A stretch of 63,272 bases of DNA from an uncultured Bacilli bacterium. GTDB lineage: Bacteria > Bacillota_I > Bacilli_A > RF39 > UBA660. The notes beneath the pieces are model-generated. The model did no database searches and was not told where the DNA came from. It saw nothing but the letters and a program-made list of their open reading frames with translations. The first letter of the stretch is position 1; every line of letters begins with the position of its first letter. The position numbers were made by a program, and so were the translations under genes. Positions 1 through 63,272 of the stretch are shown here, piece after piece. The stretch lies in the NCBI GenBank assembly GCA_947589515.1, contig CANQBE010000003.1, positions 1-63,272 on the forward strand, given 5' to 3'.

Positions 1-67
1 CTGGGACTAGTTCTTCCATTGTAGTCATTAAGATTTCACTTTGAATATTTTTATTTATTGTTATCAT
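1..67 (-). CDS. 5' end (22 codons) of an ORF running off the window; possibly an IS1182-like transposase N-terminus
   Basis: ATG at 67 on the minus strand gives MITINKNIQSEILMTTMEELVP, preceded by a purine-rich RBS-like stretch and TGnTATAAT. Q..m..leeLVP resembles the start of IS1182/IS5-type transposases, but only 22 aa are visible. Confidence 0.35.
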   Translation of the reverse strand, partial: MITINKNIQSEILMTTMEELVP

Positions 68-196
68 TTTTTCACTTACTTTCTTTATATAATCCTCTTA
101 TATTATAACATGATTACACAAAAAAAGTAAGAACAGTAAGCTTTAAATTTGGATTATATAAAGCGTTCTTACTTTTTCATTATACAACACTTTTTT

Positions 197-254
197 AAAA
201 AAAGAAAGAGTATTGAACACTTTGTCAACACTCTGACTTCACAATTTGTGAAGT
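197..254 (-). terminator. rpsD intrinsic terminator (two hairpins)
   Basis: Arms 207-216/225-234 followed by a U-tract on the minus strand; second hairpin ACTTCACA/TGTGAAGT at 236-254. Confidence 0.65.
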
Positions 255-261
255 TTTATTT

Positions 262-864
262 CTATCTGTTATAGAATTCAACAATTAATGATTCATTGAT
301 ATCTGCATTAAGTTCGTTTCTTTCAGGTAATCTAACAAGTTTACCCTCTAATTTCTTTTCATCAAATGTTACAAATTCAACTCTCTTAGTTACTTTTTCT
401 AAAGAAGCTTTAATAGCTGGATGATCTTTTGAATTTTCTTTTACAGCTACAACGTCACCAACTTTTACACGATATGATGGAATATCAACTTTATTACCAT
501 TGACAGTAATATGTCCATGATTTACTAATTGACGAGCTCCACGACGTGTAGTAGAAAGACCTAAACGATAAACAACGTTATCTAATCTAGACTCTAATAA
601 TTTTAAGAAATTTTCACCATGAATACCTTTCATTTTTGCAGCTTCATGGAAAGTTTTCTTAAATTGTCTTTCATTTACTCCATACATAAATCTAACTTTC
701 TGTTTTTCTTTTAATTGCTCTCCATAGTTAGATAATTTTCCTTTACGATCTTGTCCATGTTGACCAGGACCATAAGGATGACGTACTAATTCTTTTCCTG
801 TTTCAGAAATAGAAAATCCAACTCTACGAGCTTGTTTGTAACTTGAACCTGTGTATCTTGACAT
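262..864 (-). CDS. rpsD: 30S ribosomal protein S4
   Basis: MSRYTG...PGQHG...[13 protein letters not shown]...[11 protein letters not shown]4 signature; GGAGG RBS. Confidence 0.99.
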
Positions 865-879
865 AATGCCCTCCTTCGA

Positions 880-1015
880 TATTTTGTCATAAACATCGAA
901 CCCTATAAAATCATTTACTAGGGAGTTTATGTTTCAGAATTTCACTAACAGTGAAGTTACTATTCATTTCATAAACACATTAATAAACTTTTTATAGCAC
1001 TGTTCTTGAATATGC
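880..1015 (-). ncRNA. Probable S4 autoregulatory leader (rpsD 5' UTR)
   Basis: ~150-nt UTR between promoter and RBS, with GUUUAUG/CAUAAAC pairing (970-976 with 925-931), an internal UUCACU/AGUGAA hairpin and GUAA. Bacillus rpsD is known to be autoregulated through its leader. Confidence 0.55.
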
Positions 1016-1022
1016 AGTTTAA

Positions 1023-1051
1023 ATTATATATAAAATAACGATTTTTGTCAA
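1023..1051 (-). promoter_or_regulatory. sigmaA promoter of rpsD
   Basis: Exact TTGACA-17 nt-TATAAT on the minus strand. Confidence 0.9.
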
Positions 1052-1179
1052 TCATTTTCCTATATTTTTATCTACAATCTTTTTTTGAAACAATGAACAA
1101 TAAAAAAAGTCAAAAAAAAGAATAAAAATTAATCTTTCTATGATAAAATATAATATAGAAGATATGGAGTGGTTGCATA

Positions 1180-2895
1180 GTGAATGGTGTTTATCTATTA
1201 ATAGCTACTTTTTTTATCATTGCAGTTATCTTAGTAACTGTTGTTTTAGTATTGATTCAAAAACATAAATATCATATTTTGAGACAAGAAGTAGAACAGT
1301 TGGATAAAGAAAAAAATCTAATTGCAAGTACCCCAGTATTATCAGAATTGGCTAAAGTAGAAGCAATTGTGAAAAATGATAAAATGGAAGAAAAATATAA
1401 AAATTGGCAAAAAAGATTTCAAGTCCTAAAAGAGGATAGAATTAATCAAATCAATGATATGATTACAGATTTAGATATTGCTACTAGTCAAAAAGATTAT
1501 AAGCATATTGATCAAAAATTAGCAAAAGTAGAAATGGAAATTTACAAAGTAAGAGAAAGTGCCAATGAATTATTAAGTGAAATTCAAGAAATTACAGTAA
1601 GTGAAGAAAAATATCGTAGTATTATTACGAAATTAAAAACAAAATATCGCCAACTAATGAGTGAATTTACAAATCATAAAGAAGATTATGAAGATATTAC
1701 GGAAGCCATAGAATTACAGTTTGAAAATATTGAAAAAAGATTTTTAAGTTTTGAACGTGGGATGGAAAAAAATGAATATGATGATGTTGCTCATATTATA
1801 AAAGCCTTAGATACTATGATTGATCATATGTCTATAGTAATAGTAGAAGTACCTAATTTAGTATTAATGGCAGAAAAGTTAATACCGAAAAGAATCGAAG
1901 AAATTATAGAAACAAATCAACAAATGACAGATGAAGGATATCATTTAGGATATCTAAATATTGACTATAACATGGAAGAATGTAATAAAAATGTAAGTAA
2001 TATCTTAGATCGCATTCGCGTTTTAAACTTAGAAGATTGCATGTTTGAACTAAAGACTGTTTTGGATTATTTAGACTCTATTTTTAATCAATTTGATCAA
2101 GAAAAATTAGCTCGTAAAAGTTATGAGGAACTATTAGAGGAATTTTCAAAAAAATTAAAGAAAACAACGAAAATTATGAAAGATGTAGATTCGCAGTTAG
2201 AAGATCTTCAAAATATGTATGATCTAAAAGAAGAAGATTTGGAAGGAATCAAAGAAATTAGTTTGCGCTTAACTTCTATTACGAAAGATTATAAAAATTT
2301 ACTTGCCGAATCCAAAGAGGAAGATAAACCATATTCTCATTTCTACAAACAGTTAGAGATGCTAATGAATTTACTGGGTGAATTAGAACAACATTTAGAT
2401 GATAACCTAAAATCACTTGGTAGTATGCAAGATGATGAAGAAAGAGCACGGGAACAATTAGAAGAAATTCGTGATTTATTAAAACAATGCAAATTAAGAA
2501 TACGCAGTTATAAACTACCAATTATTATTAATAACTATTTTGTAGAATTATCGGATGCTAACGATGCTATCAATGAAATTGTCAAAGAGTTAGATAAAAA
2601 ACCAATCATGATTAAAGTTTTAAACACAAGAGTTGATACTGCCAGAGACTTAGTATTAAAACTCTACAATACAACTAATGATATGATAAAAACAGCACAA
2701 CTTGCAGAAATGGCTATTGTTTATGGAAATAGGTATAGAAGTGAAACAAATGAAATCGATAAAGGATTAGAAAATGCTGAAATGCTATATCATAAAGGAA
2801 GTTATAAAGAAGCATTAGAAATCTCAATATCTACGATTGAAATCATGGAGCCCGATTTTCATAATCGATTATTAGAATTATATGGAGATAGGTAA
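1180..2895 (+). CDS. ezrA: Septation ring formation regulator EzrA
   Basis: N-terminal TM helix, long coiled coil, C-terminal YGNRYR patch; conserved position between rpsD and iscS/thiI. Confidence 0.9.
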   Translation: MNGVYLLIATFFIIAVILVTVVLVLIQKHKYHILRQEVEQLDKEKNLIASTPVLSELAKVEAIVKNDKMEEKYKNWQKRFQVLKEDRINQINDMITDLDIATSQKDYKHIDQKLAKVEMEIYKVRESANELLSEIQEITVSEEKYRSIITKLKTKYRQLMSEFTNHKEDYEDITEAIELQFENIEKRFLSFERGMEKNEYDDVAHIIKALDTMIDHMSIVIVEVPNLVLMAEKLIPKRIEEIIETNQQMTDEGYHLGYLNIDYNMEECNKNVSNILDRIRVLNLEDCMFELKTVLDYLDSIFNQFDQEKLARKSYEELLEEFSKKLKKTTKIMKDVDSQLEDLQNMYDLKEEDLEGIKEISLRLTSITKDYKNLLAESKEEDKPYSHFYKQLEMLMNLLGELEQHLDDNLKSLGSMQDDEERAREQLEEIRDLLKQCKLRIRSYKLPIIINNYFVELSDANDAINEIVKELDKKPIMIKVLNTRVDTARDLVLKLYNTTNDMIKTAQLAEMAIVYGNRYRSETNEIDKGLENAEMLYHKGSYKEALEISISTIEIMEPDFHNRLLELYGDR

Positions 2896-2985
2896 ATCTT
2901 CTTAAAAATGAAAAGAATTCTTAGGAAAGTATAGAAATGTACTTTTCTTTTTGTTATACTAAGAGTGCTGATTGGTGGTGGTTTT

Positions 2986-3543
2986 ATGGTTGATTTTGAT
3001 TTATTTTTAGAATCTAAAAAAGAGAAAATAGATATTCAAAAGTATATTAAAAATTTGGAATTACCAAGTCGTATTCTACATATTTTAGAAGAAAAAGATT
3101 ATGCTACAGAAGATCATTTTCTGGAAAGTTTAAATCGAACTACACTAGAATACACTAGTCATTATCTATTTCCAAATAAATGGATAGCTTTTTATCCGCA
3201 AATGATAAAACGTCATGCAACACATGATACTGTATGTAATATCTCAGGAGCCATCATCAAAAAGGGAAGCCTTTATTATACCTATCATCCATTTATGGAA
3301 GATTTAGAAAATGGCAAAGTATATACCATTAAGAAAAAAATTAGTGTAGAGTATGCTTTCATCGACTATTTTCCTAAAGATTTATTTACTTATGAAGAAT
3401 GGTATTATCGAATCAAAAATGCATATTATGAGGAAAATGATAGTATCATTGATTTTTATAACTTAAGTATTTCTTGTGGAGAAAACTGTTTGGAACCTTA
3501 TGCACTTGGACCAAGTAAAAAAAGAAAGAAAGTGAAGTTATGA
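2986..3543 (+). CDS. Hypothetical protein
   Basis: Open frame; ATG at 2986 behind GGTGG preferred over the track start at 2965; ATGA overlap with iscS. Confidence 0.7.
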   Translation: MVDFDLFLESKKEKIDIQKYIKNLELPSRILHILEEKDYATEDHFLESLNRTTLEYTSHYLFPNKWIAFYPQMIKRHATHDTVCNISGAIIKKGSLYYTYHPFMEDLENGKVYTIKKKISVEYAFIDYFPKDLFTYEEWYYRIKNAYYEENDSIIDFYNLSISCGENCLEPYALGPSKKRKKVKL

Positions 3544-4661
3544 TTTATCTAGATTATAGTGCAACAACGCCAGCAAATCCTGAAGTTGTAGATACCTTTT
3601 CAAAAGTTAGTTTAGAGTATATTGGAAATCCTAATTCTCTACATCAATTAGGAGTAGAATCCAAAAGATTAATGGATGCTTCCACAAAGCAGGTTGCTGA
3701 ACTTTTAAAAGTAAAAGAAGAGGAAGTTATTTTTACAAGTGGTGCAAGTGAATCCAATAATTTAGCGATACGAGGAGTCTTGGAAAAATATCCAAATCGT
3801 GGTAAGCATATTATTACGACAAAATTAGAACATTCTAGTGTATTAGAGTGTATGAATTATTTAGAAAAAATTGGCTATGTTATTGATTATGTCAATATTC
3901 AAGAAGATGGGTTAGTGGATATTTCTCATTTGAAATCACTATTAACCAAAGATACTGTTTTAGTGAGTATTCATCATGTCAACAGTGAAGTTGGTTTTTG
4001 TCAAAATGTAGAAGAAATTGGCAAAATTTTAAAAGAGTACCCAACTACTATTTTTCATGTAGATGGTACACAAGCAGTGGGAAAGATACCTGTTAATTTA
4101 GAAAATATTGATTTATATAGTTTTAGTAGTCATAAATTTTTTGGATTAAAAGGATCTGGTTGTTTAATCAAAAAAAGACATATTGAACTAGAGCCTATGA
4201 TACATGGTGGAAAAAGTCAAACCAACTATCGAAGTGGAACACCAGCACTTGCTCTGATAGCATCAACTAGTAAAGCATTGCGCTTAGCACTCACTGATTT
4301 AGATGAAAAATATAAGAAGGTAGAAAAACTTAGTAAGCTTTTAAAAGAAAAAATTTCTAACATCGATGGTATTGTTTTAAACAGTAATGAAAATTGTATT
4401 CCTCATATTGTGAATATGAGTATTTTAGGAATTAAACCAGAAACGATGTTACATGCTCTAGAACAAAAAGAAATTTATATTTCTACCAAAACGGCATGTT
4501 CTAAGGATAATAGTAATTCCTTAACATTGACTACATTAAAAAAAGAGGATTCCATTAGTGGTCATTCCATTCGTGTAAGTCTTAGTTATCTAACAACAGA
4601 AGCAGAAATCAACATTTTTGTGGAAAACTTAAAAAATTGTATTCAAAATTTAAAATTTTAA
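3540..4661 (+). CDS. iscS: Cysteine desulfurase (IscS/NifZ type, sulfur donor for ThiI)
   Basis: IYLDYSATT, FTSGASESNN, HVDGTQ, SSHKF (PLP lysine) and STKTACS (catalytic Cys); adjacent to thiI. Confidence 0.95.
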   Translation: MIYLDYSATTPANPEVVDTFSKVSLEYIGNPNSLHQLGVESKRLMDASTKQVAELLKVKEEEVIFTSGASESNNLAIRGVLEKYPNRGKHIITTKLEHSSVLECMNYLEKIGYVIDYVNIQEDGLVDISHLKSLLTKDTVLVSIHHVNSEVGFCQNVEEIGKILKEYPTTIFHVDGTQAVGKIPVNLENIDLYSFSSHKFFGLKGSGCLIKKRHIELEPMIHGGKSQTNYRSGTPALALIASTSKALRLALTDLDEKYKKVEKLSKLLKEKISNIDGIVLNSNENCIPHIVNMSILGIKPETMLHALEQKEIYISTKTACSKDNSNSLTLTTLKKEDSISGHSIRVSLSYLTTEAEINIFVENLKNCIQNLKF

Positions 4662-4717
4662 AAAAATATTCACAATTTTTGTGGAAAAAGTATAAAGAAA
4701 AGAAAGCAGGGAAAACT

Positions 4718-5902
4718 ATGGAAAGAGTAGTATTAATTAAATATGGAGAATTAACTACGAAAAAAGGAAATCGCAAATTTTTTATTAATACACTATACCA
4801 AAATATTCAAAAAAAACTAGCAGGACTGAATATCAAAATTAGTCGCGATATTTCTCGTATGTATATTGAATTTTCTGAACAAGAAATTGATACTGTTTTA
4901 AAAAAAATCAATCAAGTTTTTGGAATTCATTCTTACCAAATTGCTTATAAAATAGAAACAGATCTAGATAAAATAAAGGAATTAGCCATTTTCTCGATGA
5001 AAGAAAAAACAGGTACTTTTAAAGTAGAAACGAAACGTGTTAATAAAAAATTTCCAATTCAAAGTACAGAATTTAGTAGACAGATTGGTGGATTAGTTTT
5101 AAAAAATAATAGTAATTTGACAGTAGATGTCCATAATCCCGATACTACTTTAACGATTGAAATTTTAGATCGTTATACCTATTTATATACGGATAAATAT
5201 TTTGGACTTGGTGGTTATCCTGTTGGTGTACAATCAAAGGGAATGTTAATGCTAAGTGGTGGAATTGATTCTCCAGTTAGTGGTTATTTGGCATTAAAAC
5301 GTGGTGTTAAAATTGATTGTGTATATTTTGAGGCAATTCCCCATACAAGTATAGAAGCAAGAAATAAAGTAATAGAATTAACCAAAAAATTATGTCAATA
5401 CACAGATACTATTAAACTGCATATCGTACCATTTACGAAAATTCAAGAAGAAATTTATAAAAAATGTAATCCAGAATACTGTATTACTATTATGCGCAGA
5501 ATGATGTATCGTATTATGGAAAAACTTGCTAAAAGGAATAAAGGATTAGTCATTATTAATGGTGAAAGTATTGGACAAGTTGCTAGTCAAACCTTAACGA
5601 GTATGTCTGTTATTAATGCCGTTACCAATATGCCTGTTATTCGACCTGTTGCTTGCTTAGATAAATTGGAAATTATTGATATTAGTAAAAAAATCGATAC
5701 TTATGCAATTAGTATTTTACCATATGAAGACTGTTGTACAGTATTCGTACCCAAACATCCTGTTATTAATCCTAATATTTCTGAATGCTTAAAAAATGAA
5801 GAACAGTTCGATTATGAAAAATTAATAGAAGAAACAGTAAATGAAGTACAGACTATTGTGATTCATGAAGAAGAAAAAAAAGAATTTGCATCTTTATTGT
5901 AG
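4718..5902 (+). CDS. thiI: tRNA 4-thiouridine synthase ThiI
   Basis: IKYGELTTKKGNR, THUMP domain, PP-loop SGGIDSPV, PYEDCC; start moved to ATG 4718. Confidence 0.97.
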   Translation: MERVVLIKYGELTTKKGNRKFFINTLYQNIQKKLAGLNIKISRDISRMYIEFSEQEIDTVLKKINQVFGIHSYQIAYKIETDLDKIKELAIFSMKEKTGTFKVETKRVNKKFPIQSTEFSRQIGGLVLKNNSNLTVDVHNPDTTLTIEILDRYTYLYTDKYFGLGGYPVGVQSKGMLMLSGGIDSPVSGYLALKRGVKIDCVYFEAIPHTSIEARNKVIELTKKLCQYTDTIKLHIVPFTKIQEEIYKKCNPEYCITIMRRMMYRIMEKLAKRNKGLVIINGESIGQVASQTLTSMSVINAVTNMPVIRPVACLDKLEIIDISKKIDTYAISILPYEDCCTVFVPKHPVINPNISECLKNEEQFDYEKLIEETVNEVQTIVIHEEEKKEFASLL

Positions 5903-5926
5903 GTAAAAATTACCATAGTAATTTAT

Positions 5927-5955
5927 GTATGAATTGTTAATATTTTCACATTCTA
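5927..5955 (+). promoter_or_regulatory. Putative sigmaG (forespore) promoter of sspA
   Basis: GTATG-17 nt-CATTCTA fits the sigmaG consensus GHATR...CATWHTA; sspA is sigmaG-dependent in B. subtilis. Confidence 0.55.
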
Positions 5956-5978
5956 TAAATGTATAGGAGGTGAAACAA

Positions 5979-6194
5979 ATGAACAACAATTCAAATAACT
6001 CTTCAATGAAGATGAGAGTACCAGGAGCTAAACAAGCTATCGACAAAATGAAATACGAAATCGCTAACGAATTTGGTGTAGCTTTAGGTGCTGATACTAC
6101 TTCTCGTGCTAATGGTAGCGTTGGTGGTGAAATCACTAGACGTTTAGTTCAATCAGGAATGAACAATATTAGTGGAAGTTACCAAAACAAATAA
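5979..6194 (+). CDS. sspA: Alpha/beta-type small acid-soluble spore protein
   Basis: [21 protein letters not shown]...[16 protein letters not shown]; GGAGG RBS before ATG 5979; follows thiI as in B. subtilis. Confidence 0.95.
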
Positions 6195-6220
6195 TGATAT
6201 TAATGTAAATTAATAAAACG

Positions 6221-6256
6221 ATAAAATAAGATGGGTTTCCTATCTTATTTTATTTT
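6221..6256 (+). terminator. sspA terminator
   Basis: ATAAAATAAGAT...ATCTTATTTTAT inverted repeat followed by T's. Confidence 0.7.
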
Positions 6257-6276
6257 GTCTATCCTTCCAGTAATTC

Positions 6277-6305
6277 TTGAAAAAAACTTGATTTTATGAT
6301 ATAAT
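6277..6305 (+). promoter_or_regulatory. sigmaA-type promoter of the HA-repeat gene array
   Basis: TTGAAA-17 nt-TATAAT with extended -10 TG. Confidence 0.7.
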
Positions 6306-6336
6306 AAGCTGCAATTGTATAAGAAATGGGTGGTTA

Positions 6337-7596
6337 GTGATGAATATTAATCAAAAATGGATGGAAAAATATGAATTATTGAAGGAATATAAAGAAGAAT
6401 ATGGTCATATTGATGTTCCAGCCTCATATGAAAAAAATGGAATTAAACTAGGTAGTTGGCTATTAATGCAAAGACAAGCTTATAAGGGAAATAGAAACTA
6501 CAAAATATCTGAAAGCAAAGTCCAATTATTAGAAGAATTAGGAATTAATTGGCAAATACGTAATAAAACCTGGGAAGATTATTATGAACTTTTAAAGGAA
6601 TATAAAAAAGAACATGGTAATATTGATGTCCCAATTTCTTATGAAAAAGATGAAATGAAATTAGGAATTTGGTTATATAATCAAAGACAAATCTATAAAG
6701 GAAAGAAAAGTGGAAGTTTAACAGAAAAACAAAAAGAACTACTAGAAGAGTTAGGAATCAATTGGAAAATAAGAGAAATCAGCATGATTTGGGAAGATTA
6801 TTATGAACTACTAAAAGAATACAAAAAAGAACATGGAAATATTGATGTCCCATATCATTATCAAAAGAATCAAATTAAATTAGGTGCTTGGTTACATAAT
6901 CAAAGACTAGCATATGAACAGTTAGGAACTTGTAAATTAACAGAAAAAAGAATACAATTATTAGAAGAATTGGGAATCAACTGGCACATTTTTGATCAAA
7001 AGTGGAATCAATATTATGAATTATTAAAAGAATATAAGAAAAAATATGGTAATATTAATGTTCCATATTCTTATGAAAAAGATGGAAAAAAATTAGGAAT
7101 CTGGTTATCTAATCAAAAACAAATTTATAATGGAAAAACAAAAGGCAATTTAAATGAAACTAGAATCCAATTATTAGAAGAATTAGGAATGAGTTGGGAC
7201 AAAACACATAGAATATGGCATGACTATTATGAACAATTAAAAGAATATAAAGAAGAACATGGAAATATCGACGTACCAACTTATTATCAAGTAAATCAAA
7301 TAAAATTGGGTGTTTGGTTACATCATCAGAGACAGGCATATAAAGGACAAAAACCATATGTAATCACAAAAAATCAAATAAGATTACTAAATGAATTGAA
7401 TATAGATTGGAGTATTCAAGATACCAAATTTTTACAGAAAACCATAAATGAACAAACACAAGAAAAATACCAACAAATTTTATTAGAACGCGTAAACCAT
7501 ATTATAGATGATTTAGTATATGAAGGTATCAACGATATTGATGCTACCAATCAAAAAGAAATAGAAAGAACCTTGATTAAAAGAATCTGGAGATAG
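6337..7596 (+). CDS. Stand-alone HA (helicase-associated) repeat protein 1: 5 repeats + C-terminal cap
   Basis: Five ~71-aa units W..YYELLKEYK.EHG.IDVP..Y.....LG.WL..QR..Y......T..Q..LLEELG..W, matching the PF03457 pattern; no helicase motifs. Confidence 0.85.
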   Translation: MMNINQKWMEKYELLKEYKEEYGHIDVPASYEKNGIKLGSWLLMQRQAYKGNRNYKISESKVQLLEELGINWQIRNKTWEDYYELLKEYKKEHGNIDVPISYEKDEMKLGIWLYNQRQIYKGKKSGSLTEKQKELLEELGINWKIREISMIWEDYYELLKEYKKEHGNIDVPYHYQKNQIKLGAWLHNQRLAYEQLGTCKLTEKRIQLLEELGINWHIFDQKWNQYYELLKEYKKKYGNINVPYSYEKDGKKLGIWLSNQKQIYNGKTKGNLNETRIQLLEELGMSWDKTHRIWHDYYEQLKEYKEEHGNIDVPTYYQVNQIKLGVWLHHQRQAYKGQKPYVITKNQIRLLNELNIDWSIQDTKFLQKTINEQTQEKYQQILLERVNHIIDDLVYEGINDIDATNQKEIERTLIKRIWR

Positions 7597-7608
7597 AGGT
7601 AATATAGA

Positions 7609-8859
7609 ATGAGTCATAATCAAAAATGGATGGAAAAATATAAATTATTAAAAGAATATCAAAAAGAGTATGGCAATATTGATGTCCCACAATCTTATGA
7701 AAAAGATGGTATGAAGTTAGGACAATGGTTAGCAACGCAAAGAAAAGCATATAAAGGAAAAGGGACTAATAGAATCACTCAAGATCAAATTAAGTTATTA
7801 GAAGAATTAGGAATCCATTGGCAAGTACATAATAAAACATGGGAAGATTATTATGAACTACTAAAAGAATATAAAGAAGAGCATGGAAATATTGATGTTC
7901 CACAAGCTTATGAAAAAAATGGTATCAAGTTAGGAATTTGGTTACATAATCAAAAACAGGCATATAACGGAAATGGACGTAGTAGCATCACTCAAGATCA
8001 AATTAAGTTATTAGAAGAATTAGGAATCCATTGGCAAGTACATAATAAAACATGGGAAGATTATTATGAACTACTAAAAGAATATAAAGAAGAACATGGA
8101 AATATTGATGTTCCAAACTTTTATGAAAAAAATGGTATGAAGTTAGGAAAATGGTTATCTACACAAAGACAAGCATATAAAGGAAATAGACGTAGTAGAA
8201 TCACACAAAATCAAATTAAGTTATTAGAAGAATTAGGAATAAGATGGAATCCTTATGATCAAAAATGGAATGACTACTATGAATTATTAAAAGAATACCA
8301 AGAAGAACATGGAAATATTGATGTTCCAAACTTTTATGAAAAAAATGGTATGAAGTTAGGAAAATGGTTATCTACACAAAGACAAGCATATAAAGGAAAT
8401 AGACGTAGTAGAATCACACAAAATCAAATTAAGTTATTAGAAGAATTAGGAATAAGATGGAATCCTTATGATCAAAAATGGAATGACTACTATGAATTAT
8501 TAAAAGAATACCAAGAAGAACATGGAAATATCGACGTACCAACTTATTATCAAGTAAATCAAATAAATCTAGGTGTTTGGCTACATCATCAGAGACAGGC
8601 ATACAAAGGACAAAAATCATGTGTCATCACAAAAAATCAAATAAGATTACTAAATGAATTAAATATAGATTGGAATCTTCGTGATACGAAATTTTTACAG
8701 AAAACCATAAATGAACAAACACAAGAAAAATACCAACAAGTTTTATTAGAACGTGTAAATCATATTATAGAAGATTTAGTATATGAAGGTATCAACGATA
8801 TTGATGCTACCAATCAAAAAGAAATTGAAAAAGTAATGATAAAGAGAATCTGGAGATAA
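7609..8859 (+). CDS. HA repeat protein 2: 5 repeats + cap
   Basis: Same repeat pattern; repeats 3 and 4 are an exact 213-bp duplication. Confidence 0.85.
   Translation: MSHNQKWMEKYKLLKEYQKEYGNIDVPQSYEKDGMKLGQWLATQRKAYKGKGTNRITQDQIKLLEELGIHWQVHNKTWEDYYELLKEYKEEHGNIDVPQAYEKNGIKLGIWLHNQKQAYNGNGRSSITQDQIKLLEELGIHWQVHNKTWEDYYELLKEYKEEHGNIDVPNFYEKNGMKLGKWLSTQRQAYKGNRRSRITQNQIKLLEELGIRWNPYDQKWNDYYELLKEYQEEHGNIDVPNFYEKNGMKLGKWLSTQRQAYKGNRRSRITQNQIKLLEELGIRWNPYDQKWNDYYELLKEYQEEHGNIDVPTYYQVNQINLGVWLHHQRQAYKGQKSCVITKNQIRLLNELNIDWNLRDTKFLQKTINEQTQEKYQQVLLERVNHIIEDLVYEGINDIDATNQKEIEKVMIKRIWR
8088..8531 (+). repeat. Perfect 213-bp tandem duplication (one HA module)
   Basis: AGAAGAACATGGAAATAT starts at 8088, 8301 and 8514; 8088-8300 equals 8301-8513 by inspection. 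Confidence 0.9.
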
Positions 8860-8890
8860 CAGTAATAATATATAAGGAGGGTCATCACTT

Positions 8891-9502
8891 ATGATTTATA
8901 ATCAGAAATGGATGAGAAAATATGAATTATTAAAAGCATATCAAAAAGAGTATGGCAATATTGATGTACCAACTGATTATGAAAAAGATGGCATCAAATT
9001 AGGAATCTGGTTAGCTAGTCAAAAGCAAGCTTACCGAGGACATGGAAGTAGTGTACTAACAGAAGAAAGAATCAAACTATTAGAAGACTTAGGAATGAAT
9101 TGGGAAAAAAGAGAGAAAAAATGGAATCAATATTATGAATTACTAACAGAATATAAGAAAGAACATGGCAATATTGATGTTCCATACTTTTATGAAAAAA
9201 ATGGAGTTAAATTAGGAATCTGGTTAACAAATCAAAAACAAGCCTATAAAGGACAAGTACCTTGGAAAATAACAGAGAATCAAATCAAATTATTAAATGA
9301 TTTGGAAATAGATTGGAGTCAAAATGATACCAAGTTTTTAAATAGAAAAATAAAAAGCACAACTACAACTACCTATCAACAAATTTTATTAGAACGCATC
9401 AATCATATCATGGATGATTTAGTATATGAAAAGATTAATGATATTGATGCTACCAATCAAAAAGAAATAGAAAAAATTTTGATTAAAAGAATTTGGAGAT
9501 AA
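8891..9502 (+). CDS. HA repeat protein 3: 2 repeats + cap
   Basis: Two HA units, then the DTKFL...LERINHI.DDLVYE...KRIWR cap. Confidence 0.85.
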   Translation: MIYNQKWMRKYELLKAYQKEYGNIDVPTDYEKDGIKLGIWLASQKQAYRGHGSSVLTEERIKLLEDLGMNWEKREKKWNQYYELLTEYKKEHGNIDVPYFYEKNGVKLGIWLTNQKQAYKGQVPWKITENQIKLLNDLEIDWSQNDTKFLNRKIKSTTTTTYQQILLERINHIMDDLVYEKINDIDATNQKEIEKILIKRIWR

Positions 9503-9531
9503 CAGTAATAAGATAGAAGGAGGTTATACTT

Positions 9532-10995
9532 ATGAACAATAATCAGAAATGGATGAAAAAATATGAATTATTAAAAGAATATCAAAAAGAACATGGAAAC
9601 ATTGATGTCCCAACTAATTATGAAAAAGATGGTATTAAGTTAGGACAATGGTTAGCAACGCAAAGACAAGCCCATAAAGGACAAGGAAAGTGTACCATTA
9701 CTCCAGATCAAACGAAGTTACTAGAAGAACTAGGAATCAATTGGCAAGTATATAATAACAGATGGAATTACTATTATGAACAATTAAAAGAATATAAAAA
9801 ACAGCATGGTAATATTGATGTTCCGAAATCCTATGAACAAAATGGAATGGAATTAGGAAAATGGTTAATGAGACAACGAAGAGCTTATCATGGACATAAA
9901 AGATATAAAATAACAGAAAACCAAATTCAATTATTAGAAGAATTAGGAATGAATTGGCAGGTACATGATAAAAAATGGAATGACTATTATGAACTATTAA
10001 AAGAATATAAAGAAGAGTATGGAAATATTGATGTCCCACAAGCTTATGAAAAAGATGGTATGAAGTTAGGAACTTGGCTATCTACCCAAAGACAGACTTA
10101 CCAAGGTAAAACGCAGTGTAAAATGACAGATACTCACATTCAATTATTAGAAGAATTAGGAATGAATTGGCAACTATATGATAAAAGATGGAATGAATAT
10201 TATGAGTTATTAAAAGCATATAAAGAAGAATATGGTAATATTAATATACCTGTTCTTTATGAAACAAAAGGAAAAAAATTAGGATCTTGGTTACATAATC
10301 AAAGAAAATCTTATTATGGAAAAGGAACTTATAGAATTACCCAAGAAAGAATTAAATTGTTAGAAGAATTAGACACCAATTGGAACATGTATGAAAAAAC
10401 TTGGAATGAATGTTATGAATTATTAAAAGAATATCAAGAAGAACATGGTAATATTGATATGCCAACTGATTATGTGAAAGATGGAGTAAAATTAGGAAGT
10501 TGGCTAGCAAGACAAAGATATGTTTACAAAGGTAACGCAAAAGAAAAATTAACGGAAAATCAAGTAAAACTATTAGAACAATTAGGAATGAACTGGAATC
10601 TTCATGATAAAAAATGGAATGAATATTATGAATTATTAAAAGAATATCAAGAAGAACATGGCAATATTGATGTCCCACAATTTTATGAAAAAGATGGTAA
10701 AAAATTATATAATTGGCTACATCATCAAAGACAAGCATATAAAGGACAAGGAAATTGTAGAATCACTCAAAATCAAATCAAATTATTAAATGAGTTAGAG
10801 ATAGATTGGAGTAGTTCTGATACGAGAGTTTTAAATCAAGACATAGTAGAAGAAAACAAAGAAAAATACTATCAAATTTTAGTAAATCGTATCAACCATA
10901 TTATGGATGACTTGATAATGGAAGACATTGATGAAATAAATGAAGGAAATCAAAAAGAAATCGAAAAAGTAATGATTAAAAGAATTTGGAAATAG
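9532..10995 (+). CDS. HA repeat protein 4: 6 repeats + cap
   Basis: Six HA units; the most divergent cap (ends KRIWK). Confidence 0.85.
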   Translation: MNNNQKWMKKYELLKEYQKEHGNIDVPTNYEKDGIKLGQWLATQRQAHKGQGKCTITPDQTKLLEELGINWQVYNNRWNYYYEQLKEYKKQHGNIDVPKSYEQNGMELGKWLMRQRRAYHGHKRYKITENQIQLLEELGMNWQVHDKKWNDYYELLKEYKEEYGNIDVPQAYEKDGMKLGTWLSTQRQTYQGKTQCKMTDTHIQLLEELGMNWQLYDKRWNEYYELLKAYKEEYGNINIPVLYETKGKKLGSWLHNQRKSYYGKGTYRITQERIKLLEELDTNWNMYEKTWNECYELLKEYQEEHGNIDMPTDYVKDGVKLGSWLARQRYVYKGNAKEKLTENQVKLLEQLGMNWNLHDKKWNEYYELLKEYQEEHGNIDVPQFYEKDGKKLYNWLHHQRQAYKGQGNCRITQNQIKLLNELEIDWSSSDTRVLNQDIVEENKEKYYQILVNRINHIMDDLIMEDIDEINEGNQKEIEKVMIKRIWK

Positions 10996-10999
10996 AGGT

Positions 11000-11833
11000 A
11001 TGATAAAAATGAATCATGATCAAAAATGGATGGAGAAATATGAATTATTAAAAGCATACCAAGAAGAGCATGGAAATATTGATGTACCAACTAATTATGA
11101 AAAAGATGGTATTAAGTTAGGACAATGGTTAGTGTATCAACGCGTAGCCTATAATGGAAAAGGAACCTATAAAATAACAGAAGACAGAATTAAATTATTA
11201 GAAAAATTAGGAATGAAATGGAATCTTCATGATAAAAAATGGAATGACTATTATCAATTACTAACAGAATATCAAAAAGAACATGGAAATATCGATGTAC
11301 CAATGTCTTATGAAAAAAATGGAATGAAATTAGGAAAATGGTTAGTTACTCAACGCACTGCTTATAAAGGAATTGGAACTTATAAAAGAACAGGAAAAAG
11401 AATTCAATTATTAGAAAAATTAGGAATGAACTGGCAAATCTATGATAAACAATGGAATGACTATTATGAACGATTAAAAGAATATCAAGAAGAACATGGC
11501 AATATTGATGTTCCAAGATCATATGAAAAGGATGGCATAAATCTAGGAATATGGTTATCTCATCAAAGACAGGCATATAAAGGACAAAAACCATGTGTAA
11601 TCACAAAAAATCAAATAAGATTACTAAATGAATTGAATATAGATTGGAGTATTCAAGATACAAAATTTTTACAGAAAACCATAAATGAACAAACTAAAGA
11701 AAAATACCAACAAGTTTTATTAGAACGTGTAAACCATATCATAGATGACTTGGTATATGAAAGTATTAACGACATAGATACTACAAATCAAAAAGAAATA
11801 GAAAAAATAATGATTAAAAGAATCTGGAGATAG
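11000..11833 (+). CDS. HA repeat protein 5: 3 repeats + cap
   Basis: Three HA units; the true start may be ATG 11009, which has better RBS spacing. Confidence 0.85.
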   Translation: MIKMNHDQKWMEKYELLKAYQEEHGNIDVPTNYEKDGIKLGQWLVYQRVAYNGKGTYKITEDRIKLLEKLGMKWNLHDKKWNDYYQLLTEYQKEHGNIDVPMSYEKNGMKLGKWLVTQRTAYKGIGTYKRTGKRIQLLEKLGMNWQIYDKQWNDYYERLKEYQEEHGNIDVPRSYEKDGINLGIWLSHQRQAYKGQKPCVITKNQIRLLNELNIDWSIQDTKFLQKTINEQTKEKYQQVLLERVNHIIDDLVYESINDIDTTNQKEIEKIMIKRIWR

Positions 11834-11845
11834 AGGTAATATAGA

Positions 11846-13759
11846 ATGAGTCATAATCAAAAATGGATGGAGAAATATGAATTATTAAAAGAATATCAAA
11901 AAGAGTATGGAAATATTGATGTCCCACAATCTTATGAAAAAGATGGTATTAAGTTAGGTCAATGGTTAGCAATGCAAAGACAAGCCTATAAAGGACAAGG
12001 AAAGTGTACTATCACTCAAAATCAAATTCAGTTACTAGAAGAATTAGGGATAAATTGGAATCTTCAGGATAAAAGATGGAATGAATATTATCAATTACTA
12101 ACAGAATATCAAAAAGAACATGGTAATATTGATGTCCCACAATCTTATGAACAAAATGGTATCAAGTTAGGAATTTGGTTACATAATCAAAAACAGGCAT
12201 ATAAAGGAACAGGAAAAGGTAGCATCACACAAGATCAAATTAAGTTATTAGAAGAATTAGGAATGCATTGGAATCTTCATGATAGCAGATGGAATGACTA
12301 TTATAAACAATTACAAGAATATAAAAAAGAATATGGAAATATTGATGTCCCACAATCTTATGAACAAAATGGTATTAAGTTAGGTCAATGGTTATCTACC
12401 CAAAGACAAGCATATAAAGGAAAAGGAAATAGTAGAATCACACAAGATCAAATTAAATTATTAGAAGAATTAGGAATGAATTGGCAGGTAAATGATAAAC
12501 AATGGAATGACTATTATGAATTATTAAAAGAATATAAGAAAGAATATGGTAATATTAATGTTCCATATTCTTATGAAAAAGATGGAAAAAAATTAGGAAT
12601 CTGGTTATCTAGTCAAAAACAAATTTATAATGGAAAAACAAAAGGCAATTTAAATGAAACTAGAATCCAATTATTAGAAGAATTAGGAATGAGTTGGGAC
12701 AAAACACATAGAATATGGAATGACTATTATGAAGAATTAAAAGAATATAAAAAACAGCATGGTAATATTGATGTACCAATTTCTTATGAAAAAGATGAAA
12801 TAAAATTAGGAATTTGGTTATATAATCAAAGACAAGCTTATAAAGGAAATAGACGTAGTAGAATCACTCAAAATCAAATTAAATTATTAGAAGAATTAGG
12901 GATAAATTGGCAGGTAAATGATAAACAATGGAATGACTATTATGAACTATTAAAAGAATATAAAGAAGAGCATGGTAATATTGATGTCCCACAATCTTAT
13001 GAACAAAATGGTATTAAGTTAGGTCAATGGTTATCTACCCAAAGGCGGGCATATAAAGGAAAAGGGACTAATAAAATCACACAAGATCAAATTAAGTTAC
13101 TAGAAGAATTAGGAATGCATTGGAATCTTCGTGATAGCAGATGGAATGACTATTATGAACTATTAAAAGAATATCAAAAAGAATATGGAAATATTGATGT
13201 TGCAGTTACTTATGAAAAAAATGGTATGAAGTTAGGAAAATGGTTATCTACACAAAGACAAGCATATAAAGGAAAAGGAACTAGTAGAATCACACGAGAT
13301 CAAATTAAGTTATTAGAAAAATTAGGAATGAGTTGGGGCAAAACACATAGAATGAGTTGGGACAAAACACATAGAATATGGAATGACTATTATAAAATAT
13401 TAAAAGAATACCAAGAAGAACATGGAAATATCGACGTACCAACATATTATCAAGTAAATCAAATAAAATTAGGTGTCTGGTTACATCATCAAAGACAGGC
13501 ATATAAAGGACAAAAACCATGTGTAATCACAAAAAATCAAATAAGATTACTAAATGAATTGAATATAGATTGGAATCTTCGTGATACGAAATTTTTACAG
13601 AAAACCATAAATGACCAAACACAAGAAAAATACCAACAAGTTTTATTAGAACGTGTAAATCATATCATAGAAGATTTAGTATATGAAGGTATCAATGATA
13701 TTAATGCAACAAATCAAAAAGAAATTGAAAAAATAATGATTAAAAGAATCTGGAGATAA
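11846..13759 (+). CDS. HA repeat protein 6: 8 repeats + cap
   Basis: Eight HA units; contains a 24-bp micro-duplication at 13326-13373. Confidence 0.85.
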   Translation: MSHNQKWMEKYELLKEYQKEYGNIDVPQSYEKDGIKLGQWLAMQRQAYKGQGKCTITQNQIQLLEELGINWNLQDKRWNEYYQLLTEYQKEHGNIDVPQSYEQNGIKLGIWLHNQKQAYKGTGKGSITQDQIKLLEELGMHWNLHDSRWNDYYKQLQEYKKEYGNIDVPQSYEQNGIKLGQWLSTQRQAYKGKGNSRITQDQIKLLEELGMNWQVNDKQWNDYYELLKEYKKEYGNINVPYSYEKDGKKLGIWLSSQKQIYNGKTKGNLNETRIQLLEELGMSWDKTHRIWNDYYEELKEYKKQHGNIDVPISYEKDEIKLGIWLYNQRQAYKGNRRSRITQNQIKLLEELGINWQVNDKQWNDYYELLKEYKEEHGNIDVPQSYEQNGIKLGQWLSTQRRAYKGKGTNKITQDQIKLLEELGMHWNLRDSRWNDYYELLKEYQKEYGNIDVAVTYEKNGMKLGKWLSTQRQAYKGKGTSRITRDQIKLLEKLGMSWGKTHRMSWDKTHRIWNDYYKILKEYQEEHGNIDVPTYYQVNQIKLGVWLHHQRQAYKGQKPCVITKNQIRLLNELNIDWNLRDTKFLQKTINDQTQEKYQQVLLERVNHIIEDLVYEGINDINATNQKEIEKIMIKRIWR

Positions 13760-13800
13760 AATAATGGAAATCACTATTTATAAGTAGTCCGTTATTTTAT
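13756..13800 (+). terminator. Possible terminator closing the HA array
   Basis: ATAAAATAATGGA...TCCGTTATTTTAT inverted repeat followed by a T-rich run. Confidence 0.5.
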
Positions 13801-13856
13801 ATCTTTTTTTTCTTTTTAATTTCGTGTATAATTAGTGATATAGAAAGAGGGATTTT

Positions 13857-15038
13857 ATGAAAATAATTTCAATTAATGCAGGAAGTAGTTCCTTAAAGTT
13901 TAGTCTATTTGATATGGACAAAAAAGAATTGATCGCATCTGGTTATTTTGAAAGAGTAACCTTAGATGGAAGTTTTTATACGATTAAGTATAATGGAGAA
14001 AAAATACGAGAAGAAGTAGCTATGCCTAATCATACAGTAGCTGTAGAAGTATTACTAGATCGTCTAGTATCAATTGGCATTGTCAATAGCTTAGATGAAA
14101 TTGGTGGTGTTGGACATCGTCTAGTTCATGGAGGAGATAAATATAATCATTCTGTTATGATTACTGATGAAGTCATGGCTGATCTAGAAAAATATTCAGA
14201 ACTTGCACCACTTCATAATCCAGCAAACATCTTAGGAATAGAGGCAATGAAAAAAGCCCTTCCTAATGTACCAATGGTTGGAGTATTTGATACTGCTTTC
14301 CATCAAACTATGGACCGTGTTCAATATTTATATCCAGTTCCATATGAATGGTATACGAAATATGGTGTTCGTAAGTATGGATTCCATGGAACAAGTCACT
14401 GTTATATCAGTAAACAAATACCACGATTACTTGGAAAAGATGAATATAAGGCTATCATCTGTCATTTAGGAAGTGGAGCTAGTTTATCAGCAGTTAAAAA
14501 TGGTAAATGTATTGATACCACAATGGGATTTACACCACTTGCTGGTGTTATGATGGGAACTCGTAGTGGAGATATTGATCCATCTATTATTCCATTTATC
14601 ATGCAAAAAGAAAATAAATCTATCGACGAAGTTATGGATGATTTAAATAAAAAATCAGGATTCTTAGGAATGAGCGAGTATTCTAGTGATTGCCGTGATA
14701 TTGAAAGTGGAATGGCAGAAGGAAATGATTTATGTAAATTAGCCTTCGAAAAATATATGCAATGTGTTGTTAATTATATTGCTGCTTACTATGTTGAACT
14801 TGGTGGATGCGATATTATCTGCTTCACTGCTGGACTTGGAGAAAATGGACCAGCTGTTAGAAGCCGTATTGTTGAAAAACTTGCTTGTCTAGGAATTAAA
14901 CTAGATATTGAAAAGAATAATACTCGTGGAGAAGAAGTAGAGATTAGTAGTAGTGATTCTAGTGTGAAAGTATTCGTAGTACCAACTAACGAGGAATTAA
15001 TGATTGCGGAGGATACATTAGCTCTTATTCAAAAATAG
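13857..15038 (+). CDS. ackA: Acetate kinase
   Basis: INAGSSSLKF, GHRLVHGG, APLHNPAN, FDTAFH, KYGFHGTSH, PTNEEL. Confidence 0.98.
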   Translation: MKIISINAGSSSLKFSLFDMDKKELIASGYFERVTLDGSFYTIKYNGEKIREEVAMPNHTVAVEVLLDRLVSIGIVNSLDEIGGVGHRLVHGGDKYNHSVMITDEVMADLEKYSELAPLHNPANILGIEAMKKALPNVPMVGVFDTAFHQTMDRVQYLYPVPYEWYTKYGVRKYGFHGTSHCYISKQIPRLLGKDEYKAIICHLGSGASLSAVKNGKCIDTTMGFTPLAGVMMGTRSGDIDPSIIPFIMQKENKSIDEVMDDLNKKSGFLGMSEYSSDCRDIESGMAEGNDLCKLAFEKYMQCVVNYIAAYYVELGGCDIICFTAGLGENGPAVRSRIVEKLACLGIKLDIEKNNTRGEEVEISSSDSSVKVFVVPTNEELMIAEDTLALIQK

Positions 15039-15052
15039 ATAGGAAGATAACT

Positions 15053-16003
15053 ATGTATAAAAAAATATTTAAAGCCATAAAAAAATATGATACGATTGTG
15101 ATTGCGAGACATATTGGAGTCGATCCAGACGCTATGGCCAGTGAGGTAGGATTAAGAGATACTATTTTAAATACCTTTCCTCAAAAAAAAGTGTATGCAG
15201 TAGGAGCAGGGGGTAATAAATTTGCTTACTTGGGAAAATTAGATCATTATGAAGAAAATATCCAAGATGCTTTACTAATTGTGTTAGATACTCCGGATAA
15301 GAAAAGAGTAGATTGTGCTAACATCGATCAATTTGCATATAAAATTAAAATCGATCATCATCCCTATGTAGAAACTTTCTGTGATATGGAATACATCAAT
15401 GATAAAAGTTCTTCTACTTGTGAACTAATTATGGAAATGATTTATTCTACTCACCTACAAGCAACCAAAGAAATCATGGAAAAATTGTTTCTAGGTTTAG
15501 TATCTGATACCAATCGTTTTATGTTTTCGAATTCGACCTCTAATACCTTTGGAATGGTTTCTAAAGTTCTAAAAGATTATCAATTAGATATTCCAAAATT
15601 ATACTCTAATTTATATATGAGACCTCTTCAAGAGGTAAAACTACAAGGTTATATGAGTCAAAATATGAAAATAACAGAAAATGGTGTAGGATATATTAAA
15701 ATTACCGATGATGTTTTAAATAGTTTTCAAGTAGATGTTGCTAGTGGTGGTAATCTAATCAATAACTTCAATTATATTGAAGAAGTATTAGTTTGGCTAG
15801 CGATTACCGAAGATAAAAAAAATAATATCATTAAAATTAATATTCGTAGTCGTGGTCCTATTATCAATACGATTGCTGAAAAATATAATGGTGGTGGCCA
15901 TCAATTAGCCAGTGGTGCTAAAGTGACAACGATGGAAGAAGCAGATTGTTTGATTGAAGATTTAGATTATGCTTGTCAGAAGTATTTGGAATCTTTAGAA
16001 TAG
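15053..16003 (+). CDS. nrnA: DHH-family oligoribonuclease/pAp phosphatase
   Basis: RH..VDPDA, IDHH and GGGH motifs with DHHA1 domain. Confidence 0.9.
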   Translation: MYKKIFKAIKKYDTIVIARHIGVDPDAMASEVGLRDTILNTFPQKKVYAVGAGGNKFAYLGKLDHYEENIQDALLIVLDTPDKKRVDCANIDQFAYKIKIDHHPYVETFCDMEYINDKSSSTCELIMEMIYSTHLQATKEIMEKLFLGLVSDTNRFMFSNSTSNTFGMVSKVLKDYQLDIPKLYSNLYMRPLQEVKLQGYMSQNMKITENGVGYIKITDDVLNSFQVDVASGGNLINNFNYIEEVLVWLAITEDKKNNIIKINIRSRGPIINTIAEKYNGGGHQLASGAKVTTMEEADCLIEDLDYACQKYLESLE

Positions 16004-16012
16004 AGGTGTGCT

Positions 16013-16606
16013 ATGAAAATTGTAGATGCAAAATTGGATGTAATAGCAACTAGAAGAAGTCAGTATCCAGAATCCGATTGTAAAGAATTTATGCTAGTAG
16101 GAAGAAGTAACGTAGGAAAAAGTAGTTTTATTAACACTCTACTAGGTAAAAAAAATATTGCTTATATTTCAGGAAAACCAGGAAAAACACAAACTTTAAA
16201 TTTCTATTTAGTAAATAATTCTTTTTATTTAGTAGATGTTCCTGGCTATGGATATGCTGCTGTAAATAAAAAAATCCAAGAAAAATTTGGTAAGATGATT
16301 GAGGAATATTTAGAAAAAAGAGATGAATTAAAAAGAGTCTTCATGTTAGTAGATTTTCGCCATAAACCAACAGAAGATGATAAGTTAATGTACAATTTCT
16401 TAAAATATTATAATATTCCAGTTACAGTGGTTGCTACCAAAGTTGATAAAGTAGGATCTAGTAAGATGGATAAAAATAAAAAAATAATTCTAGATACACT
16501 AGATTTAGTAGTAGGAGATAACTTAGTATTATTTTCTAGTGTTACGAAACTAGGAAAAGAAGAAATTTTAAAACAAATTGAAGATTTATTAATTGAGACA
16601 CTATAA
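16013..16606 (+). CDS. engB: Ribosome biogenesis GTPase YsxC/EngB
   Basis: GRSNVGKSS, PGKTQ, DVPGYG, TKVDK. Confidence 0.97.
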   Translation: MKIVDAKLDVIATRRSQYPESDCKEFMLVGRSNVGKSSFINTLLGKKNIAYISGKPGKTQTLNFYLVNNSFYLVDVPGYGYAAVNKKIQEKFGKMIEEYLEKRDELKRVFMLVDFRHKPTEDDKLMYNFLKYYNIPVTVVATKVDKVGSSKMDKNKKIILDTLDLVVGDNLVLFSSVTKLGKEEILKQIEDLLIETL

Positions 16607-16657
16607 AAAATGGTGCCTCTTTTTCTTAATTACATATTTTATTATAGGTGAAGTATC

Positions 16658-17092
16658 TTGAAAGTAGATTTTATAGAGGATGAACATTTTATTATTTATG
16701 ATTTTGATGAACAAAAACCACAAACAGAAGAAGAATTACAGGTTTTTTTTAAAATGCTGAATAAACATTTACTAAAACAGTATCATTATGAATTTCATGG
16801 TTTCTATAATGTAACGATTTATTGTAGTAATCATATTTTCATTATGGATTTTGAAAATATAGATGATTTTGGTAGAGCCGATTTTAATATTACGATGTTA
16901 TTAAATAGTACTCTATTATTTGAATTTGAAGATAGTGATATAGTTCCTGGCAAAAAGATTTATTACGACAATAAATACTATGTTGAATTAGAAAATATGC
17001 AAGATGACATTCATTTATTTGAATATGGAAATATTATTTATGGTGACCAAGTAAAAAAGATTTTAAATCAGGGAATGTTAGTCTCTATTTAA
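16658..17092 (+). CDS. Hypothetical protein, possibly a compact MecA-like adaptor
   Basis: FFKML..F.G, LFEFED, YY...YY and LFEYG segments line up loosely with MecA N- and C-domain patterns. Confidence 0.4.
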   Translation: MKVDFIEDEHFIIYDFDEQKPQTEEELQVFFKMLNKHLLKQYHYEFHGFYNVTIYCSNHIFIMDFENIDDFGRADFNITMLLNSTLLFEFEDSDIVPGKKIYYDNKYYVELENMQDDIHLFEYGNIIYGDQVKKILNQGMLVSI

Positions 17093-17102
17093 AATCTTTT
17101 TA

Positions 17103-17831
17103 TTATGTATTGAATACTTTATGAATAATTTCAGGATAATTTGATATAATTCCTAGTTTTTGGAAAGTTTCCTGTAAGTAAGGAGTAGATTTTTCTCCTA
17201 GATAATGTTCATAGACAAAATCGATATAATAGTCAGAAGAAAGATATAAAATTACTTCTTTTTCATTTTTTAATAATTCATCAATAATCGTATCATCAAA
17301 AGTATTCATTAAAATAACGTAGTAATCAACATCAATAAAATTTAAATCATTACCATAGACTACAAAGCCAATTTTAGCTACCGTTACTTTTTGTTTTAAC
17401 ATATTTACTAAATTTCTATTAATACAGTGCAAATAGATACTTAAATCTGGATATTTTTCGATAATCATGTTTACTTGATCGACATATTGATTCATACGAG
17501 TAGTAACTTGTTGAATATTTTCATCTGTTAAAATAATTGATTTTAAAGGATATAAATTAATATAAATATCTTTTTTAACTGATTGTTCATTCAATCGACT
17601 TAACAAATCTTCTAATAGAATAATTTCGTAATCTTGTAGTTGTGCTAAAGTACTAGTTTCGATAGTATTAATGGTTCCTTCTCCTAAACTAGAGGCATTA
17701 AAAACAACTAATCGATTATCTTCTGTATACGCAATATTAAAAACCATACCATGAATATAATCTTTGGTTAAAATATTATAAAAGAAATCTTCTGTATTGG
17801 TAGCACTACTTTTTTGAGCAATGTTTTTCAT
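17103..17831 (-). CDS. Glycerophosphodiester phosphodiesterase-like protein, probably inactive
   Basis: GMVFNIAYTEDNRLVVFN matches the GDPD E.Dv..TkDg.lVv.HD segment, but lacks the HRG, Glu/Asp and His catalytic residues. Confidence 0.55.
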   Translation of the reverse strand: MKNIAQKSSATNTEDFFYNILTKDYIHGMVFNIAYTEDNRLVVFNASSLGEGTINTIETSTLAQLQDYEIILLEDLLSRLNEQSVKKDIYINLYPLKSIILTDENIQQVTTRMNQYVDQVNMIIEKYPDLSIYLHCINRNLVNMLKQKVTVAKIGFVVYGNDLNFIDVDYYVILMNTFDDTIIDELLKNEKEVILYLSSDYYIDFVYEHYLGEKSTPYLQETFQKLGIISNYPEIIHKVFNT

Positions 17832-17850
17832 AGAGTATCACCATTATAGT

Positions 17851-18378
17851 TTATGAATCAGTTTTTTGATTATTCCTTTTTACAATATGACCAGGAACAC
17901 CTACTACGGTTACATTTTCTGAAACATCTTTTAAAATGATGGCATTTGCACCTATTTTTGCATTTTTTCCTATCGTAATATTTCCCAATATTTTAGCACC
18001 TGTTCCAATGAAAACATGATCTTCTATGGTAGGATGTCTTTTTCCTCTTTGATAACCAGTTCCACCTAAAGTAACACCGTGAAACATTACGACATCGTTT
18101 CCAATAACTGCTGTTTCGCCAATGACGACACCCATTCCATGATCGATAAATAAACCTTTCCCAATGCAAGCACCGGGATGAATTTCAATACCAGTTTTTC
18201 TTTTAGCTCTTTCTGATAGCAATCTTGCTAGTAAGAAATGTTTTCTTAGGTAGAAAAAGTGAGATATTTTATGATATAGTTGTGCTCTAAAACTAGGATA
18301 TAAAAATACTTCTAAAGTAGAGTGGATGGCAGGATCATTTCTTTTTATGGTTTGTATCTGATCTTTTAGGAAATTCAT
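17851..18378 (-). CDS. cysE: Serine O-acetyltransferase
   Basis: NDPA...[26 protein letters not shown]...KRHPTI hexapeptide repeats; start reset to ATG 18378 with an AGGTG RBS. Confidence 0.93.
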
Positions 18379-18649
18379 AGTATCACCTACTATAATATAT
18401 TGAAATCTAAGTGAACGGACTGTTTGCTTGTCTAATGTGATATTCCTTTCGAAAATCATCTTGACTAAAATATTTGAAAATTTTATAATGAAAATGTAAG
18501 AAAATAAGAGATTAAAGTATGATACTTAAAATGCTATAAATATTATTTATGTTCTTATTCAATAAGAAATTTAATAAATAATATTTTTTCTTTTTTATCA
18601 TACAAAAATTTAATATGATAGATAGAATCAATTCTTATTTATAATTTCT

Positions 18650-18676
18650 AGTTTTCAATTATCATACTTAAAAACT
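18650..18676 (+). promoter_or_regulatory. 9-9-9 palindrome abutting the RBS of surface-protein copy 1
   Basis: AGTTTTCAA-TTATCATAC-TTAAAAACT then GGAGG; equivalents at 20473-20499, 22293-22319 and 24113-24139. Confidence 0.6.
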
Positions 18677-18686
18677 GGAGGAAGTT

Positions 18687-20243
18687 ATGAATAAGAAGAA
18701 AATCATTTATATGAGTTTATTGATATTAACAGTATTGTTAGTAACAAGTATTTATGTATCATATGGATTCTTTACGAATAAATTAGAAGAACATGGAAAA
18801 CTAAATATCGTAGTAGGAACTCTAGATTATAAATTAAGTGAAAAGGAATTAGTAATTCCTAGTCATACTGCTAAGGCATTTAGAATAGAAGTAACTTCTT
18901 TAAATGATACCGATACCAAGTATGAATTATATTATCAGATAAGTAAAGAGAATCCTAATTTAGAATTTGGTTATGTAGAAAATACAGAAGATGAACCTAA
19001 AGGTGAAATCAAAAAGAATGCTAAAAAGGAAATTACTTTATATGTAAGAAATCATACAGAGAATGATCAAACCATCACTCTAGGAGTAGAAGGGGGATTT
19101 TTCAACAATGATTTATCACTAAGTAAAGGAAAATCAATTCCAAAACTAGATTATAGTAAAGAAAAACAGCAGTTATATACAATTATAGAAGAAGTAGAAA
19201 AGTATTCTAAAAATAATGAAGTAACTCAAACAACAACATTTACTTTACCAGAAGATAATAGTAAGTTAGCCCTATTAGATAATACTTTAGAAGGAACAGT
19301 ATATATCAAAAAAGATGGACAAATAGGATTTCAAGGATTAAATAATAATAAATGTTTAGTAAAAAGATATAGTTTAGAAGAAGTAGAAGAGTTTAATAAT
19401 CATCATGATATTTGCAATCAAAATATATACAAAAACTTAGTCATCAATGGCTATGGGGAATATGGAGATAATACTAATTTTCCATCATTTACATACAACA
19501 ATGAAACTAACGATTTTAAAATAAATGTTACAAAAACAATGCGATCACACTCACAATATTTGATACCGGTAGACGTTAATAAGAAATATTATTATTCTAT
19601 GGATACTTATACAGAACTTGAAAATTCATCTAATTATATTGGATTATATGAATATGATTATGATAAAAACTTAATTAGTGCATATGAGATAATGTATATT
19701 TCCGATACTTTAACTAGACTAACACAAGATTTAAAAAATGGAGATGAAGTAATTTATTTAGAAAATGTATCTAATTGGAATGTAACATCAGCAACACCAG
19801 ATTATCAAAGAGGCTTTATCTTTTGGAATTATAAAGATTCATCAGGATATCAATATCCAGAATTAACTTACTCTAGAAATCATACGGGAGCTACAGTATG
19901 GATAAATGAAAATTCGATAGATAAAGAAAACAATACTATCACTTTGACAAAACCATGGGATGGAGGAAATTATCCAATGGGGACTCAAGTTTCTCAAAAA
20001 AGCGATGGACCTGCAAATAATTATTCGTTGGTATCTAGTAAACCATTATCAAACAGTTATCAGAATTATCATGCTACAATAACTGGAACAAGCACCAATA
20101 ATCTTAATTTTACAACTGCCTTTCGCATTCCGACCAATTATGTTCAAATTTTAGTTTGGTTGAACCATAACAGTACATCTTCTAATCTAACCCCACCATA
20201 TGCCTATATCAGAAATATCGTATTGGAAGAAGTAGATGAATAA
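18687..20243 (+). CDS. Chimeric secreted/surface protein, tandem copy 1
   Basis: Basic N-terminus + TM + SYGFF...VGTLDY (SipW/TasA-class signal pattern); pilin-like middle with Cys pair KCLVK...DIC; beta-rich C-terminal domain NLVINGYGEYGDNTNF...RGFIFWNY..S.GYQYP..TYSRN. Confidence 0.8.
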   Translation: MNKKKIIYMSLLILTVLLVTSIYVSYGFFTNKLEEHGKLNIVVGTLDYKLSEKELVIPSHTAKAFRIEVTSLNDTDTKYELYYQISKENPNLEFGYVENTEDEPKGEIKKNAKKEITLYVRNHTENDQTITLGVEGGFFNNDLSLSKGKSIPKLDYSKEKQQLYTIIEEVEKYSKNNEVTQTTTFTLPEDNSKLALLDNTLEGTVYIKKDGQIGFQGLNNNKCLVKRYSLEEVEEFNNHHDICNQNIYKNLVINGYGEYGDNTNFPSFTYNNETNDFKINVTKTMRSHSQYLIPVDVNKKYYYSMDTYTELENSSNYIGLYEYDYDKNLISAYEIMYISDTLTRLTQDLKNGDEVIYLENVSNWNVTSATPDYQRGFIFWNYKDSSGYQYPELTYSRNHTGATVWINENSIDKENNTITLTKPWDGGNYPMGTQVSQKSDGPANNYSLVSSKPLSNSYQNYHATITGTSTNNLNFTTAFRIPTNYVQILVWLNHNSTSSNLTPPYAYIRNIVLEEVDE

Positions 20244-20260
20244 TCAGATTGTAAATAGAA

Positions 20261-20338
20261 AGTAAAATGAAAAAGAAAAGAATCTAAATCTAGATTTTTT
20301 TCTTTTTCAGTTATATAATAAAAATATAAATCCTAAAT
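20261..20338 (+). repeat. 78-bp identical intergenic element with terminator-like hairpin, copy A
   Basis: Identical at 20261, 22081 and 23901 (period 1820); hairpin TGAAAAAGAAAAGAATCTA/TAGATTTTTTTCTTTTTCA, then TATAAT. Confidence 0.9.
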
Positions 20339-20509
20339 TACAGTGATTAAAAGAATTCAAATATGATTGATAACCTTATGAAATAAGGATTTTGATACAT
20401 AGGAATTTTGTTTATAATTATTATTTAAAAGTTATGTATACCTTATTTTATAAGGTGTTTTTTTTATTCTCTAGTTTTTAAACACTGTACTTAAAAACTG
20501 GAGGAAGTT

Positions 20510-22063
20510 ATGAATAAGAAAAAAATTATTTATATGAGTTTATTGATATTAATAGTATTGTTAGTAACTAGTATTTATGTATCATATGGCTTCTTTACGA
20601 ATAAACTAGAAGAACATGGAAAATTAAATATCGTAGTAGGAACATTAGATTATAAATTAAGTGAAAAGGAATTAGTAATTCCTAGTCATACCGCTAAGGA
20701 ATTTAAAATAGAAGTAACTTCTTTAAATGATACCGATACTAAGTATGAATTATATTATCAAATGAGTAAAGAGAATTCTGATTTAACATTTGGATATGTA
20801 GAAGATACCAAGGATCAACCAAAAGGCGAAATCAAAAAGAATGCTAAAAAAGAGATTACTTTATATGTAAGAAATCATACAGAGAATAATCAAACCATCA
20901 CTCTAGGAATAGAAGGAGGATTTATCAACAATGATTTATCCTTAAGTAAAGGAAACCCAATTCCAAAACTAGATTATAGTAAAGAACAACAACAGTTATA
21001 TACAATATTAGAAGAAGCAGAAAAGTATTCTAAAAATAATGAAATAACCCAAACAACAACATTAACTCTACCACAAGATAATAGTAAGTTAGCCTTAGTC
21101 GATAATACTTTAGCAGGAAACGTATATATCAAAAAAGATGGACAAATAGGATTCCAAGGATTAAATGATGATAAATGTTTAGTAAAAAGATATAGTTTAG
21201 AAGAAGTAGAAGAGTTTACCAATCACCATGATATCTGTAGTAACAATATCTACAAAAACCTAGTCATCAATGGCTATGGAGAATATGGAGATAATACCAA
21301 TTTTACAGGTTTGATTTATAATAGTGATACTAATGATTTCAAAACATCTGTTACAATGAGAGCACAACCACAATCACAAGATATGATACCAGTAGATGTT
21401 AATAAGAAATATTATTATTCTATGGACGCCTATACGGAGCATGAAAATTCATCTAATTATATTGGACTATATGAATATGATTATGATAAATTAGCTGTTA
21501 CAGCACCAACTGTAATGTATATTCCTAATACATTAACGAAACTAACAAAAGATTTAAATAACGGAGATGAAGTAATCTATTTAGAAAATGTAACTAATTG
21601 GAATATAACATCAGAAACACCAACTTATCAACGAGGCTTTATCTTTTGGAATTATCAAAATTCAACAGGTTATCAATATCCAGAATTAACTTATTCTAGA
21701 AATCATACGGGAGCTACAGCATGGATAAATGAAAATTCGATAGATAAAGAAAACAATACTATCACTTTGACAAAACCATGGGATGGTGGTACCTATCTAG
21801 CAGGAACTCAAGTTTCTCAAAAAAGTGATGGTGCCGCAAATAATTATTCTTTAGTCAATGGTAAATTATCTACAAATAATTACCAAAATTATCATGCTAC
21901 AATAACGGGAACTAACTATAATAATTCTTCATATGCTTCTTTCCGCTTTCCAACCAAATATGTTAGCATTTTTGCCTGGTTGAATAATTACAACACTTCT
22001 TCTAATCTAACCTCACCATATGCCTATATCAGAAATATCGTATTGGAAGAAGTAGATGAGTAA
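20510..22063 (+). CDS. Chimeric surface protein, tandem copy 2
   Basis: Paralog of 18687-20243 with the same architecture. Confidence 0.8.
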   Translation: MNKKKIIYMSLLILIVLLVTSIYVSYGFFTNKLEEHGKLNIVVGTLDYKLSEKELVIPSHTAKEFKIEVTSLNDTDTKYELYYQMSKENSDLTFGYVEDTKDQPKGEIKKNAKKEITLYVRNHTENNQTITLGIEGGFINNDLSLSKGNPIPKLDYSKEQQQLYTILEEAEKYSKNNEITQTTTLTLPQDNSKLALVDNTLAGNVYIKKDGQIGFQGLNDDKCLVKRYSLEEVEEFTNHHDICSNNIYKNLVINGYGEYGDNTNFTGLIYNSDTNDFKTSVTMRAQPQSQDMIPVDVNKKYYYSMDAYTEHENSSNYIGLYEYDYDKLAVTAPTVMYIPNTLTKLTKDLNNGDEVIYLENVTNWNITSETPTYQRGFIFWNYQNSTGYQYPELTYSRNHTGATAWINENSIDKENNTITLTKPWDGGTYLAGTQVSQKSDGAANNYSLVNGKLSTNNYQNYHATITGTNYNNSSYASFRFPTKYVSIFAWLNNYNTSSNLTSPYAYIRNIVLEEVDE

Positions 22064-22080
22064 TCGGATTGTAAATGAAG

Positions 22081-22158
22081 AGTAAAATGAAAAAGAAAAG
22101 AATCTAAATCTAGATTTTTTTCTTTTTCAGTTATATAATAAAAATATAAATCCTAAAT
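22081..22158 (+). repeat. 78-bp intergenic element, copy B
   Basis: Identical to 20261-20338. Confidence 0.9.
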
Positions 22159-22329
22159 CAAAATACTTAAAAGAATTGAAATATTGTTTATATCCTTATA
22201 AAATATGGAATTTTATAAACAATATTTTTTTTGATTGTGATAAGATTAAAATTCAATTGTTGTGATTCAATAAGGTATTTTTCCTATTCTCTAGTTTTCA
22301 AGTATTTTGCTTAAAAACTGGAGGAAGTT

Positions 22330-23883
22330 ATGAATAAGAAAAAAATTATTTATATGAGTTTATTAATATTAACAGTATTGTTAGTAACAAGTATTTATGT
22401 ATCATATGGCTTCTTTACGAATAAATTAGAAGAACATGGAAAACTAAATATCGTAGTAGGAACTCTAGATTATAAATTAAGTGAAAAGGAATTAGTAATT
22501 CCTAGTCATACTGCTAAGGCATTTAGAATAGAAGTAACTTCTTTAAATGATACCGATACCAAGTATGAATTATATTATCAGATAAGTAAAGAGAATCCTA
22601 ATTTAGAATTTGGTTATGTAGAAAATACAGAAGATGAACCTAAAGGTGAAATCAAAAAGAATGCTAAAAAGGAAATTACTTTATATGTAAGAAATCATAC
22701 AGAGAATGATCAAACCATCACTCTAGGAGTAGAAGGGGGATTTTTCAACAATGATTTATCACTAAGTAAAGGAAAATCAATTCCAAAACTAGATTATAGT
22801 AAAGAAAAACAGCAGTTATATACAATTATAGAAGAAGTAGAAAAGTATTCTAAAAATAATGAAGTAACTCAAACAACAACATTTACTTTACCAGAAGATA
22901 ATAGTAAGTTAGCCCTATTAGATAATACTTTAGAAGGAACAGTATATATCAAAAAAGATGGACAAATAGGATTTCAAGGATTAAATAATAATAAATGTTT
23001 AGTAAAAAGATATAGTTTAGAAGAAGTAGAAGAGTTTAATAATCATCATGATATTTGCAATCAAAATATATACAAAAACTTAGTCATCAATGGCTATGGT
23101 GAATATGGAAATAATACCAATTTTCCAGATTTTATCTATAATAAGGAAAGTAATGATTTTAAAATAGATGTTACACATTTAGTACAAACTTCATCACAAG
23201 ATATGATACCAGTAGACGTTAATAAGAAATATTATTATTCCATGGATGCTTATACAGAACTAAAAAATGAAGAAAACTATATTGGACTATATGAATATGA
23301 TTATGATAAAAAAATCATTAACGCAGTAGATATCATGTATATTCCTAATACCTTAACGAAACTAGCAAAAGATTTAAAAAATGGTGATGAAGTAGTTTAT
23401 TTAGAGGATGTATCTAATTGGAATATAACATCAGCAACACCAACTTATCAAAGAGGATTTATTTTTTGGAATTATCAAGATTCAACAGGCTATCAATATC
23501 CGCCAGAAACATATTCAAAAAATAATTTCGTAGCTATTTGGATTCGTGAAAATTCGGCAAATGCAGACACAAACACCATCATGTTAGCCAATCCATGGAA
23601 CGGAGGAAATTATCCAGCAGGAACTTATGTATCCAGAAGTGATTCTGGCGCTGCTCATAATTATTCATTGAGGAGTGGTAACTCATTATCAAATAGCTAT
23701 CAAAACCATAATGCTGTTATAGTGGGAACAAGCGCCAAAAATTCTAATTTTCAAACAGCTTTTCGTATTCCTACAAAATATGTTAGCATTTTTACTTGGT
23801 TTAACCATAATCGTATATCTTCCAATCTAACTCCACCATATACTTATATTAAAAATATCGTATTTGAAGAAGTAGATGAGTAA
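22330..23883 (+). CDS. Chimeric surface protein, tandem copy 3
   Basis: Residues 1-260 identical to copy 1; C-terminal half divergent. Confidence 0.8.
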   Translation: MNKKKIIYMSLLILTVLLVTSIYVSYGFFTNKLEEHGKLNIVVGTLDYKLSEKELVIPSHTAKAFRIEVTSLNDTDTKYELYYQISKENPNLEFGYVENTEDEPKGEIKKNAKKEITLYVRNHTENDQTITLGVEGGFFNNDLSLSKGKSIPKLDYSKEKQQLYTIIEEVEKYSKNNEVTQTTTFTLPEDNSKLALLDNTLEGTVYIKKDGQIGFQGLNNNKCLVKRYSLEEVEEFNNHHDICNQNIYKNLVINGYGEYGNNTNFPDFIYNKESNDFKIDVTHLVQTSSQDMIPVDVNKKYYYSMDAYTELKNEENYIGLYEYDYDKKIINAVDIMYIPNTLTKLAKDLKNGDEVVYLEDVSNWNITSATPTYQRGFIFWNYQDSTGYQYPPETYSKNNFVAIWIRENSANADTNTIMLANPWNGGNYPAGTYVSRSDSGAAHNYSLRSGNSLSNSYQNHNAVIVGTSAKNSNFQTAFRIPTKYVSIFTWFNHNRISSNLTPPYTYIKNIVFEEVDE

Positions 23884-23900
23884 TTGAAATGTAAATAGGA

Positions 23901-23978
23901 AGTAAAATGAAAAAGAAAAGAATCTAAATCTAGATTTTTTTCTTTTTCAGTTATATAATAAAAATATAAATCCTAAAT
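23901..23978 (+). repeat. 78-bp intergenic element, copy C
   Basis: Identical to 20261-20338. Confidence 0.9.
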
Positions 23979-24149
23979 TAGATTGATTAAAAGAATTGAA
24001 ATATTGTTTATCATCTCATGAAATAAGAAAATTGATAAGCAATATTTTTTAATTTTTTTAAATTATTCATATTTGTTTTTTCTTATTTTTGAAGATAATT
24101 TCGTTATTCCTTAGTTTTAAAGCAATCTACTTAAAAACTGGAGGAAGTT

Positions 24150-25697
24150 ATGAATAAGAAGAAAATCATTTATATGAGTTTATTGATATTAACAGTATTG
24201 TTAGTAACTAGTATTTATGTATCATATGGATTCTTTACGAATAAATTAGAAGAACATGGGAAACTAAATATCGTAGTAGGAACTCTAGATTATAAATTAA
24301 GTGAAAAGGAATTAGTAATTCCTAGTCATACCGCTAAGGAATTTAAAATAGAAGTAACTTCTTTAAATGATACTGATACCAAATATGAATTATATTATCA
24401 AATGAGTAGAGAGAATCCTAATTTAGAATTTGGATATATAGAAGATACCAAGGATGAGCCTAAAGGCGAAATTAAAAAGAATGCTAAAAAAGAGATTACT
24501 TTATATGTAAGGAATCATACAGAAAATAATCAAACCATCACTCTAGGAATAGAAGGAGGATTTATCAACAATGATTTATCACTAAGTAAAGGAAACTCGA
24601 TACCTAAACTAGATTATAGTAAAGAAAAACAGCAGTTATATACAATTATAGAAGAAGTAGAAAAGTATTCTAAAAATAATGAAGTAACTCAAACAACAAC
24701 ATTTACTTTACCAGAAGATAATAGTAAGTTAGCCCTATTAGATAATACTTTAGAAGGAACAGTATATATCAAAAAAGATGGACAAATAGGATTTCAAGGA
24801 TTAAATAATAATAAATGTTTAGTAAAAAGATATAGTTTAGAAGAGGTAGAAGAGTTTACCAATCACCATGATATCTGTAGTAAAAATATATACAAAAACC
24901 TAGTTATTAATGGCTATGGAGAATATGGAGATAACACCAATTTTCCAGCACTTACCTATAGCAATGAAAACAATGAATTTAGAATTAAAATAAATAATGA
25001 AACAGACATTGTTTCTAGTATATATATTCCGATAGATACCAATAAGAAATATGATTATTCTATGGAAGTGTATACAGAAATGGCAGATACAACAAATTAT
25101 ATTGGAATATATCAATATGATTATGATAAGTTAATTATTAATGCACCAAATATAATGTATATTCCTAGTACCTTAACTAAACTAGCAAAAGATTTAAAAA
25201 ATGGTGATGATATAGTTTATTTCGAAAATCTATCTAATTGGAATGTAACATCATCAACACCAAGTTACGAAAGAGGCTTTATCTTTTGGAATTATCAAGA
25301 TTCAACAGGCCATCAATATCCAGAATTAACTTATTCTAAAAATTTTTATAATGATTTATTTAATTATGATAAAATAAACAAAGAAACAAATACAATTACT
25401 TTAACCAAGCCATGGGATGGTGGTACCTACCCAGCAGGAACTCAAGTTTCACAAAGTAGTTCTGGTAGTACGCATAATTATTCCTTAGTTGATGGTAAAA
25501 GTCTTACAAATAGTTATCAGAACTATCATGCAAGAATCACAGGAACAAGTTATAATAATTATAATAATGGAACTACTTTTCGAATTCCAACCAAATATAT
25601 TAAAATTTTTACTTGGTTTAATTATAAGAGCCAATCTTCAATGCTAAATGCATCTGGCCATATCAGAAATATCGTATTTGAAGAAGTGGATGAATGA
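24150..25697 (+). CDS. Chimeric surface protein, tandem copy 4
   Basis: N-terminal half is a mosaic of copy-2-like and copy-1/3-like segments. Confidence 0.8.
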   Translation: MNKKKIIYMSLLILTVLLVTSIYVSYGFFTNKLEEHGKLNIVVGTLDYKLSEKELVIPSHTAKEFKIEVTSLNDTDTKYELYYQMSRENPNLEFGYIEDTKDEPKGEIKKNAKKEITLYVRNHTENNQTITLGIEGGFINNDLSLSKGNSIPKLDYSKEKQQLYTIIEEVEKYSKNNEVTQTTTFTLPEDNSKLALLDNTLEGTVYIKKDGQIGFQGLNNNKCLVKRYSLEEVEEFTNHHDICSKNIYKNLVINGYGEYGDNTNFPALTYSNENNEFRIKINNETDIVSSIYIPIDTNKKYDYSMEVYTEMADTTNYIGIYQYDYDKLIINAPNIMYIPSTLTKLAKDLKNGDDIVYFENLSNWNVTSSTPSYERGFIFWNYQDSTGHQYPELTYSKNFYNDLFNYDKINKETNTITLTKPWDGGTYPAGTQVSQSSSGSTHNYSLVDGKSLTNSYQNYHARITGTSYNNYNNGTTFRIPTKYIKIFTWFNYKSQSSMLNASGHIRNIVFEEVDE

Positions 25698-25797
25698 TTT
25701 TCATTTATAAGTGTATAGTTTACTATTTTCGAATAATAAACTATATTTTTTTGTTGTTTTGTGGTAGAATAAGGACATCGATATAGGAGGTGAAACA

Positions 25798-27105
25798 ATG
25801 AATTTACCAACTGTTGCTTTAGTAGGAAGACCAAATGTAGGAAAAAGCACTTTATTTAATCGTCTAGTTGGAAGTAAAGTATCTATTATTGAAGATACTC
25901 CTGGCGTTACAAGGGATAGAATTTATAGCGAAGTAAATTACAAAAATTATCGATTCCATTTAATTGATACAGGTGGAATTGATGTAAGCCAAGAGTTATT
26001 TAATGATGAAATTAAAATTCAAGCCGAAATAGCGATTGAAGAAAGTGATGTTGTTGTTTTTATTGTTGATGGAAAAGAAGGACTGACCACAAATGATAAA
26101 GTCGTTCGTGATATGCTAAGAAAAAGTCAAAAAAGAGTAATTGTTGCTATTAATAAAATTGACAGCAAAGAAAGCCAAGAACATCAATATGATTTTTATG
26201 AATTAGGTTTTGATGAATATGTACCAATTAGTTCTGAACATAATACGGGTATTTATGAACTTTTAGATACCATTACTGCTAATTTTCATGAATACCAAGA
26301 ACAAGAAGAAGACACTAGATTAAAATTTTCAGTGATTGGTAGACCAAATGTAGGAAAAAGTAGTTTAATTAATGCTCTATTAAATGAAGAAAGAGTAATT
26401 GTTAGTAACGAAGCAGGAACAACTCGTGATGCAGTGGATACTGTGATGAAATATAATGGTGAAGAGTTCATTTTAATTGATACAGCAGGAATGCGAAAAA
26501 AAGGGAAAGTATTTGAAAGCATTGAAAAATACAGTTTACTTCGTAGTTTAAAAGCCATTGATAGAAGTGATTTATGTTTACTTGTTATTAATGCCGAAGA
26601 AGGAATTATCGAACATGATAAACATATTGCTAGTTATGCTTTAGAAAAAGGAAAAGGATTAATTATTGTCGTTAATAAGTGGGATACTGTAGAAAATATA
26701 AGTACCAAAGAATACGAAAAAATAGTCCGCAGTGAATTTCAATTTTTAAGTTATGCTCCAATTGTTTATCTATCTGCTCTTACCAAAAAAAGAATTCATA
26801 CTCTAATGCCAGAAGTATTAAAAGTAGCTGAAAACATTAAACGAGAAATTAAAACAAGTGTATTAAACGAAGTCATAACAGATGCTTATAGTTTAAATTT
26901 ACCTCCTTCTTACAAAGGAAAAAGACTAAAAATATATTTTGTGAATCAAACGGGAATCAAACCTCCAAAGTTTACTTTCTATGTAAACAATAAAGGATTA
27001 GTACACTTTTCTTATGAGCGTTATTTAGAAAATAAATTAAGAGAAAACTTTGAATTAGAAGGAACTCCTATTATCATACAATTCAAAAATAGAGGTGAAG
27101 AATAA
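25798..27105 (+). CDS. der: Ribosome biogenesis GTPase Der (EngA)
   Basis: Two GRPNVGKS P-loops, DTGG/DTAG, NK.D motifs and a C-terminal KH-like domain. Confidence 0.98.
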   Translation: MNLPTVALVGRPNVGKSTLFNRLVGSKVSIIEDTPGVTRDRIYSEVNYKNYRFHLIDTGGIDVSQELFNDEIKIQAEIAIEESDVVVFIVDGKEGLTTNDKVVRDMLRKSQKRVIVAINKIDSKESQEHQYDFYELGFDEYVPISSEHNTGIYELLDTITANFHEYQEQEEDTRLKFSVIGRPNVGKSSLINALLNEERVIVSNEAGTTRDAVDTVMKYNGEEFILIDTAGMRKKGKVFESIEKYSLLRSLKAIDRSDLCLLVINAEEGIIEHDKHIASYALEKGKGLIIVVNKWDTVENISTKEYEKIVRSEFQFLSYAPIVYLSALTKKRIHTLMPEVLKVAENIKREIKTSVLNEVITDAYSLNLPPSYKGKRLKIYFVNQTGIKPPKFTFYVNNKGLVHFSYERYLENKLRENFELEGTPIIIQFKNRGEE

Positions 27106-27641
27106 TGTTAGGATTAAATGAATATACGGTTGCCTTTAAACAAGGATTAAATTATGTATTATATGATAGTGAAAAAGAAACCAGAAAAGAACCCAAAATC
27201 GATAATAGTAGTCTAACATCAATTGGTTATTATGATGGATATCAATATGGTGAATACTGTGAAATGGTGGGTATCAACATGAGCATTAGTCAAGAACAAT
27301 TAATTGCGGTAATCGATAAATATCATACACAAGCTTTAGAACGATACAGAGCCTATCAAGAACCATATATTCGCTATAAAAGTGGATTTATAGATGGTAA
27401 ATTTACATTATTAGAAAAGATTCATCAGGAAGATACTAGTTTCAATGAATTACCAGAAATAAATCAAAACGATATAATATCTATTGGCTATCATGATGGT
27501 TATGCATATTATTTAGATGAATTTGTCAAAAATGGAACAGTAAATTTAGAAACTACTTTAGGAAAGTTTGAAGAAATTACCAAGTCTTGTTATGAAAAAA
27601 GGATAGCAAATACTGAAACAATCCAAGAAAATAAGAAATAA
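27105..27641 (+). CDS. Hypothetical protein with a two-fold internal repeat
   Basis: P.I.....SIGY.DGY.Y occurs twice; TAATG overlap with der. Confidence 0.7.
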   Translation: MLGLNEYTVAFKQGLNYVLYDSEKETRKEPKIDNSSLTSIGYYDGYQYGEYCEMVGINMSISQEQLIAVIDKYHTQALERYRAYQEPYIRYKSGFIDGKFTLLEKIHQEDTSFNELPEINQNDIISIGYHDGYAYYLDEFVKNGTVNLETTLGKFEEITKSCYEKRIANTETIQENKK

Positions 27642-27674
27642 TAGAATTTAATAAGAAAAGTAGGAGTTGATATA

Positions 27675-27869
27675 ATGGGATGGTTTTTAGATAGAAAAGA
27701 TCCAAAAACAGAATTAGAAGGATTAGAAAGAGCACAAAGAATATTAGATGAAAGATATCAAAAAGGACAAGTACTAGATGCTGTTTATCAAAAACAGTGT
27801 ATGGAATTCCAAAAAAGAAGAGAAAAATACGAAAAAAAATTAAAAAAACAAGGGAAACTATACGATTAA
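27675..27869 (+). CDS. Small hypothetical protein with SHOCT-like motif
   Basis: GGAG RBS; ILDERYQKGQV...Y resembles the SHOCT pattern. Confidence 0.55.
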   Translation: MGWFLDRKDPKTELEGLERAQRILDERYQKGQVLDAVYQKQCMEFQKRREKYEKKLKKQGKLYD

Positions 27870-27922
27870 AATAATGGAACAAAAGAAACCTTTTACATAT
27901 AATGATGTAGGAGGTCTTTTTT

Positions 27923-28162
27923 ATGTTTGGCGATTCATTTTTTAAAAAGGTAGAAGATAAATCTGGAGTAAATAAAGAAACCATTCTATCTTTAGCAAAT
28001 AAACTGCAACACTCCGATATGAAAGATGAAAAAGTATTAAGGGAATTAGTACAAGAAATAGGTGGAGTAGCAGGAAAAGAAGTAAGTAAGGAAAAAGAAG
28101 ATAAAATTGTTAATGCAATCTTAAAAGATAATGTTCCGAAAGATATTGATAAGATGCTTTAA
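27923..28162 (+). CDS. spoVIF: Stage VI sporulation protein F-like
   Basis: FFKKVEDKSGVNKETILSLANKLQHSDMKDEKVLRELVQEIG.VAGKEVSKEKED.IV.AI. Confidence 0.8.
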   Translation: MFGDSFFKKVEDKSGVNKETILSLANKLQHSDMKDEKVLRELVQEIGGVAGKEVSKEKEDKIVNAILKDNVPKDIDKML

Positions 28163-28200
28163 TAGAAAGTAAAAAAGAGTAGATCTATTTCTAATACTAG

Positions 28201-28228
28201 GAATATCTCTTTTTTTTTCTCATATAGT
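28201..28228 (+). promoter_or_regulatory. Possible sigmaE promoter of spoIVA
   Basis: GAATATC-13 nt-CATATAGT, close to the sigmaE consensus; spoIVA is sigmaE-dependent in B. subtilis. Confidence 0.4.
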
Positions 28229-28257
28229 TAAATGAATAGAAAGAGAGTGTTTGATAT

Positions 28258-29733
28258 ATGGATAAAAAAGAGATTATTAAAAATATTGCACTTCGTACAG
28301 GCGGAGATATTTATTTAGGAGTAGTAGGAGCAGTTCGTACTGGTAAAAGTACATTTATTAAAAAAGTTGTCGAAAATTTAATTGTTCCTAATATTGAAGA
28401 TGAATATGAAAGAAAAAGAGCATTAGATGAAGTGCCTCAGAGTGCAGCAGGAAAAACCATTATGACAACAGAACCGAAATTTGTTCCGAATACCGCTGCT
28501 AAGGTACAAATTGATGATTTTAGCTGTAATATTAGATTAATTGATTGTGTTGGTTATTTAATTGAAAATGCTAAAGGTGCTGAAGATGAAAATGGACCAA
28601 GACTAGTAAAAACTCCTTGGTATGATGATCCAATTGCCTTTAGTGAAGCAGCCGAAATAGGAACCGAAAAAGTAATTAAAGATCATTCAACAATTGGTAT
28701 TGTCGTAACGACAGATGGTTCGATTGGAGAATTTAATCGAAGTGATTATTTAGAGGCAGAAACTAGAGTAATTCGAGAACTAAAAGAACTAGGAAAACCA
28801 TTTATTGTAGTCATGAATTCTACTCATCCGATGGGACCAGAAACAGAGAAAATCTGTGAAAAATTAAAAGCAGAATATGATGTACCAGTACTACCTATGA
28901 ATATTGAAGACATGAATCAAAAGGATATGTATGATATTCTAAGAGAAGCTTTATATGAATTCCCTATTCTGGAAGTAAAAGTCAATATGCCAGAATGGAT
29001 AGCAATTTTAAATCCTAAGAATGAAATTAAGAAAAAATACATTGATGCCATTCGTGAAAGTGTAATTGAAATTGATAAATTACGGGATGTAGAAAAAATA
29101 AATGAGCATTTTATGGGAATTGATGTCATTTCAAAATCCTATTTATCAAATATTGATCCAGCAACAGGTGAAGTTACAATTAATTTAGAATCTCCAAGTG
29201 AACTTTATAATCAGGTATTAAGTGACATTATTCAAATTGATGTTACTAGTAAAGCCCAATTACTATCCTTATTTCAGGACTTTAATGAAGCAAAGCGTGA
29301 ATACGATCAAATTAAATATGCTCTAAAAATGGTAAAACAAACTGGATATGGTGTTGCTTCTCCTACCTTAGAAGATATGAAACTAGATACACCAGAAATT
29401 ACGAAACAGGGTCCTAGATATGGTGTAAAATTAAGAGCAACAGCACCATCCATTCATATGATTAGGGTAGATGTTAATTCTACTTTTGAACCAATCATTG
29501 GAAGTGAACTACAAAGTAAAGAATTAATTGATTATTTAATGAAAGATTACGATACCGATCCAAGTAATATTTGGAAAAGTGAAATTTTTGGTAGAAGTTT
29601 AGATGTCATTGTGCAAGAAGGAATTCAATCTAAAATTAGCATGATGCCAGATAATATTCGTTTTAAATTACAGAATACCTTAACTAAAATTGTAAATAAA
29701 GGTTCCAATAACATGATAGCATTTGTGTTATAA
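28258..29733 (+). CDS. spoIVA: Stage IV sporulation protein A (coat morphogenetic ATPase)
   Basis: GVVGAVRTGKSTFIK, LPQS-like VPQSAAGKTIMTTEPKFVP, IWKSEIFG. Confidence 0.98.
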   Translation: MDKKEIIKNIALRTGGDIYLGVVGAVRTGKSTFIKKVVENLIVPNIEDEYERKRALDEVPQSAAGKTIMTTEPKFVPNTAAKVQIDDFSCNIRLIDCVGYLIENAKGAEDENGPRLVKTPWYDDPIAFSEAAEIGTEKVIKDHSTIGIVVTTDGSIGEFNRSDYLEAETRVIRELKELGKPFIVVMNSTHPMGPETEKICEKLKAEYDVPVLPMNIEDMNQKDMYDILREALYEFPILEVKVNMPEWIAILNPKNEIKKKYIDAIRESVIEIDKLRDVEKINEHFMGIDVISKSYLSNIDPATGEVTINLESPSELYNQVLSDIIQIDVTSKAQLLSLFQDFNEAKREYDQIKYALKMVKQTGYGVASPTLEDMKLDTPEITKQGPRYGVKLRATAPSIHMIRVDVNSTFEPIIGSELQSKELIDYLMKDYDTDPSNIWKSEIFGRSLDVIVQEGIQSKISMMPDNIRFKLQNTLTKIVNKGSNNMIAFVL

Positions 29734-29737
29734 AGAA

Positions 29738-29760
29738 AAAGACTGATGATCAGTCTTTTA
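29738..29760. terminator. Bidirectional terminator between spoIVA and the convergent gene
   Basis: AAAAGACTGA-TGA-TCAGTCTTTT. Confidence 0.75.
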
Positions 29761-31095
29761 TTTATGGAAAACTTTGATTTCGTCTAAAACGAGAACATCT
29801 TCTTCTGATAATTCTCCACCATACCAATTGCCATTAGGTACAAAATGTGTTCTTTTTTGACAAGCTTTTTCTTTACTGCTCTCATCTAGATGATCAAAAT
29901 AGAAACTTGCTACAAAATTTAAACGATTATGTATAATATTTTCTGTATACAACATATCAATTGCAGCTTGATATCCTGGAAGTTCTGTCTTATCCATATC
30001 TAAATATTTTTGATAATCGCCACTAGCATAAACACTAAATTGACCATTACAAATACTTTGGTAATAAGGATTAGTACCCAAACCCTCTCCCATAATGGAA
30101 TCGATATAGGTACTCCAAGTAATACTATGAATTCGATTATAAATAGTATTGGTAGTAGCATAAGCATCTAAGTAAGAGTAAATATAGTTTTCTTCACTTT
30201 CTAAATCATAAGGCCTAGCCTCTGCTAAAATAATACTGGTTAAAATATTAAATTCTTCTTCTGTTAAGCCATATTTTGTTAAAATATATTGTATCTTTTC
30301 ATCTAAGGGAATTTCTCTAGCAAAGAAATTGGATTCATCAGGTGAATTTCCAAGTGCTATTTTTAATATTTCTAACTCATGAGAATAATTTTTTTGCATT
30401 TCAACCATAATTTTTTCTTCTAAACCGGCTGGTATCGAAGATTGTGTATCGCTGCCTTCTTCTATGATAATTTCTTCATCTTCCAATTCAGAATTGGTTT
30501 CTAACAAATTTTTAATATATAAGAAATCAACACAAGCCTGATAAGTAGGAGAACTTTTAAGATTTTCATTTAGATATTGTTTATAAAGTCCACTAGTATA
30601 GATTTCAAATCCATCTAAAGCAATACTTTGATGATATAAATTATTTCCATAATTAGAACCTAAAATTGAATTGATTTTCTGAATTAACCTTGCATCTTGG
30701 GTTCTATTATAAAGGCTATCGATTATTTGATATGCTTCATCATAATTTTTAGTTTCGCTTTTAATCAAAATAATAGAAACAATGGTATCTAACATATCTT
30801 CTGATAAGTTATCCCTCTGTAATATCAAGTTTACTTTTTGTTCGGTAGTAGGATTACTGATTGCAAGGATTTCCGTAGATTTTTCTTCTAAAGAATGATT
30901 GATAGTAGACTCTAATTCAATACGAAATTCATTTTTTAAACTTTGAATATGTTCAAATAAACCAATACTTCCCAAAGAAAGAGCCATTAAGAAAGAGCAG
31001 GAATAAATATTCAAATATTTTTGAATCGTAAAATATTTTAATTTTAATAATTCTCTTTTCTGGTTGATCTGATCAATGATAGCATCAATACTCAT
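29758..31095 (-). CDS. Membrane-anchored protein with two SleB/CwlJ (Hydrolase_2)-like domains, the first probably inactive
   Basis: TM near the N-terminus; IILAEA...NR...GQFSVY in domain 2 versus IILIKS...NR...GFEIY in domain 1; start reset to ATG 31095 (GGAGG). Confidence 0.55.
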   Translation of the reverse strand: MSIDAIIDQINQKRELLKLKYFTIQKYLNIYSCSFLMALSLGSIGLFEHIQSLKNEFRIELESTINHSLEEKSTEILAISNPTTEQKVNLILQRDNLSEDMLDTIVSIILIKSETKNYDEAYQIIDSLYNRTQDARLIQKINSILGSNYGNNLYHQSIALDGFEIYTSGLYKQYLNENLKSSPTYQACVDFLYIKNLLETNSELEDEEIIIEEGSDTQSSIPAGLEEKIMVEMQKNYSHELEILKIALGNSPDESNFFAREIPLDEKIQYILTKYGLTEEEFNILTSIILAEARPYDLESEENYIYSYLDAYATTNTIYNRIHSITWSTYIDSIMGEGLGTNPYYQSICNGQFSVYASGDYQKYLDMDKTELPGYQAAIDMLYTENIIHNRLNFVASFYFDHLDESSKEKACQKRTHFVPNGNWYGGELSEEDVLVLDEIKVFHK

Positions 31096-31197
31096 ATTTA
31101 TCCCTCCCCAACAAAAGTTGATTTTAAAGAATTTATCACGATTTGTCAAGTATTTTCTTTTAAAATATTTTATAGTATGATAATATCGGTGAAAGAA

Positions 31198-31656
31198 ATG
31201 AATTTACGGAAGCAAAAATATATTATTTTGGAATTAATTCCTACTGCAATAACCAAAGAAAAGGGAATATTAGTACAACTATCTGCCTTAAAATTAGATG
31301 GTCTCAAACTATTGGATCGTTTTGATTATCGTATTCAAGAAGAAAAAGTTCCCATTCGTGAATTAGTAGATATGTGCAGCTATGATAAAGAAGCATTTAT
31401 ATATGTAGATAGTACAGAAGAAATGCTAACTAAGTTTCAAGAATGGATTGAAGATTTTCCTTTATTAATCATCGATAATCTTTATACGAGAAATTATTTA
31501 ATAGATGTTCCTAATAGCAAGGAATCTGTCTTCTCTTATTTAAATATTGAAAATGATGAAGAAGCTATTCAAAACATGATTTCCAAATATCATTTGGAAT
31601 CTAGTAATTATATTGTTGATTTAATTTATGAAGCATTAATCCAAGAAATTGGCTAA
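31198..31656 (+). CDS. DnaQ/PolC-type DEDD exonuclease-like fold, probably inactive
   Basis: YIILELIPT...LVQLSALK...LDRF parallels yvvfDiETT...iieigAvk...idrF but lacks the Exo I acidic residues. Confidence 0.5.
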   Translation: MNLRKQKYIILELIPTAITKEKGILVQLSALKLDGLKLLDRFDYRIQEEKVPIRELVDMCSYDKEAFIYVDSTEEMLTKFQEWIEDFPLLIIDNLYTRNYLIDVPNSKESVFSYLNIENDEEAIQNMISKYHLESSNYIVDLIYEALIQEIG

Positions 31657-31778
31657 TCTATTGTGTATTTTCTGTAAAATTTTAGTCAAATTAGTTGATT
31701 TTATCATTATTTCATGCTATTCTTGAAATGTAAGCATGATATGTGCTTAATAAAATAATATATGGAGGTCATTTTAAC

Positions 31779-32051
31779 ATGAAAAAATCAGAATTAGTTG
31801 AAGCAGTAGCTGAAAAAGCAGGATTAACAAAAGCAGATGCAGATCGTGCAATCAAAGCTATTTGCGATGAAATCACAGGAGTATTAAAAAAAGGAGATAA
31901 AATTACTCTTCCAGGATTTGGAACTTTCTCAGTAAGCAAAAGAGCTGCTCGTGAAGGACGTAATCCACAAACTGGAGCAACAGTTAAAATTGCTGCTAGC
32001 AAATCTGCTAGATTCAAACAAAGCACAGCTTTAAAAGCAGTACTTAACTAA
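31779..32051 (+). CDS. hup: DNA-binding protein HU
   Basis: GFGTF...RAAREGRNPQTG; start ATG 31779 behind GGAGG. Confidence 0.98.
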   Translation: MKKSELVEAVAEKAGLTKADADRAIKAICDEITGVLKKGDKITLPGFGTFSVSKRAAREGRNPQTGATVKIAASKSARFKQSTALKAVLN

Positions 32052-32068
32052 TAGATAAATTAGTAGTA

Positions 32069-32100
32069 GAAAAAAGAATGACAAGGTTCATTCTTTTTTT
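32069..32100 (+). terminator. hup terminator
   Basis: AAAAAAGAATGA...TCATTCTTTTTT. Confidence 0.75.
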
Positions 32101-32153
32101 CTTAGTGTTAGTATTTTATATAAAAACATGGTATAATAACGTTAGGTGATACT

Positions 32154-33248
32154 ATGCATGATATAGCCTTAAAGTTAATTAAAAAGATAGAAGAAAATGG
32201 TTATGTGGCTTATATTGTTGGTGGATTTGTAAGAGATTATTTATTAAAAATACCATCTAGTGATATTGATATTTGTACCAATGCAACCCCTAGCCAAATT
32301 CGTACTATTTTTCCTCACTCATGCTTACCGAATGAAGCATATGGTTCCATTACTGTTATCTTAAAAAATGTTCATTTTGAAATCACAACCTTTCGTCGTG
32401 AAATTAGTTATATGAATAACCGTAAACCAATCGAATTTGAATATATTAATGACTTATATGAGGACTTAAAAAGAAGAGATTTTGTAATTAATACGATCTG
32501 TATGGATAAAGATGGTAACATTATCGATTTATTAAATGGACAAAAAGATTTAAAAAAAAGGGAAATTAATACAGTAGGAGATAGTTATCATAAATTTTTA
32601 GAAGATTCTCTGCGTATTTTAAGAGCAATCCGTTTCGCTACTATATTAAATTTTAGTCTAAGTGAGGATGTAAAAGAATCCATTCGGAATACAAAACAAC
32701 TAGTTCGTAACTTATCTTATCATCGTAAAAAAGAGGAATTAAATAAAATTTTTGCTAGTATCAATGTACGTTATGGCATCAAACTATTATTAGAACTCGG
32801 ATTAGATCAAGAACTAGAACTTAATAATTTAAAGAATATCAAAAATTTTGATGATTTAATGGGAATTTGGACACAGTTAAATGTAGATTCCCTATATCCA
32901 TTTACAAAAAATGAGAAAGAGATTATGAAACAAATCCGTACTGTTTTAAATCTGGATAATTTAGACCCATTAGTTCTATATCGTTATGGTTTATACGTAA
33001 ATAGCATTGCTGCTAGTATCAAAAATATCGATAAAAAAATAGTAACGCAAAAATATAATGCCCTACCAATAAAATCAAAAAATGAAATAGTAATCAATGG
33101 AAAAGATATCAGTAAATTATTAGATAAAAAGCCAGGATTATTTTTAAAAGAAATTATTAATGATATCGAAGAAAAGATAGTAACAAATCAATTATTAAAT
33201 GAAAAAAGTAAGATTGAAAATTATATCTTAGAACACTATCATGAGTAA
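32154..33248 (+). CDS. cca: CCA tRNA nucleotidyltransferase
   Basis: VGGFVRD, DIDI, EITTFR, RRDF.IN, ED.LRILRA.RF. Confidence 0.93.
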   Translation: MHDIALKLIKKIEENGYVAYIVGGFVRDYLLKIPSSDIDICTNATPSQIRTIFPHSCLPNEAYGSITVILKNVHFEITTFRREISYMNNRKPIEFEYINDLYEDLKRRDFVINTICMDKDGNIIDLLNGQKDLKKREINTVGDSYHKFLEDSLRILRAIRFATILNFSLSEDVKESIRNTKQLVRNLSYHRKKEELNKIFASINVRYGIKLLLELGLDQELELNNLKNIKNFDDLMGIWTQLNVDSLYPFTKNEKEIMKQIRTVLNLDNLDPLVLYRYGLYVNSIAASIKNIDKKIVTQKYNALPIKSKNEIVINGKDISKLLDKKPGLFLKEIINDIEEKIVTNQLLNEKSKIENYILEHYHE

Positions 33249-33960
33249 AAAAGAAATGGAGGAAGTTATGAAAAGTAGCAAATTAGTAGAAATCTTAAAG
33301 AAAAATAACTTTGTAGTACCTTTATATCTATTCCAATTAAGAAAGAAATTTAATTTGACATTAGAAGAATTTATTTTTCTGATTTATCTTACCAATTTAG
33401 GCACACAAATCATTTTTGATACCAATCGCCTCTCTCAAGATTTAGGAATGACGAAGGAAGAAGTACTATCACATATAGATACGTTAACCGAAAAAAATTA
33501 TATCAGTATTGAGGTTATTAAAAACGAAAAAAATGTGATGGAAGAATATATTGTATTAGATTTATTTTATGAAAAATTGACGAATATGATTATTGATGAT
33601 GTAAATCAAGCAAAGATGGAAGAAGAAAAAAATAGTAACATTTTTGAAGTGATTGAAAAAGAATTTGCACGACCACTAACTTCTATGGAATATGAAATTA
33701 TTAGTGCTTGGTTAGAAGATGGTACTAAAGAAGAATTAATTATAGAGGCATTAAAAGAAGCTGTATATAGTGGTGTATGCAATTTGCGATATATTGATAA
33801 AATTTTATATGAATGGGGTAAGAAAGGAATTAAAACACAACAAGATGTGGAAAATAATCGTTTAAAGTTTAAAGAAAAACAAGAGAAAAAAGAAAAGTTG
33901 GAGTTGTTTGAATATGACTGGTTTGAAGATGGAGAAGACGAAGAAGATACAGTTGATTGA
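33241..33960 (+). CDS. dnaD: DnaD replication protein
   Basis: Winged-helix N-domain; FARPLT.ME...EA......LRYIDKIL.EW C-domain. Confidence 0.9.
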   Translation: MSKKEMEEVMKSSKLVEILKKNNFVVPLYLFQLRKKFNLTLEEFIFLIYLTNLGTQIIFDTNRLSQDLGMTKEEVLSHIDTLTEKNYISIEVIKNEKNVMEEYIVLDLFYEKLTNMIIDDVNQAKMEEEKNSNIFEVIEKEFARPLTSMEYEIISAWLEDGTKEELIIEALKEAVYSGVCNLRYIDKILYEWGKKGIKTQQDVENNRLKFKEKQEKKEKLELFEYDWFEDGEDEEDTVD

Positions 33961-34567
33961 AAACTATTTAGATAGTTTATATCCGAATCCAAAATGTGAA
34001 TTAAATTACGAAAAAGATTATGAATTACTAATTGCGGTGGTATTAAGTGCGCAAGCAACGGATAAAAGTGTCAATTTAGTAACCAAAGTATTATTTCATC
34101 GATATCAAACATTAGAAGAATTAAAGAATGCTAAAATGGAAGATATAATAGATATCATTCGACCTATTGGTACTTATCATCGAAAAGCAACTTATGTATT
34201 AGAAATTGCGAATATTTTATGGAATCAATATGATGGCAAAGTTCCTAAGGACCGTCAAGCATTAGAAAGTATGCCAGGCGTTGGAAGGAAGGTAGCGAAT
34301 GTAATTTTAAGTGAATGGTTTCATGAAGATAATATTGCGGTAGATACGCATGTTGATAGAGTAAGTAAGAGATTAGGTCTTGCAAAAGAAAAAGATTCCG
34401 TTCTAGAAGTAGAAAAGAAACTTCAAAAGTTATATCAAAAAAATAATTGGAGTAAAAGACATTTACAAATGGTCTTATTTGGTAGATATCAATGTAAGAG
34501 TCAAAAGCCATTATGTGAAAACTGTTTACTCAAAGATATATGCAAAAAAAAGATTAGTAGCAACTAA
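33929..34567 (+). CDS. nth: Endonuclease III
   Basis: [13 protein letters not shown], Hh[15 protein letters not shown], and C-x6-C-x2-C-x5-C Fe-S motif. Confidence 0.96.
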
Positions 34568-34989
34568 TCTTTTTTTGAATTCTTTTTTGGTGTTTGGTTA
34601 TTTTTTAATAGATCTCTAATTTCTTCTAAAAGAAGAACTTCATCGCTCTTAGCAGGTTCTTTTTCTTGTTTTTCTTCTGCTTCTTTCTTTGCTTTATGAG
34701 TAAGTACATTGACTACTTTCACAAACATAAAAATACAGAAAGCAACAATTAAAAAGTCAAATACATTTTGAATAAAGTTACCATAGTAAATAATAGCATC
34801 TTTAAAATGTAATGTTAGACTAGTAAAATTAATACCACCTAGAATAACTCCAATAATTGGCATTAAAATATCATTTACCAAAGAAGATACAATTTTTCCA
34901 AAAGCAGAACCAATAATAACACCAACAGCTAAATCTACTACATTACCACGCGCAATAAATTCCTTAAATTCCTGTATAATTTTTTTCAT
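34564..34989 (-). CDS. mscL: Large-conductance mechanosensitive channel
   Basis: [29 protein letters not shown]. Confidence 0.98.
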
Positions 34990-35083
34990 TTTTTCACTCC
35001 TTTTCCTATATTATAGCGATTTTATTTACTGTGGACAAGTTCTAGTTTATATTTTTTTTCATATATTTTAAAAGGTGATAACT

Positions 35084-35824
35084 ATGATACCTTTTATTTT
35101 AACCTTTTTAGCAGGATGTAGTACTTTAATTGGCTTTTTGTTTGTCTATTTGAAAGATAAATCCAATAAAGTATTAGTTTCGTCTTTAGCATTTGCAAGT
35201 GGAGTGATGCTTTTAATATCGATTTCGGATTTAATTCCATCCTCTTATACAAGTATCAGAGAAGTATACTATATGATACCGGCTTTTTTAATTTGCAGCG
35301 TTTTTGTAGTAATTGGAATAGTTCTATCCATGACGATTGATAAATATTTACCAGATAATACTTACCAAGATGCAACACTATATCGGGTAGGTATGATTTC
35401 TATGATTGCGATTATGCTACATAATATTCCGGAAGGTATTGCTACTTTCTTAACATCGAATCATGATATTACATTAGGTATTACTCTAGCAATAGCACTA
35501 GCCTTACATAATATTCCGGAAGGAATTAGCGTAGCAGTTCCGATCTATTATAGTACTGGTAGTAGAAAAAAGGCATTTCTGTATACTTTAGTATCAGGAA
35601 TGAGTGAATTTTTAGGCGCTATTGTCGCTTCTATATTTTTAGTGGGCTTTAGTAATGATTTCTTTATGGGGTGTTTGTATGCTATTATTGCTGGTATTAT
35701 GATGCATATTTCTATCTATGAATTATTGCCATCTAGTTTGAAATATAAACAAACAAAGCAAACATTCTTATTTTTTATAATCGGTATTCTTTTTATGTAT
35801 ATTAGTAGTTTATTGTTGCATTAA
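35084..35824 (+). CDS. zupT: ZIP-family metal transporter (ZupT-like)
   Basis: Multiple TM helices; LHNIPEG twice. Confidence 0.9.
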   Translation: MIPFILTFLAGCSTLIGFLFVYLKDKSNKVLVSSLAFASGVMLLISISDLIPSSYTSIREVYYMIPAFLICSVFVVIGIVLSMTIDKYLPDNTYQDATLYRVGMISMIAIMLHNIPEGIATFLTSNHDITLGITLAIALALHNIPEGISVAVPIYYSTGSRKKAFLYTLVSGMSEFLGAIVASIFLVGFSNDFFMGCLYAIIAGIMMHISIYELLPSSLKYKQTKQTFLFFIIGILFMYISSLLLH

Positions 35825-35849
35825 AAAAATCCCAAATGGGATTTTTTTT
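35823..35849. terminator. Bidirectional terminator between zupT and ponA
   Basis: AAAAAAATCCC-AAAT-GGGATTTTTTT. Confidence 0.75.
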
Positions 35850-38493
35850 ATGGGGTTGTAGTAGGACTAGTACTAGGTGATGGTGTAGCAGAAGGACTAG
35901 AACTTGGACTTGGACTAGTCGTTGGACTTGGTGAAGTAGAAGGAGAAGGACTTGGACTAACAGTTGGTTCTTTCTCTTTATACTCAAATTTATAAACAGC
36001 CGGATCACTTTGATTTCCTGAATATTTTTCAAATGTAGTAACAACTTTATAAGTTCCTGAAATATTAGAACTTGCTTCAATCGTATAAGAATTAGAAGTA
36101 GTAAAGTCTAATAAAATATCACCATAATATACATTATATCCGAAGGCACCAAAACTTTCATTTTCTGTTGGTGTATTTAACTTAGACCAACTAATCGTAA
36201 TCTTTTTTGTTTTTTCATTATAAGTTACTTTTAAATTTTTAACAGTAGCAAGTTTACTATATTTAGAAGATACATCTGTTGGTTCACTACCTTTAATGAA
36301 GTATTCGCATGTAATTTGATCTTGTGGAGTATTAGCACTAGGTAATGCTGGAGGATTGCTACCATTTTCTACACAGGCTTGAACAACATTGCTTGGTGGA
36401 GTAAAGGTTTTTCCACTATTTTTATTGAAAACAACATTTGCAATCGCTTTATATAATTTCGTTCTTTCTCTTACGGCAACCGTATCTACATTATAATGTT
36501 CACTAGTGATGGTATCATAACCGTACCACATAGATACAGCATATTCAGGATCGTATCCTACTACCCATGCATCTCTTGCGGTATTACCTGGTAAGTGAAG
36601 TCTTTCCCTGTCTTCATTACTTAAATTGGTAGTTCCTGTTTTAGCAGCTAAGTCTACACCATTCATTTTAACTCCACCAGCCATACCAGAATTAACAGAA
36701 GTTTTTAACATGTCAGTAATCATGAAAGCAGTTGCTTCACTCATAGCTTTTGTTTGCTTTGGTTCAAAAACTTTAGCAGTATTATCTTCACGATAAACAA
36801 TTTTATTGACAGTTAGTGGTTCTGTATAGGTACCACCATTGGCAAAAGCAGCATAGGCAGCAGCCATTTGTAAAGGAGTAGTTTTACTAAAAGCACCTAA
36901 AGCATGTGCTTCATAAATCTTTCCATTTTGAATATCAGGTGTAATTCCTAAATTAGTAGCAAATTCAATAATTTTTTGATTTCCTACTTGGTCTTGTACT
37001 GCTTGGAATGCTTTTAGTGCTGGTATATTTCTGGATTGAGAAAGAGCCGTTCTCATACTAATCCATCCCCAGAATTGACCATCGGAATTATTAATGGCTT
37101 GCCCAGAAGAGTAACTATGTGGTTCATCTAAAATTTGTGTATAAGTATTCCAACCTAAATACTCGATGGCAGGGCCATAATCAAATATTGGTTTTGCAGT
37201 AGATCCAATTTGTCTCGTTCCTTGAACAGCAAAATTATAATGTCCTAAGCTTCTGTTATGACCTGCTCCAATCGCTACAATTTTACCAGTAGCAACTTCA
37301 ACAACTGCAGAACCTGCTGTTACGGTATCATTTAACCAAGTATAACTACTACTTTGTCCATTAAAGATATCATCGATTCCTTTTTGTTTATTACGATCCA
37401 TATTCGTATATACAATGACAGGAGTAATCTTTGGATTAATACCATACTTATTTTCTAATTCCCATAATACCGTATCAATATATCCAGCATATTCAGATGT
37501 TCTAATGGTTTTGGTTAAAAGGGAAGTAACAGGAATGGAGTTCGCAATATCTGCTTCTTCTTGCGTAACATAACCTTGTCTTATCATAGAATTTAAAACT
37601 TCTGCTCTTCTAGATGCTGCTTTATCAGGATGAGAAAATGGATTATAAGCACCAGGTGCGTTAAACAAACCAACTAGTAAAGAAGCTTCGGATAAGTTTA
37701 AATCTCTAACACTTTTATCAAAGAAAGTTTGAGAAGCTTGCTCAACACCCCAAGCATTACTTCCAAGTTCTAGATTATTAGCATAATATTCAATAATTTC
37801 TTTTTTGGTAAAGTTTTTCTCTAATTTAAATACAGCAAGATAAATATCGGTAAACTTACGAATGATTCCATCTAATCCTCTTGTTTCACGACTGGTATAT
37901 GTATTTTTAATTAATTGCATTGATAAGGTAGAACCACCACCAGCATTACTTTTTCCTAAAATTTGACCAATACTTGCCTTAATAAAACGTGGAGCATCAA
38001 AACCATTATGTTGGAAAAATCTAGAATCTTCTGTTGCAACGAGAGCATCAATAAATACTTCAGGTAAATCATCGTAAGTAATATTCTCTCTCATTTCATC
38101 TCCTAGACGATAGAATTCTTCGCCTGTCGAATCTAGGAAAATAGATGCTTCTCTTTTTTCTAATTGCGTAATATCAAATTCAGGTGCTTTTTTCACAATC
38201 ATGACAATAAAAGCAGAAGCTAGTAAAGCAATGATAATTGCAATAATCAAAAAGAAAATCAAAATAATATTTAGAACTTTTCTTCTTTTAGGTTTGGATT
38301 TAATCTTATCTAAGAGTCTAGCAATACCTAAAATAATTAAAATACCTATTGTTAGTACACAAGTAAGTTCAAATCCCAATATAATATAACTTAAAGCTAG
38401 TATTACTAATAAAATGATGCCAATAATAATCATTGGTTTTTGTATTTTATGATGAGATCTTTTCGTTGTATGAGTTTTTTTTGATTTTGTCAT
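35848..38493 (-). CDS. ponA: Class A penicillin-binding protein (PBP1A) with Ser/Pro/Thr tail
   Basis: TEDSRF, GGSTLSMQLIKN transglycosylase motifs; STAK, SRN and KTGT transpeptidase motifs; (SP)n C-terminus. Confidence 0.95.
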   Translation of the reverse strand: MTKSKKTHTTKRSHHKIQKPMIIIGIILLVILALSYIILGFELTCVLTIGILIILGIARLLDKIKSKPKRRKVLNIILIFFLIIAIIIALLASAFIVMIVKKAPEFDITQLEKREASIFLDSTGEEFYRLGDEMRENITYDDLPEVFIDALVATEDSRFFQHNGFDAPRFIKASIGQILGKSNAGGGSTLSMQLIKNTYTSRETRGLDGIIRKFTDIYLAVFKLEKNFTKKEIIEYYANNLELGSNAWGVEQASQTFFDKSVRDLNLSEASLLVGLFNAPGAYNPFSHPDKAASRRAEVLNSMIRQGYVTQEEADIANSIPVTSLLTKTIRTSEYAGYIDTVLWELENKYGINPKITPVIVYTNMDRNKQKGIDDIFNGQSSSYTWLNDTVTAGSAVVEVATGKIVAIGAGHNRSLGHYNFAVQGTRQIGSTAKPIFDYGPAIEYLGWNTYTQILDEPHSYSSGQAINNSDGQFWGWISMRTALSQSRNIPALKAFQAVQDQVGNQKIIEFATNLGITPDIQNGKIYEAHALGAFSKTTPLQMAAAYAAFANGGTYTEPLTVNKIVYREDNTAKVFEPKQTKAMSEATAFMITDMLKTSVNSGMAGGVKMNGVDLAAKTGTTNLSNEDRERLHLPGNTARDAWVVGYDPEYAVSMWYGYDTITSEHYNVDTVAVRERTKLYKAIANVVFNKNSGKTFTPPSNVVQACVENGSNPPALPSANTPQDQITCEYFIKGSEPTDVSSKYSKLATVKNLKVTYNEKTKKITISWSKLNTPTENESFGAFGYNVYYGDILLDFTTSNSYTIEASSNISGTYKVVTTFEKYSGNQSDPAVYKFEYKEKEPTVSPSPSPSTSPSPTTSPSPSSSPSATPSPSTSPTTTP

Positions 38494-39092
38494 TATGATA
38501 CCTCCATATTTTTATCTAAACTTTTTTTAATAATTTCCAAATAATCTAATCTTGGAGCATATTTCTCATTGATTTCATGACCTTTTTTTAGAAAATATTC
38601 ATAAGGAATGGATTTTCTAGTTGTATGATCAATATAAGAAAAGAAGTCTTCTGCAAAAAGTAGAAAGGTCTTATTATATTCTATAAAACGAATAATTAAA
38701 AAACCAATTCCACCATTTTCTATAATATTACGTAAATGATTCATTTGATGAGGATGGATATTTTCTAAAGGAAAGTAACTTTTATTATTCGTTTCTTTTG
38801 CTTCAAAATCGATGTATTTTCCTTGATATAGTCCATTATAATCTGTAGTAGACGGTGCTTCGAAATAAGCCTCTTTAATGGTAATTCTACCAGTTTTATT
38901 CGTTTTACTAGGGTAGTTTACTTTTAGAATTTTGATTGGTGTTGGTTTTTTATAGATAAAGGCTTGCTTGGTATCAATATAATATTGATTAGAAATATTG
39001 ATATCATTTTCCAAACTCATACCACGATTATTATGGAATACCTGCTTTTTATTTAAAATTTCTTTTAGTGATACTTGATTATTATATTCCAT
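38493..39092 (-). CDS. recU: Holliday junction resolvase RecU
   Basis: NRGMSLE, KKPTP, STTDYNG.Y.G.YIDFEAKET, HQ; upstream of ponA as in Bacillus. Confidence 0.97.
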   Translation of the reverse strand: MEYNNQVSLKEILNKKQVFHNNRGMSLENDINISNQYYIDTKQAFIYKKPTPIKILKVNYPSKTNKTGRITIKEAYFEAPSTTDYNGLYQGKYIDFEAKETNNKSYFPLENIHPHQMNHLRNIIENGGIGFLIIRFIEYNKTFLLFAEDFFSYIDHTTRKSIPYEYFLKKGHEINEKYAPRLDYLEIIKKSLDKNMEVS

Positions 39093-39241
39093 TCAATCAC
39101 CTATATCATATTATACTATATTTATGATATTTTTCCAACTTTTTTCATGAATGTTTTTTGTAAGATATTTTATCTAGTTTTGTCGAATTTATGATTTTCT
39201 TTTGTTTTCTTTTTATAATAAACACTAGGAGGGTAAAGAAG

Positions 39242-39349
39242 ATGACTTATTTACAGATTTTAGAAATATTAAATCAAATGGATCGAAAGGTATTAAGTGC
39301 CAAATTAGTTACTTATACTAGAGATTATCAGAAAAAAATGATATCCTAA
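39242..39349 (+). CDS. Unannotated 35-aa small protein
   Basis: MTYLQILEILNQMDRKVLSAKLVTYTRDYQKKMIS; GGAGGG RBS 8 nt upstream and TATAAT at 39214. Confidence 0.55.
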   Translation: MTYLQILEILNQMDRKVLSAKLVTYTRDYQKKMIS

Positions 39350-39364
39350 CCATAGGTGAAGTGT

Positions 39365-40090
39365 ATGTCATTAGAAAATTTAAAGGGATTATATATCGCG
39401 CATAGGGGAATAAAAACAGATACTATTGTAGAAAATACGATTCCTGCTTTTTCTCTTGCTTTAAAAAAGAATGTTCCCATTGAATTAGATATTCATCTTT
39501 TAAAGGATGGCAATATTGTGGTTTATCATGATAATGATTTGCGAATATTAATGGGAATCAACCGAAAAATATCTAGTTATTCTTATAATGAATTAAAAAA
39601 ATTGACTTTTCCCAATACCAATACACAGATTCCCTTATTGTCAGATGTTTTCAATCTGATAAAGGGAAAAGTTTTATTAGTGATTGAAATCAAAAGAACC
39701 ACAATCTGTAACACTCAAAAATATTGTCAAAAAATAGTAAAACTTCTAAAACAATATCCATATGAGATTATCATTCAATCTTTTGATATCAAAATAGTTC
39801 ACTGGTTTTTAAAACATACGAATTATATCACTGGATTATTGATTTCGCATCCATCTGGAAAAAATTTATTTACTTTATATAGTCTGATTACAAATACCAA
39901 TCTATTAGTATCTTTATTAAATCCTGATTTTATTAGTGTTAATTATCGTATTGCCTCTAGTAAAATGGTTCAAAAATTTAGAAAAGAAAAACCGGTTTTG
40001 GTATGGACTATTCATGATCAGAATCAATTAGAAAAAGTAAAACCATTTGCAGATAGTTATTTTGTTGGCGATTTTTACTTTAAAAAGTAA
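39365..40090 (+). CDS. Glycerophosphodiester phosphodiesterase
   Basis: IAHRG, IELDIH..KDG.IVVYHD, IEIK, VWTI. Confidence 0.9.
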   Translation: MSLENLKGLYIAHRGIKTDTIVENTIPAFSLALKKNVPIELDIHLLKDGNIVVYHDNDLRILMGINRKISSYSYNELKKLTFPNTNTQIPLLSDVFNLIKGKVLLVIEIKRTTICNTQKYCQKIVKLLKQYPYEIIIQSFDIKIVHWFLKHTNYITGLLISHPSGKNLFTLYSLITNTNLLVSLLNPDFISVNYRIASSKMVQKFRKEKPVLVWTIHDQNQLEKVKPFADSYFVGDFYFKK

Positions 40091-40095
40091 TTTTG

Positions 40096-40124
40096 TTGAA
40101 AAGAAAAACAAAGTATGATAGAAT
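40096..40124 (+). promoter_or_regulatory. sigmaA-type promoter of the radical SAM gene
   Basis: TTGAAA-17 nt-TAGAAT with extended -10 TG. Confidence 0.6.
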
Positions 40125-40150
40125 AAACACTACTTTGGTGGTGATAGCAA

Positions 40151-41854
40151 ATGAAACAATTTCAAACTTTGGAAGAATTTGTGCATTCTGATGCATTTTC
40201 TAAAAAAGACTTATATGATTGTGACTTATCTAATTTAGATTTATCTAGTTTTCCAACTAGTACATGGGAAGGTTTTACCTTTTATGAAACAAATTTTACA
40301 AATACAAATATTAAATTTTATCCACAAACATTGAAATGGAATGGTTTTGTTTGGGATTTAGATTATTGTAATTTTACCAATTGTGATTTATCTTATTTAA
40401 CTGCAAAAGATTTAGAAAAAGTTTCTATTGAAGGATGTAATTTTACGAATACAAATTTTTATGTTAATCCTTTAGACTCAGATTTTCATTTTTATGGAGT
40501 AATATTTGGGGATGCCTATCATGGAAGAGAACTTGATAAGTATGCATCTACAATGGATATTGATACTTTATTATTAAATCCAAATCTTTCTTTTTCTTCT
40601 AATAGTATTTTAGAAATGTTACACAACTCATATTTGCTTCATAATAGAGTAACAATTGATATTGATAAAGTACTAGATATTGATAAAAAAAACGAAGGAA
40701 AGTTATGGAAGTTTTGGAATTTAATTTCCACCAATGCAAAATTCTCGATTGAAGAAAAAGGAACCTTTTTTTATAATAGAATTATTGGAAATAAAAATTT
40801 TAACACTTTGGATTTAAGTGAATTTGATTATAATTTTTTAAATAATTTTAATTTCTTCCAATGTAGATTTCAAAAAATAATATTTCCAAATTCTGATATA
40901 AAAGAGGATAATATACATTTTATGTATTCAAAAGCAGAAAAGGTTATTTTTCCAACTATTACCCCTAGTTCTTGGAATAAAATTAATAGAAAAAGATTAT
41001 TTAGTCATGTAACTTTTTATAAAAATCTATATGTAGAACTCGGAAGATTCTGTAATGGAAAGTGCCAATTTTGTAGAAATCAATGTCTAGAGCCTTGTGA
41101 ATATGACTTTGAACCAATCTTTGAAAATTTGCATAAACTATATCCATATTTAGATAATATAGTTATTGGCGGAGGAGAGCCAACTTTATTAGAAGAAGAT
41201 TTAAAAAAATTATGTCAAAGTGATTTGAGTAATAAAATAACTATTTTTACGAATGCTTCTCTACATGATGACGGATTAAGGAAATTAAATGCAATGGTAC
41301 CTTTATATATTAGTAGACATAGCATGGATGATGATGAAAATAATAAGATTCTTGGGGTAGAGGCTTTGACAAATTTGAATCTTAGATTTTTATGCGCATC
41401 TCACTTAAACCCAATTACCTTATGTGCTACTTGTTTTGAAAATGGATTAGACTCAAAAGATAAAATTTTAGATTATATTAAGTATTATAGTAAAGAAGTA
41501 AAAATTCATAACTTTTTATTTCAAACTCTTCATCAAGATTTAAATACGCCATTTAGTAGTAACACAGTACTTTCTATTAGTAATCATGTTTTTGATTTAG
41601 TAATTAATGAACTAAAAGGAAATGGATATAGCATTAGTATACCTATCTATTCAATAGGAGATTATAAATTGATAATTGCTAAAAAATTTGACATTCATAT
41701 TTCTTTGAAACAATATATTACGAAGGAAGAATTAGAAAGTATGTGGTATCAATCTCCCAAAAGAACTTTTGATCTATCTATGGATCCTAGTGGTAATTTA
41801 TATGAAAATTGGCATCAATCTTCTGGAAAAGTCCTAATCAAAGACTTGCACTAA
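40151..41854 (+). CDS. Pentapeptide-repeat / radical SAM fusion protein
   Basis: N-terminal LYDCD LSNLD, FYETN FTNTN, LDYCN FTNCD, IEGCN FTNTN repeats; CNGKCQFC (41051-41074) and GGGEP. Confidence 0.8.
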   Translation: MKQFQTLEEFVHSDAFSKKDLYDCDLSNLDLSSFPTSTWEGFTFYETNFTNTNIKFYPQTLKWNGFVWDLDYCNFTNCDLSYLTAKDLEKVSIEGCNFTNTNFYVNPLDSDFHFYGVIFGDAYHGRELDKYASTMDIDTLLLNPNLSFSSNSILEMLHNSYLLHNRVTIDIDKVLDIDKKNEGKLWKFWNLISTNAKFSIEEKGTFFYNRIIGNKNFNTLDLSEFDYNFLNNFNFFQCRFQKIIFPNSDIKEDNIHFMYSKAEKVIFPTITPSSWNKINRKRLFSHVTFYKNLYVELGRFCNGKCQFCRNQCLEPCEYDFEPIFENLHKLYPYLDNIVIGGGEPTLLEEDLKKLCQSDLSNKITIFTNASLHDDGLRKLNAMVPLYISRHSMDDDENNKILGVEALTNLNLRFLCASHLNPITLCATCFENGLDSKDKILDYIKYYSKEVKIHNFLFQTLHQDLNTPFSSNTVLSISNHVFDLVINELKGNGYSISIPIYSIGDYKLIIAKKFDIHISLKQYITKEELESMWYQSPKRTFDLSMDPSGNLYENWHQSSGKVLIKDLH

Positions 41855-41936
41855 TTCACGATTCATTCCTGTACTAGCCATTGACTTTTTTCTATATTTT
41901 TGTGATAATATTAGCGTAAGGGTTTGGTGAAGAAAG

Positions 41937-42272
41937 ATGCAAGGAAAGATTTCTTTAACTCCACAAGATATTCTAGAAAAAGATTTTAAGATTGATACCA
42001 GAGGGTATCGTTTAAAAGAAGTAGATCAATTTTTAGATGAAATTATTGGAGATTATGAGCAATTTTATCAAATAATACAGAATTTAGAAAAAGAAAAAGA
42101 AGCACATATCAAAGAAATAATGAACTTAAAGCAAGAACTTCGCAATGTAAAAATGAGTATCGATATTGCGAAGGGTAGTGAAAAAGAAGTTACGAATATG
42201 GATATTTTACGTCGTATTTCTAATCTTGAAAAAATTGTTTACGGAAAAGAAGAAAAAGAAGAAGAGGAATAA
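41937..42272 (+). CDS. gpsB: Cell division regulator GpsB (DivIVA family)
   Basis: LTPQDILEKDFK..RGY...EVDQFLD; TNMDILRRISNLEK.VYG C-terminal motif; upstream of rnpB. Confidence 0.93.
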   Translation: MQGKISLTPQDILEKDFKIDTRGYRLKEVDQFLDEIIGDYEQFYQIIQNLEKEKEAHIKEIMNLKQELRNVKMSIDIAKGSEKEVTNMDILRRISNLEKIVYGKEEKEEEE

Positions 42273-42626
42273 TAATACTTTGACAAACGCTATATTCTAG
42301 TAATATAGAGGAAAGTCCATGCTCACACAATCTGCGATGATTGTAGTGTTCGTGCTAAGGGAAAAAATAACCTTAGGTAGCAATTTGCTAACGGCAACGA
42401 AGTTTCCTAAGTCTAAGATAAGGAAATGGTAGTTATAAAGTGCCACAGTGACGATATTTTTTCGAAAGAAAAAAGTGAAACGCGGTAAACCCCACGAGTG
42501 AGAAACCCAAATTTTGGTAGGGGAGCTCTGATAATGGAATCAAACAAAGTCAGGGATCGAGAATTCGATAGATAAATGTTTGTCACCTAGCAATAGGTAC
42601 AGAACATGGCTTATAAAGTATTTATT
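42270..42626 (+). ncRNA. rnpB: RNase P RNA, bacterial type B
   Basis: GAGGAAAGTCCATGCTC (42308), AGTGCCACAGTGAC, AAACGCGGTAAACCCCACGAG and ACAGAACATGGCTTA; P1 pairing AATAATACTTT/AAAGTATTTATT; gpsB-rnpB synteny. Confidence 0.95.
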
Positions 42627-42645
42627 ATTGATTAGAGGTGTTAAT

Positions 42646-43158
42646 TTGAAAGAAATTGGTGAATTTTTAAAATCCTCAAGAATAAAAAATGGTGTTAGTT
42701 TAGAAGAAGCAGCTGAAGATTTAAATTTAGCTGTCATTCAACTAGAAAACATAGAAGATGGAAATATACGTGCATTTAAAGATATCTATGTCTTAAGAGA
42801 TTTAATCAAAGACTATAGTAAATATTTAGGGGTTGAAGTAGATCATATTCTAGATGAATTCAATGACTTTATGTTTGATCACACATCTAAAATTTCTTTA
42901 GATGATATTTTAGAATCAAGGAGATTAGCAAAAGAACTAGAAGAAAAAAACAGAGTTGCTTCCCCTTATACAAGAATAAGAAAGCCTAAATTTAAACTAG
43001 ATCAATTGAAATTAAAAGCTATTTTAATTCCAATTGGTATTGTGGTTTTTATATTTATATTTTTACTAATATGGTTAAAATTAAATGACCAAAAAGAAGT
43101 AGTTACTACGGAATTACAAGGAAAAGTGGTGGAGGAAGTTTATGAATTTACCTACTAA
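42646..43158 (+). CDS. rodZ: RodZ/YmfM-like HTH membrane protein (short)
   Basis: TTG start with AGAGGTG RBS; IGEFLKSSR...SLEE...LENIEDG...YSKYLG; single TM; upstream of pgsA. Confidence 0.8.
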   Translation: MKEIGEFLKSSRIKNGVSLEEAAEDLNLAVIQLENIEDGNIRAFKDIYVLRDLIKDYSKYLGVEVDHILDEFNDFMFDHTSKISLDDILESRRLAKELEEKNRVASPYTRIRKPKFKLDQLKLKAILIPIGIVVFIFIFLLIWLKLNDQKEVVTTELQGKVVEEVYEFTY

Positions 43159-43738
43159 GTTAACAGTATCAAGAATCATTTTATCAATTTTGATTATGGG
43201 ATTATTACTATTTCCTTTAGAAGCATTAGGAATTTATTTTCCTGTTATTCGTACTAGAATTGATATCGATTTAAAATATGTAGTTGCTGGTATTTTATTT
43301 ATAATTGCTAGTATTACCGATTTTTTAGATGGATATTTAGCACGAAAAAATAATCAAGTAACAGATACAGGTAAAATGCTAGATGCTATTGCTGATAAAG
43401 TTTTAGTAAATCCGCTTTTAATTATCTTTGCCGCTGAAGGGTTCATTAGTCCTATTGTTCCTGTTGTGGTAGTTGTACGCGATATTGTAGTAAATGCCAT
43501 TAAGATGCAAGCAGCAGCAAAAGGTAAAGTAGTAGCAGCTATTTCCTCTGGAAAAATTAAAACAGCAAGTCTAATGATTGGTATGGTATTACTATTCTTT
43601 GCCGATGTACCATTTATTTATTTCAATATTCGAGTTGATTTATTATTTATTTATTTTGCTACCATTATGTCTCTTGTGTCTATGGTACAGTACTATCAAA
43701 TGAATAAAAAAATTATTTTTGAAAAAGAAGAAAATTAA
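43142..43738 (+). CDS. pgsA: Phosphatidylglycerophosphate synthase
   Basis: NLPTKLT.SR, TDFLDGYLARK..QVT..GK.LDAIADK. Confidence 0.95.
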   Translation: MNLPTKLTVSRIILSILIMGLLLFPLEALGIYFPVIRTRIDIDLKYVVAGILFIIASITDFLDGYLARKNNQVTDTGKMLDAIADKVLVNPLLIIFAAEGFISPIVPVVVVVRDIVVNAIKMQAAAKGKVVAAISSGKIKTASLMIGMVLLFFADVPFIYFNIRVDLLFIYFATIMSLVSMVQYYQMNKKIIFEKEEN

Positions 43739-43824
43739 AAATTAGTTAAAAAATAGTTTTCAAAATAGAAAATTCCCTAGTGGAATTTCTTTTTTTATGG
43801 AAAATAGTTAGTTGGAAATTAATA

Positions 43825-43875
43825 AAACATTTGTTTGAAAAAGTACTTGCATTTTTATAAAAAATAAGATATGAT
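43825..43875 (+). promoter_or_regulatory. recA promoter with possible divergent SOS box
   Basis: TTGCAT-17 nt-TATGAT (43847-43875); AAAC-ATTT-GTTT at 43825-43836. Confidence 0.45.
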
Positions 43876-43909
43876 GTATTTGTAAGTCAAATTATGCGAG
43901 GAGGATTAT

Positions 43910-44938
43910 ATGACAAAAAATACTGATAAAAATGAAGCTTTAGAGAAAGTTCTAAGTGATATTGAAAAACAATTTGGTAAAGGTGCTATTATGAAACTAG
44001 GAGATAATAAACATATGGAACTAGATGTAACTCCTAGTGGTAGTTTAAGTTTGGATATTGCGATGGGCGTTGGTGGATATCCTAAAGGAAGAATTATCGA
44101 AATTTATGGACCAGAGTCTAGTGGTAAAACAACATTTGCACTACATGCAATAGCAGAAGTACAAAAGAAAGGTGGAAGAGCAGCATTTATCGACGCTGAA
44201 CATGCCCTAGATCCTGTGTATGCTAAAAATTTAGGAGTTGATATTAACGAATTATTACTTGCTCAACCTGATACTGGAGAACAGGCTTTAGAAATATGTG
44301 AAGCTTTGGTTCGTAGTGAAGCAGTAAATATTATCGTAATTGATTCGGTTGCTGCATTAGTACCACAAGCAGAAATTGATGGAGAAATGGGAGATAGCCA
44401 TGTAGGACTACAAGCAAGATTAATGAGTCAAGCACTTCGTAAACTTTCCGGAACCATTAGTAAAACGAAAACAACTGCTATTTTCATTAATCAGTTAAGA
44501 GAAAAAGTAGGAATTATGTTTGGAAACCCTGAAACAACTCCAGGTGGAAGAGCCTTAAAATTCTATTCCACAATTCGTTTGGATGTAAGAAGAAGTGAAT
44601 CGCTAAAAATTGGAGATAACATTGTAGGAAATAGAACGACTGTCAAAGTAGTAAAAAATAAAGTGGCTCCACCATTCAAAACAGCAGTAGTAGATATTAT
44701 GTATGGAGAAGGCGTAAGCCATGAAGGAGAAATTATCGATTTAGGTAGTGAGTGTGGTGTTTTAGAAAAATCTGGTGCATGGTATGCCTACAAAGGAGAA
44801 AAAATTGGTCAAGGAAAGGAAAATGTAAAATTATTCTTGCGAGATCATAAAGACCTTTGTGAAGAAATGGAAAAACAAATTCGTGCTTACTATGAAATTA
44901 GTATCGATGATAAAAATACGAAATCGAAAGAGGACTAA
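43910..44938 (+). CDS. recA: Recombinase RecA
   Basis: [37 protein letters not shown]. Confidence 0.99.
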
Positions 44939-45006
44939 TTAACAGTCTTCTTTTTTTATATTTCTTATGTTATACTGAAAGTAATAATAAGATGTTAGGT
45001 GTAGAT

Positions 45007-46620
45007 ATGAAAAAATTTGTAAATAAATATTTGATTCAAATAACTTTGATCAGTTTAATCATAATCAGTAGTCTTTGGTTAATTCCTAAGGGAATGCCAT
45101 ATCAACATGATATTGGATTTCACTATGAAAGAATGGTAACTTTAGCAAAAACCATCCACCACGGAGATATCTTGGCTTTAGTACATGATGCTTTCTATGG
45201 TTATGGCTATGCACTAGGAATCTTTTATGGAAATTTCTTTTTTTACTTACCAGCATTTTTATGTTTAATAGGATTACCTAGTATGTTAGCCTATAAAATA
45301 TTTTTTATATTCATTAATATTGGAACTGTCTACATTGCATATTATGTTAGTAAAAAAATAATTCCAAATCAAAAGGTAGCACTTCTTACAACTATTTTAT
45401 ATTCTTTATCCGAATATCGTATGTATGATGTTTTTGTACGCGGGGCTATAGGAGAGACATTAGCCTTTATGGTAATTCCTTTAGTAATGTTAGGACTATA
45501 TGAAATCATTTATCAAGATGATAATAAATGGTACCTATTTTCGATAGGATTTGTGTTACTACTTCTTTCACATTTAATTACAACCATTTTGATGGCTTTC
45601 TTTTGTATCATCATCATTGTAGTAAATTATAAAAAATTTTTACAGCAACCAAAACGATTTTGGCATTTAATAATGTCTGGAATATTAGGATTATTGTTAG
45701 GATGTTTCTTTTTTGTTCCTATCTTAGAACAGTACTTCTTTTCTAATATCAGTATCTTTACAGATGGAAGTGTTTATCTACCAATGGGAACACCGATTCG
45801 GGAATTATTACTACCAAAATGGTTCTTTTCTTGCTACTTAGGAATCTCCATTATCATGTTAATTCCTATTCGTTTCTTTTTTTCTAAAAAGGAACTAGAT
45901 TCCAGTTATCATACGTTATTATCTTTTAGTAATATTTTAATGATATTAGGAATCTTATCCTGGCTTTCGGTAACTAATATCTTTCCATGGAAATTATTAA
46001 ATTCCACATTATCATTTATCCAATTTCCTTGGCGACTATTATTATTTTCTACTTTATTCTTTACGATTTCTATTGGTATCAACCTTTATCTTTTATTAAA
46101 AACAAGTCGAAAAGATATTGGCAAGACAATTGCTTGGTTTATAATTTTAGTTTCTTTTGCTACGAATTTACTTTATTCCGTTCAATATGGAATTCGTAAA
46201 AATCATTATCTAACTTTTCCAGAAAATGAAATTGGAAATGGAGAATACTTATTAGCAGGAACAAATAGATGGGAAACAGAGAACTTAGTAGAAAAAATAT
46301 TTACCAACAATCAAGAATTAACTGTTCATTATAAAAAAGTGGGTACTACTATGACTGTATGGTATTCGAATAATTTAAAGGAAGATACATATGTGGAATT
46401 ACCACTATATAATTATCTTGGTTATCAAGTAGATAATGACTTAAAGATAGTAGATGGTAATCAGCATTTAATTCGTATTTATTTAACCGAAGATAATGGA
46501 AAATTCCAAGTTTCCTATCGTGGTACCACAATTCAAAAAGCAGCCTATTGCGTTTCCTTTTTAAGTTTATTAGGATTTGGTATCATGAGAATAAAAAATA
46601 GGAATCAAAGCAAAAAATAA
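45007..46620 (+). CDS. Polytopic membrane protein, YfhO / PTPS-related GT-C-like glycosyltransferase family
   Basis: HD..FH..R, YGY..G.FYG..F.Y, RGAIGE, QFPWR motifs; about 12 TM segments. Confidence 0.7.
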   Translation: MKKFVNKYLIQITLISLIIISSLWLIPKGMPYQHDIGFHYERMVTLAKTIHHGDILALVHDAFYGYGYALGIFYGNFFFYLPAFLCLIGLPSMLAYKIFFIFINIGTVYIAYYVSKKIIPNQKVALLTTILYSLSEYRMYDVFVRGAIGETLAFMVIPLVMLGLYEIIYQDDNKWYLFSIGFVLLLLSHLITTILMAFFCIIIIVVNYKKFLQQPKRFWHLIMSGILGLLLGCFFFVPILEQYFFSNISIFTDGSVYLPMGTPIRELLLPKWFFSCYLGISIIMLIPIRFFFSKKELDSSYHTLLSFSNILMILGILSWLSVTNIFPWKLLNSTLSFIQFPWRLLLFSTLFFTISIGINLYLLLKTSRKDIGKTIAWFIILVSFATNLLYSVQYGIRKNHYLTFPENEIGNGEYLLAGTNRWETENLVEKIFTNNQELTVHYKKVGTTMTVWYSNNLKEDTYVELPLYNYLGYQVDNDLKIVDGNQHLIRIYLTEDNGKFQVSYRGTTIQKAAYCVSFLSLLGFGIMRIKNRNQSKK

Positions 46621-46659
46621 AGGTTTCATTTTCTAAAGTCAAGGGACTAGATATTTCCC

Positions 46660-46688
46660 TTGACTTATTCTAATTTTCAACTTAAAAT
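46660..46688 (+). promoter_or_regulatory. sigmaA promoter of rny
   Basis: TTGACT-17 nt-TAAAAT. Confidence 0.7.
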
Positions 46689-46744
46689 AGAATTAGATGT
46701 TATGATTAATAGTAATTTAACATATATGAAATGGAGGAATTTAT

Positions 46745-48295
46745 ATGGATATCATTATCTCCATTTTGCTAATCATTGTTGGATTAATTGGCGGTTTTGT
46801 TTTAAATATAGTAGTAAATTCTTTACGTGAAAATAATACTAATAAAAAAATAGAATCTATTATGGAAAAAGCAAAAAAAGACGCTGAAAAAGTAAAAAGA
46901 GATTCTATTTTAGAAACAAAAGAAGAAATACATAAATTAAAATTAGATTATGATAAAGAAGTAAAAGAAAGAAAACAAGAACTAAAAGAATCGGAAGATA
47001 GATTGATTCAAAGAGAACACAACATCGATAAGAGGGATGAGCTTTATCAAAAGCGTGAATCTACCCTTGATGAAAGAGAAAATAAATTATTTGAAAAACA
47101 AAAAGAAATCCAAGATGAACAAGTTAAAGTGGAAGAAATCAAACAACAACAATTAGATTTATTACAGGAAATTTCAGGAATCAGCCGTGAAAAAGCTAAA
47201 GAAATGGTTATGACAAAAGTCAGAGAAGCAATGTCTTTAGAAATCGCTTCTTACATTAAAGAAAGAGAAAATGAAGCAAAATTAGAAGTAGATAAAAAAG
47301 CCAAAGACTTACTAGTATCTTCTATGCAGAAATTTGCATCTGATGTTTCCAATGAACAAACAGTTACTACCGTAAACTTACCTAATGATGATTTAAAGGG
47401 AAGAATTATTGGTAGAGAAGGAAGAAATATTAGAACACTAGAAGCAATTACAGGTGTCGATTTAATTATTGATGATACACCAGAAGCAGTTGTATTATCT
47501 AGTTTTGATCCATTAAGAAGAGAGATTGCGAGAGAAACTTTGGAAACTTTATTGAAAGATGGAAGAATTCATCCAACTAGAATTGAAGAATTATACGATA
47601 AAATTAGCAAAGATATGAAAGCGAAAATTATCGAGTATGGGAATAATGCTCTATTCGAATTAGGAATTACTAAAGTAGATCCAGAGTTAGTAGAAATTAT
47701 TGGTAAACTTCATTTTAGAACCAGTTATGGTCAAAATGCTTTACAACATTCTATTGAAGTAGCCCACTTATCAGGAGTATTAGCAGGTGAATTAGGAGAA
47801 AATGTTTCTCTAGCAAAACGTGCAGGTCTATTACATGATATTGGAAAAGCAATCGATCATGAAATAGAAGGAAGCCATGTAGAAATTGGTGTTGATCTAG
47901 CAAAGAAATATAAAGAACCAGAAGTCGTTATCAATGCGATTGCTTCTCACCATGGTGATACGGAAGCAACTAGTGTCATCTCCGTTATTGTAGCCATTGC
48001 GGATAGTTTATCTGCATCACGCCCTGGTGCCAGAAATGATTCATTAGAAAACTATATGAAACGTCTAGAACAGTTAGAAGCTATTGGAAATGATATTGAA
48101 GGTGTTGATAAGACCTTTGCAGTACAAGCAGGAAGAGAATTAAGAGTAGTAGTAAAACCTGAAGATGTAGATGATTTAACTGCCCATAAGATTGCACGAG
48201 ATATCAAAGAAAAAATTGAAGATACCATGCAATATCCAGGTACTATCAAAATCACAGTCATTCGTGAAACAAGAGCCCAAGAAGAAGCAAGATAA
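46745..48295 (+). CDS. rny: Ribonuclease Y
   Basis: N-terminal TM, coiled coil, KH domain ([13 protein letters not shown]) and HD domain (LLHDIGK). Confidence 0.98.
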
Positions 48296-48364
48296 CTTCT
48301 TCTTTTTCTATACAAAAATTTGATTTTATGATATAGTTTTACTAGGATAAGAGGGTGCTAATAT

Positions 48365-49225
48365 ATGAATCAAACATTTGAAAGAAAAAGTCATAAAAAA
48401 GAAAAAATAATCATAATTAGTATAATAATATTTAGCATAATAATGATTGGTGTATTAGGATGCTTGTGGTATTTAGAAATTAAAAATAGACCATTAGTTG
48501 AATATCCAAGATATACCTTATCAACAACCAATTGGACAAGCAATAATGTTATCGTAACAATCGATTCTGAAAATAACCAAATTAAATCATATTCTTTTGA
48601 TGGAGGAAAAACCTATCAAACAGAAAATACTTTGGAAGTAACTATGAATAGTGATATTTCTTTAATGGTAAAAGATATTCACGATAGAGAAAGTAAAATG
48701 ATTCCTATTTCCATTAAAAATATTGATAAAGAAGGTCCAACAATTACTTTTGAAGCTGTAACAACAATTCAAATGGGTACAAATTTCTCTCTTCGAAATG
48801 GTGTCCAAGTATACGATGAAGAATCTGGTTTAAACAGTAATTATGTGGTAGTTCCAGATACAATTGATACTTCAAAAGTTGGCGAATATACAATTAAATA
48901 TACGGCATTTGATAAAGTAGGAAATTACACCGAAAAAGAAAGAAAAATTATTGTTTCTGATATTCAAGGTAGAACTTATTACCGATATCGTGATGCAACC
49001 GTTGAAAACTACCAATGTGACCCATATATGTGCAGTTGTGTAACAACAGAGTCTGCCAAATTAACCCAAACCTGTCCATCTGGTTATACATTTAATGAGC
49101 CGGATAAATGTTGTCAGACTTGCTATCGCACATGTCAGAAAATGAATTGGGGAGAATGGAGTAAATGGAGCCAAGAAAAAGTAACAGCTACTCCAACTAG
49201 AGAAGTGGAAACAAAAATAGAATAA
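48365..49225 (+). CDS. Membrane-anchored protein with Ig-like (DUF5011-like) domain and Cys-rich/WxxWS tail
   Basis: TM at residues ~14-37; IDKEGPTI...IDTSKVGEYTIKYTAFDKVGN; 8 Cys then WGEWSKWS. Confidence 0.65.
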   Translation: MNQTFERKSHKKEKIIIISIIIFSIIMIGVLGCLWYLEIKNRPLVEYPRYTLSTTNWTSNNVIVTIDSENNQIKSYSFDGGKTYQTENTLEVTMNSDISLMVKDIHDRESKMIPISIKNIDKEGPTITFEAVTTIQMGTNFSLRNGVQVYDEESGLNSNYVVVPDTIDTSKVGEYTIKYTAFDKVGNYTEKERKIIVSDIQGRTYYRYRDATVENYQCDPYMCSCVTTESAKLTQTCPSGYTFNEPDKCCQTCYRTCQKMNWGEWSKWSQEKVTATPTREVETKIE

Positions 49226-49239
49226 TCATATAAAAAAAG

Positions 49240-49267
49240 AAATAAATACTGATTCTAGTATTTATTT
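49240..49267. terminator. Bidirectional terminator
   Basis: AAATAAATACT-GATTCT-AGTATTTATTT. Confidence 0.7.
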
Positions 49268-50941
49268 CTATCGTTTAATATCGATAATGACGGGTAGAAT
49301 GATTGGTCTTCTACCTGTTTTTTCTTCAATAAAAACAATTAAATCACTAATTAATTTACTTTTGATTTCATTGATGCCTTCTTTAGTATTTTCTAACTTT
49401 TCTTTAATAATTCTAAAAGCAATATCTTCAATCTGACTAATTAATTCTTCATTTTCATTCACTAAGATAAATCCACGAGTCGTAATATTTGGTCTAATTA
49501 GTAATGTTCTTTTCTCAAAATCAATGTTGGCAATTACCACTAATATTCCATCATTGGACATAATTTTTCTGTCTCTTAGTACAACGCTTCCAATTTCTCC
49601 AATACGATTTCCATCTACATAAATATCTTCACCAGGTACTTTTTCTTTGGATTTCGTAATGACATGATCTTTTAATAGTAAAATATCTCCATTTTCTAAG
49701 ACAAAAGTATTTTCTTTTGGAATACCACATTCTACACCAAGATTAGCATGTCTTTTTAACATACGATAATCACCATGGAATGGCATTAAATATTTTGGAT
49801 TAATTAAACGAATCATTAATTTTAATTCTTCTTGATTAGCATGTCCTGAAGTATGTAATTCACTTAAAGAAGTATTAGTAAATACTTTAACTCCTTTTAA
49901 ATATAGTTTATTAATAGTTCTAGCGATACTAACAGCGTTACCAGGAATTGGGCTAGATGAAAAAATAACGATATCATCAGGTCTTAATGAAATTTGTCTA
50001 AATGTTCCATCTGCCATTCTAGATAAAGCAGCAAGAGGTTCTCCTTGGCTTCCTGTACACAAGAAACATATTTCACTTGGTTTTAAGTCTTTTGCTTCTT
50101 CGGGAGTAATAATAATTTCTTTATGATTAATATATCCACCTTCAATAGATATTTTAATATTATTATCCATACTTCTACCAAATACGCATATTTTACGATT
50201 ATGTTTAAAGCAAGTTTCAACAATATGTTTTAAACGATAAATATTAGAAGCAAAAGTAGCAATAATAATTCTTTGTGAGGTATAAGTGTCAAAAATATCA
50301 GCAAGAGCATTATCTACTTTGGATTCACTAATAGACATTCCTTCATTTAAAGCATTGGTAGAATCACTAATTAATAAATCGACTCCTCTTTTACCAAGTT
50401 CTGCCATTTTATGTAAATCAGCCATTGGTCCAATTGGAGTTAAATCAAATTTAAAATCTCCTGTAGTTACCACACTACCATTGGGAGTTTTTAGGTAAAT
50501 TCCGTGAGAGTCGGGAATAGAATGGGTAGTTCTAAAAAATTCAATTTCGAAATGTTTAAACTTTAATATATCTTGATCCGTATAAGCAAATAAATGATCA
50601 TAGCGAATATTACGATCTTCTAATTTAATCGCAATTAATTCTTTTGCTTGCTTTGGAGCATAAATAGCTGGTATATTGACAGTCTGTAAAATAAAAGGAA
50701 TGGCTCCAATATGATCTTCATGACCATGGGTAATAATTAAAGCTTTAATTTTTTCTTCATTTTCTTTTAAAAAAGTATAATCTGGTAAGACATAGTCTAT
50801 TCCTAAAAGTTCTCCTTCTGGAAAACAAATTCCCGCATCAATAATAATAATTTCATCTTCATGCATTAAACAATACATGTTTTTTCCGACTTCTCCCAAT
50901 CCACCTAAAACAATAATTTTTGTTTCAGTGTTTGATTTCAT
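49268..50941 (-). CDS. rnj: Ribonuclease J
   Basis: LGGLGEVGKN, THGHEDHIG, THSIPD, GDFK, HTSGH. Confidence 0.97.
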   Translation of the reverse strand: MKSNTETKIIVLGGLGEVGKNMYCLMHEDEIIIIDAGICFPEGELLGIDYVLPDYTFLKENEEKIKALIITHGHEDHIGAIPFILQTVNIPAIYAPKQAKELIAIKLEDRNIRYDHLFAYTDQDILKFKHFEIEFFRTTHSIPDSHGIYLKTPNGSVVTTGDFKFDLTPIGPMADLHKMAELGKRGVDLLISDSTNALNEGMSISESKVDNALADIFDTYTSQRIIIATFASNIYRLKHIVETCFKHNRKICVFGRSMDNNIKISIEGGYINHKEIIITPEEAKDLKPSEICFLCTGSQGEPLAALSRMADGTFRQISLRPDDIVIFSSSPIPGNAVSIARTINKLYLKGVKVFTNTSLSELHTSGHANQEELKLMIRLINPKYLMPFHGDYRMLKRHANLGVECGIPKENTFVLENGDILLLKDHVITKSKEKVPGEDIYVDGNRIGEIGSVVLRDRKIMSNDGILVVIANIDFEKRTLLIRPNITTRGFILVNENEELISQIEDIAFRIIKEKLENTKEGINEIKSKLISDLIVFIEEKTGRRPIILPVIIDIKR

Positions 50942-51040
50942 TTATAAAATTTTCTCCTTTCTTAAGTTCATCATAAAAGAACTAACTGCTAAAAATTATA
51001 CTATTATTTTCTCATTTTGTCTATGGTTTTGATGGAAATA

Positions 51041-51069
51041 TTGTTTTTAGAAGGAATGAGTGGTATAAT
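51041..51069 (+). promoter_or_regulatory. sigmaA-type promoter of the 31-aa repeat gene
   Basis: TTGTTT-17 nt-TATAAT with extended -10 TG; AAGGAGG RBS downstream. Confidence 0.6.
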
Positions 51070-51100
51070 ATATCCCAATTAAAAAGGAGGGAATGTAATT

Positions 51101-53296
51101 ATGGTAACAAGTTTAGAATTAAAAGAAGTATTACAACATTATCTAAGTTTAGAACAAGTTAATTCCTTCCTAAATAAAAAAATCAATACTTTATGTAAAC
51201 GGGGAAATATTAATAATATTGATAAAATATTAAAAGTACTTCAAAAATACCAATTATTAAATTTGGTATTACTATGTCCAACTATATTAGTCCAAGGAAA
51301 CAGCCAGGAAATCAAAAATATTTTAAATTTATTAGAAAGTAAGGGTTTATTAGGATTAATAAACACTTGCCCAACTATATTAGCCCAAGGAAAAAGTCAA
51401 GAGATAGAAAAAATTTTAAAATTATTAGAAAGTAAGGGTTTATTAGGATTAATAAACACTTGTTCATCTATATTAGTTTTTGGAAACAGTCAAGAAATCA
51501 AAAATATTTTATGCTTGCTAGAAAGTAAAAATTTATTAGGATTAGTAAACACCTGTCCATATATATTAGCCCAAGGAAAAATTCAAGAGATAGAAAAAAT
51601 TTTAAAATTATTAGAAAGTAAGAATTTATTAGAACTAATCAATACTTGTCCATCTATATTAGCCAAAGGAAAAAGCAAGGAAATCAAAAATATTTTAAAC
51701 CTATTAGAAAGTAAAGGTTTATTAGGATTGGTAAACACCTGTCCAACTATATTAGCCCAAGGAAAAATTCAAGAGATAGAAAAAAATTTAAAATTATTAG
51801 AAAGTAAAAATTTATTAGGATTAGTAAATACTTGCCCAAGCATATTAGCTCAAGGAAAAAGTCAAGAAATCAAAAATATTTTAAGTTTATTAGAAAGTAA
51901 GAACTTATTAGGATTACTGAAAACTTGTCCAACTATATTAGTAAAGGGAAACAGCCAAGAAATCAAAAATATTTTAAACCTATTAGAAAGTAAAGGTTTA
52001 TTAGGATTGGTAAACACCTGTTCATCTATATTAGCCCAAGGAAAAATTCAAGAGATAGAAAAAATTTTAAAATTATTGGAAAGTAAGAATTTATTAGAAC
52101 TAATCAATACTTGTTCAACTATATTAGCTCAAGGAAACAGTCAAGAAATCAAAAATATTTTATGCTTGTTAGAAAGTAAGAACTTATTAGGATTACTGAA
52201 AACTTGTCCAACTATATTAGCAAAGGGAAACAGTCAAGAAATCAAAAATATTTTAAATTTATTAAATGATAAGAGTTTATTAGGATTAATTAATATTTGT
52301 CCATCTATATTAGCCCAAGGAAGAAGTCAAGAAATCGAAAAAATTTTAAATTTATTAGAAGGTAAGAACTTATTAGGATTAGTAAATATATATCCAACAA
52401 TATTAGCCCAAGGAAACAGCCAAGAAATCAAAAATATTTTAAGTTTATTAGAAAAATATAATATTGATTTAGAATTACTTTCACCATTTCCCTATTTGTT
52501 ACTTTCCTATTCTAAAGTAAGATCTATTTTAGAACATGATCGTAATCATTTAACAGAAGAAGAATTTTGGATGAATGTTAGAATCTATTTAAAAATAACC
52601 GATCATTATAATAAAATCTATAATCAGGAACAAATCATAGAATTATCTCAAATTTTAAAAATAGATACCAATCAATTATTAGAAAATATTATGGGAAAAA
52701 GTATTAATTTAAAAGAAGTACTTAAACAAAAGGGTTCTATTTGGATAGGGGATTATATTTCTTGTACGAAAGAACAGCTACAAGAAAATCAAATATTAAT
52801 TATAAAGATTACGGAAATGGTTACTAAAAGTTTTATCAAAAAACATAAAGATTTCAATATAGATTATTCTGATTTATATGATTATGTATTAGATATATTA
52901 ATCAATCGATGTGGTAATCTATTGATTAATACGACTTCAGAAGAAAATTTGAGAAAAGCGTTATATATATATCTAATGAAATACTGCTATCACATGATTT
53001 CAAATAGAAAGTATGTAGATTATGAAAAAATAAGTAACATTCAAAAATATAGTAGTCAAGATTTTTATCAAAGTAATTTTGTACAAAATTATTCCTTTTT
53101 AACAGAAGAGGAACAGTATTTTTTAGAGAAAATGTCTCAATATATAGAATTGGGTGGAGACTACATGAGATTATTAAAAGAAGAATGGAATTTAACAGAA
53201 GAAGAAATTCAAGAAAAAATGAAAACGATTAAAGAAAAAATATCTAGTAGCAATTATCTATCGGATATTGGTAAGAGCAAGTACTTAAAAAAGTAA
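51101..53296 (+). CDS. Protein with 13 tandem 31-aa helical repeats (mTERF/TALE-like) and a sigma-70-like C-terminus
   Basis: Repeat consensus LLGLVNTCPTILAQGNSQEIKNILNLLESKN (aa 52-454); aa ~557-637 and ~667-714 resemble sigma regions 2 and 4. Confidence 0.6.
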   Translation: MVTSLELKEVLQHYLSLEQVNSFLNKKINTLCKRGNINNIDKILKVLQKYQLLNLVLLCPTILVQGNSQEIKNILNLLESKGLLGLINTCPTILAQGKSQEIEKILKLLESKGLLGLINTCSSILVFGNSQEIKNILCLLESKNLLGLVNTCPYILAQGKIQEIEKILKLLESKNLLELINTCPSILAKGKSKEIKNILNLLESKGLLGLVNTCPTILAQGKIQEIEKNLKLLESKNLLGLVNTCPSILAQGKSQEIKNILSLLESKNLLGLLKTCPTILVKGNSQEIKNILNLLESKGLLGLVNTCSSILAQGKIQEIEKILKLLESKNLLELINTCSTILAQGNSQEIKNILCLLESKNLLGLLKTCPTILAKGNSQEIKNILNLLNDKSLLGLINICPSILAQGRSQEIEKILNLLEGKNLLGLVNIYPTILAQGNSQEIKNILSLLEKYNIDLELLSPFPYLLLSYSKVRSILEHDRNHLTEEEFWMNVRIYLKITDHYNKIYNQEQIIELSQILKIDTNQLLENIMGKSINLKEVLKQKGSIWIGDYISCTKEQLQENQILIIKITEMVTKSFIKKHKDFNIDYSDLYDYVLDILINRCGNLLINTTSEENLRKALYIYLMKYCYHMISNRKYVDYEKISNIQKYSSQDFYQSNFVQNYSFLTEEEQYFLEKMSQYIELGGDYMRLLKEEWNLTEEEIQEKMKTIKEKISSSNYLSDIGKSKYLKK
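51254..52462 (+). repeat. 13 x 93-bp coding tandem repeat
   Basis: 31-codon periodicity visible in both protein and DNA. Confidence 0.95.
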
Positions 53297-53307
53297 ATAT
53301 TTCAAGT

Positions 53308-53336
53308 TAAAAGACTAGGAAATAGTCTTTTTTTTT
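53308..53336 (+). terminator. Terminator after the repeat gene
   Basis: AAAAGACTA-GGAAA-TAGTCTTTTTTTT. Confidence 0.75.
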
Positions 53337-53367
53337 GATATAATCATCTTATGATACAGGAGGATTT

Positions 53368-54414
53368 ATGGGACTATTTAGTAAAATTAAAAATATTTTT
53401 GCAAAAGAAATAGAAGAAGAGAAGCAAACAGAGGTTACAACTACAGAAAATCAAGAAGAAACACAAGAAACTACTTCTGAAAGTATAAAGCCAGTTAAGA
53501 TTTATGAAAAAGGATTAACCAAAAGTAGAAAAGGATTTGTTTCTAATCTAATTTCTTTAACTTCTAAATATAATAAAATTAATGAAGATTACTTTGACGA
53601 ATTAGAAGAGATTTTAATTATGGCAGATATTGGAATCAATACGGTAATGAAATTTATGGATCGTTTAAAGGAACGTGTTCGAAAAGAAAAAATAGAAGAT
53701 CCTAACCTATTAAAAGAAGTGATAGTGGATGAATTATTTATTATCTATGTAGATGATGAAATCTTAGAAAGTAAAATTCACTTTAGTGAAAATTCTCCTA
53801 CGGTTCTATTATTTGTAGGGGTGAATGGAGTTGGAAAGACAACGACAATAGGAAAGCTTGCTTGGAAATTCAAAGAAGAAGGTAAAAAAGTACTATTAGT
53901 AGCAGGAGATACCTTTCGAGCAGGAGCAACGAAACAACTAGAGGAATGGAGCAAAAAAGTAGAGGTAGGATTTATAGGAAAAGAAGAAGGTGCTGATCCA
54001 GCGAGTGTGATTTATGATGGATTAGAAAAAGCCAAAAAAGAAAATTATGATGTAGTATTAATTGATACGGCAGGTAGACTACAAAATAAAGTAAATCTTA
54101 TGAAAGAATTAGAAAAAATCAATCGTGTCATTGGAACTCAAATACCAGATGCACCTCATGAGACCTTATTAATTATTGATGCAACAACCGGACAAAATGG
54201 AATTAGTCAGGCTAAAAGTTTTCAAGAAATCACTAATATCACAGGAATTGTGTTAACGAAACTAGATGGTACTGCCAAAGGTGGAATTGTCTTAGCTATT
54301 AAAGAAGAAATTAAAATTCCTGTCAAATTCATTGGTTTAGGAGAAACAAAAGATGACTTACAGCCATTTGATATTGAGTCTTATATCTATGGATTATTTA
54401 AAGATATGATGTAG
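53368..54414 (+). CDS. ftsY: SRP receptor FtsY
   Basis: GVNGVGKTTTIGK, DTFRAGA, DTAGRL, TKLDGTAKGG. Confidence 0.98.
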   Translation: MGLFSKIKNIFAKEIEEEKQTEVTTTENQEETQETTSESIKPVKIYEKGLTKSRKGFVSNLISLTSKYNKINEDYFDELEEILIMADIGINTVMKFMDRLKERVRKEKIEDPNLLKEVIVDELFIIYVDDEILESKIHFSENSPTVLLFVGVNGVGKTTTIGKLAWKFKEEGKKVLLVAGDTFRAGATKQLEEWSKKVEVGFIGKEEGADPASVIYDGLEKAKKENYDVVLIDTAGRLQNKVNLMKELEKINRVIGTQIPDAPHETLLIIDATTGQNGISQAKSFQEITNITGIVLTKLDGTAKGGIVLAIKEEIKIPVKFIGLGETKDDLQPFDIESYIYGLFKDMM

Positions 54415-54422
54415 GTGATGAT

Positions 54423-54713
54423 ATGAATAAGAAAATCTATTTAAACAATTTATATGACTACTATTCTTCCTTATTGACTGAAAAACAAAGAAAATATTAT
54501 GAATCGTATTATTTTCAAGATCTATCACTAGCAGAAATTGCTGAAAACCATCAAGTTAGTAGAAATGCCATTCATAATCAGATTAAAATTGTGGAAGAAA
54601 AATTAGAATTTTATGAAAAAACTTTAAAGTTATATCAAAAAGCAATCGAAATCAAGAAATTAATTCAAAATATGGACAATCAAACAAAGAAAAAAATAGA
54701 AGAATTATTATAA
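54423..54713 (+). CDS. ylxM: YlxM/p13 family protein
   Basis: LYDYYSSLLTEKQR.Y...YY..DLSLAEIAE...VSRNAI. Confidence 0.92.
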   Translation: MNKKIYLNNLYDYYSSLLTEKQRKYYESYYFQDLSLAEIAENHQVSRNAIHNQIKIVEEKLEFYEKTLKLYQKAIEIKKLIQNMDNQTKKKIEELL

Positions 54714-54737
54714 AAAAAGAAAAAGGGGTATCAGAGT

Positions 54738-56492
54738 ATGTTTGAAAAAATTACTTATATAGGGGATACAGAGGTTGATATTAAGTTAGCTACAACCAAC
54801 AATATGCAGTCAGATATTATGAATATGCCTATTGTGTTACAAGATCAAGAAAAATCAATTTTAGCAGAAATTAAGGATTTACATCCTGACTATGTCAAAG
54901 CAAAAATGTTAGGTGAATTGATAGATGGAAAATTTATTGGTGGAATCTTAAGAAAACCAAGTTTAAATTCTACCGTTCGTTCTCTAAATGAAAGTGAACT
55001 TACCTATATTGTAGGGGAAGAAGGCAAAGGAAAATTACTATTAGGAATTAGTCCCTTTTATAACTCTAAAAAAATTTTTGTAGATATGAATGAACTATTT
55101 AGTAAACATATCTGTATTTTTGGTAATACTGGTAGTGGTAAAAGTTGTGGAATTGCACGTATCATGCAAAATACCTTTGCAAATCCTAATTTTATTCCGT
55201 TTCGTTCTAACTTCTTTATCTTTGATTCTTCAGGTGAATACTATTCAGCTTTTTCTAAAATAAATGAAATCAACCCTAACTATCACTATCGTTTTATTAC
55301 TACCAATTTAAATAGTGGTAATGATAGTGAATTACTAAGAATTCCACTTTGGTTATTAAATGTAGATGATATGGCTTTATTATTATCTGCAACTACTCAT
55401 ACTCAACTTTCTATTATTGAAAAAATGTTAAGATTAGTAAAAATCTTTTCTCAATCTGATGATTCTGCCATCAACTATCAAAATCATTTGATTGCAAGTG
55501 CTATCATGACTATTCTTTATTCAAATCAAAGTGCTGCCAGTAAAAGAGATGAAATCTTCTCTATCTTTAATACCTGTTCTACAGATGCCTTTAACTTAAA
55601 TGCAACCGTGCAAGGAATTGGTTATACTAGAAAACTACAAGATTGTTTCTTAATCGATTCAACAGATGACTTTTCAGAAAGAGTTTTATTAACAGAGTAT
55701 GTGAATAAATTTATTAATCCAGAATTAAATCAATATGAACCAGATAAAACGAACTATTTTACGTTAGAGATGCTAGAAAAAGCTTTAAATTTTGCTCTTA
55801 TCAGTGAAGGATGGCTTAGAAATGAAAATGTATATGCCGATGCTATTACCTTAAAAGTAAAATTACATGAATTAGTAATTGGTCCTAACAGTAAATTTTT
55901 CGATTACAAAGAATATGTAAGATTAGATCAATTTATCAGTAATTTAATTATTAAAGATGGTAAAAAGTATCAAATCGTCAATATTAATTTAGAAGATGTA
56001 GATGATGGTTTTGCTAAGAGTGTTGTAAAAATTTTTACACGATTATTATTTGAATTATCTAAGAAAGTACAAAGAGGTAGTATTCCATTTAACATTTTAC
56101 TAGAAGAAGCCCATCGATATGTACAGAAAGATACTGATGAATTCTTGTTTGGATATAATATCTTCGATCGTGTTGCGAAAGAAGGAAGAAAATATGGTGT
56201 CATTATGTCATTAATCAGTCAAAGACCAGTAGATTTATCAGATACGGTAATTTCTCAGTGTTCTAATTTTATTATTTTTAAGATGAGTCACCCTAGAGAT
56301 ATTGAATATATTACGAAAATGATTCCTAATATTACAGAAGATACCATAGAAAAACAAAAGTCTCTTCAGGTTGGAAATTGTTTAGTATTTGGAACAGGGT
56401 TTAAGATTCCATTAATTGCGAGATTAGAAATGCCAAATCCAATGCCACAAAGTAGTAGTTGTAATGTGGTAGAAACTTGGACAAGTAATTAG
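54738..56492 (+). CDS. HerA/FtsK-family ATPase (DUF87)
   Basis: Walker A GNTGSGKS, Walker B ILLEEAHRY, KEGRKYG, SQRP. Confidence 0.9.
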   Translation: MFEKITYIGDTEVDIKLATTNNMQSDIMNMPIVLQDQEKSILAEIKDLHPDYVKAKMLGELIDGKFIGGILRKPSLNSTVRSLNESELTYIVGEEGKGKLLLGISPFYNSKKIFVDMNELFSKHICIFGNTGSGKSCGIARIMQNTFANPNFIPFRSNFFIFDSSGEYYSAFSKINEINPNYHYRFITTNLNSGNDSELLRIPLWLLNVDDMALLLSATTHTQLSIIEKMLRLVKIFSQSDDSAINYQNHLIASAIMTILYSNQSAASKRDEIFSIFNTCSTDAFNLNATVQGIGYTRKLQDCFLIDSTDDFSERVLLTEYVNKFINPELNQYEPDKTNYFTLEMLEKALNFALISEGWLRNENVYADAITLKVKLHELVIGPNSKFFDYKEYVRLDQFISNLIIKDGKKYQIVNINLEDVDDGFAKSVVKIFTRLLFELSKKVQRGSIPFNILLEEAHRYVQKDTDEFLFGYNIFDRVAKEGRKYGVIMSLISQRPVDLSDTVISQCSNFIIFKMSHPRDIEYITKMIPNITEDTIEKQKSLQVGNCLVFGTGFKIPLIARLEMPNPMPQSSSCNVVETWTSN

Positions 56493-56502
56493 GAGAATAA
56501 TA

Positions 56503-57294
56503 ATGAAAGATAGTCAAGAAATTTATCAAGATTTAGTAAATCAATATCATAATTTAAGTGATTTAGAAAAAAATGCTATTCTGATTTACCAATCAAAATT
56601 ATTTATCATTATAAATAAAATTAGTCAGATTCCATATTTTGATTATCTTTCAGCTATGGAAATAAAAAGCAAAATACCAGATGCAGAAGTTTATGAAAAC
56701 ATACTAGCAGAATATAATAAAATAGTAAATAATCCCCAAAATTATTTTATAAAATATTCGATTTTTAAAGATATTCATTTAAATAATTTTGTATCTTTTA
56801 TTGAAGATGTAAAACGAATCTTACAATTATTACGTCAGGCTGCTTCCACGATGATTTTAAATGATGACTTAGTTGTATATCGTGGAATGGCTACAGATAA
56901 GGAATCCATCAATTTTACGGAAGGTGGTATTTGCATATCTACTAGTATAAAATTAGATACTGCTTTTCAATTTATGAAAACTGATAATGTGAAACCAGTA
57001 AGACACTTATATCAAATAAAATTGAATAGTGGAACTCCATTGTTTGTTTCTCCCTATAGTATTGTAAAAGTGTATGATTCGGTTTTAGATACTATGATAC
57101 CAATTGATAATCAATCTTGTATTTTAAAAATCATGAATCGTGGTACTGAAGGGCAATATGAAATTACTCTTATAAAAGATATGATAGAATATCAAGAATT
57201 AAGTTGTGAAAAAATTGAAAAAAATGGTAAAGTCATATTTGTACATCATATAGAAGTATTTGAAAAGAAGAAAAGTAATCAAGTAAATCTTTAA
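56503..57294 (+). CDS. ADP-ribosyltransferase-like protein (R-S-E clade, VIP2/C3-like)
   Basis: LSDLEKNAILIY...IIN, VVYRG, ISTS, GQYEITL. Confidence 0.7.
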   Translation: MKDSQEIYQDLVNQYHNLSDLEKNAILIYQSKLFIIINKISQIPYFDYLSAMEIKSKIPDAEVYENILAEYNKIVNNPQNYFIKYSIFKDIHLNNFVSFIEDVKRILQLLRQAASTMILNDDLVVYRGMATDKESINFTEGGICISTSIKLDTAFQFMKTDNVKPVRHLYQIKLNSGTPLFVSPYSIVKVYDSVLDTMIPIDNQSCILKIMNRGTEGQYEITLIKDMIEYQELSCEKIEKNGKVIFVHHIEVFEKKKSNQVNL

Positions 57295-57299
57295 ATGAT

Positions 57300-57325
57300 A
57301 AAAACTAGTTTCTACTAGTTTTTTT
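57300..57325 (+). terminator. Terminator after the ART-like gene
   Basis: AAAACTAGT-TTCT-ACTAGTTTTTTT. Confidence 0.65.
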
Positions 57326-57369
57326 CTTGGATATTATGTATAATAGTAATAGTTTATAGGAGGGATAGT

Positions 57370-58677
57370 ATGTTTGAATCACTAGGAGATAGACTTCAAA
57401 ATGCTCTTCATAAGATAAAAGGCTATGGGAAAATTACCGAAGATAATATTTCGGATATGATGAGAGAAATTCGTCTTGCGTTATTAGAAGCAGATGTTAA
57501 CTACCAAGTAGTAAAAGAATTTACCAATACTGTAAAAGAAAAAGCACTAGGGGAAGAAGTACAGAAAAGTATTAAACCGGGAGAATTATTTGTTAAGATT
57601 GTCAAAGATGAATTAACAGAATTATTAGGTGGAGAAAGTAGTCCTTTAAATATCAGTGGAAATCCTGCTATTTTAATGTTAGTTGGTCTTCAAGGTTCTG
57701 GTAAAACAACCACCATCGGAAAATTAGCCAATTTTTTAAGAAAAAAACACAGCAAAAAACCATTATTAGTTGCTTGTGATGTCTATCGTCCTGCTGCGAT
57801 TGATCAATTAAAACAATTAGGAAAACAACTAGGAATTGAAGTATATGAAGAGGGAAAAAAAGATCCTGTAGAAATTAGTAAAAATGCGATTATTTATGCA
57901 AAAGAACATGGATATGATTATGTGTTAATCGATACAGCAGGTAGACTTCATATTGATTTAGAATTAATGGAAGAGTTACAAAACATCAATCAAGAAGTAA
58001 AACCACAAGAGGTATTATTAGTAATTGATTCTATGATGGGTCAAGATGCCATTCATGTTATTCAAGGATTTAATGAAAGTCTATCCTTAACAGGTGTGAT
58101 TCTAACCAAATTAGATGGAGATACCAGAGGTGGAGTTGCTTTATCAGTAAGACATTTGACGAATGTACCAATTAAATTTATTGGTGTTAGTGAAAAATTA
58201 GATGGTCTTGAAAATTTTGATCCAGAAAGAATGGCTGGCAGAATTTTAGGAATGGGAGATATTATTTCTCTAGTGGAAAAAGCAACGGAAGTTATTGATG
58301 AAGAGGAAGCCATGAGTGCTGCCAAAAAGATGCAATCTGGTAAATTTGATTTAGAGGATTTTCTAAAACAAATGAAACAAATCAAAAAATTGGGGCCTTT
58401 GGAAAATTTAATTAAAATGTTACCAGGTGCTAAAAAAATGGGATTAACCAATGTTAATATTGATCCAAAACAGATGGCACATGTAGAAGCTATTATTCTA
58501 TCGATGACACCAAAAGAAAGAAGAAATCCAGATATTATCAAAGCAAGTCGTAAAACTAGAATTGCCAAAGGTTGTGGTCTTTCTGTTCAAGAAGTGAATA
58601 AACTTTTAATGCAGTTTGAAGAAATGAAAAAAATGATGAAACAAATGACAAGCGGTAATTTTAAAATGCCATTTTAA
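57370..58677 (+). CDS. ffh: Signal recognition particle protein Ffh
   Basis: GLQGSGKTTT, DVYRPAA, DTAGR, TKLDGD.RGG and Met-rich M domain. Confidence 0.98.
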   Translation: MFESLGDRLQNALHKIKGYGKITEDNISDMMREIRLALLEADVNYQVVKEFTNTVKEKALGEEVQKSIKPGELFVKIVKDELTELLGGESSPLNISGNPAILMLVGLQGSGKTTTIGKLANFLRKKHSKKPLLVACDVYRPAAIDQLKQLGKQLGIEVYEEGKKDPVEISKNAIIYAKEHGYDYVLIDTAGRLHIDLELMEELQNINQEVKPQEVLLVIDSMMGQDAIHVIQGFNESLSLTGVILTKLDGDTRGGVALSVRHLTNVPIKFIGVSEKLDGLENFDPERMAGRILGMGDIISLVEKATEVIDEEEAMSAAKKMQSGKFDLEDFLKQMKQIKKLGPLENLIKMLPGAKKMGLTNVNIDPKQMAHVEAIILSMTPKERRNPDIIKASRKTRIAKGCGLSVQEVNKLLMQFEEMKKMMKQMTSGNFKMPF

Positions 58678-58690
58678 GGGGAATAAAATA

Positions 58691-59197
58691 GTGAAAAATT
58701 TTGTGATACCTGCTGAATATATTATTTCTACTTTGATAGATTATGAGAAACAATATTTTAGTTTTGATGCTATTAGTTGTTGGGAAATTAGTATAATTGT
58801 GGATAAAATAAATAGTTTTCTTTCAGAAAAACATTTTGATTGGATTGAAAAATACAATATATTTTTTCATTTCAGTGATGAGATTAGTACATTATCTGGA
58901 AAGGATTTTGGAAATGATTTTGAAGATGAAATTTTCGTTAGAAAAAATCACTTTTATTTTAAAAAAGTAGATAAGGTTCCTTTTGTAGCGTACTCTTATC
59001 CAGTTTGCCAAAGAATGAAATTCTTATTTAGTAATAATTATCTTATGCTAAAATTTATGATAGAAGCAAAAGAAGATATATTAAAGATAGAAAAAAATTT
59101 TTTTCCTATCGAAGAAAAAAATTGTATTTCGTTGGTAAAAGAAAAATTATATCCGTTAGGAAAAAGTAATCAGAAAATAAAAATGTTTTATTCTTAG
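58691..59197 (+). CDS. Hypothetical protein
   Basis: 168-aa open frame after ffh with GGGG RBS and GTG start; no recognisable motif. Confidence 0.6.
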   Translation: MKNFVIPAEYIISTLIDYEKQYFSFDAISCWEISIIVDKINSFLSEKHFDWIEKYNIFFHFSDEISTLSGKDFGNDFEDEIFVRKNHFYFKKVDKVPFVAYSYPVCQRMKFLFSNNYLMLKFMIEAKEDILKIEKNFFPIEEKNCISLVKEKLYPLGKSNQKIKMFYS

Positions 59198-59260
59198 GCC
59201 AATCAATTACTACATAGTTTTGATTTTTCATACTATAAACTAGATAGGAGGAAAGAAACT

Positions 59261-59596
59261 ATGTTCAGAAATTGTTGTTATGATAGACAAAATGATGTGA
59301 ACAACACTTTTAATGCAGAAAACATGGATGTTGATATGAACATCGAAATGCAAAATAACCAAATGGGAATGATGGCTCCTCAAATGGCTGGAGGAATGCA
59401 AAGTCCAATCATTGAACCAATGCAAGAAAGAGTTGTAAATCGTACTATCGTACATGAAGTTCCACACGTATGTCCTATGAGAACGAAAATAGTTAACCAT
59501 CATGTATTTAAACATACTTATCAACCATCTTACTCATGTTGTGAAGAAAACGTATGTAGCGAAGTTCAATGTGGTTCTTGTTGTAATTTTAGATAA
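59261..59596 (+). CDS. CotD-related spore coat protein
   Basis: PIIEPMQERVVNRTIVHEVPHVCPMRTKIVNHH matches the CotD pattern; Cys-rich tail; CATACTAT (sigmaE/K-type -10) upstream. Confidence 0.7.
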   Translation: MFRNCCYDRQNDVNNTFNAENMDVDMNIEMQNNQMGMMAPQMAGGMQSPIIEPMQERVVNRTIVHEVPHVCPMRTKIVNHHVFKHTYQPSYSCCEENVCSEVQCGSCCNFR

Positions 59597-59701
59597 AAAG
59601 TCGAAAGACTTTTTTTCTTTTGTAAATTTTTGTCAAATTAATGTAAATTACTTGTAGTCCTTGTAAATTCGGTTTATGATTAAACTAGGGAAGGTGATAC
59701 A

Positions 59702-59902
59702 GTGATATACCCATCTATTGATAAAATCTTAAATATTATTGATTCAAAGTATGAATTAGTTCATATTATCAGTGAAAGAAGTAAAGAAATGACAAAAACT
59801 GGTCATTATCAAATGCCGGAATATCAATATAAATCTAAAAAAAATCTCGGTAGAGCATTAGAAGAAATCGAAGCAAATTTGTTAGTGGTTAAAAAAGATT
59901 AA
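59702..59902 (+). CDS. rpoZ: RNA polymerase omega subunit
   Basis: MIYPSIDK.L..IDSKYELV...S.R...ALEEI. Confidence 0.9.
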   Translation: MIYPSIDKILNIIDSKYELVHIISERSKEMTKTGHYQMPEYQYKSKKNLGRALEEIEANLLVVKKD

Positions 59903-59950
59903 GAAATTAGTCTTTTTTTCTTGTATAATAGAGATAGTAGGTGATGTGAT

Positions 59951-60700
59951 TTGAAAATTGAAAAATTTTCGAAAAATAAAAATGGTATGTATATTCTAAC
60001 GATAGAAAATGGTACTAAAATAAAAATACATGAAGACTTGATATTAAAATACGAACTTCTTTTATCGAAAGAGATAACACCATCTTTATTAGAAACAATC
60101 AATAGTGAAAATCAAATTTATGAACTTTATGAACTTTCTTTAAAATACTTAAAAATTCGCTTAAGAGGAAAAAAAGAGTTAGAAGAGTATTTATTAAAGA
60201 AAGGATATAGTAAAGAATTAATAGATTCTACAGTAGAATTATTGCAAAAACAAGGATATCTAGATGACAAGAGTTATACAAATGCTTTTATCCATGATAA
60301 AATTTTAATGAGTAGTGCTGGTCCTGAAAAAATAAAGAGTGAATTAGAAAAAAATGGTATTTCATGCGAACTCATTGAAGAATGTATGTCGGTATTTACG
60401 AAGGAATTAGAAAAAGAAAGAGTCGAAAAAATAGTTAAAAAGCAAATCCAAACCAATCATAATAAAGGAAGCATATTATTAAAAAGAAAAATACAGATGT
60501 ATTTGATCAATTTAGGATATTCCAATGATATCATTAATGAATGTTTAAATGGAAGAAAACTAGTATCTGAAGATTTATATCAAAAAGAATATGAAAAACT
60601 ATATACGAAGTTAAGCAAAAAATATGAAGGAAAAGAATTAGAATATAGACTGAAACAAAAAATGTATCAAAAAGGATTTTCTAATAATAATGAAGAATAA
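59951..60700 (+). CDS. recX: Regulatory protein RecX
   Basis: SLKYLKIRLR..KEL..YL..KGY, GYLDD..Y, GP.KI..EL..GI, LYQKGF-like end. Confidence 0.9.
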   Translation: MKIEKFSKNKNGMYILTIENGTKIKIHEDLILKYELLLSKEITPSLLETINSENQIYELYELSLKYLKIRLRGKKELEEYLLKKGYSKELIDSTVELLQKQGYLDDKSYTNAFIHDKILMSSAGPEKIKSELEKNGISCELIEECMSVFTKELEKERVEKIVKKQIQTNHNKGSILLKRKIQMYLINLGYSNDIINECLNGRKLVSEDLYQKEYEKLYTKLSKKYEGKELEYRLKQKMYQKGFSNNNEE

Positions 60701-60701
60701 A

Positions 60702-60728
60702 AAAAGGCTACCATTGGTAGTCTTTATT
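60702..60728. terminator. Bidirectional terminator between recX and prsA
   Basis: AAAGGCTACC-ATT-GGTAGTCTTT. Confidence 0.7.
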
Positions 60729-61725
60729 GATTAGATTCTTGTAATCTTTTCTTAATATTTTTTAAATAAAGTTCATACTGTGATTTTAATCGATCATCAT
60801 GAATATTAACTTCATATTCTTTTCTTAATTCTTCTAGTGCTGTAATTTGTAAAGTGGCATCATCATTTAATTTATCTTTCGCAATTTCTTCAATAATATC
60901 ATCTTTTACAGTATCCAATTTTGGTTTATCTTTTTGTGCATCTTTGTAAATAATATGATATCCATAAGTAGTTTTTACAGGAGTAGTTGTATATTTTCCA
61001 ACTTCAAGACTTTTAGCTGCTTCTTCAAATTCTTCTACCATATCCCCATGAACGAAATCATTAAGCTTACCACCCTTAGAAGCATTAGATTCATCATCAG
61101 AATATTCTTTTGCTAATTCACTAAAATCTTCACCATTATTTAATTTGGTAATAATTTCATTAGCTGTTTTTAAAGCTTCTTCTTCAGCAGCCGTTTTTTC
61201 AGCATCAGTCATATTATCATTTACTTCAGGTGAAATTAAAATATGTCTAGCCGAAATATCACCAAAGATTTTATCATCATAAAATTTATTAATTTCATCT
61301 TCAGATACCAAGGTTTTACCATAATCTTCGATTGCCAAATTTTTCTTATAAGATAATGTGATATAATCTTTCAAGTCATCCATATTATCAATACCATAAT
61401 AATTATAAGTATATTCTAATAAGTCAGCTTCATTTCCTTGATATTGTGCAAGTAATAAATCAATTTGGCTTTGAACTTCTTTTTTAGATTCATCAGTATC
61501 TGGATATTTTTGATTTAAAATTTCCGTATCCATTAAATCTAATAACACACTAAGTGCAAATTTATCTTTCATTTCTTGATACAAAGTATCTACAGAAATA
61601 TTTTCTCCTTTTAAAGTAACAACTGCATCTTGACCATTTTCAAGTTTTGGTACTTTTCCACATCCTGTTGCAAGTAGTAATAATGCTAAAGTACTACCTA
61701 CTAATTTGATTGTATTTTTTTTCAT
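60724..61725 (-). CDS. prsA: Foldase lipoprotein PrsA (parvulin PPIase)
   Basis: Lipobox LATGC; ARHILI, FSELAKEYSDD.SNA.KGG.L, EFEEAA, TYGYHII; start reset to ATG 61725 (GGAGG). Confidence 0.93.
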   Translation of the reverse strand: MKKNTIKLVGSTLALLLLATGCGKVPKLENGQDAVVTLKGENISVDTLYQEMKDKFALSVLLDLMDTEILNQKYPDTDESKKEVQSQIDLLLAQYQGNEADLLEYTYNYYGIDNMDDLKDYITLSYKKNLAIEDYGKTLVSEDEINKFYDDKIFGDISARHILISPEVNDNMTDAEKTAAEEEALKTANEIITKLNNGEDFSELAKEYSDDESNASKGGKLNDFVHGDMVEEFEEAAKSLEVGKYTTTPVKTTYGYHIIYKDAQKDKPKLDTVKDDIIEEIAKDKLNDDATLQITALEELRKEYEVNIHDDRLKSQYELYLKNIKKRLQESNQ

Positions 61726-61869
61726 AGTTTTTCCTCCTAGTACATGTATTATCATAACAAATATCTTTAAAAAAAACAATAATTTCAAAAAAAATCATTT
61801 CTGGCCTGAACTTTTTTTTAAAATTTCCATATGATACTATGAGTAATCAAAAAAAGGAGGAATTTAATT

Positions 61870-61950
61870 ATGGGTAATTACGTATCAAGTTCCGCTATCG
61901 TATTAGTTTTATTTATCTTATTAGTAATTATTCTTGGTGCATGGATCTAA
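61870..61950 (+). CDS. YjcZ/SscA-family small sporulation protein (26 aa)
   Basis: MGNYVSSSAIVLVLFILLVIILGAWI; AAGGAGG RBS; ivvLfILLiIi pattern. Confidence 0.8.
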   Translation: MGNYVSSSAIVLVLFILLVIILGAWI

Positions 61951-61968
61951 TCTAAGGAGGTGAAGAAC

Positions 61969-62088
61969 ATGTCTTGTAATCAAGGACAAACAAATAACTG
62001 CCAAAACACCTCAGGAAGTGGATATGTCATTATAATTGTTCTTTATATCTTACTTGCTATTATTTTAGGTGCATGGCTATCATGTTAA
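61969..62088 (+). CDS. YjcZ/SscA-family small sporulation protein (39 aa)
   Basis: MSCNQGQTNNCQNTSGSGYVIIIVLYILLAIILGAWLSC; AAGGAGGTG RBS. Confidence 0.8.
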   Translation: MSCNQGQTNNCQNTSGSGYVIIIVLYILLAIILGAWLSC

Positions 62089-62091
62089 TTT

Positions 62092-62117
62092 AAAAGAAGA
62101 ATTGATTTCTTCTTTTT
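62092..62117 (+). terminator. Terminator after the yjcZ-like pair
   Basis: AAAAGAAGAA-TTGAT-TTCTTCTTTTT. Confidence 0.7.
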
Positions 62118-62166
62118 GTTTGAAAGAAAATGTGCTATACTGTAAATATAGGATAGGTGAAACTAA

Positions 62167-63272
62167 ATGAGAAAGAAATTGAGTTTGAAACAAATCATTT
62201 TGATTTTAATGGTATGTTCAGGATTAATAGGAATATTAACAGTTAGTTATGCTTTTTTTGTAACGAGTACAACAAGTAAAGATTATGTAATTTATACAGG
62301 AAATTTAAAAGTAGATTATGCAAAAAAGACATCTGTTATTAATTTAGAGGATACTTATCCAATGAGTAATCAAGATGGATTACAACAAACCCCTCATGAA
62401 TTTACAGTAACCAATAATGGCAATATTGATGCTAGATATCAAATTCGATTAGAGATAGATAAAAATATAAAAAATATGGTTCCATTAGAATATATAAGAA
62501 TTAGTTATGCCAAAAATAATGGAGAATATAGTAAACCAGTATTATTAAGTGATTTAAGTAGTAGTTTAGTATTTGTAAAAAATACGAGTATCGAAGCAGA
62601 TGGAGCAAAAGATAGTTATGGAATCAAGTTATGGATAGATATTAGTGCACCAAATGAGATTCAAGGAAAAGAGTTTAAAGCAAGGATTGTAGTAGATAGT
62701 ATTCAAGACGTAGATGATGGATATGTAGTAGATACTCCACCAATCATTACTTTAAAGAAAGATGAAAAAGGAAATCAAGATGTTCATTTAAAAGTAGGAG
62801 AAGAATATCACGAATTAGGAGTAGAAAAAGTAGAAGATGATCAAGAGATATTTACAATCGATGATGTTACAACAACAATTGAATATTATAATGGAACCAA
62901 TCAAGAAGTAAAAGAAGTACAAGAGATTGATACTACTCAAACAGGAATCTATTATATTACTTATCATGTAACAGATGAAAGCGGTAATATGGGACAAGCA
63001 ACAAGGATTGTCACCATAAATCAAACAGATACCTTACCAAGTATTACGCTAAAAGGTGAGCAAACATTAACCCTAGGAGAAGGAGATTATTATAAAGAAG
63101 AAGGAGTAGAAGTAAAAGAAGGAAACAAAGTAGTAACAATAGGAGAAGTGAAGACAAGTTTAATTGGAAGTTATACAGTTAGATATATTGTAGTTGATAA
63201 AGAAGGAAACTTAAATAGTACAGCAAGAACAGTACAAGTAATAGCACCACATCGAGAAGAAATCTTAAATGG
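62167..63272 (+). CDS. Truncated secreted/surface protein: SipW/TasA-class N-terminus plus DUF5011-like Ig repeats
   Basis: Open frame from ATG 62167 to the window end: MRKKLSLKQIILILMVCSGLIGILTVSYAFF...TGNL.VDY...; two PP/PS.ITL...IDT...G.Y.ITY.V.D..GN units; AGGTG RBS. Confidence 0.8.
   Translation, partial: MRKKLSLKQIILILMVCSGLIGILTVSYAFFVTSTTSKDYVIYTGNLKVDYAKKTSVINLEDTYPMSNQDGLQQTPHEFTVTNNGNIDARYQIRLEIDKNIKNMVPLEYIRISYAKNNGEYSKPVLLSDLSSSLVFVKNTSIEADGAKDSYGIKLWIDISAPNEIQGKEFKARIVVDSIQDVDDGYVVDTPPIITLKKDEKGNQDVHLKVGEEYHELGVEKVEDDQEIFTIDDVTTTIEYYNGTNQEVKEVQEIDTTQTGIYYITYHVTDESGNMGQATRIVTINQTDTLPSITLKGEQTLTLGEGDYYKEEGVEVKEGNKVVTIGEVKTSLIGSYTVRYIVVDKEGNLNSTARTVQVIAPHREEILN

Follow-up and report, generated by a model that had tools for sequence, protein, structure and literature searches.

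A genus-restricted family of helicase-free HA-domain array proteins at one variable chromosomal site

We identified an operon of six co-oriented plus-strand genes (6340–13759) in a 63,272-nucleotide window, the whole stretch of DNA analysed here, from an uncultured Bacilli bacterium of the gut. The encoded proteins are built from 5, 5, 2, 6, 3 and 8 HA modules (PF03457; n = 29), and the operon is a variant, not described before, of the known HA domain family. Bacterial and giant-virus helicases often carry HA domains; to our knowledge, almost nothing is known of what these domains do. The HA-plus-cap family found here is an accessory innovation that is limited to one genus and that grows and shrinks at one fixed chromosomal site. 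We give about an even chance to the reading that its members are fast-evolving accessory arrays that bind nucleic acid multivalently and that may have arisen from HA tails of the SF2 helicases found in congeners.

All 29 modules score 63–80 bits against PF03457 (gathering score used as the cut-off, 28.4 bits) and the whole proteins score 128–493 bits (E = 1.7e-37 to 2.4e-151). No other Pfam family exceeds its cut-off in the six proteins. The module profile also matches the solved HA domain 2KTA over positions 1–70 (E = 2.2e-4), which together with the Pfam scores bears out the original prediction that these are HA domains. Modules are 71 amino acids long, are joined by linkers of about six residues, contain no stop codons and share 52–65% amino-acid identity (median DNA identity, 72%). 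Three tryptophans (W1, W34 and W65) are invariant in every module, as are 15 residues overall. AF2 models of the gene 3 product (two modules plus cap; pLDDT 91.8, pTM 0.67) and the gene 5 product (three modules plus cap; pLDDT 83.9, pTM 0.48) have three helices per module. Searched against viral models, Foldseek retrieves other HA-array proteins (E = 4e-6); against the PDB, both models return nothing below E = 1, neither a solenoid nor a solved DNA-binding fold, and thus no fold analogue for the multi-module unit or the cap. Walker A and DExD/H motifs were said to be absent, and a motif scan of the six proteins indeed found neither, nor any hydrophobic, signal or transmembrane segment. An NCBIfam search gave no informative match.

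The operon was described as six tandem co-oriented genes behind one extended −10 σA promoter, set between sspA and ackA, and the open reading frames, the gaps between them (12, 31, 29, 4 and 12 nt, from gene 1 to gene 6) and the promoter agree with that description (Table 1). The 5-5-2-6-3-8 arrangement stands as well, given that the PF03457 stretches reproduce it and the DNA contains 29 copies on a 213-nt period. Two start codons likely need small corrections, to ATG 6340 in gene 1 and ATG 11009 in gene 5; the gene caller's own gene 5 product (P0002), at 274 amino acids, agrees with the latter. The flanking genes encode an α/β-type small acid-soluble protein (SASP) upstream and acetate kinase (ackA) downstream, and iscS, thiI, the SASP gene, ackA, nrnA and engB are the neighbours in all array-bearing genomes. 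The hairpin of the SASP terminator is kept in eight genomes, and the TGnTATAAT box is retained in all eight aligned genomes, with the remaining spacer diverged. The operon is driven by its own predicted promoter. Rfam families are absent from the operon region, and no integrase or transposase is present with the operon.

Table 1. Features of the HA operon and its left boundary (positions in the window)
Feature	Positions	Strand	Open reading frame	Description
Intrinsic terminator of the upstream SASP gene	6220–6254	+		16-pair hairpin, then T run; left operon boundary
σA-type promoter, extended −10	6277–6305	+		TTGAAA-17-TGaTATAAT; 11/12 consensus matches plus TG
HA gene 1	6340–7596	+	6337–7596	5 modules + cap; 418 aa from ATG 6340; ORF opens at GTG 6337
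Cap, gene 1	7429–7593	+		55 aa; profile match, E = 3.5e-28
HA gene 2	7609–8859	+	7609–8859	5 modules + cap; 416 aa
Exact direct repeat in gene 2	8087–8531	+		232 nt; copies begin at 8087 and 8300
Cap, gene 2	8692–8856	+		55 aa; cap profile match
HA gene 3	8891–9502	+	8891–9502	2 modules + cap; 203 aa
Cap, gene 3	9335–9499	+		55 aa; cap profile match
HA gene 4	9532–10995	+	9532–10995	6 modules + cap; 487 aa; only acidic paralogue, pI 6.6
Cap, gene 4	10828–10992	+		55 aa; cap profile match
HA gene 5	11009–11833	+	11000–11833	3 modules + cap; 274 aa from ATG 11009; ORF opens at 11000
Cap, gene 5	11666–11830	+		55 aa; cap profile match
HA gene 6	11846–13759	+	11846–13759	8 modules + cap; 637 aa
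Cap, gene 6	13592–13756	+		55 aa; cap profile match

All six proteins finish with a distinct last module followed by the cap, and the first module is also dedicated. We ruled out the cap as a degenerate HA module (hhalign probability against the module, 0.6%), and its profile has no match among PDB sequences. The cap is present in 63 clusters of 1.84e9 cluster representatives and occurs in no genus but this one; apart from HA, 45 of the 47 cap-bearing proteins carry no domain. The C-terminal tails of HA-helicases in congeners weakly resemble it (hhalign E = 1e-3, probability 20%), and the HA-plus-cap family was possibly derived from the HA tails of these ResIII/DEAD helicases. Five of the six proteins are mildly basic (pI 8.4–9.0) with a modest net charge, and their composition includes about 4% tryptophan and 7–8% tyrosine. 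Modules 3 and 4 of gene 2 are a recent tandem duplicate, module 7 of gene 6 contains an 8-amino-acid duplication and a protein identical to that of gene 3 is encoded on contigs of three further samples. Gene 2 holds the one assembly-sensitive stretch, a 232-nt exact tandem repeat that could affect its module count; all remaining exact repeats are at most 107 nt, and at their median DNA identity the modules assemble unambiguously.

Related loci were searched with the last module plus cap as the query. Copy number at the sspA–ackA locus proved to vary across related genomes, as had been anticipated, with 0, 6, 9, 11, 22, 29, 51 or at least 64 modules. Mis-assembly of repeats may have exaggerated or masked part of these differences between metagenome-assembled genomes (MAGs). 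Amplification at one chromosomal site has reached 12 or more HA genes in tandem, and the same architecture occurs in at least eight other genomes. Two of the loci (L081 and L082) are 99.2% identical over 10.4 kb and then differ by approximately 6 kb of extra HA genes. The HA proteins are 56–69% identical to those of the nearest congeners, versus 97–99% for ackA. HA domains were found in 13 of 29 congeners and are absent from 16, one congener (G027) has an empty site and the cap is missing from 150 of 150 other genera of the bacterial family; we accordingly rejected the HA proteins as core nucleoid-associated proteins.

The 29 modules in the operon are the only ones in this genome, and the helicase domain of congeners has no tblastn match in it at E = 1e-5 (the assembly is 87% complete). 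This genome thus has no HA-helicase, and the proteins themselves are helicase-less, as first described; congeners do encode ResIII/DEAD–HA fusions with 2–8 HA modules. One congener (G021) has both HA arrays and an HA-helicase, and for most congeners with arrays all of the HA matches listed fall within this site. One HA-helicase of a related MAG adjoins a BrxC/D-type ATPase and an Lhr-type helicase. Among 50,697 INPHARED phage genome records, tblastn gave one weak match only, and PHROGs gave only sub-threshold fragments for the HA proteins. Links to two other repeat proteins were rejected for want of sequence similarity to the HA genes: a 1,337-amino-acid protein that follows the HA genes in one congener (G004) and has no homologue in this genome, and a 31-amino-acid-repeat protein encoded in the window (51101–53296). 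Neither of the two has a sigma-domain match in Pfam.

Purifying selection on the core residues of the module is strong (dN/dS = 0.27 once the variable sites are set aside, from a SLAC-like count of synonymous and non-synonymous changes in 63 modules). The high-entropy positions are 22, 23, 33, 36, 37, 45–49, 52–53, 64 and 66–71; variation extends to the H2–H3 loop, helix 3 and the linker. The variable positions (22, 23, 33, 36, 37, loop and linker) use almost any residue and evolve at about the neutral rate; their pooled dN/dS is 1.2–1.3, at a nominal p of 0.04–0.08 for sites picked after the fact. We dropped diversifying selection at the hypervariable sites, as positive selection was not robust in this count.

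Under the reading that we favour, each protein is a cytoplasmic, non-catalytic string of two to eight three-helix HA domains that ends in the last module and a helical cap. Each module would be a weak and largely sequence-unspecific binder of nucleic acid, with DNA the likeliest ligand, and would make contact through the polar and basic residues that are conserved around helix 2 (LGxWLxxQ[RK]xAY[KN]G). Tandem modules would then provide avidity, with a footprint that lengthens with module count. The last module and cap may supply a function that is common to the paralogues, for example by capping the structure, self-associating or docking onto a partner that they share. Turnover could proceed by module and gene duplication, unequal crossing-over and gene conversion, with exposed positions drifting. 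The likeliest cellular role would be to coat or bridge DNA, or to interfere with foreign DNA. Binding of nucleic acid is putative, by analogy with one NMR study of a distant HA domain (Mills et al. 2013, cited in PMC12191111), the title of which indicates DNA binding; the modest net charge, the acidic product of gene 4 and the lack of a Foldseek match between the two-module-plus-cap unit and any solved DNA-binding fold argue against it.

In our view the proteins are unlikely to be an anti-phage or anti-mobile-element family, whether one that has no effector and works by occluding or sequestering incoming DNA, or one that serves a distantly encoded effector as its sensor or specificity subunit. 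The distribution is patchy and genus-restricted, copy number changes quickly from species to species and, as L081 and L082 suggest, from strain to strain, and the HA proteins diverge faster than the flanking genes, all of which would suit such a role. HA domains also occur on restriction-like helicases and PLD nucleases (PMC12191111), and the BrxC/D-type neighbour of one HA-helicase fits the same picture. However, the proteins have no match in PADLOC-DB 2.0 at E = 0.001 (NsnC, at E = 0.0086, is noise), and the locus lies among housekeeping genes (thiI, SASP, ackA, nrnA and engB) rather than in a defence island, with housekeeping neighbours in each lineage examined. None of three lineages has a conserved effector or partner, mobility genes (integrase or transposase) are absent and positive selection was not demonstrated.

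We consider it rather improbable that HA bundles instead bind proteins, as scaffolds or structural repeats akin to spectrin- or ankyrin-type modules. All-helical repeats that are rich in tryptophan and tyrosine and modest in net charge would be in keeping with this, and a variable exposed surface is typical of binding scaffolds; the failure to match any solved DNA-binding fold points the same way. Against these observations, HA domains sit on DNA motors (ResIII/DEAD helicases) in congeners and in viruses, the one studied HA domain is reported as DNA-binding, to judge from the title cited in PMC12191111, and no partner gene is conserved nearby.

A modular family of DNA or RNA readers without an effector, in which the helix-2 face would set local preference and a fast-changing repertoire of one to more than 12 readers of differing length would recognise and occlude invading DNA or retarget transcription, is very unlikely. 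If true, it would amount to a new scaffold for recognition, in principle on a par with TALE or PPR proteins. Fainter still is the case for programmable sequence readers of the TALE, PPR or PUF kind, in which the variable helix-2 face of every module (positions 33, 36 and 37, with 22 and 23) would recognise a single base or a few, and the six paralogues would have six different DNA or RNA targets. The most variable positions do cluster at 22/23 and 33/36/37 on the helix-2 face, the latter spaced i, i+3 and i+4 opposite the conserved W34–L35–Q38–Y42 stripe, and dedicated first and last modules and a cap are also found in TALE arrays. Yet the modules are far from near-identical, and their variation reaches well beyond helix 2. 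There is no small residue alphabet: combinations at 33, 36 and 37 are nearly all unique across 247 modules (3.1–3.6 bits per site). The helix-2 face alone has a dN/dS of 0.86, and near-neutral sites with almost unrestricted residues do not support a TALE-like code. On these grounds an analogy with PPR, TALE or zinc-finger arrays that read a code is not supported.

We see only a slim chance that the proteins are adaptors or regulators of an HA-type SF2 helicase, competing with or loading a helicase that bears the same modules. Helicases of the genus bear this type of module, their tails may be related and G021 has both kinds of protein, but this genome has no HA domain outside the operon and, in its 87% complete assembly, no tblastn match to the helicase domain of congeners at E = 1e-5, and HA matches are listed at this locus alone in most array-bearing congeners. 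An assembly artefact or a decaying selfish repeat without function merits almost no weight: the source is a 57-contig MAG with one 232-nt exact repeat, and a low-coverage contig from another sample (L084) has a different, possibly chimeric, junction, but contigs from other samples reproduce the gene 2–3–4 junctions at 98.6–100% identity, at least eight other genomes have the same architecture, every frame is open and purifying selection acts on the core.

With HA alone, in strings of two to eight modules within one operon, the locus offers a natural dilution series for single-module binding and the additivity of arrays. The outlay of a small genome (approximately 1.1 Mb) on HA genes, at 0.67% of its DNA, and the presence of at least 64 modules in a related strain point to some strongly selected use that is particular to the lineage. 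Should the arrays bind DNA and their preference be tunable, engineering would also gain a new compact helical scaffold.

Several known systems resemble these arrays in part. TALE, BurrH and MOrTL proteins, PPR and PUF also consist of tandem helical modules of differing number, with special terminal repeats and variation on an exposed helix face. In contrast to these, HA has a fold that is not related to theirs, its modules differ from one another much more strongly, and neither a two-residue code nor a small alphabet is apparent. Nor is there evidence for a solenoid or for a one-module-one-base register; the resemblance suggests, at low odds, only a possible way of working. Myb/SANT and homeodomain-type repeats likewise use small three-helix units in tandem for DNA contact, an analogy only, as they have no sequence or Foldseek match to the HA proteins. 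HA repeats without a helicase are also present in a Lachnospiraceae MAG protein (P0057) and a gut siphovirus protein (A0A8S5NYW4). Such database proteins lack the cap and are not known as multi-gene arrays, and literature searches found no functional study of HA-only proteins. The closest likeness is to the HA arrays of SF2 ResIII/DEAD helicases (2KTA is from a Bacteroides 'putative helicase'), which share the domain family, the three-helix fold and the tandem arrangement. Unlike those helicases, the operon proteins carry no helicase, nuclease or other domain, and have their own first and last modules, a cap found only in this genus and many genes in tandem.

Six open reading frames on the + strand fill positions 6337-13759, and the HA module (PF03457) is the only family above the Pfam cut-off in their products, which contain 5, 5, 2, 6, 3 and 8 stretches, 29 in total. 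The six-gene, 29-module HA operon (5-5-2-6-3-8) of the original prediction is thus borne out by both the reading frames and the PF03457 count, the check that had been proposed for it. At the DNA level, the 29 copies keep a strict 213-nt period. A six-frame scan of the whole source assembly (G000; 1.108 Mb, 57 contigs, 87% complete) recovered precisely 29 HA matches, all in the operon and none outside it. As had also been predicted, a motif scan of the six proteins found neither Walker A nor DExD/H motifs; hydrophobic segments are likewise absent, and these absences suggest that the proteins are cytoplasmic and non-enzymatic.

The operon is preceded by iscS, thiI and an α/β-type SASP gene, and is followed by ackA, an nrnA-like gene of the DHH family and engB. 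The predicted extended −10 σA promoter was recovered (see the table), and its TGnTATAAT box is conserved in all eight of the aligned genomes. Genes 1 and 5 likely start at ATG 6340 and ATG 11009, respectively. Because the stretch after the last HA gene (13760-13856) contains a T-rich run only, without a hairpin terminator, read-through into ackA is possible; ackA also has a TGtATAAT box of its own.

Transcription signals of the HA operon, and HA content of the sspA-ackA site in the source genome and its relatives (feature or genome; interval; content)
Terminator of the SASP gene	6220-6254	16-pair hairpin
σA-like promoter	6277-6305	TTGAAA, 17 nt, TG-extended TATAAT; best such site of the region
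G000 (source genome)	SASP gene to ackA	6 genes, 29 modules
G005 (congener)	SASP gene to ackA	1 gene, 6 modules
G004 (congener)	SASP gene to ackA	2 genes, 11 modules and an unrelated 1337-aa repeat protein
G021 (congener)	SASP gene to ackA	3 genes, 9 modules
G023 (congener)	SASP gene to ackA	3 genes, 22 modules
L081 (Hadza contig)	SASP gene to ackA	12 genes, 51 modules
L082 (Hadza contig)	SASP gene to ackA	at least 13 genes, at least 64 modules
G027 (congener; locus L045)	SASP gene to ackA	empty; SASP gene and ackA adjacent, 138 nt apart

All six proteins follow one plan: an N-terminus of 5-6 residues (M-x-x-NQK), a first-type module (WMEKYELLK...), 0-6 internal modules, a last-type module (...LLNELNIDW..DTK) and a 55-aa C-terminal cap (FLQKTINEQ..YQQ.LLER.NHI.DDL....NQKEIEK..IKRIWR). 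Together 126 aa long, the last module and cap form the part best conserved among paralogues, with 85% mean column identity versus 71% for the modules when first, internal and last types are taken as one set. Within the 71-aa module, 15 positions never vary, W1, W34 and W65 among them, and entropy peaks at positions 22, 23, 33, 36, 37, 45-49 and 66-68.

In AlphaFold2 models of the 3-module (pLDDT 83.9, pTM 0.48) and 2-module (pLDDT 91.8, pTM 0.67) proteins, each module is predicted to form three helices, the first starting 4 residues ahead of W1 and ending at position 15, the second spanning 31-42 and the third 52-60; the cap adds three more. From the helical geometry of predicted helix 2, positions 33, 36, 37 and 40 would be solvent-exposed, since they lie opposite the conserved L31-W34-L35-Q38-Y42 stripe. 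The module profile aligns with the solved HA domain 2KTA along its entire length (E 2.2e-4). Foldseek recovered other HA arrays among viral models, and no PDB relative of either model with E<1. The cap has no PDB relative, and its candidacy as a degenerate HA module was rejected (hhalign probability 0.6%).

Synonymous and non-synonymous changes were counted by parsimony across 63 modules from five genomes. The global dN/dS is 0.46, falling to 0.27 without the variable sites; it is 0.86 for the helix-2 face alone and 1.2-1.3 (nominal p 0.04-0.08) at the variable sites, which were picked for their variability. These values point to strong constraint on the core and an approximately neutral rate at exposed sites, and diversifying selection at the latter is not demonstrated by this count.

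The sspA-ackA locus is a fixed hot spot for HA arrays. A survey of this site, as originally proposed, gave module numbers that vary from 0 (G027) to at least 64 (L082), in MAG-to-MAG comparisons that repeat assembly can skew. For example, the two Hadza contigs are 99.2% identical across 10.4 kb, beyond which one has ~6 kb of HA genes that the other lacks; either the strains differ by an indel, or a repeat has collapsed in one of the assemblies. The related loci stem from MAGs named ‘uncultured Bacilli bacterium’ (rabbit and Hadza human gut) and ‘uncultured Tenericutes bacterium’. In more distant congeners (L046-L066), an ackA paralogue occupies the position; this second paralogue (50-55% identity) lies directly upstream of ackA and is absent from the subclade containing G000. 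No partner gene is common to the HA arrays, and two other lineages have different array neighbours.

At this locus in the sister species G004, the 1337-aa protein (L022:6278-10291) lies 3′ of both HA genes and has ~12 copies of an ~80-aa repeat unrelated to HA (QSIYDYFTEEEKAYV..WW..N..NYD.IVKLYG.TYDC...). It lacks any credible Pfam domain, and G000 encodes no homologue. The window holds a further repeat-array protein in addition to those of the HA operon (51101-53296; 731 aa), in which 13 near-identical 31-aa repeats accompany a non-repeat C-terminal part. Its last 231 residues have no Pfam match, and no similarity was seen between this 731-aa protein and the final 363 residues of the one in G004.

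The HA proteins of the nearest congeners are only 56-69% identical to those of G000, without one-to-one orthology, whereas ackA is 97-99% identical. In the module tree, modules cluster by species clade, with first-type and last-type modules apart, a topology consistent with internal modules that expanded within each lineage or evolved in concert. The median DNA identity between module pairs is 72%, and recent duplicates are few (module 4 of genes 1 and 6, 98%; modules 3 and 4 of gene 2, 96%); in genes 1, 2 and 6, last modules and caps also reflect recent events (91-95%). The longest exact repeat, within gene 2, is 232 nt, and all others are at most 107 nt. Contigs from other samples match 7913-10775 at 98.6% and 8646-9578 at 100%. 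In one ENA contig from another sample (L084; 2.6x coverage), corresponding to 11829-12898 and about 8460-9800 of the window, the first modules of gene 6 run into a chimeric last module (g1m5/g2m5), followed by cap 2 and then directly by gene 3. Either this contig represents a recombinant strain in which much of the array is missing, or its low-coverage assembly is chimeric.

Within the genus, 13 of 29 genomes have HA modules, as do 2 of the 8 other genera sampled from the family; none was found in the genomes sampled outside the family (one represents another family of the order, the rest other families of the class). The cap is absent from other genera of the family (0/150). Among 1.84 billion cluster representatives only 63 carry it, almost all of them at the very C-terminal end. 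Lengths of full-length cap-bearing proteins are stepped at ~61+71n (132, 203, 272, 349, 416, 486, 553 and 647 aa), and shorter matches look like fragments. HA is the sole domain in 45 of 47 cap-bearing proteins. In a different gut lineage (L077-L079:6491-9422), two HA-only genes in tandem, each encoding 473 aa with 80-aa modules and a tail unlike the cap (...NRVRSYLNTLDE...KRLKIKK), are flanked by a gene for a hybrid histidine kinase and by the rpsL operon; three samples have this identical arrangement.

ResIII/DEAD helicases of congeners carry 2-8 HA modules at their C-terminal end, and their tails are weakly similar to the cap (hhalign E 1e-3, probability 20%); the helicase domain has no match in the 87%-complete G000 assembly. 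In a related ‘uncultured Bacillales’ MAG (L033:2759-10396), a 1170-aa ResIII-HA helicase with 8 HA modules adjoins a BrxC/BrxD-family ATPase and an Lhr-like DEAD helicase, a group that may be a defence cassette. Other HA-helicases of relatives sit among cell-wall genes. The HA proteins themselves have no PADLOC match, only noise in PHROGs and one weak match among 50,697 phage records.

One published NMR study of the HA domain reportedly indicates DNA binding by its title, and this title, together with domain membership, suggests that the HA proteins bind DNA. The original prediction likened them to arrays of the Myb, zinc-finger or PPR type; the analogy with code readers failed two of its defining tests. 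Judged from sequence, the best-supported reading is that they form a family of accessory, multivalent nucleic-acid-binding arrays, the turnover of which is compatible with a possible role in genetic conflict and which may have been released from helicase tails.

What the first reader, a model, noticed from the sequence alone, without database searches (positions are those of the whole stretch)
6337..13560. Hypervariable di-residue in the LGxWL-XX-QR helix of the HA repeats suggests a recognition code
Seen: XX by gene is LM,YN,HN,SN,HH / AT,HN,ST,ST,HH / AS,TN / AT,MR,ST,HN,AR,HH / VY,VT,SH / AM,HN,ST,SS,YN,ST,ST,HH. The residue before W co-varies (K or Q with ST; I with xN; V with HH). First repeats carry a small or hydrophobic first residue, and four of six terminal repeats are HH. 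A ~185-bp module is nearly identical between gene 1 (7045-7230) and gene 6 (12545-12730), and one of its very few differences falls exactly on this site (AAT Asn at 7111 versus AGT Ser at 12611). N, H, T, S and R are typical base-contacting residues. Inference: each module reads a short sequence via this helix, so module order would define the target.
Basis: partly seen in the sequence, partly recalled or inferred. Interest (0 to 1): 0.8.

Follow-up and report, generated by a model that had tools for sequence, protein, structure and literature searches.

The report
Variable contact residues in HA-repeat proteins
Six neighbouring genes of an uncultured gut bacterium encode chains of a small, probably DNA-binding module whose two flagged residues are exposed, fast-changing and chemically suited to touching nucleic acid, but nothing yet shows that they spell a readable recognition code.

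Summary

XX lie mid-helix 2, on its exposed ridge, between invariant W34-L35 and Q38-R39. They are among the most variable positions: 7th and 9th of 71 here, 4th and 14th in 219 independent modules. They are not uniquely variable; columns 22, 33, 48 and 68 equal or exceed them.

Their alphabet is restricted. N/T/S/H make up 59% against 19% at other exposed sites, and D/E 4% against 39%. They sit on a basic, acid-free face (+4, against -3 for the rest of the module), which fits nucleic-acid contact.

- Substitution is near neutral (pN/pS 1.1-1.2, not significant).
- Alleles within species keep XX (59 of 64 sites invariant).
- In another HA subfamily, helix-2 residues are module-specific but conserved among orthologues.
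- The co-variation with position 33 is not reproduced in independent homologues. Linkage inside sub-module conversion cassettes explains it.
- The HH terminal repeats are one conserved, cap-proximal module type.

I found no rigid solenoid, no vocabulary shared between species and no one-module-one-word rule. XX are plausible ligand-contact residues of a rare, helicase-free HA-array family with an unnamed C-terminal cap. The code itself remains unproven (about 10%).

The parts
6220..6254 (+). Intrinsic terminator of the upstream SASP gene; it marks the 5' boundary of the HA operon
   Evidence: 16-bp stem followed by a T run
6277..6305 (+). Sigma-A-type promoter of the HA operon (TTGAAA-17-TATAAT with an extended -10 TG)
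   Evidence: 11 of 12 consensus matches, the best in the region. This is a consensus match only.
6337..7596 (+). HA gene 1: 5 modules plus cap. XX codon pairs start at 6463 (LM), 6676 (YN), 6895 (HN), 7108 (SN) and 7321 (HH). The true start is probably ATG 6340.
7609..8859 (+). HA gene 2: 5 modules plus cap. XX at 7732 (AT), 7945 (HN), 8158 (ST), 8371 (ST) and 8584 (HH).
8891..9502 (+). HA gene 3: 2 modules plus cap. XX at 9014 (AS) and 9227 (TN).
9532..10995 (+). HA gene 4: 6 modules plus cap. XX at 9655 (AT), 9868 (MR), 10081 (ST), 10294 (HN), 10507 (AR) and 10720 (HH).
11000..11833 (+). HA gene 5: 3 modules plus cap. XX at 11132 (VY), 11345 (VT) and 11558 (SH). Its last module is a mosaic: columns 38-71 match the HH terminal type, columns 22-37 do not.
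   Evidence: AF2 model pLDDT 83.9.
11846..13759 (+). HA gene 6: 8 modules plus cap. XX at 11969 (AM), 12182 (HN), 12395 (ST), 12608 (SS), 12821 (YN), 13034 (ST), 13247 (ST) and 13484 (HH).
7408..7593 (+). C-terminal cap of gene 1: 62 aa, three predicted helices, ending KRIWR. The equivalent caps lie at 8671-8856, 9314-9499, 10807-10992, 11645-11830 and 13571-13756.
   Evidence: Mean column identity is 84% among the six caps. No Pfam or PDB relative was found. The cap is not a degenerate HA module. It occurs in 59 clusters of 1.84 billion proteins, always C-terminal to 1-9 HA modules.
7012..7251 (+). Recent gene-conversion or duplication tract shared with 12512-12751. There are 4 mismatches in about 240 nt, at 7042, 7112, 7219 and 7234. 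It is not in register with module borders.
   Evidence: g1m4 and g6m4 are 98.1% identical
12512..12751 (+). Partner copy of the conversion tract, in gene 6

Best explanation
The six genes form one operon for cytoplasmic, helicase-free HA-repeat proteins.

Each 71-aa module is an autonomous three-helix bundle with a charge dipole. Its basic, acid-free face has three parts:
- the turn at columns 22-23;
- the exposed ridge of helix 2 (columns 33, 36, 37 and 40), held in place by the invariant core residues W34 and L35 and followed by invariant Q38-R39;
- the Lys-rich loop 43-49.

This face most likely binds nucleic acid. DNA is the candidate, by analogy with what is proposed for HA domains.

XX are two of about five to nine candidate contact positions. 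They vary between modules within a restricted polar alphabet (N, T, S, H, R), so they probably tune what each module prefers. This is more like the several helix positions of zinc fingers or homeodomains than a TALE di-residue.

Arrays diversify by module duplication, sub-module gene conversion and point substitution, and they turn over quickly between species. The invariant cap probably couples arrays to each other or to a common partner.

Shown: the anatomy, exposure by helix geometry, charge polarity, restricted alphabet, evolutionary rates and mosaicism. Inferred: nucleic-acid binding, a specificity role for XX, and the cap's function.
For: - HA membership: 29 stretches over Pfam's cut-off.
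- AF2: a single module has pLDDT 86.8 and pTM 0.71, with helices at columns 2-15, 31-42 and 52-60. The three-module protein has pLDDT 83.9 but pTM 0.48, so the modules are flexibly linked.
- Variability: columns 33, 22, 48 and 36 are the top four of 71 in 219 non-redundant modules from 82 other proteins. Column 37 is 14th.
- Acidic residues are 0-5% at columns 22, 33, 36, 37, 40 and 43-49, against 40-64% at exposed columns of helices 1 and 3.
- Net charge of columns 22-49 is +4.1, against -3.2 for the rest of the module.
- At XX, N/T/S/H make up 59% against 19% elsewhere (OR 6, p~1e-63), D/E 4% against 39%, and K 4% against 20%.
- XX evolve at about the synonymous rate (pN/pS 1.13 and 1.17), against 0.42 for the whole module, in 49 independent sister pairs.
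- XX are stable among alleles within species: 59 of 64 sites are invariant.
- In a 4-module HA subfamily, helix-2 exposed residues differ between modules (0.71-1.0) but vary little among orthologues (0.08-0.36). They vary less than exposed sites of helices 1 and 3.
- Sub-module mosaics carry the 24-44 segment as a block.
- Literature: HA domains are proposed DNA binders, and tandem HA arrays occur on TtrA and on the target selector TniQ, and on a PLD nuclease.
Against: - No experimental or modelled complex with nucleic acid exists. The PDB holds only the free 2KTA domain.
- Foldseek found no DNA-binding structural neighbour.
- Model coordinates were not obtainable, so exposure rests on helix geometry and conservation periodicity.
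- Whole-protein pI is only 6.6-9.0.
- Near-neutral rates at XX are also what relaxed constraint would give.
- Loop and linker positions are equally variable.
- No target sequence is known.
Confidence: 0.5

Rival explanations
1. Each HA module reads a short nucleic-acid word through helix 2. XX (with column 33) acts as the code, so module order spells the target, as in TALE, PUF or PPR proteins or zinc-finger arrays.
For: - XX are exposed, polar and acid-free, and sit next to invariant Q-R.
- The same 33/36/37 triplets (I-HN, I-YN, K-ST, Q-ST, Q-AT) recur in different genes on different flanks. Meanwhile neighbouring modules with about 80% identical scaffolds carry different triplets.
- Helix-2 residues are conserved among orthologues in another subfamily.
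- HA arrays are fused to target selectors such as TniQ.
Against: - Variation is spread over about 25 of 71 columns rather than focused on XX.
- There are 69 different di-residues in 131 modules, and the two positions are close to independent.
- Sister species share no vocabulary or order, even where ackA is 97% identical.
- Co-variation is not reproduced.
- Positive selection is not significant (XX p=0.13).
- The linkers look flexible (pTM 0.48).
- Earlier notes of this scan priced similar 'code' readings at 3-6%. These are AI notes, not evidence.
Confidence: 0.1
2. The proteins are non-specific, multivalent nucleic-acid binders (nucleoid-associated or coating proteins). The basic face binds the backbone, and XX drift freely within a 'no acid, small polar' constraint without encoding specificity.
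For: - Rates at XX are near neutral.
- Other loop and linker sites are equally variable.
- Arrays turn over rapidly, and the operon is absent from 13 of 25 species of the genus, which argues against conserved targets.
- The promoter looks strong and constitutive.
Against: - K, the typical backbone binder and 20% of other exposed sites, is depleted to 4% at XX, while N/T/S/H are enriched.
- Helix-2 residues are module-specific and conserved among orthologues in another subfamily.
- XX are kept among alleles within species.
- Distinct triplets persist on homogenised scaffolds.
Confidence: 0.25
3. The variable face recognises proteins or another non-nucleic-acid ligand, for example invader or partner proteins in a conflict system. 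The arrays would then be fast-evolving adaptors that dock through the cap.
For: - Distribution is patchy and restricted to one genus, with 0-37 modules per genome.
- The HA genes occupy a variable slot in a conserved housekeeping neighbourhood.
- Paralogue turnover is fast.
- The cap is conserved, as a docking module would be.
Against: - There are no PADLOC or informative PHROG matches, and no neighbouring effector, nuclease or helicase.
- The +4 acid-free face and the HA literature favour nucleic acid.
Confidence: 0.12
4. The pattern is an artefact: a mis-assembled repeat region, or decaying non-functional genes.
For: - This is a MAG with 57 contigs.
- A 2408-nt contig elsewhere encodes a chimera-like three-module variant, P0009.
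Against: - All 29 modules are open, with an intact scaffold.
- Module-wide omega is 0.42.
- Most modules are no more than 80% identical at the DNA level, so they can be assembled.
- Syntenic intact arrays occur in several species, with many intact alleles.
Confidence: 0.03

Closest known systems
HA (helicase-associated) domain, Pfam PF03457. Solved example: PDB 2KTA, Bacteroides vulgatus BVU_0683 residues 627-691 (Mills et al. 2013, cited in PMC12191111).
   Same: All 29 modules match the HA profile over its whole length. 2KTA aligns with the module profile across 62 residues, including G-W-C-HT-Q-R, so XX there is HT. The fold is three helices.
   Different: No helicase or other enzymatic domain is attached or encoded nearby. 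The arrays are split over six tandem genes. Every protein ends in a 62-aa cap that matches no described family.
Tandem HA arrays on Streptomyces TtrA and on clade-2 telomeric Tn7-like TniQ target selectors (bioRxiv 10.1101/2024.11.13.623437; also archaeal/bacterial TniQ-HA, 10.1101/2025.07.27.667033)
   Same: Several HA modules in a row are proposed, though not shown, to recognise DNA features.
   Different: Those arrays are appendages of a helicase or a transposition protein. The authors state that what they recognise is unknown. No variable-residue analysis or code has been published, as far as the held library shows.
C2H2 zinc-finger arrays (for example KRAB-ZNF families). This is a comparison of how it works, from established knowledge.
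   Same: Both are beads-on-a-string arrays of small autonomous modules. In both, several positions on one face of a helix are hypervariable. Arrays evolve by module duplication and conversion, and the repertoire turns over fast between related species.
   Different: The fold is unrelated and has no zinc ligands. The module is 71 aa rather than 28. DNA contact by the variable helix face is not demonstrated here.
Homeodomain recognition helix (I47-W48-F49-Q50-N51-R52-R53-M54). This is an analogy from established knowledge.
   Same: The local pattern is the same: x-W-[F/L]-x-x-[Q/R]-R-x. The aromatic and aliphatic pair is buried, and positions i, i+3, i+4 and i+7 are exposed: homeodomain 47/50/51/54, which contact bases, against HA 33/36/37/40.
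   Different: In HA it is the second of three helices, followed by a 9-residue loop, so it is not a helix-turn-helix. Foldseek detected no fold similarity. This is a resemblance only.
TALE repeats with the repeat-variable di-residue
   Same: Both have tandem modules with two adjacent variable residues of polar character.
   Different: TALE units are 33-35 aa and near-identical except for the RVD. They stack into a rigid superhelix and read one base each. Here the modules are 71-aa bundles that average 71% identity, with about 25 variable columns and flexible linkers.

Membership tests
Pfam HA (PF03457) | Match to the HA profile above the gathering score (28.4 bits) | tested here: met
   Each gene scores 128-493 bits, with 2-8 stretches. 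There are 29 separate matches of 63-80 bits.
Pfam HA (PF03457) | Three-helix fold as in 2KTA | tested here: met
   AF2 gives helices at columns 2-15, 31-42 and 52-60, with pLDDT 86.8. The profile aligns to 2KTA at E=2.8e-4. Foldseek did not recover 2KTA itself.
HA-domain SF2 helicases ('helicase associated domain protein') | An SF2 helicase core in the same polypeptide | tested here: not met
   None of the six proteins has a helicase domain. The cap family never exceeds 688 aa and carries only HA.
TALE / TALE-like (BurrH, Bat) | 33-35-aa near-identical repeats with variation focused on residues 12/13, forming a continuous solenoid | tested here: not met
   The period is 71 aa. Mean column identity is 71%. 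About 25 columns exceed 2 bits of entropy. pTM is 0.48 for three modules.
TALE-, PUF-, PPR- or ZF-type recognition code (functional class) | Variable residues contact bases | not testable with these tools
   No protein-nucleic-acid modelling was available, no coordinates could be exported, and the PDB holds no complex.
TALE-, PUF-, PPR- or ZF-type recognition code (functional class) | Candidate code residues are the most variable and positively selected positions | tested here: inconclusive
   Ranks are 7th and 9th in the window, and 4th and 14th in homologues. pN/pS is 1.13-1.17, with p=0.13.
TALE-, PUF-, PPR- or ZF-type recognition code (functional class) | Code residues conserved in orthologous modules while differing between modules | tested here: inconclusive
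   This is met in a distant 4-module HA subfamily. Alleles within species keep XX. But no orthologous arrays are recognisable between species of this family.
Known anti-phage defence proteins (PADLOC) | Match to a defence-system model | tested here: not met
   No matches.
Diversity-generating (targeted hypermutation) systems | Variable sites polymorphic among near-identical alleles | tested here: not met
   XX are polymorphic at 5 of 64 sites, against 6.3% for all module sites.

The most novel reading that the evidence does not exclude
HA modules would be a fourth natural class of programmable nucleic-acid readers. In this reading a five-residue patch (columns 22, 23, 33, 36, 37) on a basic face sets each 71-aa module's preferred word. 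Arrays are re-written by sub-module cassette exchange. The KRIWR cap assembles the six paralogues into combinatorial oligomers. That would give tiny-genome gut Bacilli a fast-evolving DNA-targeting repertoire analogous to KRAB zinc fingers.
Probability: 0.1. Interest if true: 0.85.

Novelty: new variant of a known kind. Interest (0 to 1): 0.45.

Why it matters
HA (PF03457) is a widespread domain with no established function, one free-domain structure and no known binding mode. It is attached to helicases, nucleases, sigma factors and transposon target selectors.

This work defines a candidate ligand face for the domain: a basic, acid-free surface with a restricted polar alphabet. It also gives a short list of candidate specificity positions (22, 23, 33, 36, 37, 40). 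That makes the question 'what do HA arrays recognise?' directly testable with small constructs.

If the positions do set sequence preference, HA arrays would become a new modular DNA-targeting scaffold, and that would explain how HA-fused TniQ, TtrA and nucleases find their targets. If they do not, the family is still a rare, undescribed architecture (helicase-free arrays plus an unnamed cap), but of ordinary interest.

Tried and rejected
- **Fold search.** Foldseek of the 274-aa model and of a single module against the PDB gave nothing below E=2, not even 2KTA. No fold-based inference about a DNA-binding mode was possible.
- **Model coordinates.** They are not exported to the Python box, so solvent accessibility and electrostatics could not be computed. 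I used helix geometry and composition instead.
- **Ancestral states.** I replaced a SLAC-type count with 49 phylogenetically disjoint sister pairs.
- **Key paper.** The 2KTA paper (PMC3637686, PMID 23160728) is not held. I know its DNA-binding statement only from its title as cited in PMC12191111.
- **Related loci.** The search for related loci with the alignment and with gene 5 found nothing. With P0003 it returned only two rabbit-gut 'uncultured Bacilli' MAGs.
- **The cap.** It has no Pfam or PDB relative and is not a degenerate HA module.
- **Defence and phage libraries.** PADLOC and PHROGs were uninformative.
- **Coupling between columns.** Mutual information between columns 33, 36 and 37 falls only in the top 3-5% of pairs. 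I rejected this as evidence of functional coupling because the codons lie within 15 nt and travel together in conversion tracts.
- **HH as a stop word.** I rejected the idea that HH marks a code 'stop word'. It belongs to one conserved terminal module type (TY..V..HH) found in four species.

Full report
**What is there**

Between a small acid-soluble spore protein gene (5970-6194) and ackA (13857-15038) lie six co-oriented genes, separated by only 4-31 nt. The SASP gene has its own terminator at 6220-6254. A strong sigma-A-type promoter (6277-6305; TTGAAA-17-TATAAT with an extended -10 TG) precedes the six genes. No terminator-like site was found inside the six-gene block.

Pfam assigns 5, 5, 2, 6, 3 and 8 HA (PF03457) stretches to the genes and no other credible domain. 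These 29 modules are the only HA matches in the 1.1-Mb, 28% GC, 87%-complete genome. The period is 71 aa (213 nt). Each protein ends in a 62-aa tail...NQKEIEK..IKRIWR.

**Checking the observation**

A pattern search recovers exactly 29 L[G/Y]xWL-XX-Q motifs.

I number module columns from the first Trp, so W34-L35-X36-X37-Q38-R39. On this numbering, 15 columns are invariant in the window.

7045-7230 and 12545-12730 differ at two bases. One is 7112 A/G, which is Asn/Ser at column 37. The tract runs from about 7012 to 7251 and is out of register with module borders, so it is a recent conversion or duplication. With only two differences, a hit on XX has a chance probability of about 6% and carries little weight.

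**How variable are XX?**

- In the window, columns 36 and 37 have entropies of 2.51 and 2.44 bits. That is 7th and 9th of 71, behind columns 22, 68, 47, 67, 33 and 23.
- I extracted modules from other proteins that carry the same cap.
  - In 131 non-redundant modules the order is 33 > 22 > 36, with 37 in 14th place.
  - In 219 non-redundant modules from 82 proteins the order is 33, 22, 48, 36, 68, 23 ..., with 37 again 14th.

So XX are truly among the fastest positions, but they belong to a wider variable set. That set comprises the turn at 22-23, column 33, XX, column 40, loop 45-49 and linker 66-68. The TALE-like picture of one variable di-residue on a constant scaffold does not apply.

**Where XX sit**

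AlphaFold2 models gene 5 at pLDDT 83.9 and a single module at pLDDT 86.8 with pTM 0.71. Each module has helices at columns 2-15, 31-42 and 52-60. XX are therefore mid-helix 2, in a block with pLDDT 91.

On a 100-degree-per-residue wheel, L31, W34, L35, Q38, A41 and Y42 fall on one side. Columns 33, 36, 37 and 40 fall on the opposite, most exposed ridge. This is my inference from the DSSP string, because coordinates could not be exported.

The three-module model has pTM 0.48, so inter-module geometry is undefined. This points to beads on a string rather than a solenoid.

**Chemistry of the face**

- In the independent homologue modules, acidic residues make up 0-5% at columns 22, 33, 36, 37, 40, 43 and 45-49. 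At exposed columns of helices 1 and 3 they make up 40-64%.
- Columns 22-49 carry +4.1 net charge per module. The rest carries -3.2.
- At XX, N/T/S/H make up 59% against 19% at other exposed variable columns (OR 6, p~1e-63). D/E are 4% against 39%, and K is 4% against 20%.

XX are therefore not a free surface. They vary within a small polar, H-bonding, non-acidic alphabet on a basic face. This fits contact with nucleic acid. It also fits the published proposal that HA domains bind DNA (title of Mills et al. 2013 as cited; discussion). It does not prove that bases are read.

**Selection**

- Over all module pairs in the window, pN relative to the overall pS is 1.40 at column 36 and 1.14 at column 37. 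It is 1.48 at column 22 and 1.34 at column 33. The module-wide ratio is 0.49.
- I then used 114 codon-aligned modules from the window and 12 loci of related genomes, taken from 129 matches, and 49 disjoint sister pairs. The ratios are 1.38 (column 22, p=0.017 uncorrected), 1.19 (48), 1.17 (37), 1.13 (36) and 1.08 (33). The module-wide ratio is 0.42.
- XX alone are not significantly above 1 (p=0.13). The post-hoc patch 22+33+36+37 gives p=0.015.
- Among 88 distinct alleles of ten orthologous genes (86-97% identity; 32 modules), XX are polymorphic at 5 of 64 sites, against 6.3% for all module sites. Strains of a species keep their XX, and there is no targeted hypermutation.
- In a distant, GC-rich, four-module HA subfamily with true orthologues, helix-2 exposed residues differ completely between modules. 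They vary less among orthologues (0.08-0.36) than exposed residues of helices 1 and 3 (0.5-0.8).

Taken together, helix-2 residues are stable in orthologues and alleles and replaced quickly after duplication. That is the behaviour expected of ligand-specifying residues. It is also compatible with relaxed constraint.

**The co-variation and the positional rules**

The in-window associations are real: K/Q with ST, I with xN, V with HH. In independent homologues the first two vanish (p=0.29, 1.0 and 0.59), and only V~HH persists weakly. APC-corrected mutual information puts 33-36, 33-37 and 36-37 only in the top 3-5% of column pairs.

Pairwise comparisons show why. Modules are mosaics. The segment at about columns 24-44 travels as a block between genes, as in I-HN, I-YN, K-ST and Q-ST. 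Flanking segments are homogenised within a gene. The last module of gene 5 is a mosaic. Its columns 38-65 match the HH terminal modules residue for residue, and its linker matches that of gene 1. It carries a different 22-37 segment. Codons 33, 36 and 37 span 15 nt, so their co-inheritance is expected.

The HH terminal repeats are one module lineage (TY..V..HH, next to the cap). It is found in genes 1, 2 and 6 and in three other species. Terminal modules of other homologues carry NT, NH, TT, QS and others. The small or hydrophobic first residue of first repeats is likewise a local lineage trait. First modules elsewhere are mostly NN or HN.

**Evolutionary context**

- The same slot (thiI-sasP-[HA genes]-ackA-nrnA) holds three HA genes (5+12+5 modules) in a rabbit-gut 'uncultured Bacilli' MAG.
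- In a species whose AckA is 97% identical, it holds two HA genes plus an unrelated 1337-aa repeat protein.
- There the flanks are 84-85% identical at the DNA level, but the HA region aligns only at 69-78% and ambiguously. Apart from V-HH, no XX triplet is shared.
- Twelve of 25 species of the genus carry HA modules, and counts across the genus range from 0 to 37. None of 16 genomes from the rest of the order and class carries any.
- HA-negative species keep the flanks but hold other genes in the slot.
- The cap profile finds only 59 clusters among 1.84 billion representative proteins. It is always at the C-terminus, and every hit of nine examined that matched a Pfam family carried only HA modules (1-9 of them); one 132-aa hit matched none.
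- The cap has no Pfam or PDB relative and is not a degenerate HA module.
- There is no defence-system or informative phage-family match.

**Interpretation**

The best-supported reading (about 0.5) is a family of cytoplasmic nucleic-acid-binding arrays. Each module's basic face would be the contact surface. That face comprises the 22-23 turn, the helix-2 ridge 33/36/37/40 and the Lys-rich loop. XX would be two of several residues that tune module preference.

The closest working analogies are zinc-finger arrays and the homeodomain recognition helix. The homeodomain's x-W-F-x-x-R-R-x pattern puts positions 47/50/51/54 in the groove, just as HA would put 33/36/37/40. These are analogies from established knowledge, not homology.

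The strict 'module order spells the target' code remains possible, at about 0.1. Several findings weigh against it:
- variation is diffuse;
- species share no vocabulary;
- selection is not significant;
- the modelled arrays are flexible.

Non-specific multivalent binding (about 0.25) and protein recognition (about 0.12) are not excluded.

**Limits**

- No complex modelling was possible.
- No coordinates could be exported.

Noticed in passing
L043:6278-10291 (G004, sister species; no counterpart in the window, where only 97 nt separate gene 6 from ackA): A 1337-aa ORF sits directly after the HA genes. It has about 13 tandem ~78-aa repeats (QSIYDYFTEEEKAYVTERIEWWKTNNP...LT.EEQ..W..IL.NLKQYVSKRKNG) and an HTH-looking C-terminal region. 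It has no real Pfam match. This is a second, different repeat-array protein in the same variable slot.
   Followed up: partly
window 6337-6342: Gene 1 more likely starts at ATG 6340 than at GTG 6337. ATG 6340 is preceded by the RBS-like GGGTGG at 6328-6333 and gives MNINQKWM, which matches the other five genes.
   Followed up: partly
window ~13331-13378 and ~6784-6789: A 24-nt tandem duplication (MSWGKTHR/MSWDKTHR) lies at the junction of modules 7 and 8 of gene 6. A 6-nt insertion lies between modules 2 and 3 of gene 1. Both break the 213-nt period.
   Followed up: no
P0009 (277 aa, on a 2408-nt contig): This protein reads as gene 6 module 3, then a gene 1 module 4 type (SN), then a gene 1/2 terminal module, then the cap. 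It is either a strain with a recombined array or a collapsed assembly of this locus.
   Followed up: no
L044, L045 (G001, G018; HA-negative species of the genus): The thiI-sasP...ackA neighbourhood is kept. The slot between sasP and ackA holds an ackA paralogue (51-53% identity) and other genes instead of HA arrays. It is a variable slot in a housekeeping region.
   Followed up: partly
window 7160-7357, 8429-8620, 9737-10039, 10352-10738, 11346-11594, 13305-13520 (- strand): Repeated antisense ORFs of 63-128 aa lie inside the HA genes. They recur because the sense DNA is repetitive, and nothing suggests they are genes.
   Followed up: no
P0068-P0082 (GC-rich organisms, about 293-310 aa): A cap-less four-module HA protein subfamily with clear orthologues. 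Module 1 helix 2 (LGRWIERQRAKY) is invariant in all eight orthologues compared. It is useful material for testing HA ligand contacts.
   Followed up: partly
window 51101-53296: An earlier first-reader note of this scan reports a 31-aa repeat array fused to sigma-70-like regions in the same window. Other notes report HA arrays fused to sigma factors in similar tiny-genome gut bacteria. I did not examine this.
   Followed up: no

Follow-up and report, generated by a model that had tools for sequence, protein, structure and literature searches.

For a long time, prokaryotes were believed to lack mTERF proteins (bioRxiv 10.1101/2022.01.18.476766), and it was not until 2024 that the first bacterial relatives of this family, the pTERF proteins, were described (Nucleic Acids Res 2024, PMC11417379). 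Two of these, pTERF1 (MBQ3414883.1) and pTERF2, show nanomolar Kd for specific dsDNA, and their different arrays recognize different motifs in SELEX. The arrays of the family consist of 3 to 11 units, and the motif read by pTERF1 is 10 bp long; the authors alluded to reprogrammability and left the specificity residues unnamed (PMC11417379). In MTERF1, eight motifs cover 22 bp of DNA, and each central helix is capped by a conserved proline, these prolines being said to "line the major groove" (PMC4705650). RNA-binding members of the mTERF family are described in two further reports (PMC4005652, PMC7826268).

We analyzed a 63,272-nucleotide stretch of bacterial DNA (hereafter, the window), in which a preliminary description had noted an array of 31-residue repeats and likened it to TALE proteins. 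The locus adds a shorter, 31-residue version of the repeat to the bacterial mTERF relatives. By analogy with the described proteins, the product is most likely a sequence-specific DNA binder of the pTERF type.

Gene, repeat array, and fold

The gene occupies positions 51,101 to 53,296 of the forward strand, as do all features described here, and encodes a 731-residue mTERF-like repeat protein with a conserved C-terminal domain (ORF list and homologue search). It belongs to a gut bacterium whose 1.1-Mb genome holds one copy, and the same architecture was found in 28 homologues. The protein starts with a cap (51,101–51,247; residues 1–49), a degenerate, repeat-like helical segment that is conserved in the family and has AF2 helices at residues 4–12, 17–34, and 37–49. 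The cap is followed by an array of 13 units of 31 residues, or 93 bp (51,248–52,456; residues 50–452), delimited by TRF, in-register alignment of the units, and AF2 and counted as assembled in the MAG. The remainder is a nonrepeat C-terminal domain of 279 residues (52,457–53,293; residues 453–731), delimited by AF2 and profile search. Upstream of the gene, we read by eye a putative extended −10 promoter element, TGgTATAAT (51,061–51,069), which was not listed by a consensus scan and lies in a block kept upstream of orthologues, and downstream of this element a ribosome-binding site, AGGAGG (51,085–51,090). Between the gene and ftsY, a hairpin, AAGACTA-ggaaa-TAGTCTT, followed by a T run (53,310–53,336), is a candidate intrinsic terminator; it was read directly, the consensus scan having missed it because of the high A+T content.

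TRF reported 12.7 copies with a period of 93 bp, and the consensus over the 13 units is KNLLGLVNTCPTILAQGNSQEIKNILNLLES. According to AF2, each unit comprises a short helix (positions 6–9), Cys10–Pro11, a second short helix (12–16), Gly17, and a long helix (19–31), giving three helices per 31 residues with Pro11 capping the middle one. Pro11 is present in 10 of the 13 units and nearly invariant across the family. Model and sequence agree on the feature by which mTERF and pTERF repeats are recognized, three short helices per motif of ∼30–35 residues with a Pro-capped central helix (PMC4705650).

The residues listed in the preliminary description (those following Cys, which read PT, PT, SS, PY, PS, PT, PS, PT, SS, ST, PT, PS, PT; the loop from VQGN to AQGN; and the alternation of KN and EK) were letter-perfect on rereading, and the higher-order periodicity that it reported was confirmed, TRF giving 84% matches for a period of 279 bp vs. 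79% for 93 bp. The mean DNA identity between units is highest at a lag of three (0.837), and units 6–8 (51,713–51,991) and 9–11 (51,992–52,270) represent a three-unit duplication (51,713–52,270) with 96, 86, and 91% DNA identity for the successive units and the same TRF period of 279. Growth of the array through multiunit duplication, also part of that description, is backed by both the DNA identity matrix and the comparison of orthologous arrays. The scaffold is less rigid than the "almost fixed" one described earlier: the mean pairwise amino acid identity is 0.73, and 11 of the 31 positions are invariant over the 13 units (13 positions when only units 2–12 are counted). The other 20 vary within the array, most strongly positions 27, 7, 2, 18, and 12. 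Much of this variation is linked in two repeat subtypes that reflect the duplication history. K18, E23, K24, and K27 co-occur as an "EK" subtype and, as units 2, 4, 6, 9, and 12 share 83–96% DNA identity, the variation associated with it represents shared ancestry rather than independent change at each site.

The evidence on the fold, good but not significant, leans weakly toward an mTERF-like rather than a TALE-like architecture. The best natural Foldseek match was human MTERF3 (3m66; probability 0.91, E = 0.57, TM(target) 0.39), obtained with a model whose center is of low confidence, the middle of the full-length AF2 model having a pLDDT of 40–60; the top match overall was a designed left-handed alpha/alpha toroid. 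The Pfam mTERF model did not match the window protein. It scored above its cut-off (23.1 bits) in homologues P0002, P0008, and P0019 (35.5, 30.9, and 28 bits) and, in genome scans, in a 75%-identical orthologue (G005, 27.8 bits) and a paralogue (G013, 33.1 bits). These matches are weak evidence because plainly spurious families, such as ALS_ss_C and Fungal_virus_P2_C, score equally on the same arrays. Searches of the window protein and its two halves against Pfam, NCBIfam, PHROGs, and PADLOC returned repeat-inflated or chance matches only, and phmmer and profile searches of PDB sequences returned nothing meaningful. The same genome also carries canonical 35-residue mTERF/pTERF-type genes (G000:C17:3958-6288); when triplets of the 31-residue units were compared with triplets of the canonical type in hhalign, the score of 7.7 equaled that of column-shuffled controls, in a test made weak by the very narrow 35-residue profile (Neff 1.4).

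Variable positions across the family

Variation had been described as confined to a few positions around the loop. Within the array, this was only partly the case: the positions singled out (11, 12, 15, 16, 18, 23, and 24) account for 42% of the pairwise differences, and positions 12 and 16 for 13%. The notion of hypervariable, specificity-like sites fared better across 15 related arrays, in which differences between the units of an array are most frequent at position 16 (rate 0.74), followed by 12 (0.69) and then by 27, 23, 19, 24, and 9 (0.54 at position 9). Variation at 18, 19, 23, 24, and 27 mostly marks the two repeat subtypes. Position 18 (N/K/R), suggested earlier as a specificity residue of the loop, has a family rate of only 0.29 and a pN/pS of 0.4, and its variation in the array is subtype linked. 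Instead of two adjacent, RVD-like loop residues, the variable pair consists of positions 12 and 16, spaced i, i+4 and thus one helical turn apart on the short helix capped by Pro11. The family uses T/S/Y/N at position 12 (P+1) and Q/R/K/F/H/E at position 16 (P+5), and the repertoire in the window array is small (TQ in five units, SQ in three, TK in two, and SF, YQ, and SK in one each). Y12 is paired with R16 more often than in within-array shuffles (11 vs. 5.3, P = 2e-4), an excess expected of neighbors on one exposed helix face; in overall mutual information, the pair does not stand out (rank 41 of 91). Net positive charge is concentrated at positions 1, 8, 9, 16, 18, and 20 and negative charge at 5, 21, 30, and 31.

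Six arrays with DNA sequences were used to compare pN with pS position by position. Positions 12 and 16 were variable in all six, and 16 and 12 came out on top, with ratios of pN to pooled pS of 1.43 and 1.14, respectively; position 18 did not. Ratios so little above 1 are as compatible with relaxed constraint on exposed sites as with selection, and values of 1.1–1.4 favor a reading without any code, which we consider a real but clearly less probable possibility. According to this reading, the array would be a protein–protein or structural scaffold or a nonspecific nucleic acid binder, and the variable sites would be those exposed residues that are under the least constraint, rearranged through duplication, gene conversion, and drift. 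The mostly subtype-linked variation of the window array speaks for it, as does the array net charge, which ranges across the family from −1.5 to +2.5 per unit and is not uniformly basic. Unit number and order also shift freely among close relatives, which suggests weak constraint on a particular target: orthologues with C-terminal domains 74–84% identical have 11, 13, 16, 21, and 26 units, and their strings of residues at positions 12 and 16 differ considerably. The DNA upstream of these orthologues is ∼90% conserved while the arrays differ, which also speaks for this reading, and upstream changes tracking the array changes, a sign of autoregulation, were not found among the orthologous upstream regions.

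Three observations speak against the absence of a code. In the young array L004, the exposed long-helix sites 19, 23, and 27 have been homogenized (pN 0) while positions 9, 12, and 16 have stayed diverse (pN 0.37–0.52); at sites 16 and 12, pN is 0.52 and 0.37 vs. a pS of 0.156, a ratio of up to ∼3. The canonical 35-residue mTERF arrays of the genus, an independent family, vary most at P+5, P+1, P+4, and P−2 (0.67, 0.61, 0.54, and 0.53), the same offsets from the proline (P−2, P+1, P+4/5) as in the 31-residue arrays, and keep their exposed residues K27, Q28, and K29 invariant. Finally, 35-residue relatives bind specific DNA (PMC11417379). For both of these bacterial repeat families, which are independent of each other, the variability map points to the same sites near the proline that lines the groove, and it provides concrete residues for the search for a recognition rule.

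On balance, we think it somewhat more probable than not that the protein is a bacterial mTERF-like (pTERF-like) solenoid that binds DNA sequence specifically and in which the residues around the proline tune the specificity. If human MTERF1 and the pTERF proteins described in 2024 are a guide, the thirteen three-helix units of 31 residues would stack into a superhelix running along the major groove of dsDNA. The Cys10–Pro11 turn and the Pro-capped short helix 12–16 would form the edge facing the nucleic acid, with positions 12 and 16 directed at the DNA if the arrangement of MTERF1 applies; these two positions, probably together with 9, could tune the DNA step contacted by each unit. A code of one repeat for one base is unlikely because MTERF1 covers 22 bp with eight motifs and pTERF1 reads a 10-bp motif in a family with arrays of 3–11 units; by the same analogy, each unit may cover ∼2–3 bp. 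The array probably grew as blocks of one, two, or three units recombined unequally, a history recorded in the subtype-marking variation. The C-terminal domain would presumably supply the output of a possible regulatory role, whether by dimerizing, by contacting DNA a second time, or by engaging the transcription machinery.

The C-terminal domain and competing functions

The C-terminal domain is a separate module with a modular distribution. In the AF2 model (pLDDT 82), it consists of a degenerate capping repeat, a helical domain with HTH-like segments, a disordered linker (approximately residues 636–659), and a terminal three-helix HTH-like unit. It had no match in Pfam, NCBIfam, PHROG, PADLOC, or PDB sequences. 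With a profile search, we found 133 protein clusters carrying the domain at their C terminus behind three types of array: the 31-residue mTERF-like repeats and, in other bacteria, degenerate mTERF-like repeats and tandem Xre-HTH units, the last (Xre/HTH_3 type) in P0112, P0115, P0121, and P0139. The locus adds a conserved C-terminal module that occurs in nature behind three or more kinds of tandem arrays. We no longer consider a regulator from a phage or mobile element, as tblastn of the domain against phage and plasmid collections gave no match. The genomic contexts also differ: the gene lies between rnj and ftsY in the window and in L002, after ftsW in L004, before parE/parC in the case of P0013, and between holA and gpr in that of P0062, and a search for a conserved neighbor across these loci found no fixed partner.

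The helix pattern of the domain in the AF2 model is compatible with sigma2, a disordered linker, and sigma4, and sigma factors recurred more than any other class among the weak matches in Foldseek, both in the PDB (SigA, WhiG, and SigH) and in BFVD (phage ECF, FliA, and SigF types). The domain could accordingly be a divergent sigma-70 whose promoter specificity is provided by the array, an explanation that we find doubtful. The structural matches all have E ≥ 0.8 and TM of 0.15–0.33. The Sigma70_r2 (PF04542) and r4_2 (PF08281) models, which find 8 and 12 other loci in the genome, miss the window gene even at E ≤ 10, and none of the 25 family members matches the Sigma70 models. Comparison of the C-domain family with the eight sigma factors of the genome by hhalign gave a probability of 1.3%, and a profile search of PDB sequences with the domain found no sigma factor. 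Distant members of the domain family, moreover, end in a winged-helix–like hairpin, one of them matching the RuvB_C WH, and sigma4 has no such hairpin.

A broader proposal, which we regard as quite unlikely, is that these proteins are natural "array-guided" transcription factors, in which a C-terminal output module, possibly sigma-like or in contact with RNA polymerase, is joined to interchangeable arrays (31-residue, degenerate mTERF-like, or Xre-HTH) and positions P−2, P+1, and P+5 form a reprogrammable code for 2- to 3-bp steps. If a positional code is true, the compact and highly regular arrays could serve as one more scaffold for programmable DNA binding and would help to reveal the bacterial role of mTERF-type proteins.

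The array might alternatively grip structured RNA, as MTERF4 or the plant mTERFs do on rRNA and introns. PUF-type RNA readers draw on a residue repertoire similar to that of positions 12 and 16 (S/T/N/Y with Q/R/K/E), which serves as a lead only, and the mTERF family has RNA-binding members, as the two reports cited above describe. Against these stand the dsDNA binding of the only tested prokaryotic relatives (PMC11417379), the exchange of the array in front of the C-terminal domain with DNA-binding Xre-type HTH arrays, and the lack of any RNA-related neighbor or domain. RNA binding is, in our view, improbable in comparison with the sequence-specific DNA binding proposed above.

The weakest explanation, the TALE-like code of the preliminary description, would have each 31-residue unit read one base through the Q/K/F-G-N/K/R loop after helix 1 as a programmable binder; near-identical tandem units with few variable sites and a G-K/N-S-Q/K segment at the N terminus of the long helix, positive at 18 and 20 and loosely resembling a phosphate-contacting segment, recommend it, but it is already largely refuted and most improbable, as the period is 31 residues (93 bp) rather than 33–35, the AF2 units have three helices, the variable sites are i/i+4 and not adjacent, position 18 is not hypervariable family-wide, the Foldseek match to TALE (6jw3) has a probability of 0.07 (E = 6.3) vs. 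0.91 for MTERF3, no TALE chain in the PDB was matched by phmmer at E ≤ 10, and the top Foldseek match is left-handed. Membership among TALE-type repeats was rejected on these grounds of period, unit structure, sequence, and fold.

Comparison with described repeat proteins

TALE repeats, compared by name only (PDB 6jw3), share with the window array the tandem near-identical helical units, the few hypervariable residues, and growth by unit duplication. Their superhelices are right-handed. They consist of 33- to 35-residue units of two helices, with two adjacent RVDs in a loop and one base read per unit, in contrast to the 31-residue, three-helix units and the i/i+4 pair on a helix found here.

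In PUF repeats, the specificity residues are separated by one helical turn within a short helix of the three-helix unit and drawn from the alphabets S/T/N/C/Y and Q/E/R/K. The window array resembles them in the spacing of the variable residues and in the residue alphabets, a functional analogy only; none of the searches run produced a PUF match in sequence or fold. PUF units are 36 residues long, bind RNA, and have a stacking residue between the readers, whereas I13–L14, located between the variable positions here, belong to the invariant core.

With eukaryotic mTERF proteins (MTERF1, 3MVA/3N6S; MTERF3, 3M66; PF02536), the array shares a motif of ∼30–33 residues with three short helices, a Pro-capped central helix, and probably a left-handed type of solenoid, the structural match being statistically not significant. 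The eukaryotic units are degenerate, interspersed, and organellar; those of the window are near-identical, strictly tandem, and bacterial.

The closest parallel is with pTERF, from which the window protein appears to differ, judging by the published description. Its period is 31 rather than 35 residues, and helix 1 is reduced to a single turn. It has no Pfam mTERF match and no profile–profile similarity to the 35-residue type, as judged with a narrow 35-residue profile, and the conserved C-terminal domain of ∼280 residues is present only in the 31-residue protein and not in the 35-residue proteins of the same genome. Both come from uncultured gut Bacillota and consist of strictly tandem, near-identical three-helix units, and in both the number of units varies, from 3 to 11 as reported for pTERF and from 3 to 26 in the 31-residue family.

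The gene and its array

The array lies in a single ORF of 731 aa (window 51101-53296, plus strand), which has its own promoter-like extended –10 element, TGgTATAAT, at 51061-51069, together with an RBS, and is followed by an A+T-rich terminator-like hairpin at 53310-53336. RNase J, on the minus strand, flanks the gene on one side and ftsY on the other; a HerA-like ATPase gene follows ftsY-ylxM at 54738-57294. The protein begins with a 49-aa helical cap, continues with 13 in-register units of 31 aa (aa 50-452; DNA 51248-52456) and ends with a 279-aa nonrepeat C-terminal part. The gene is present once in a genome of 1.1 Mb, 28% G+C and 87% complete, its nearest relatives being MAGs from rabbit gut that carry the label "uncultured Bacilli bacterium." At least eight genes of the sigma-70 family are retained (contigs C1, C12, C18, C31, C27, C6, and C10), among them SigE/K-like and SigF/G-like sporulation types by sequence motifs; as gpr and spoIIP are present too, this reduced gut bacterium probably sporulates.

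The preliminary description had listed the variable residues of the units in three series and held that variation is limited to a few loop positions. The lists are exact for this array, but the limitation fails: 20 of the 31 positions vary, the mean pairwise identity of the units is 0.73, and the positions named account for 42% of all differences. The most variable are 27, 7, 2, 18, and 12 (numbered within the unit), and positions 12 and 16 contribute 13% of the differences. The triplet periodicity was recovered, with TRF favoring a period of 279 (84% matches) over 93 (79%), mean unit identity peaking at a lag of three and units 6-8 being 96, 86, and 91% identical in DNA to units 9-11. In the "EK" subtype (units 2, 4, 6, 9, and 12; DNA identity 83-96%), K18, E23, K24, and K27 are always linked, so that units sharing an ancestor, rather than sites varying independently, account for much of the pattern. 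The original observation is real but overstated.

On the antisense strand, the open frames of the window array reach just 51 aa (51583-51738 and 51862-52017), and those of arrays at three other loci span 154-835 codons (L004:3507-6014, L013:1416-2555, and L002:2039-2503, all minus strand). Most likely, such frames simply follow from an A+T-rich codon pattern that recurs through the repeats and are not genes.

Hypervariable positions and array turnover

A word-indexed search returned 28 homologues with an identical plan of cap, 3-13 units and C-terminal domain. Genome scans revealed a patchy occurrence: of the 29 genomes of the genus 7 were positive, and of 120 other genera of the taxonomic family 3 were. 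Tandem paralogues occur as a pair in L002/G004 (979 and 824 aa) and as a set of three genes in G013. At L002:1393-6867, the closest relative, both paralogues sit between rnj and ftsY; two HerA-like ATPase genes lie past ftsY, with no intervening ORF of at least 150 aa (ylxM, ~96 aa, is below the listing threshold). At L003:4813-4857, the true start of P0001, a database protein of 684 aa, probably lies 15 codons downstream of the listed one, the opening residues of the listed protein being translated promoter/RBS region conserved with the window.

In arrays taken from short-read MAGs, orthologues with 74-84% identical C-terminal domains contain 11, 13, 16, 21, and 26 units and very different residue strings at positions 12 and 16. 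Locus L004 holds 5-unit blocks that recur 18 units apart with at least 95% identity, and a 4-unit block is common to the two L002 paralogues (L002a and L002b). These patterns therefore indicate fast array turnover by multiunit recombination and bear out the proposed growth by multiunit duplication.

Among 15 arrays of at least five units each, the within-array difference rate was highest at position 16 (0.74) and then 12 (0.69), followed by 27, 23, 19, 24, and 9. Nei–Gojobori counts per codon position in the six arrays with DNA placed pN above the pooled pS at positions 16, 2, 12, 9, and 27 only (1.43, 1.35, 1.14, 1.12, and 1.08), with 12 and 16 variable in all six. In the recently expanded L004 (pS 0.156), pN was 0.37 at position 12 and 0.52 at 16, and positions 19, 23, and 27 were wholly homogenized. 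At the codon level, this suggests a modest selection signal at the variable positions. Y12 and R16 were paired 11 times vs. 5.3 in within-array shuffles (P = 2e-4; 14 lineages), and the overall mutual information between 12 and 16 was ordinary. The "RVD-like" variation claimed earlier thus has a real core, at Cys-Pro-x12-I-L-A-x16, but it does not lie in the QGN loop: across the family, position 18 is not hypervariable (rate 0.29, ratio 0.4). Net charge in the 31-aa family is positive at positions 1, 8, 9, 16, 18, and 20 and negative at 5, 21, 30, and 31.

Fold of the array and the C-terminal domain

With the family alignment as input, AF2 gave three helices per unit, at 6-9, 12-16 (capped by Pro11) and 19-31; the mean pLDDT was 70, with 80-96 in the flanking units and poor values at the center. 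Foldseek of this model against the PDB found no significant match. At the top of the list was a designed toroid of left-handed alpha/alpha type (E = 0.11), and human MTERF3 came first among natural structures (3m66, with a probability of 0.91 and E = 0.57). A TALE structure ranked eighth (probability 0.07) and TALE membership was rejected; the suggested TALE parallel is wrong in kind, the units being three-helix by AF2, although its logic is partly right. Pfam mTERF exceeded its cutoff in P0002, P0008, and P0019 and, in the genome scans, in the G005 orthologue and a G013 paralogue, but the same arrays draw similarly strong spurious Pfam matches. It did not match the window protein, and hhalign of the 31-aa against canonical 35-aa repeats found nothing. 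The array may therefore be called mTERF-like, membership of PF02536 being no more than possible.

In the AF2 model of the C-terminal domain (aa 453-731; pLDDT 82), a helical domain containing HTH-like segments is joined through a disordered linker to three helices that form a terminal unit; no library search recognized the C-terminal domain. That it might be a sigma factor is an idea drawn solely from recurrent, nonsignificant Foldseek matches to such proteins, and it fails both the Pfam and the hhalign test. A profile of the domain alone retrieved 133 clusters among 1.84 billion representatives, always C-terminal, preceded by 31-aa arrays, degenerate 32-37-aa mTERF-like arrays (P0062, P0078, and P0094) or ~78-aa Xre/HTH_3-type tandem units (P0112, P0115, P0121, and P0139). 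Of the contextual arguments for DNA binding by the arrays, the strongest is that they trade places in this way with a classical DNA-binding module. Searches of the C-domain family for links to phages, plasmids or defense systems and for a conserved neighbor gene found none. At L025:4525-9443, on a Clostridia-type contig, an mTERF-like protein of 836 aa, made up wholly of repeats and lacking the C-domain, precedes and overlaps P0062 (715 aa), a distant protein that has the domain; a mini mTERF-like ORF of 116 aa comes after P0062, and all three lie between holA and gpr.

Comparison with canonical mTERF-type arrays

In earlier literature, mTERFs were said to be missing in prokaryotes. The pTERFs are tandem 35-aa mTERF-like proteins of gut Bacillota MAGs (Hu et al., NAR 2024, PMC11417379); pTERF1 binds ACTNNNAGTC with a Kd of 1.9 nM, the motif of pTERF2 differs, and the authors suggest reprogrammability (PMC11417379). 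The source genome, G000, itself carries at C17:3958-6288, minus strand (L006), a pair of canonical 35-aa mTERF/pTERF-type genes that encode 384 and 276 aa and score as high as 55 bits with Pfam mTERF; four further searched genomes have such genes (G034 and, within the genus, G004, G005, and G024). The L006 genes enclose a 129-aa mini mTERF-like ORF and adjoin hisS/aspS, with spoIIP and gpr-like genes upstream. All four genomes of the genus with the 35-aa type (G000, G004, G005, and G024) also carry the 31-aa/C-domain family (7 of 29 overall), a co-occurrence that, given the relatedness of these genomes, does not amount to a statistical test.

In the 35-aa units (LGYTKEEVIKMTKLLPALYSYSIDNIKQKIDDLIE), variability is highest at P+5 (0.67), P+1 (0.61), P+4 (0.54), and P-2 (0.53), and the exposed K27/Q28/K29 are invariant; the offsets P+5, P+1, and P-2 correspond to positions 16, 12, and 9 of the 31-aa unit. 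Human MTERF1 tracks 22 bp with eight motifs; each motif's central helix is capped by a conserved proline, these prolines "line the major groove," and the base-reading R387 lies four residues past the one that takes the proline's place in the final segment (PMC4705650). The hypervariable residues of the 31-aa units would, by analogy, lie on the nucleic-acid-facing edge. The candidate specificity residues are P+1 and P+5, with P-2 a less clear case. A code of one base per unit is unlikely, and we lean slightly toward a regulatory DNA-binding role in the cell. Our preferred reading of the gene is as a shorter and new variant of DNA-binding arrays of the pTERF/mTERF-like type, joined to an undescribed C-terminal module.
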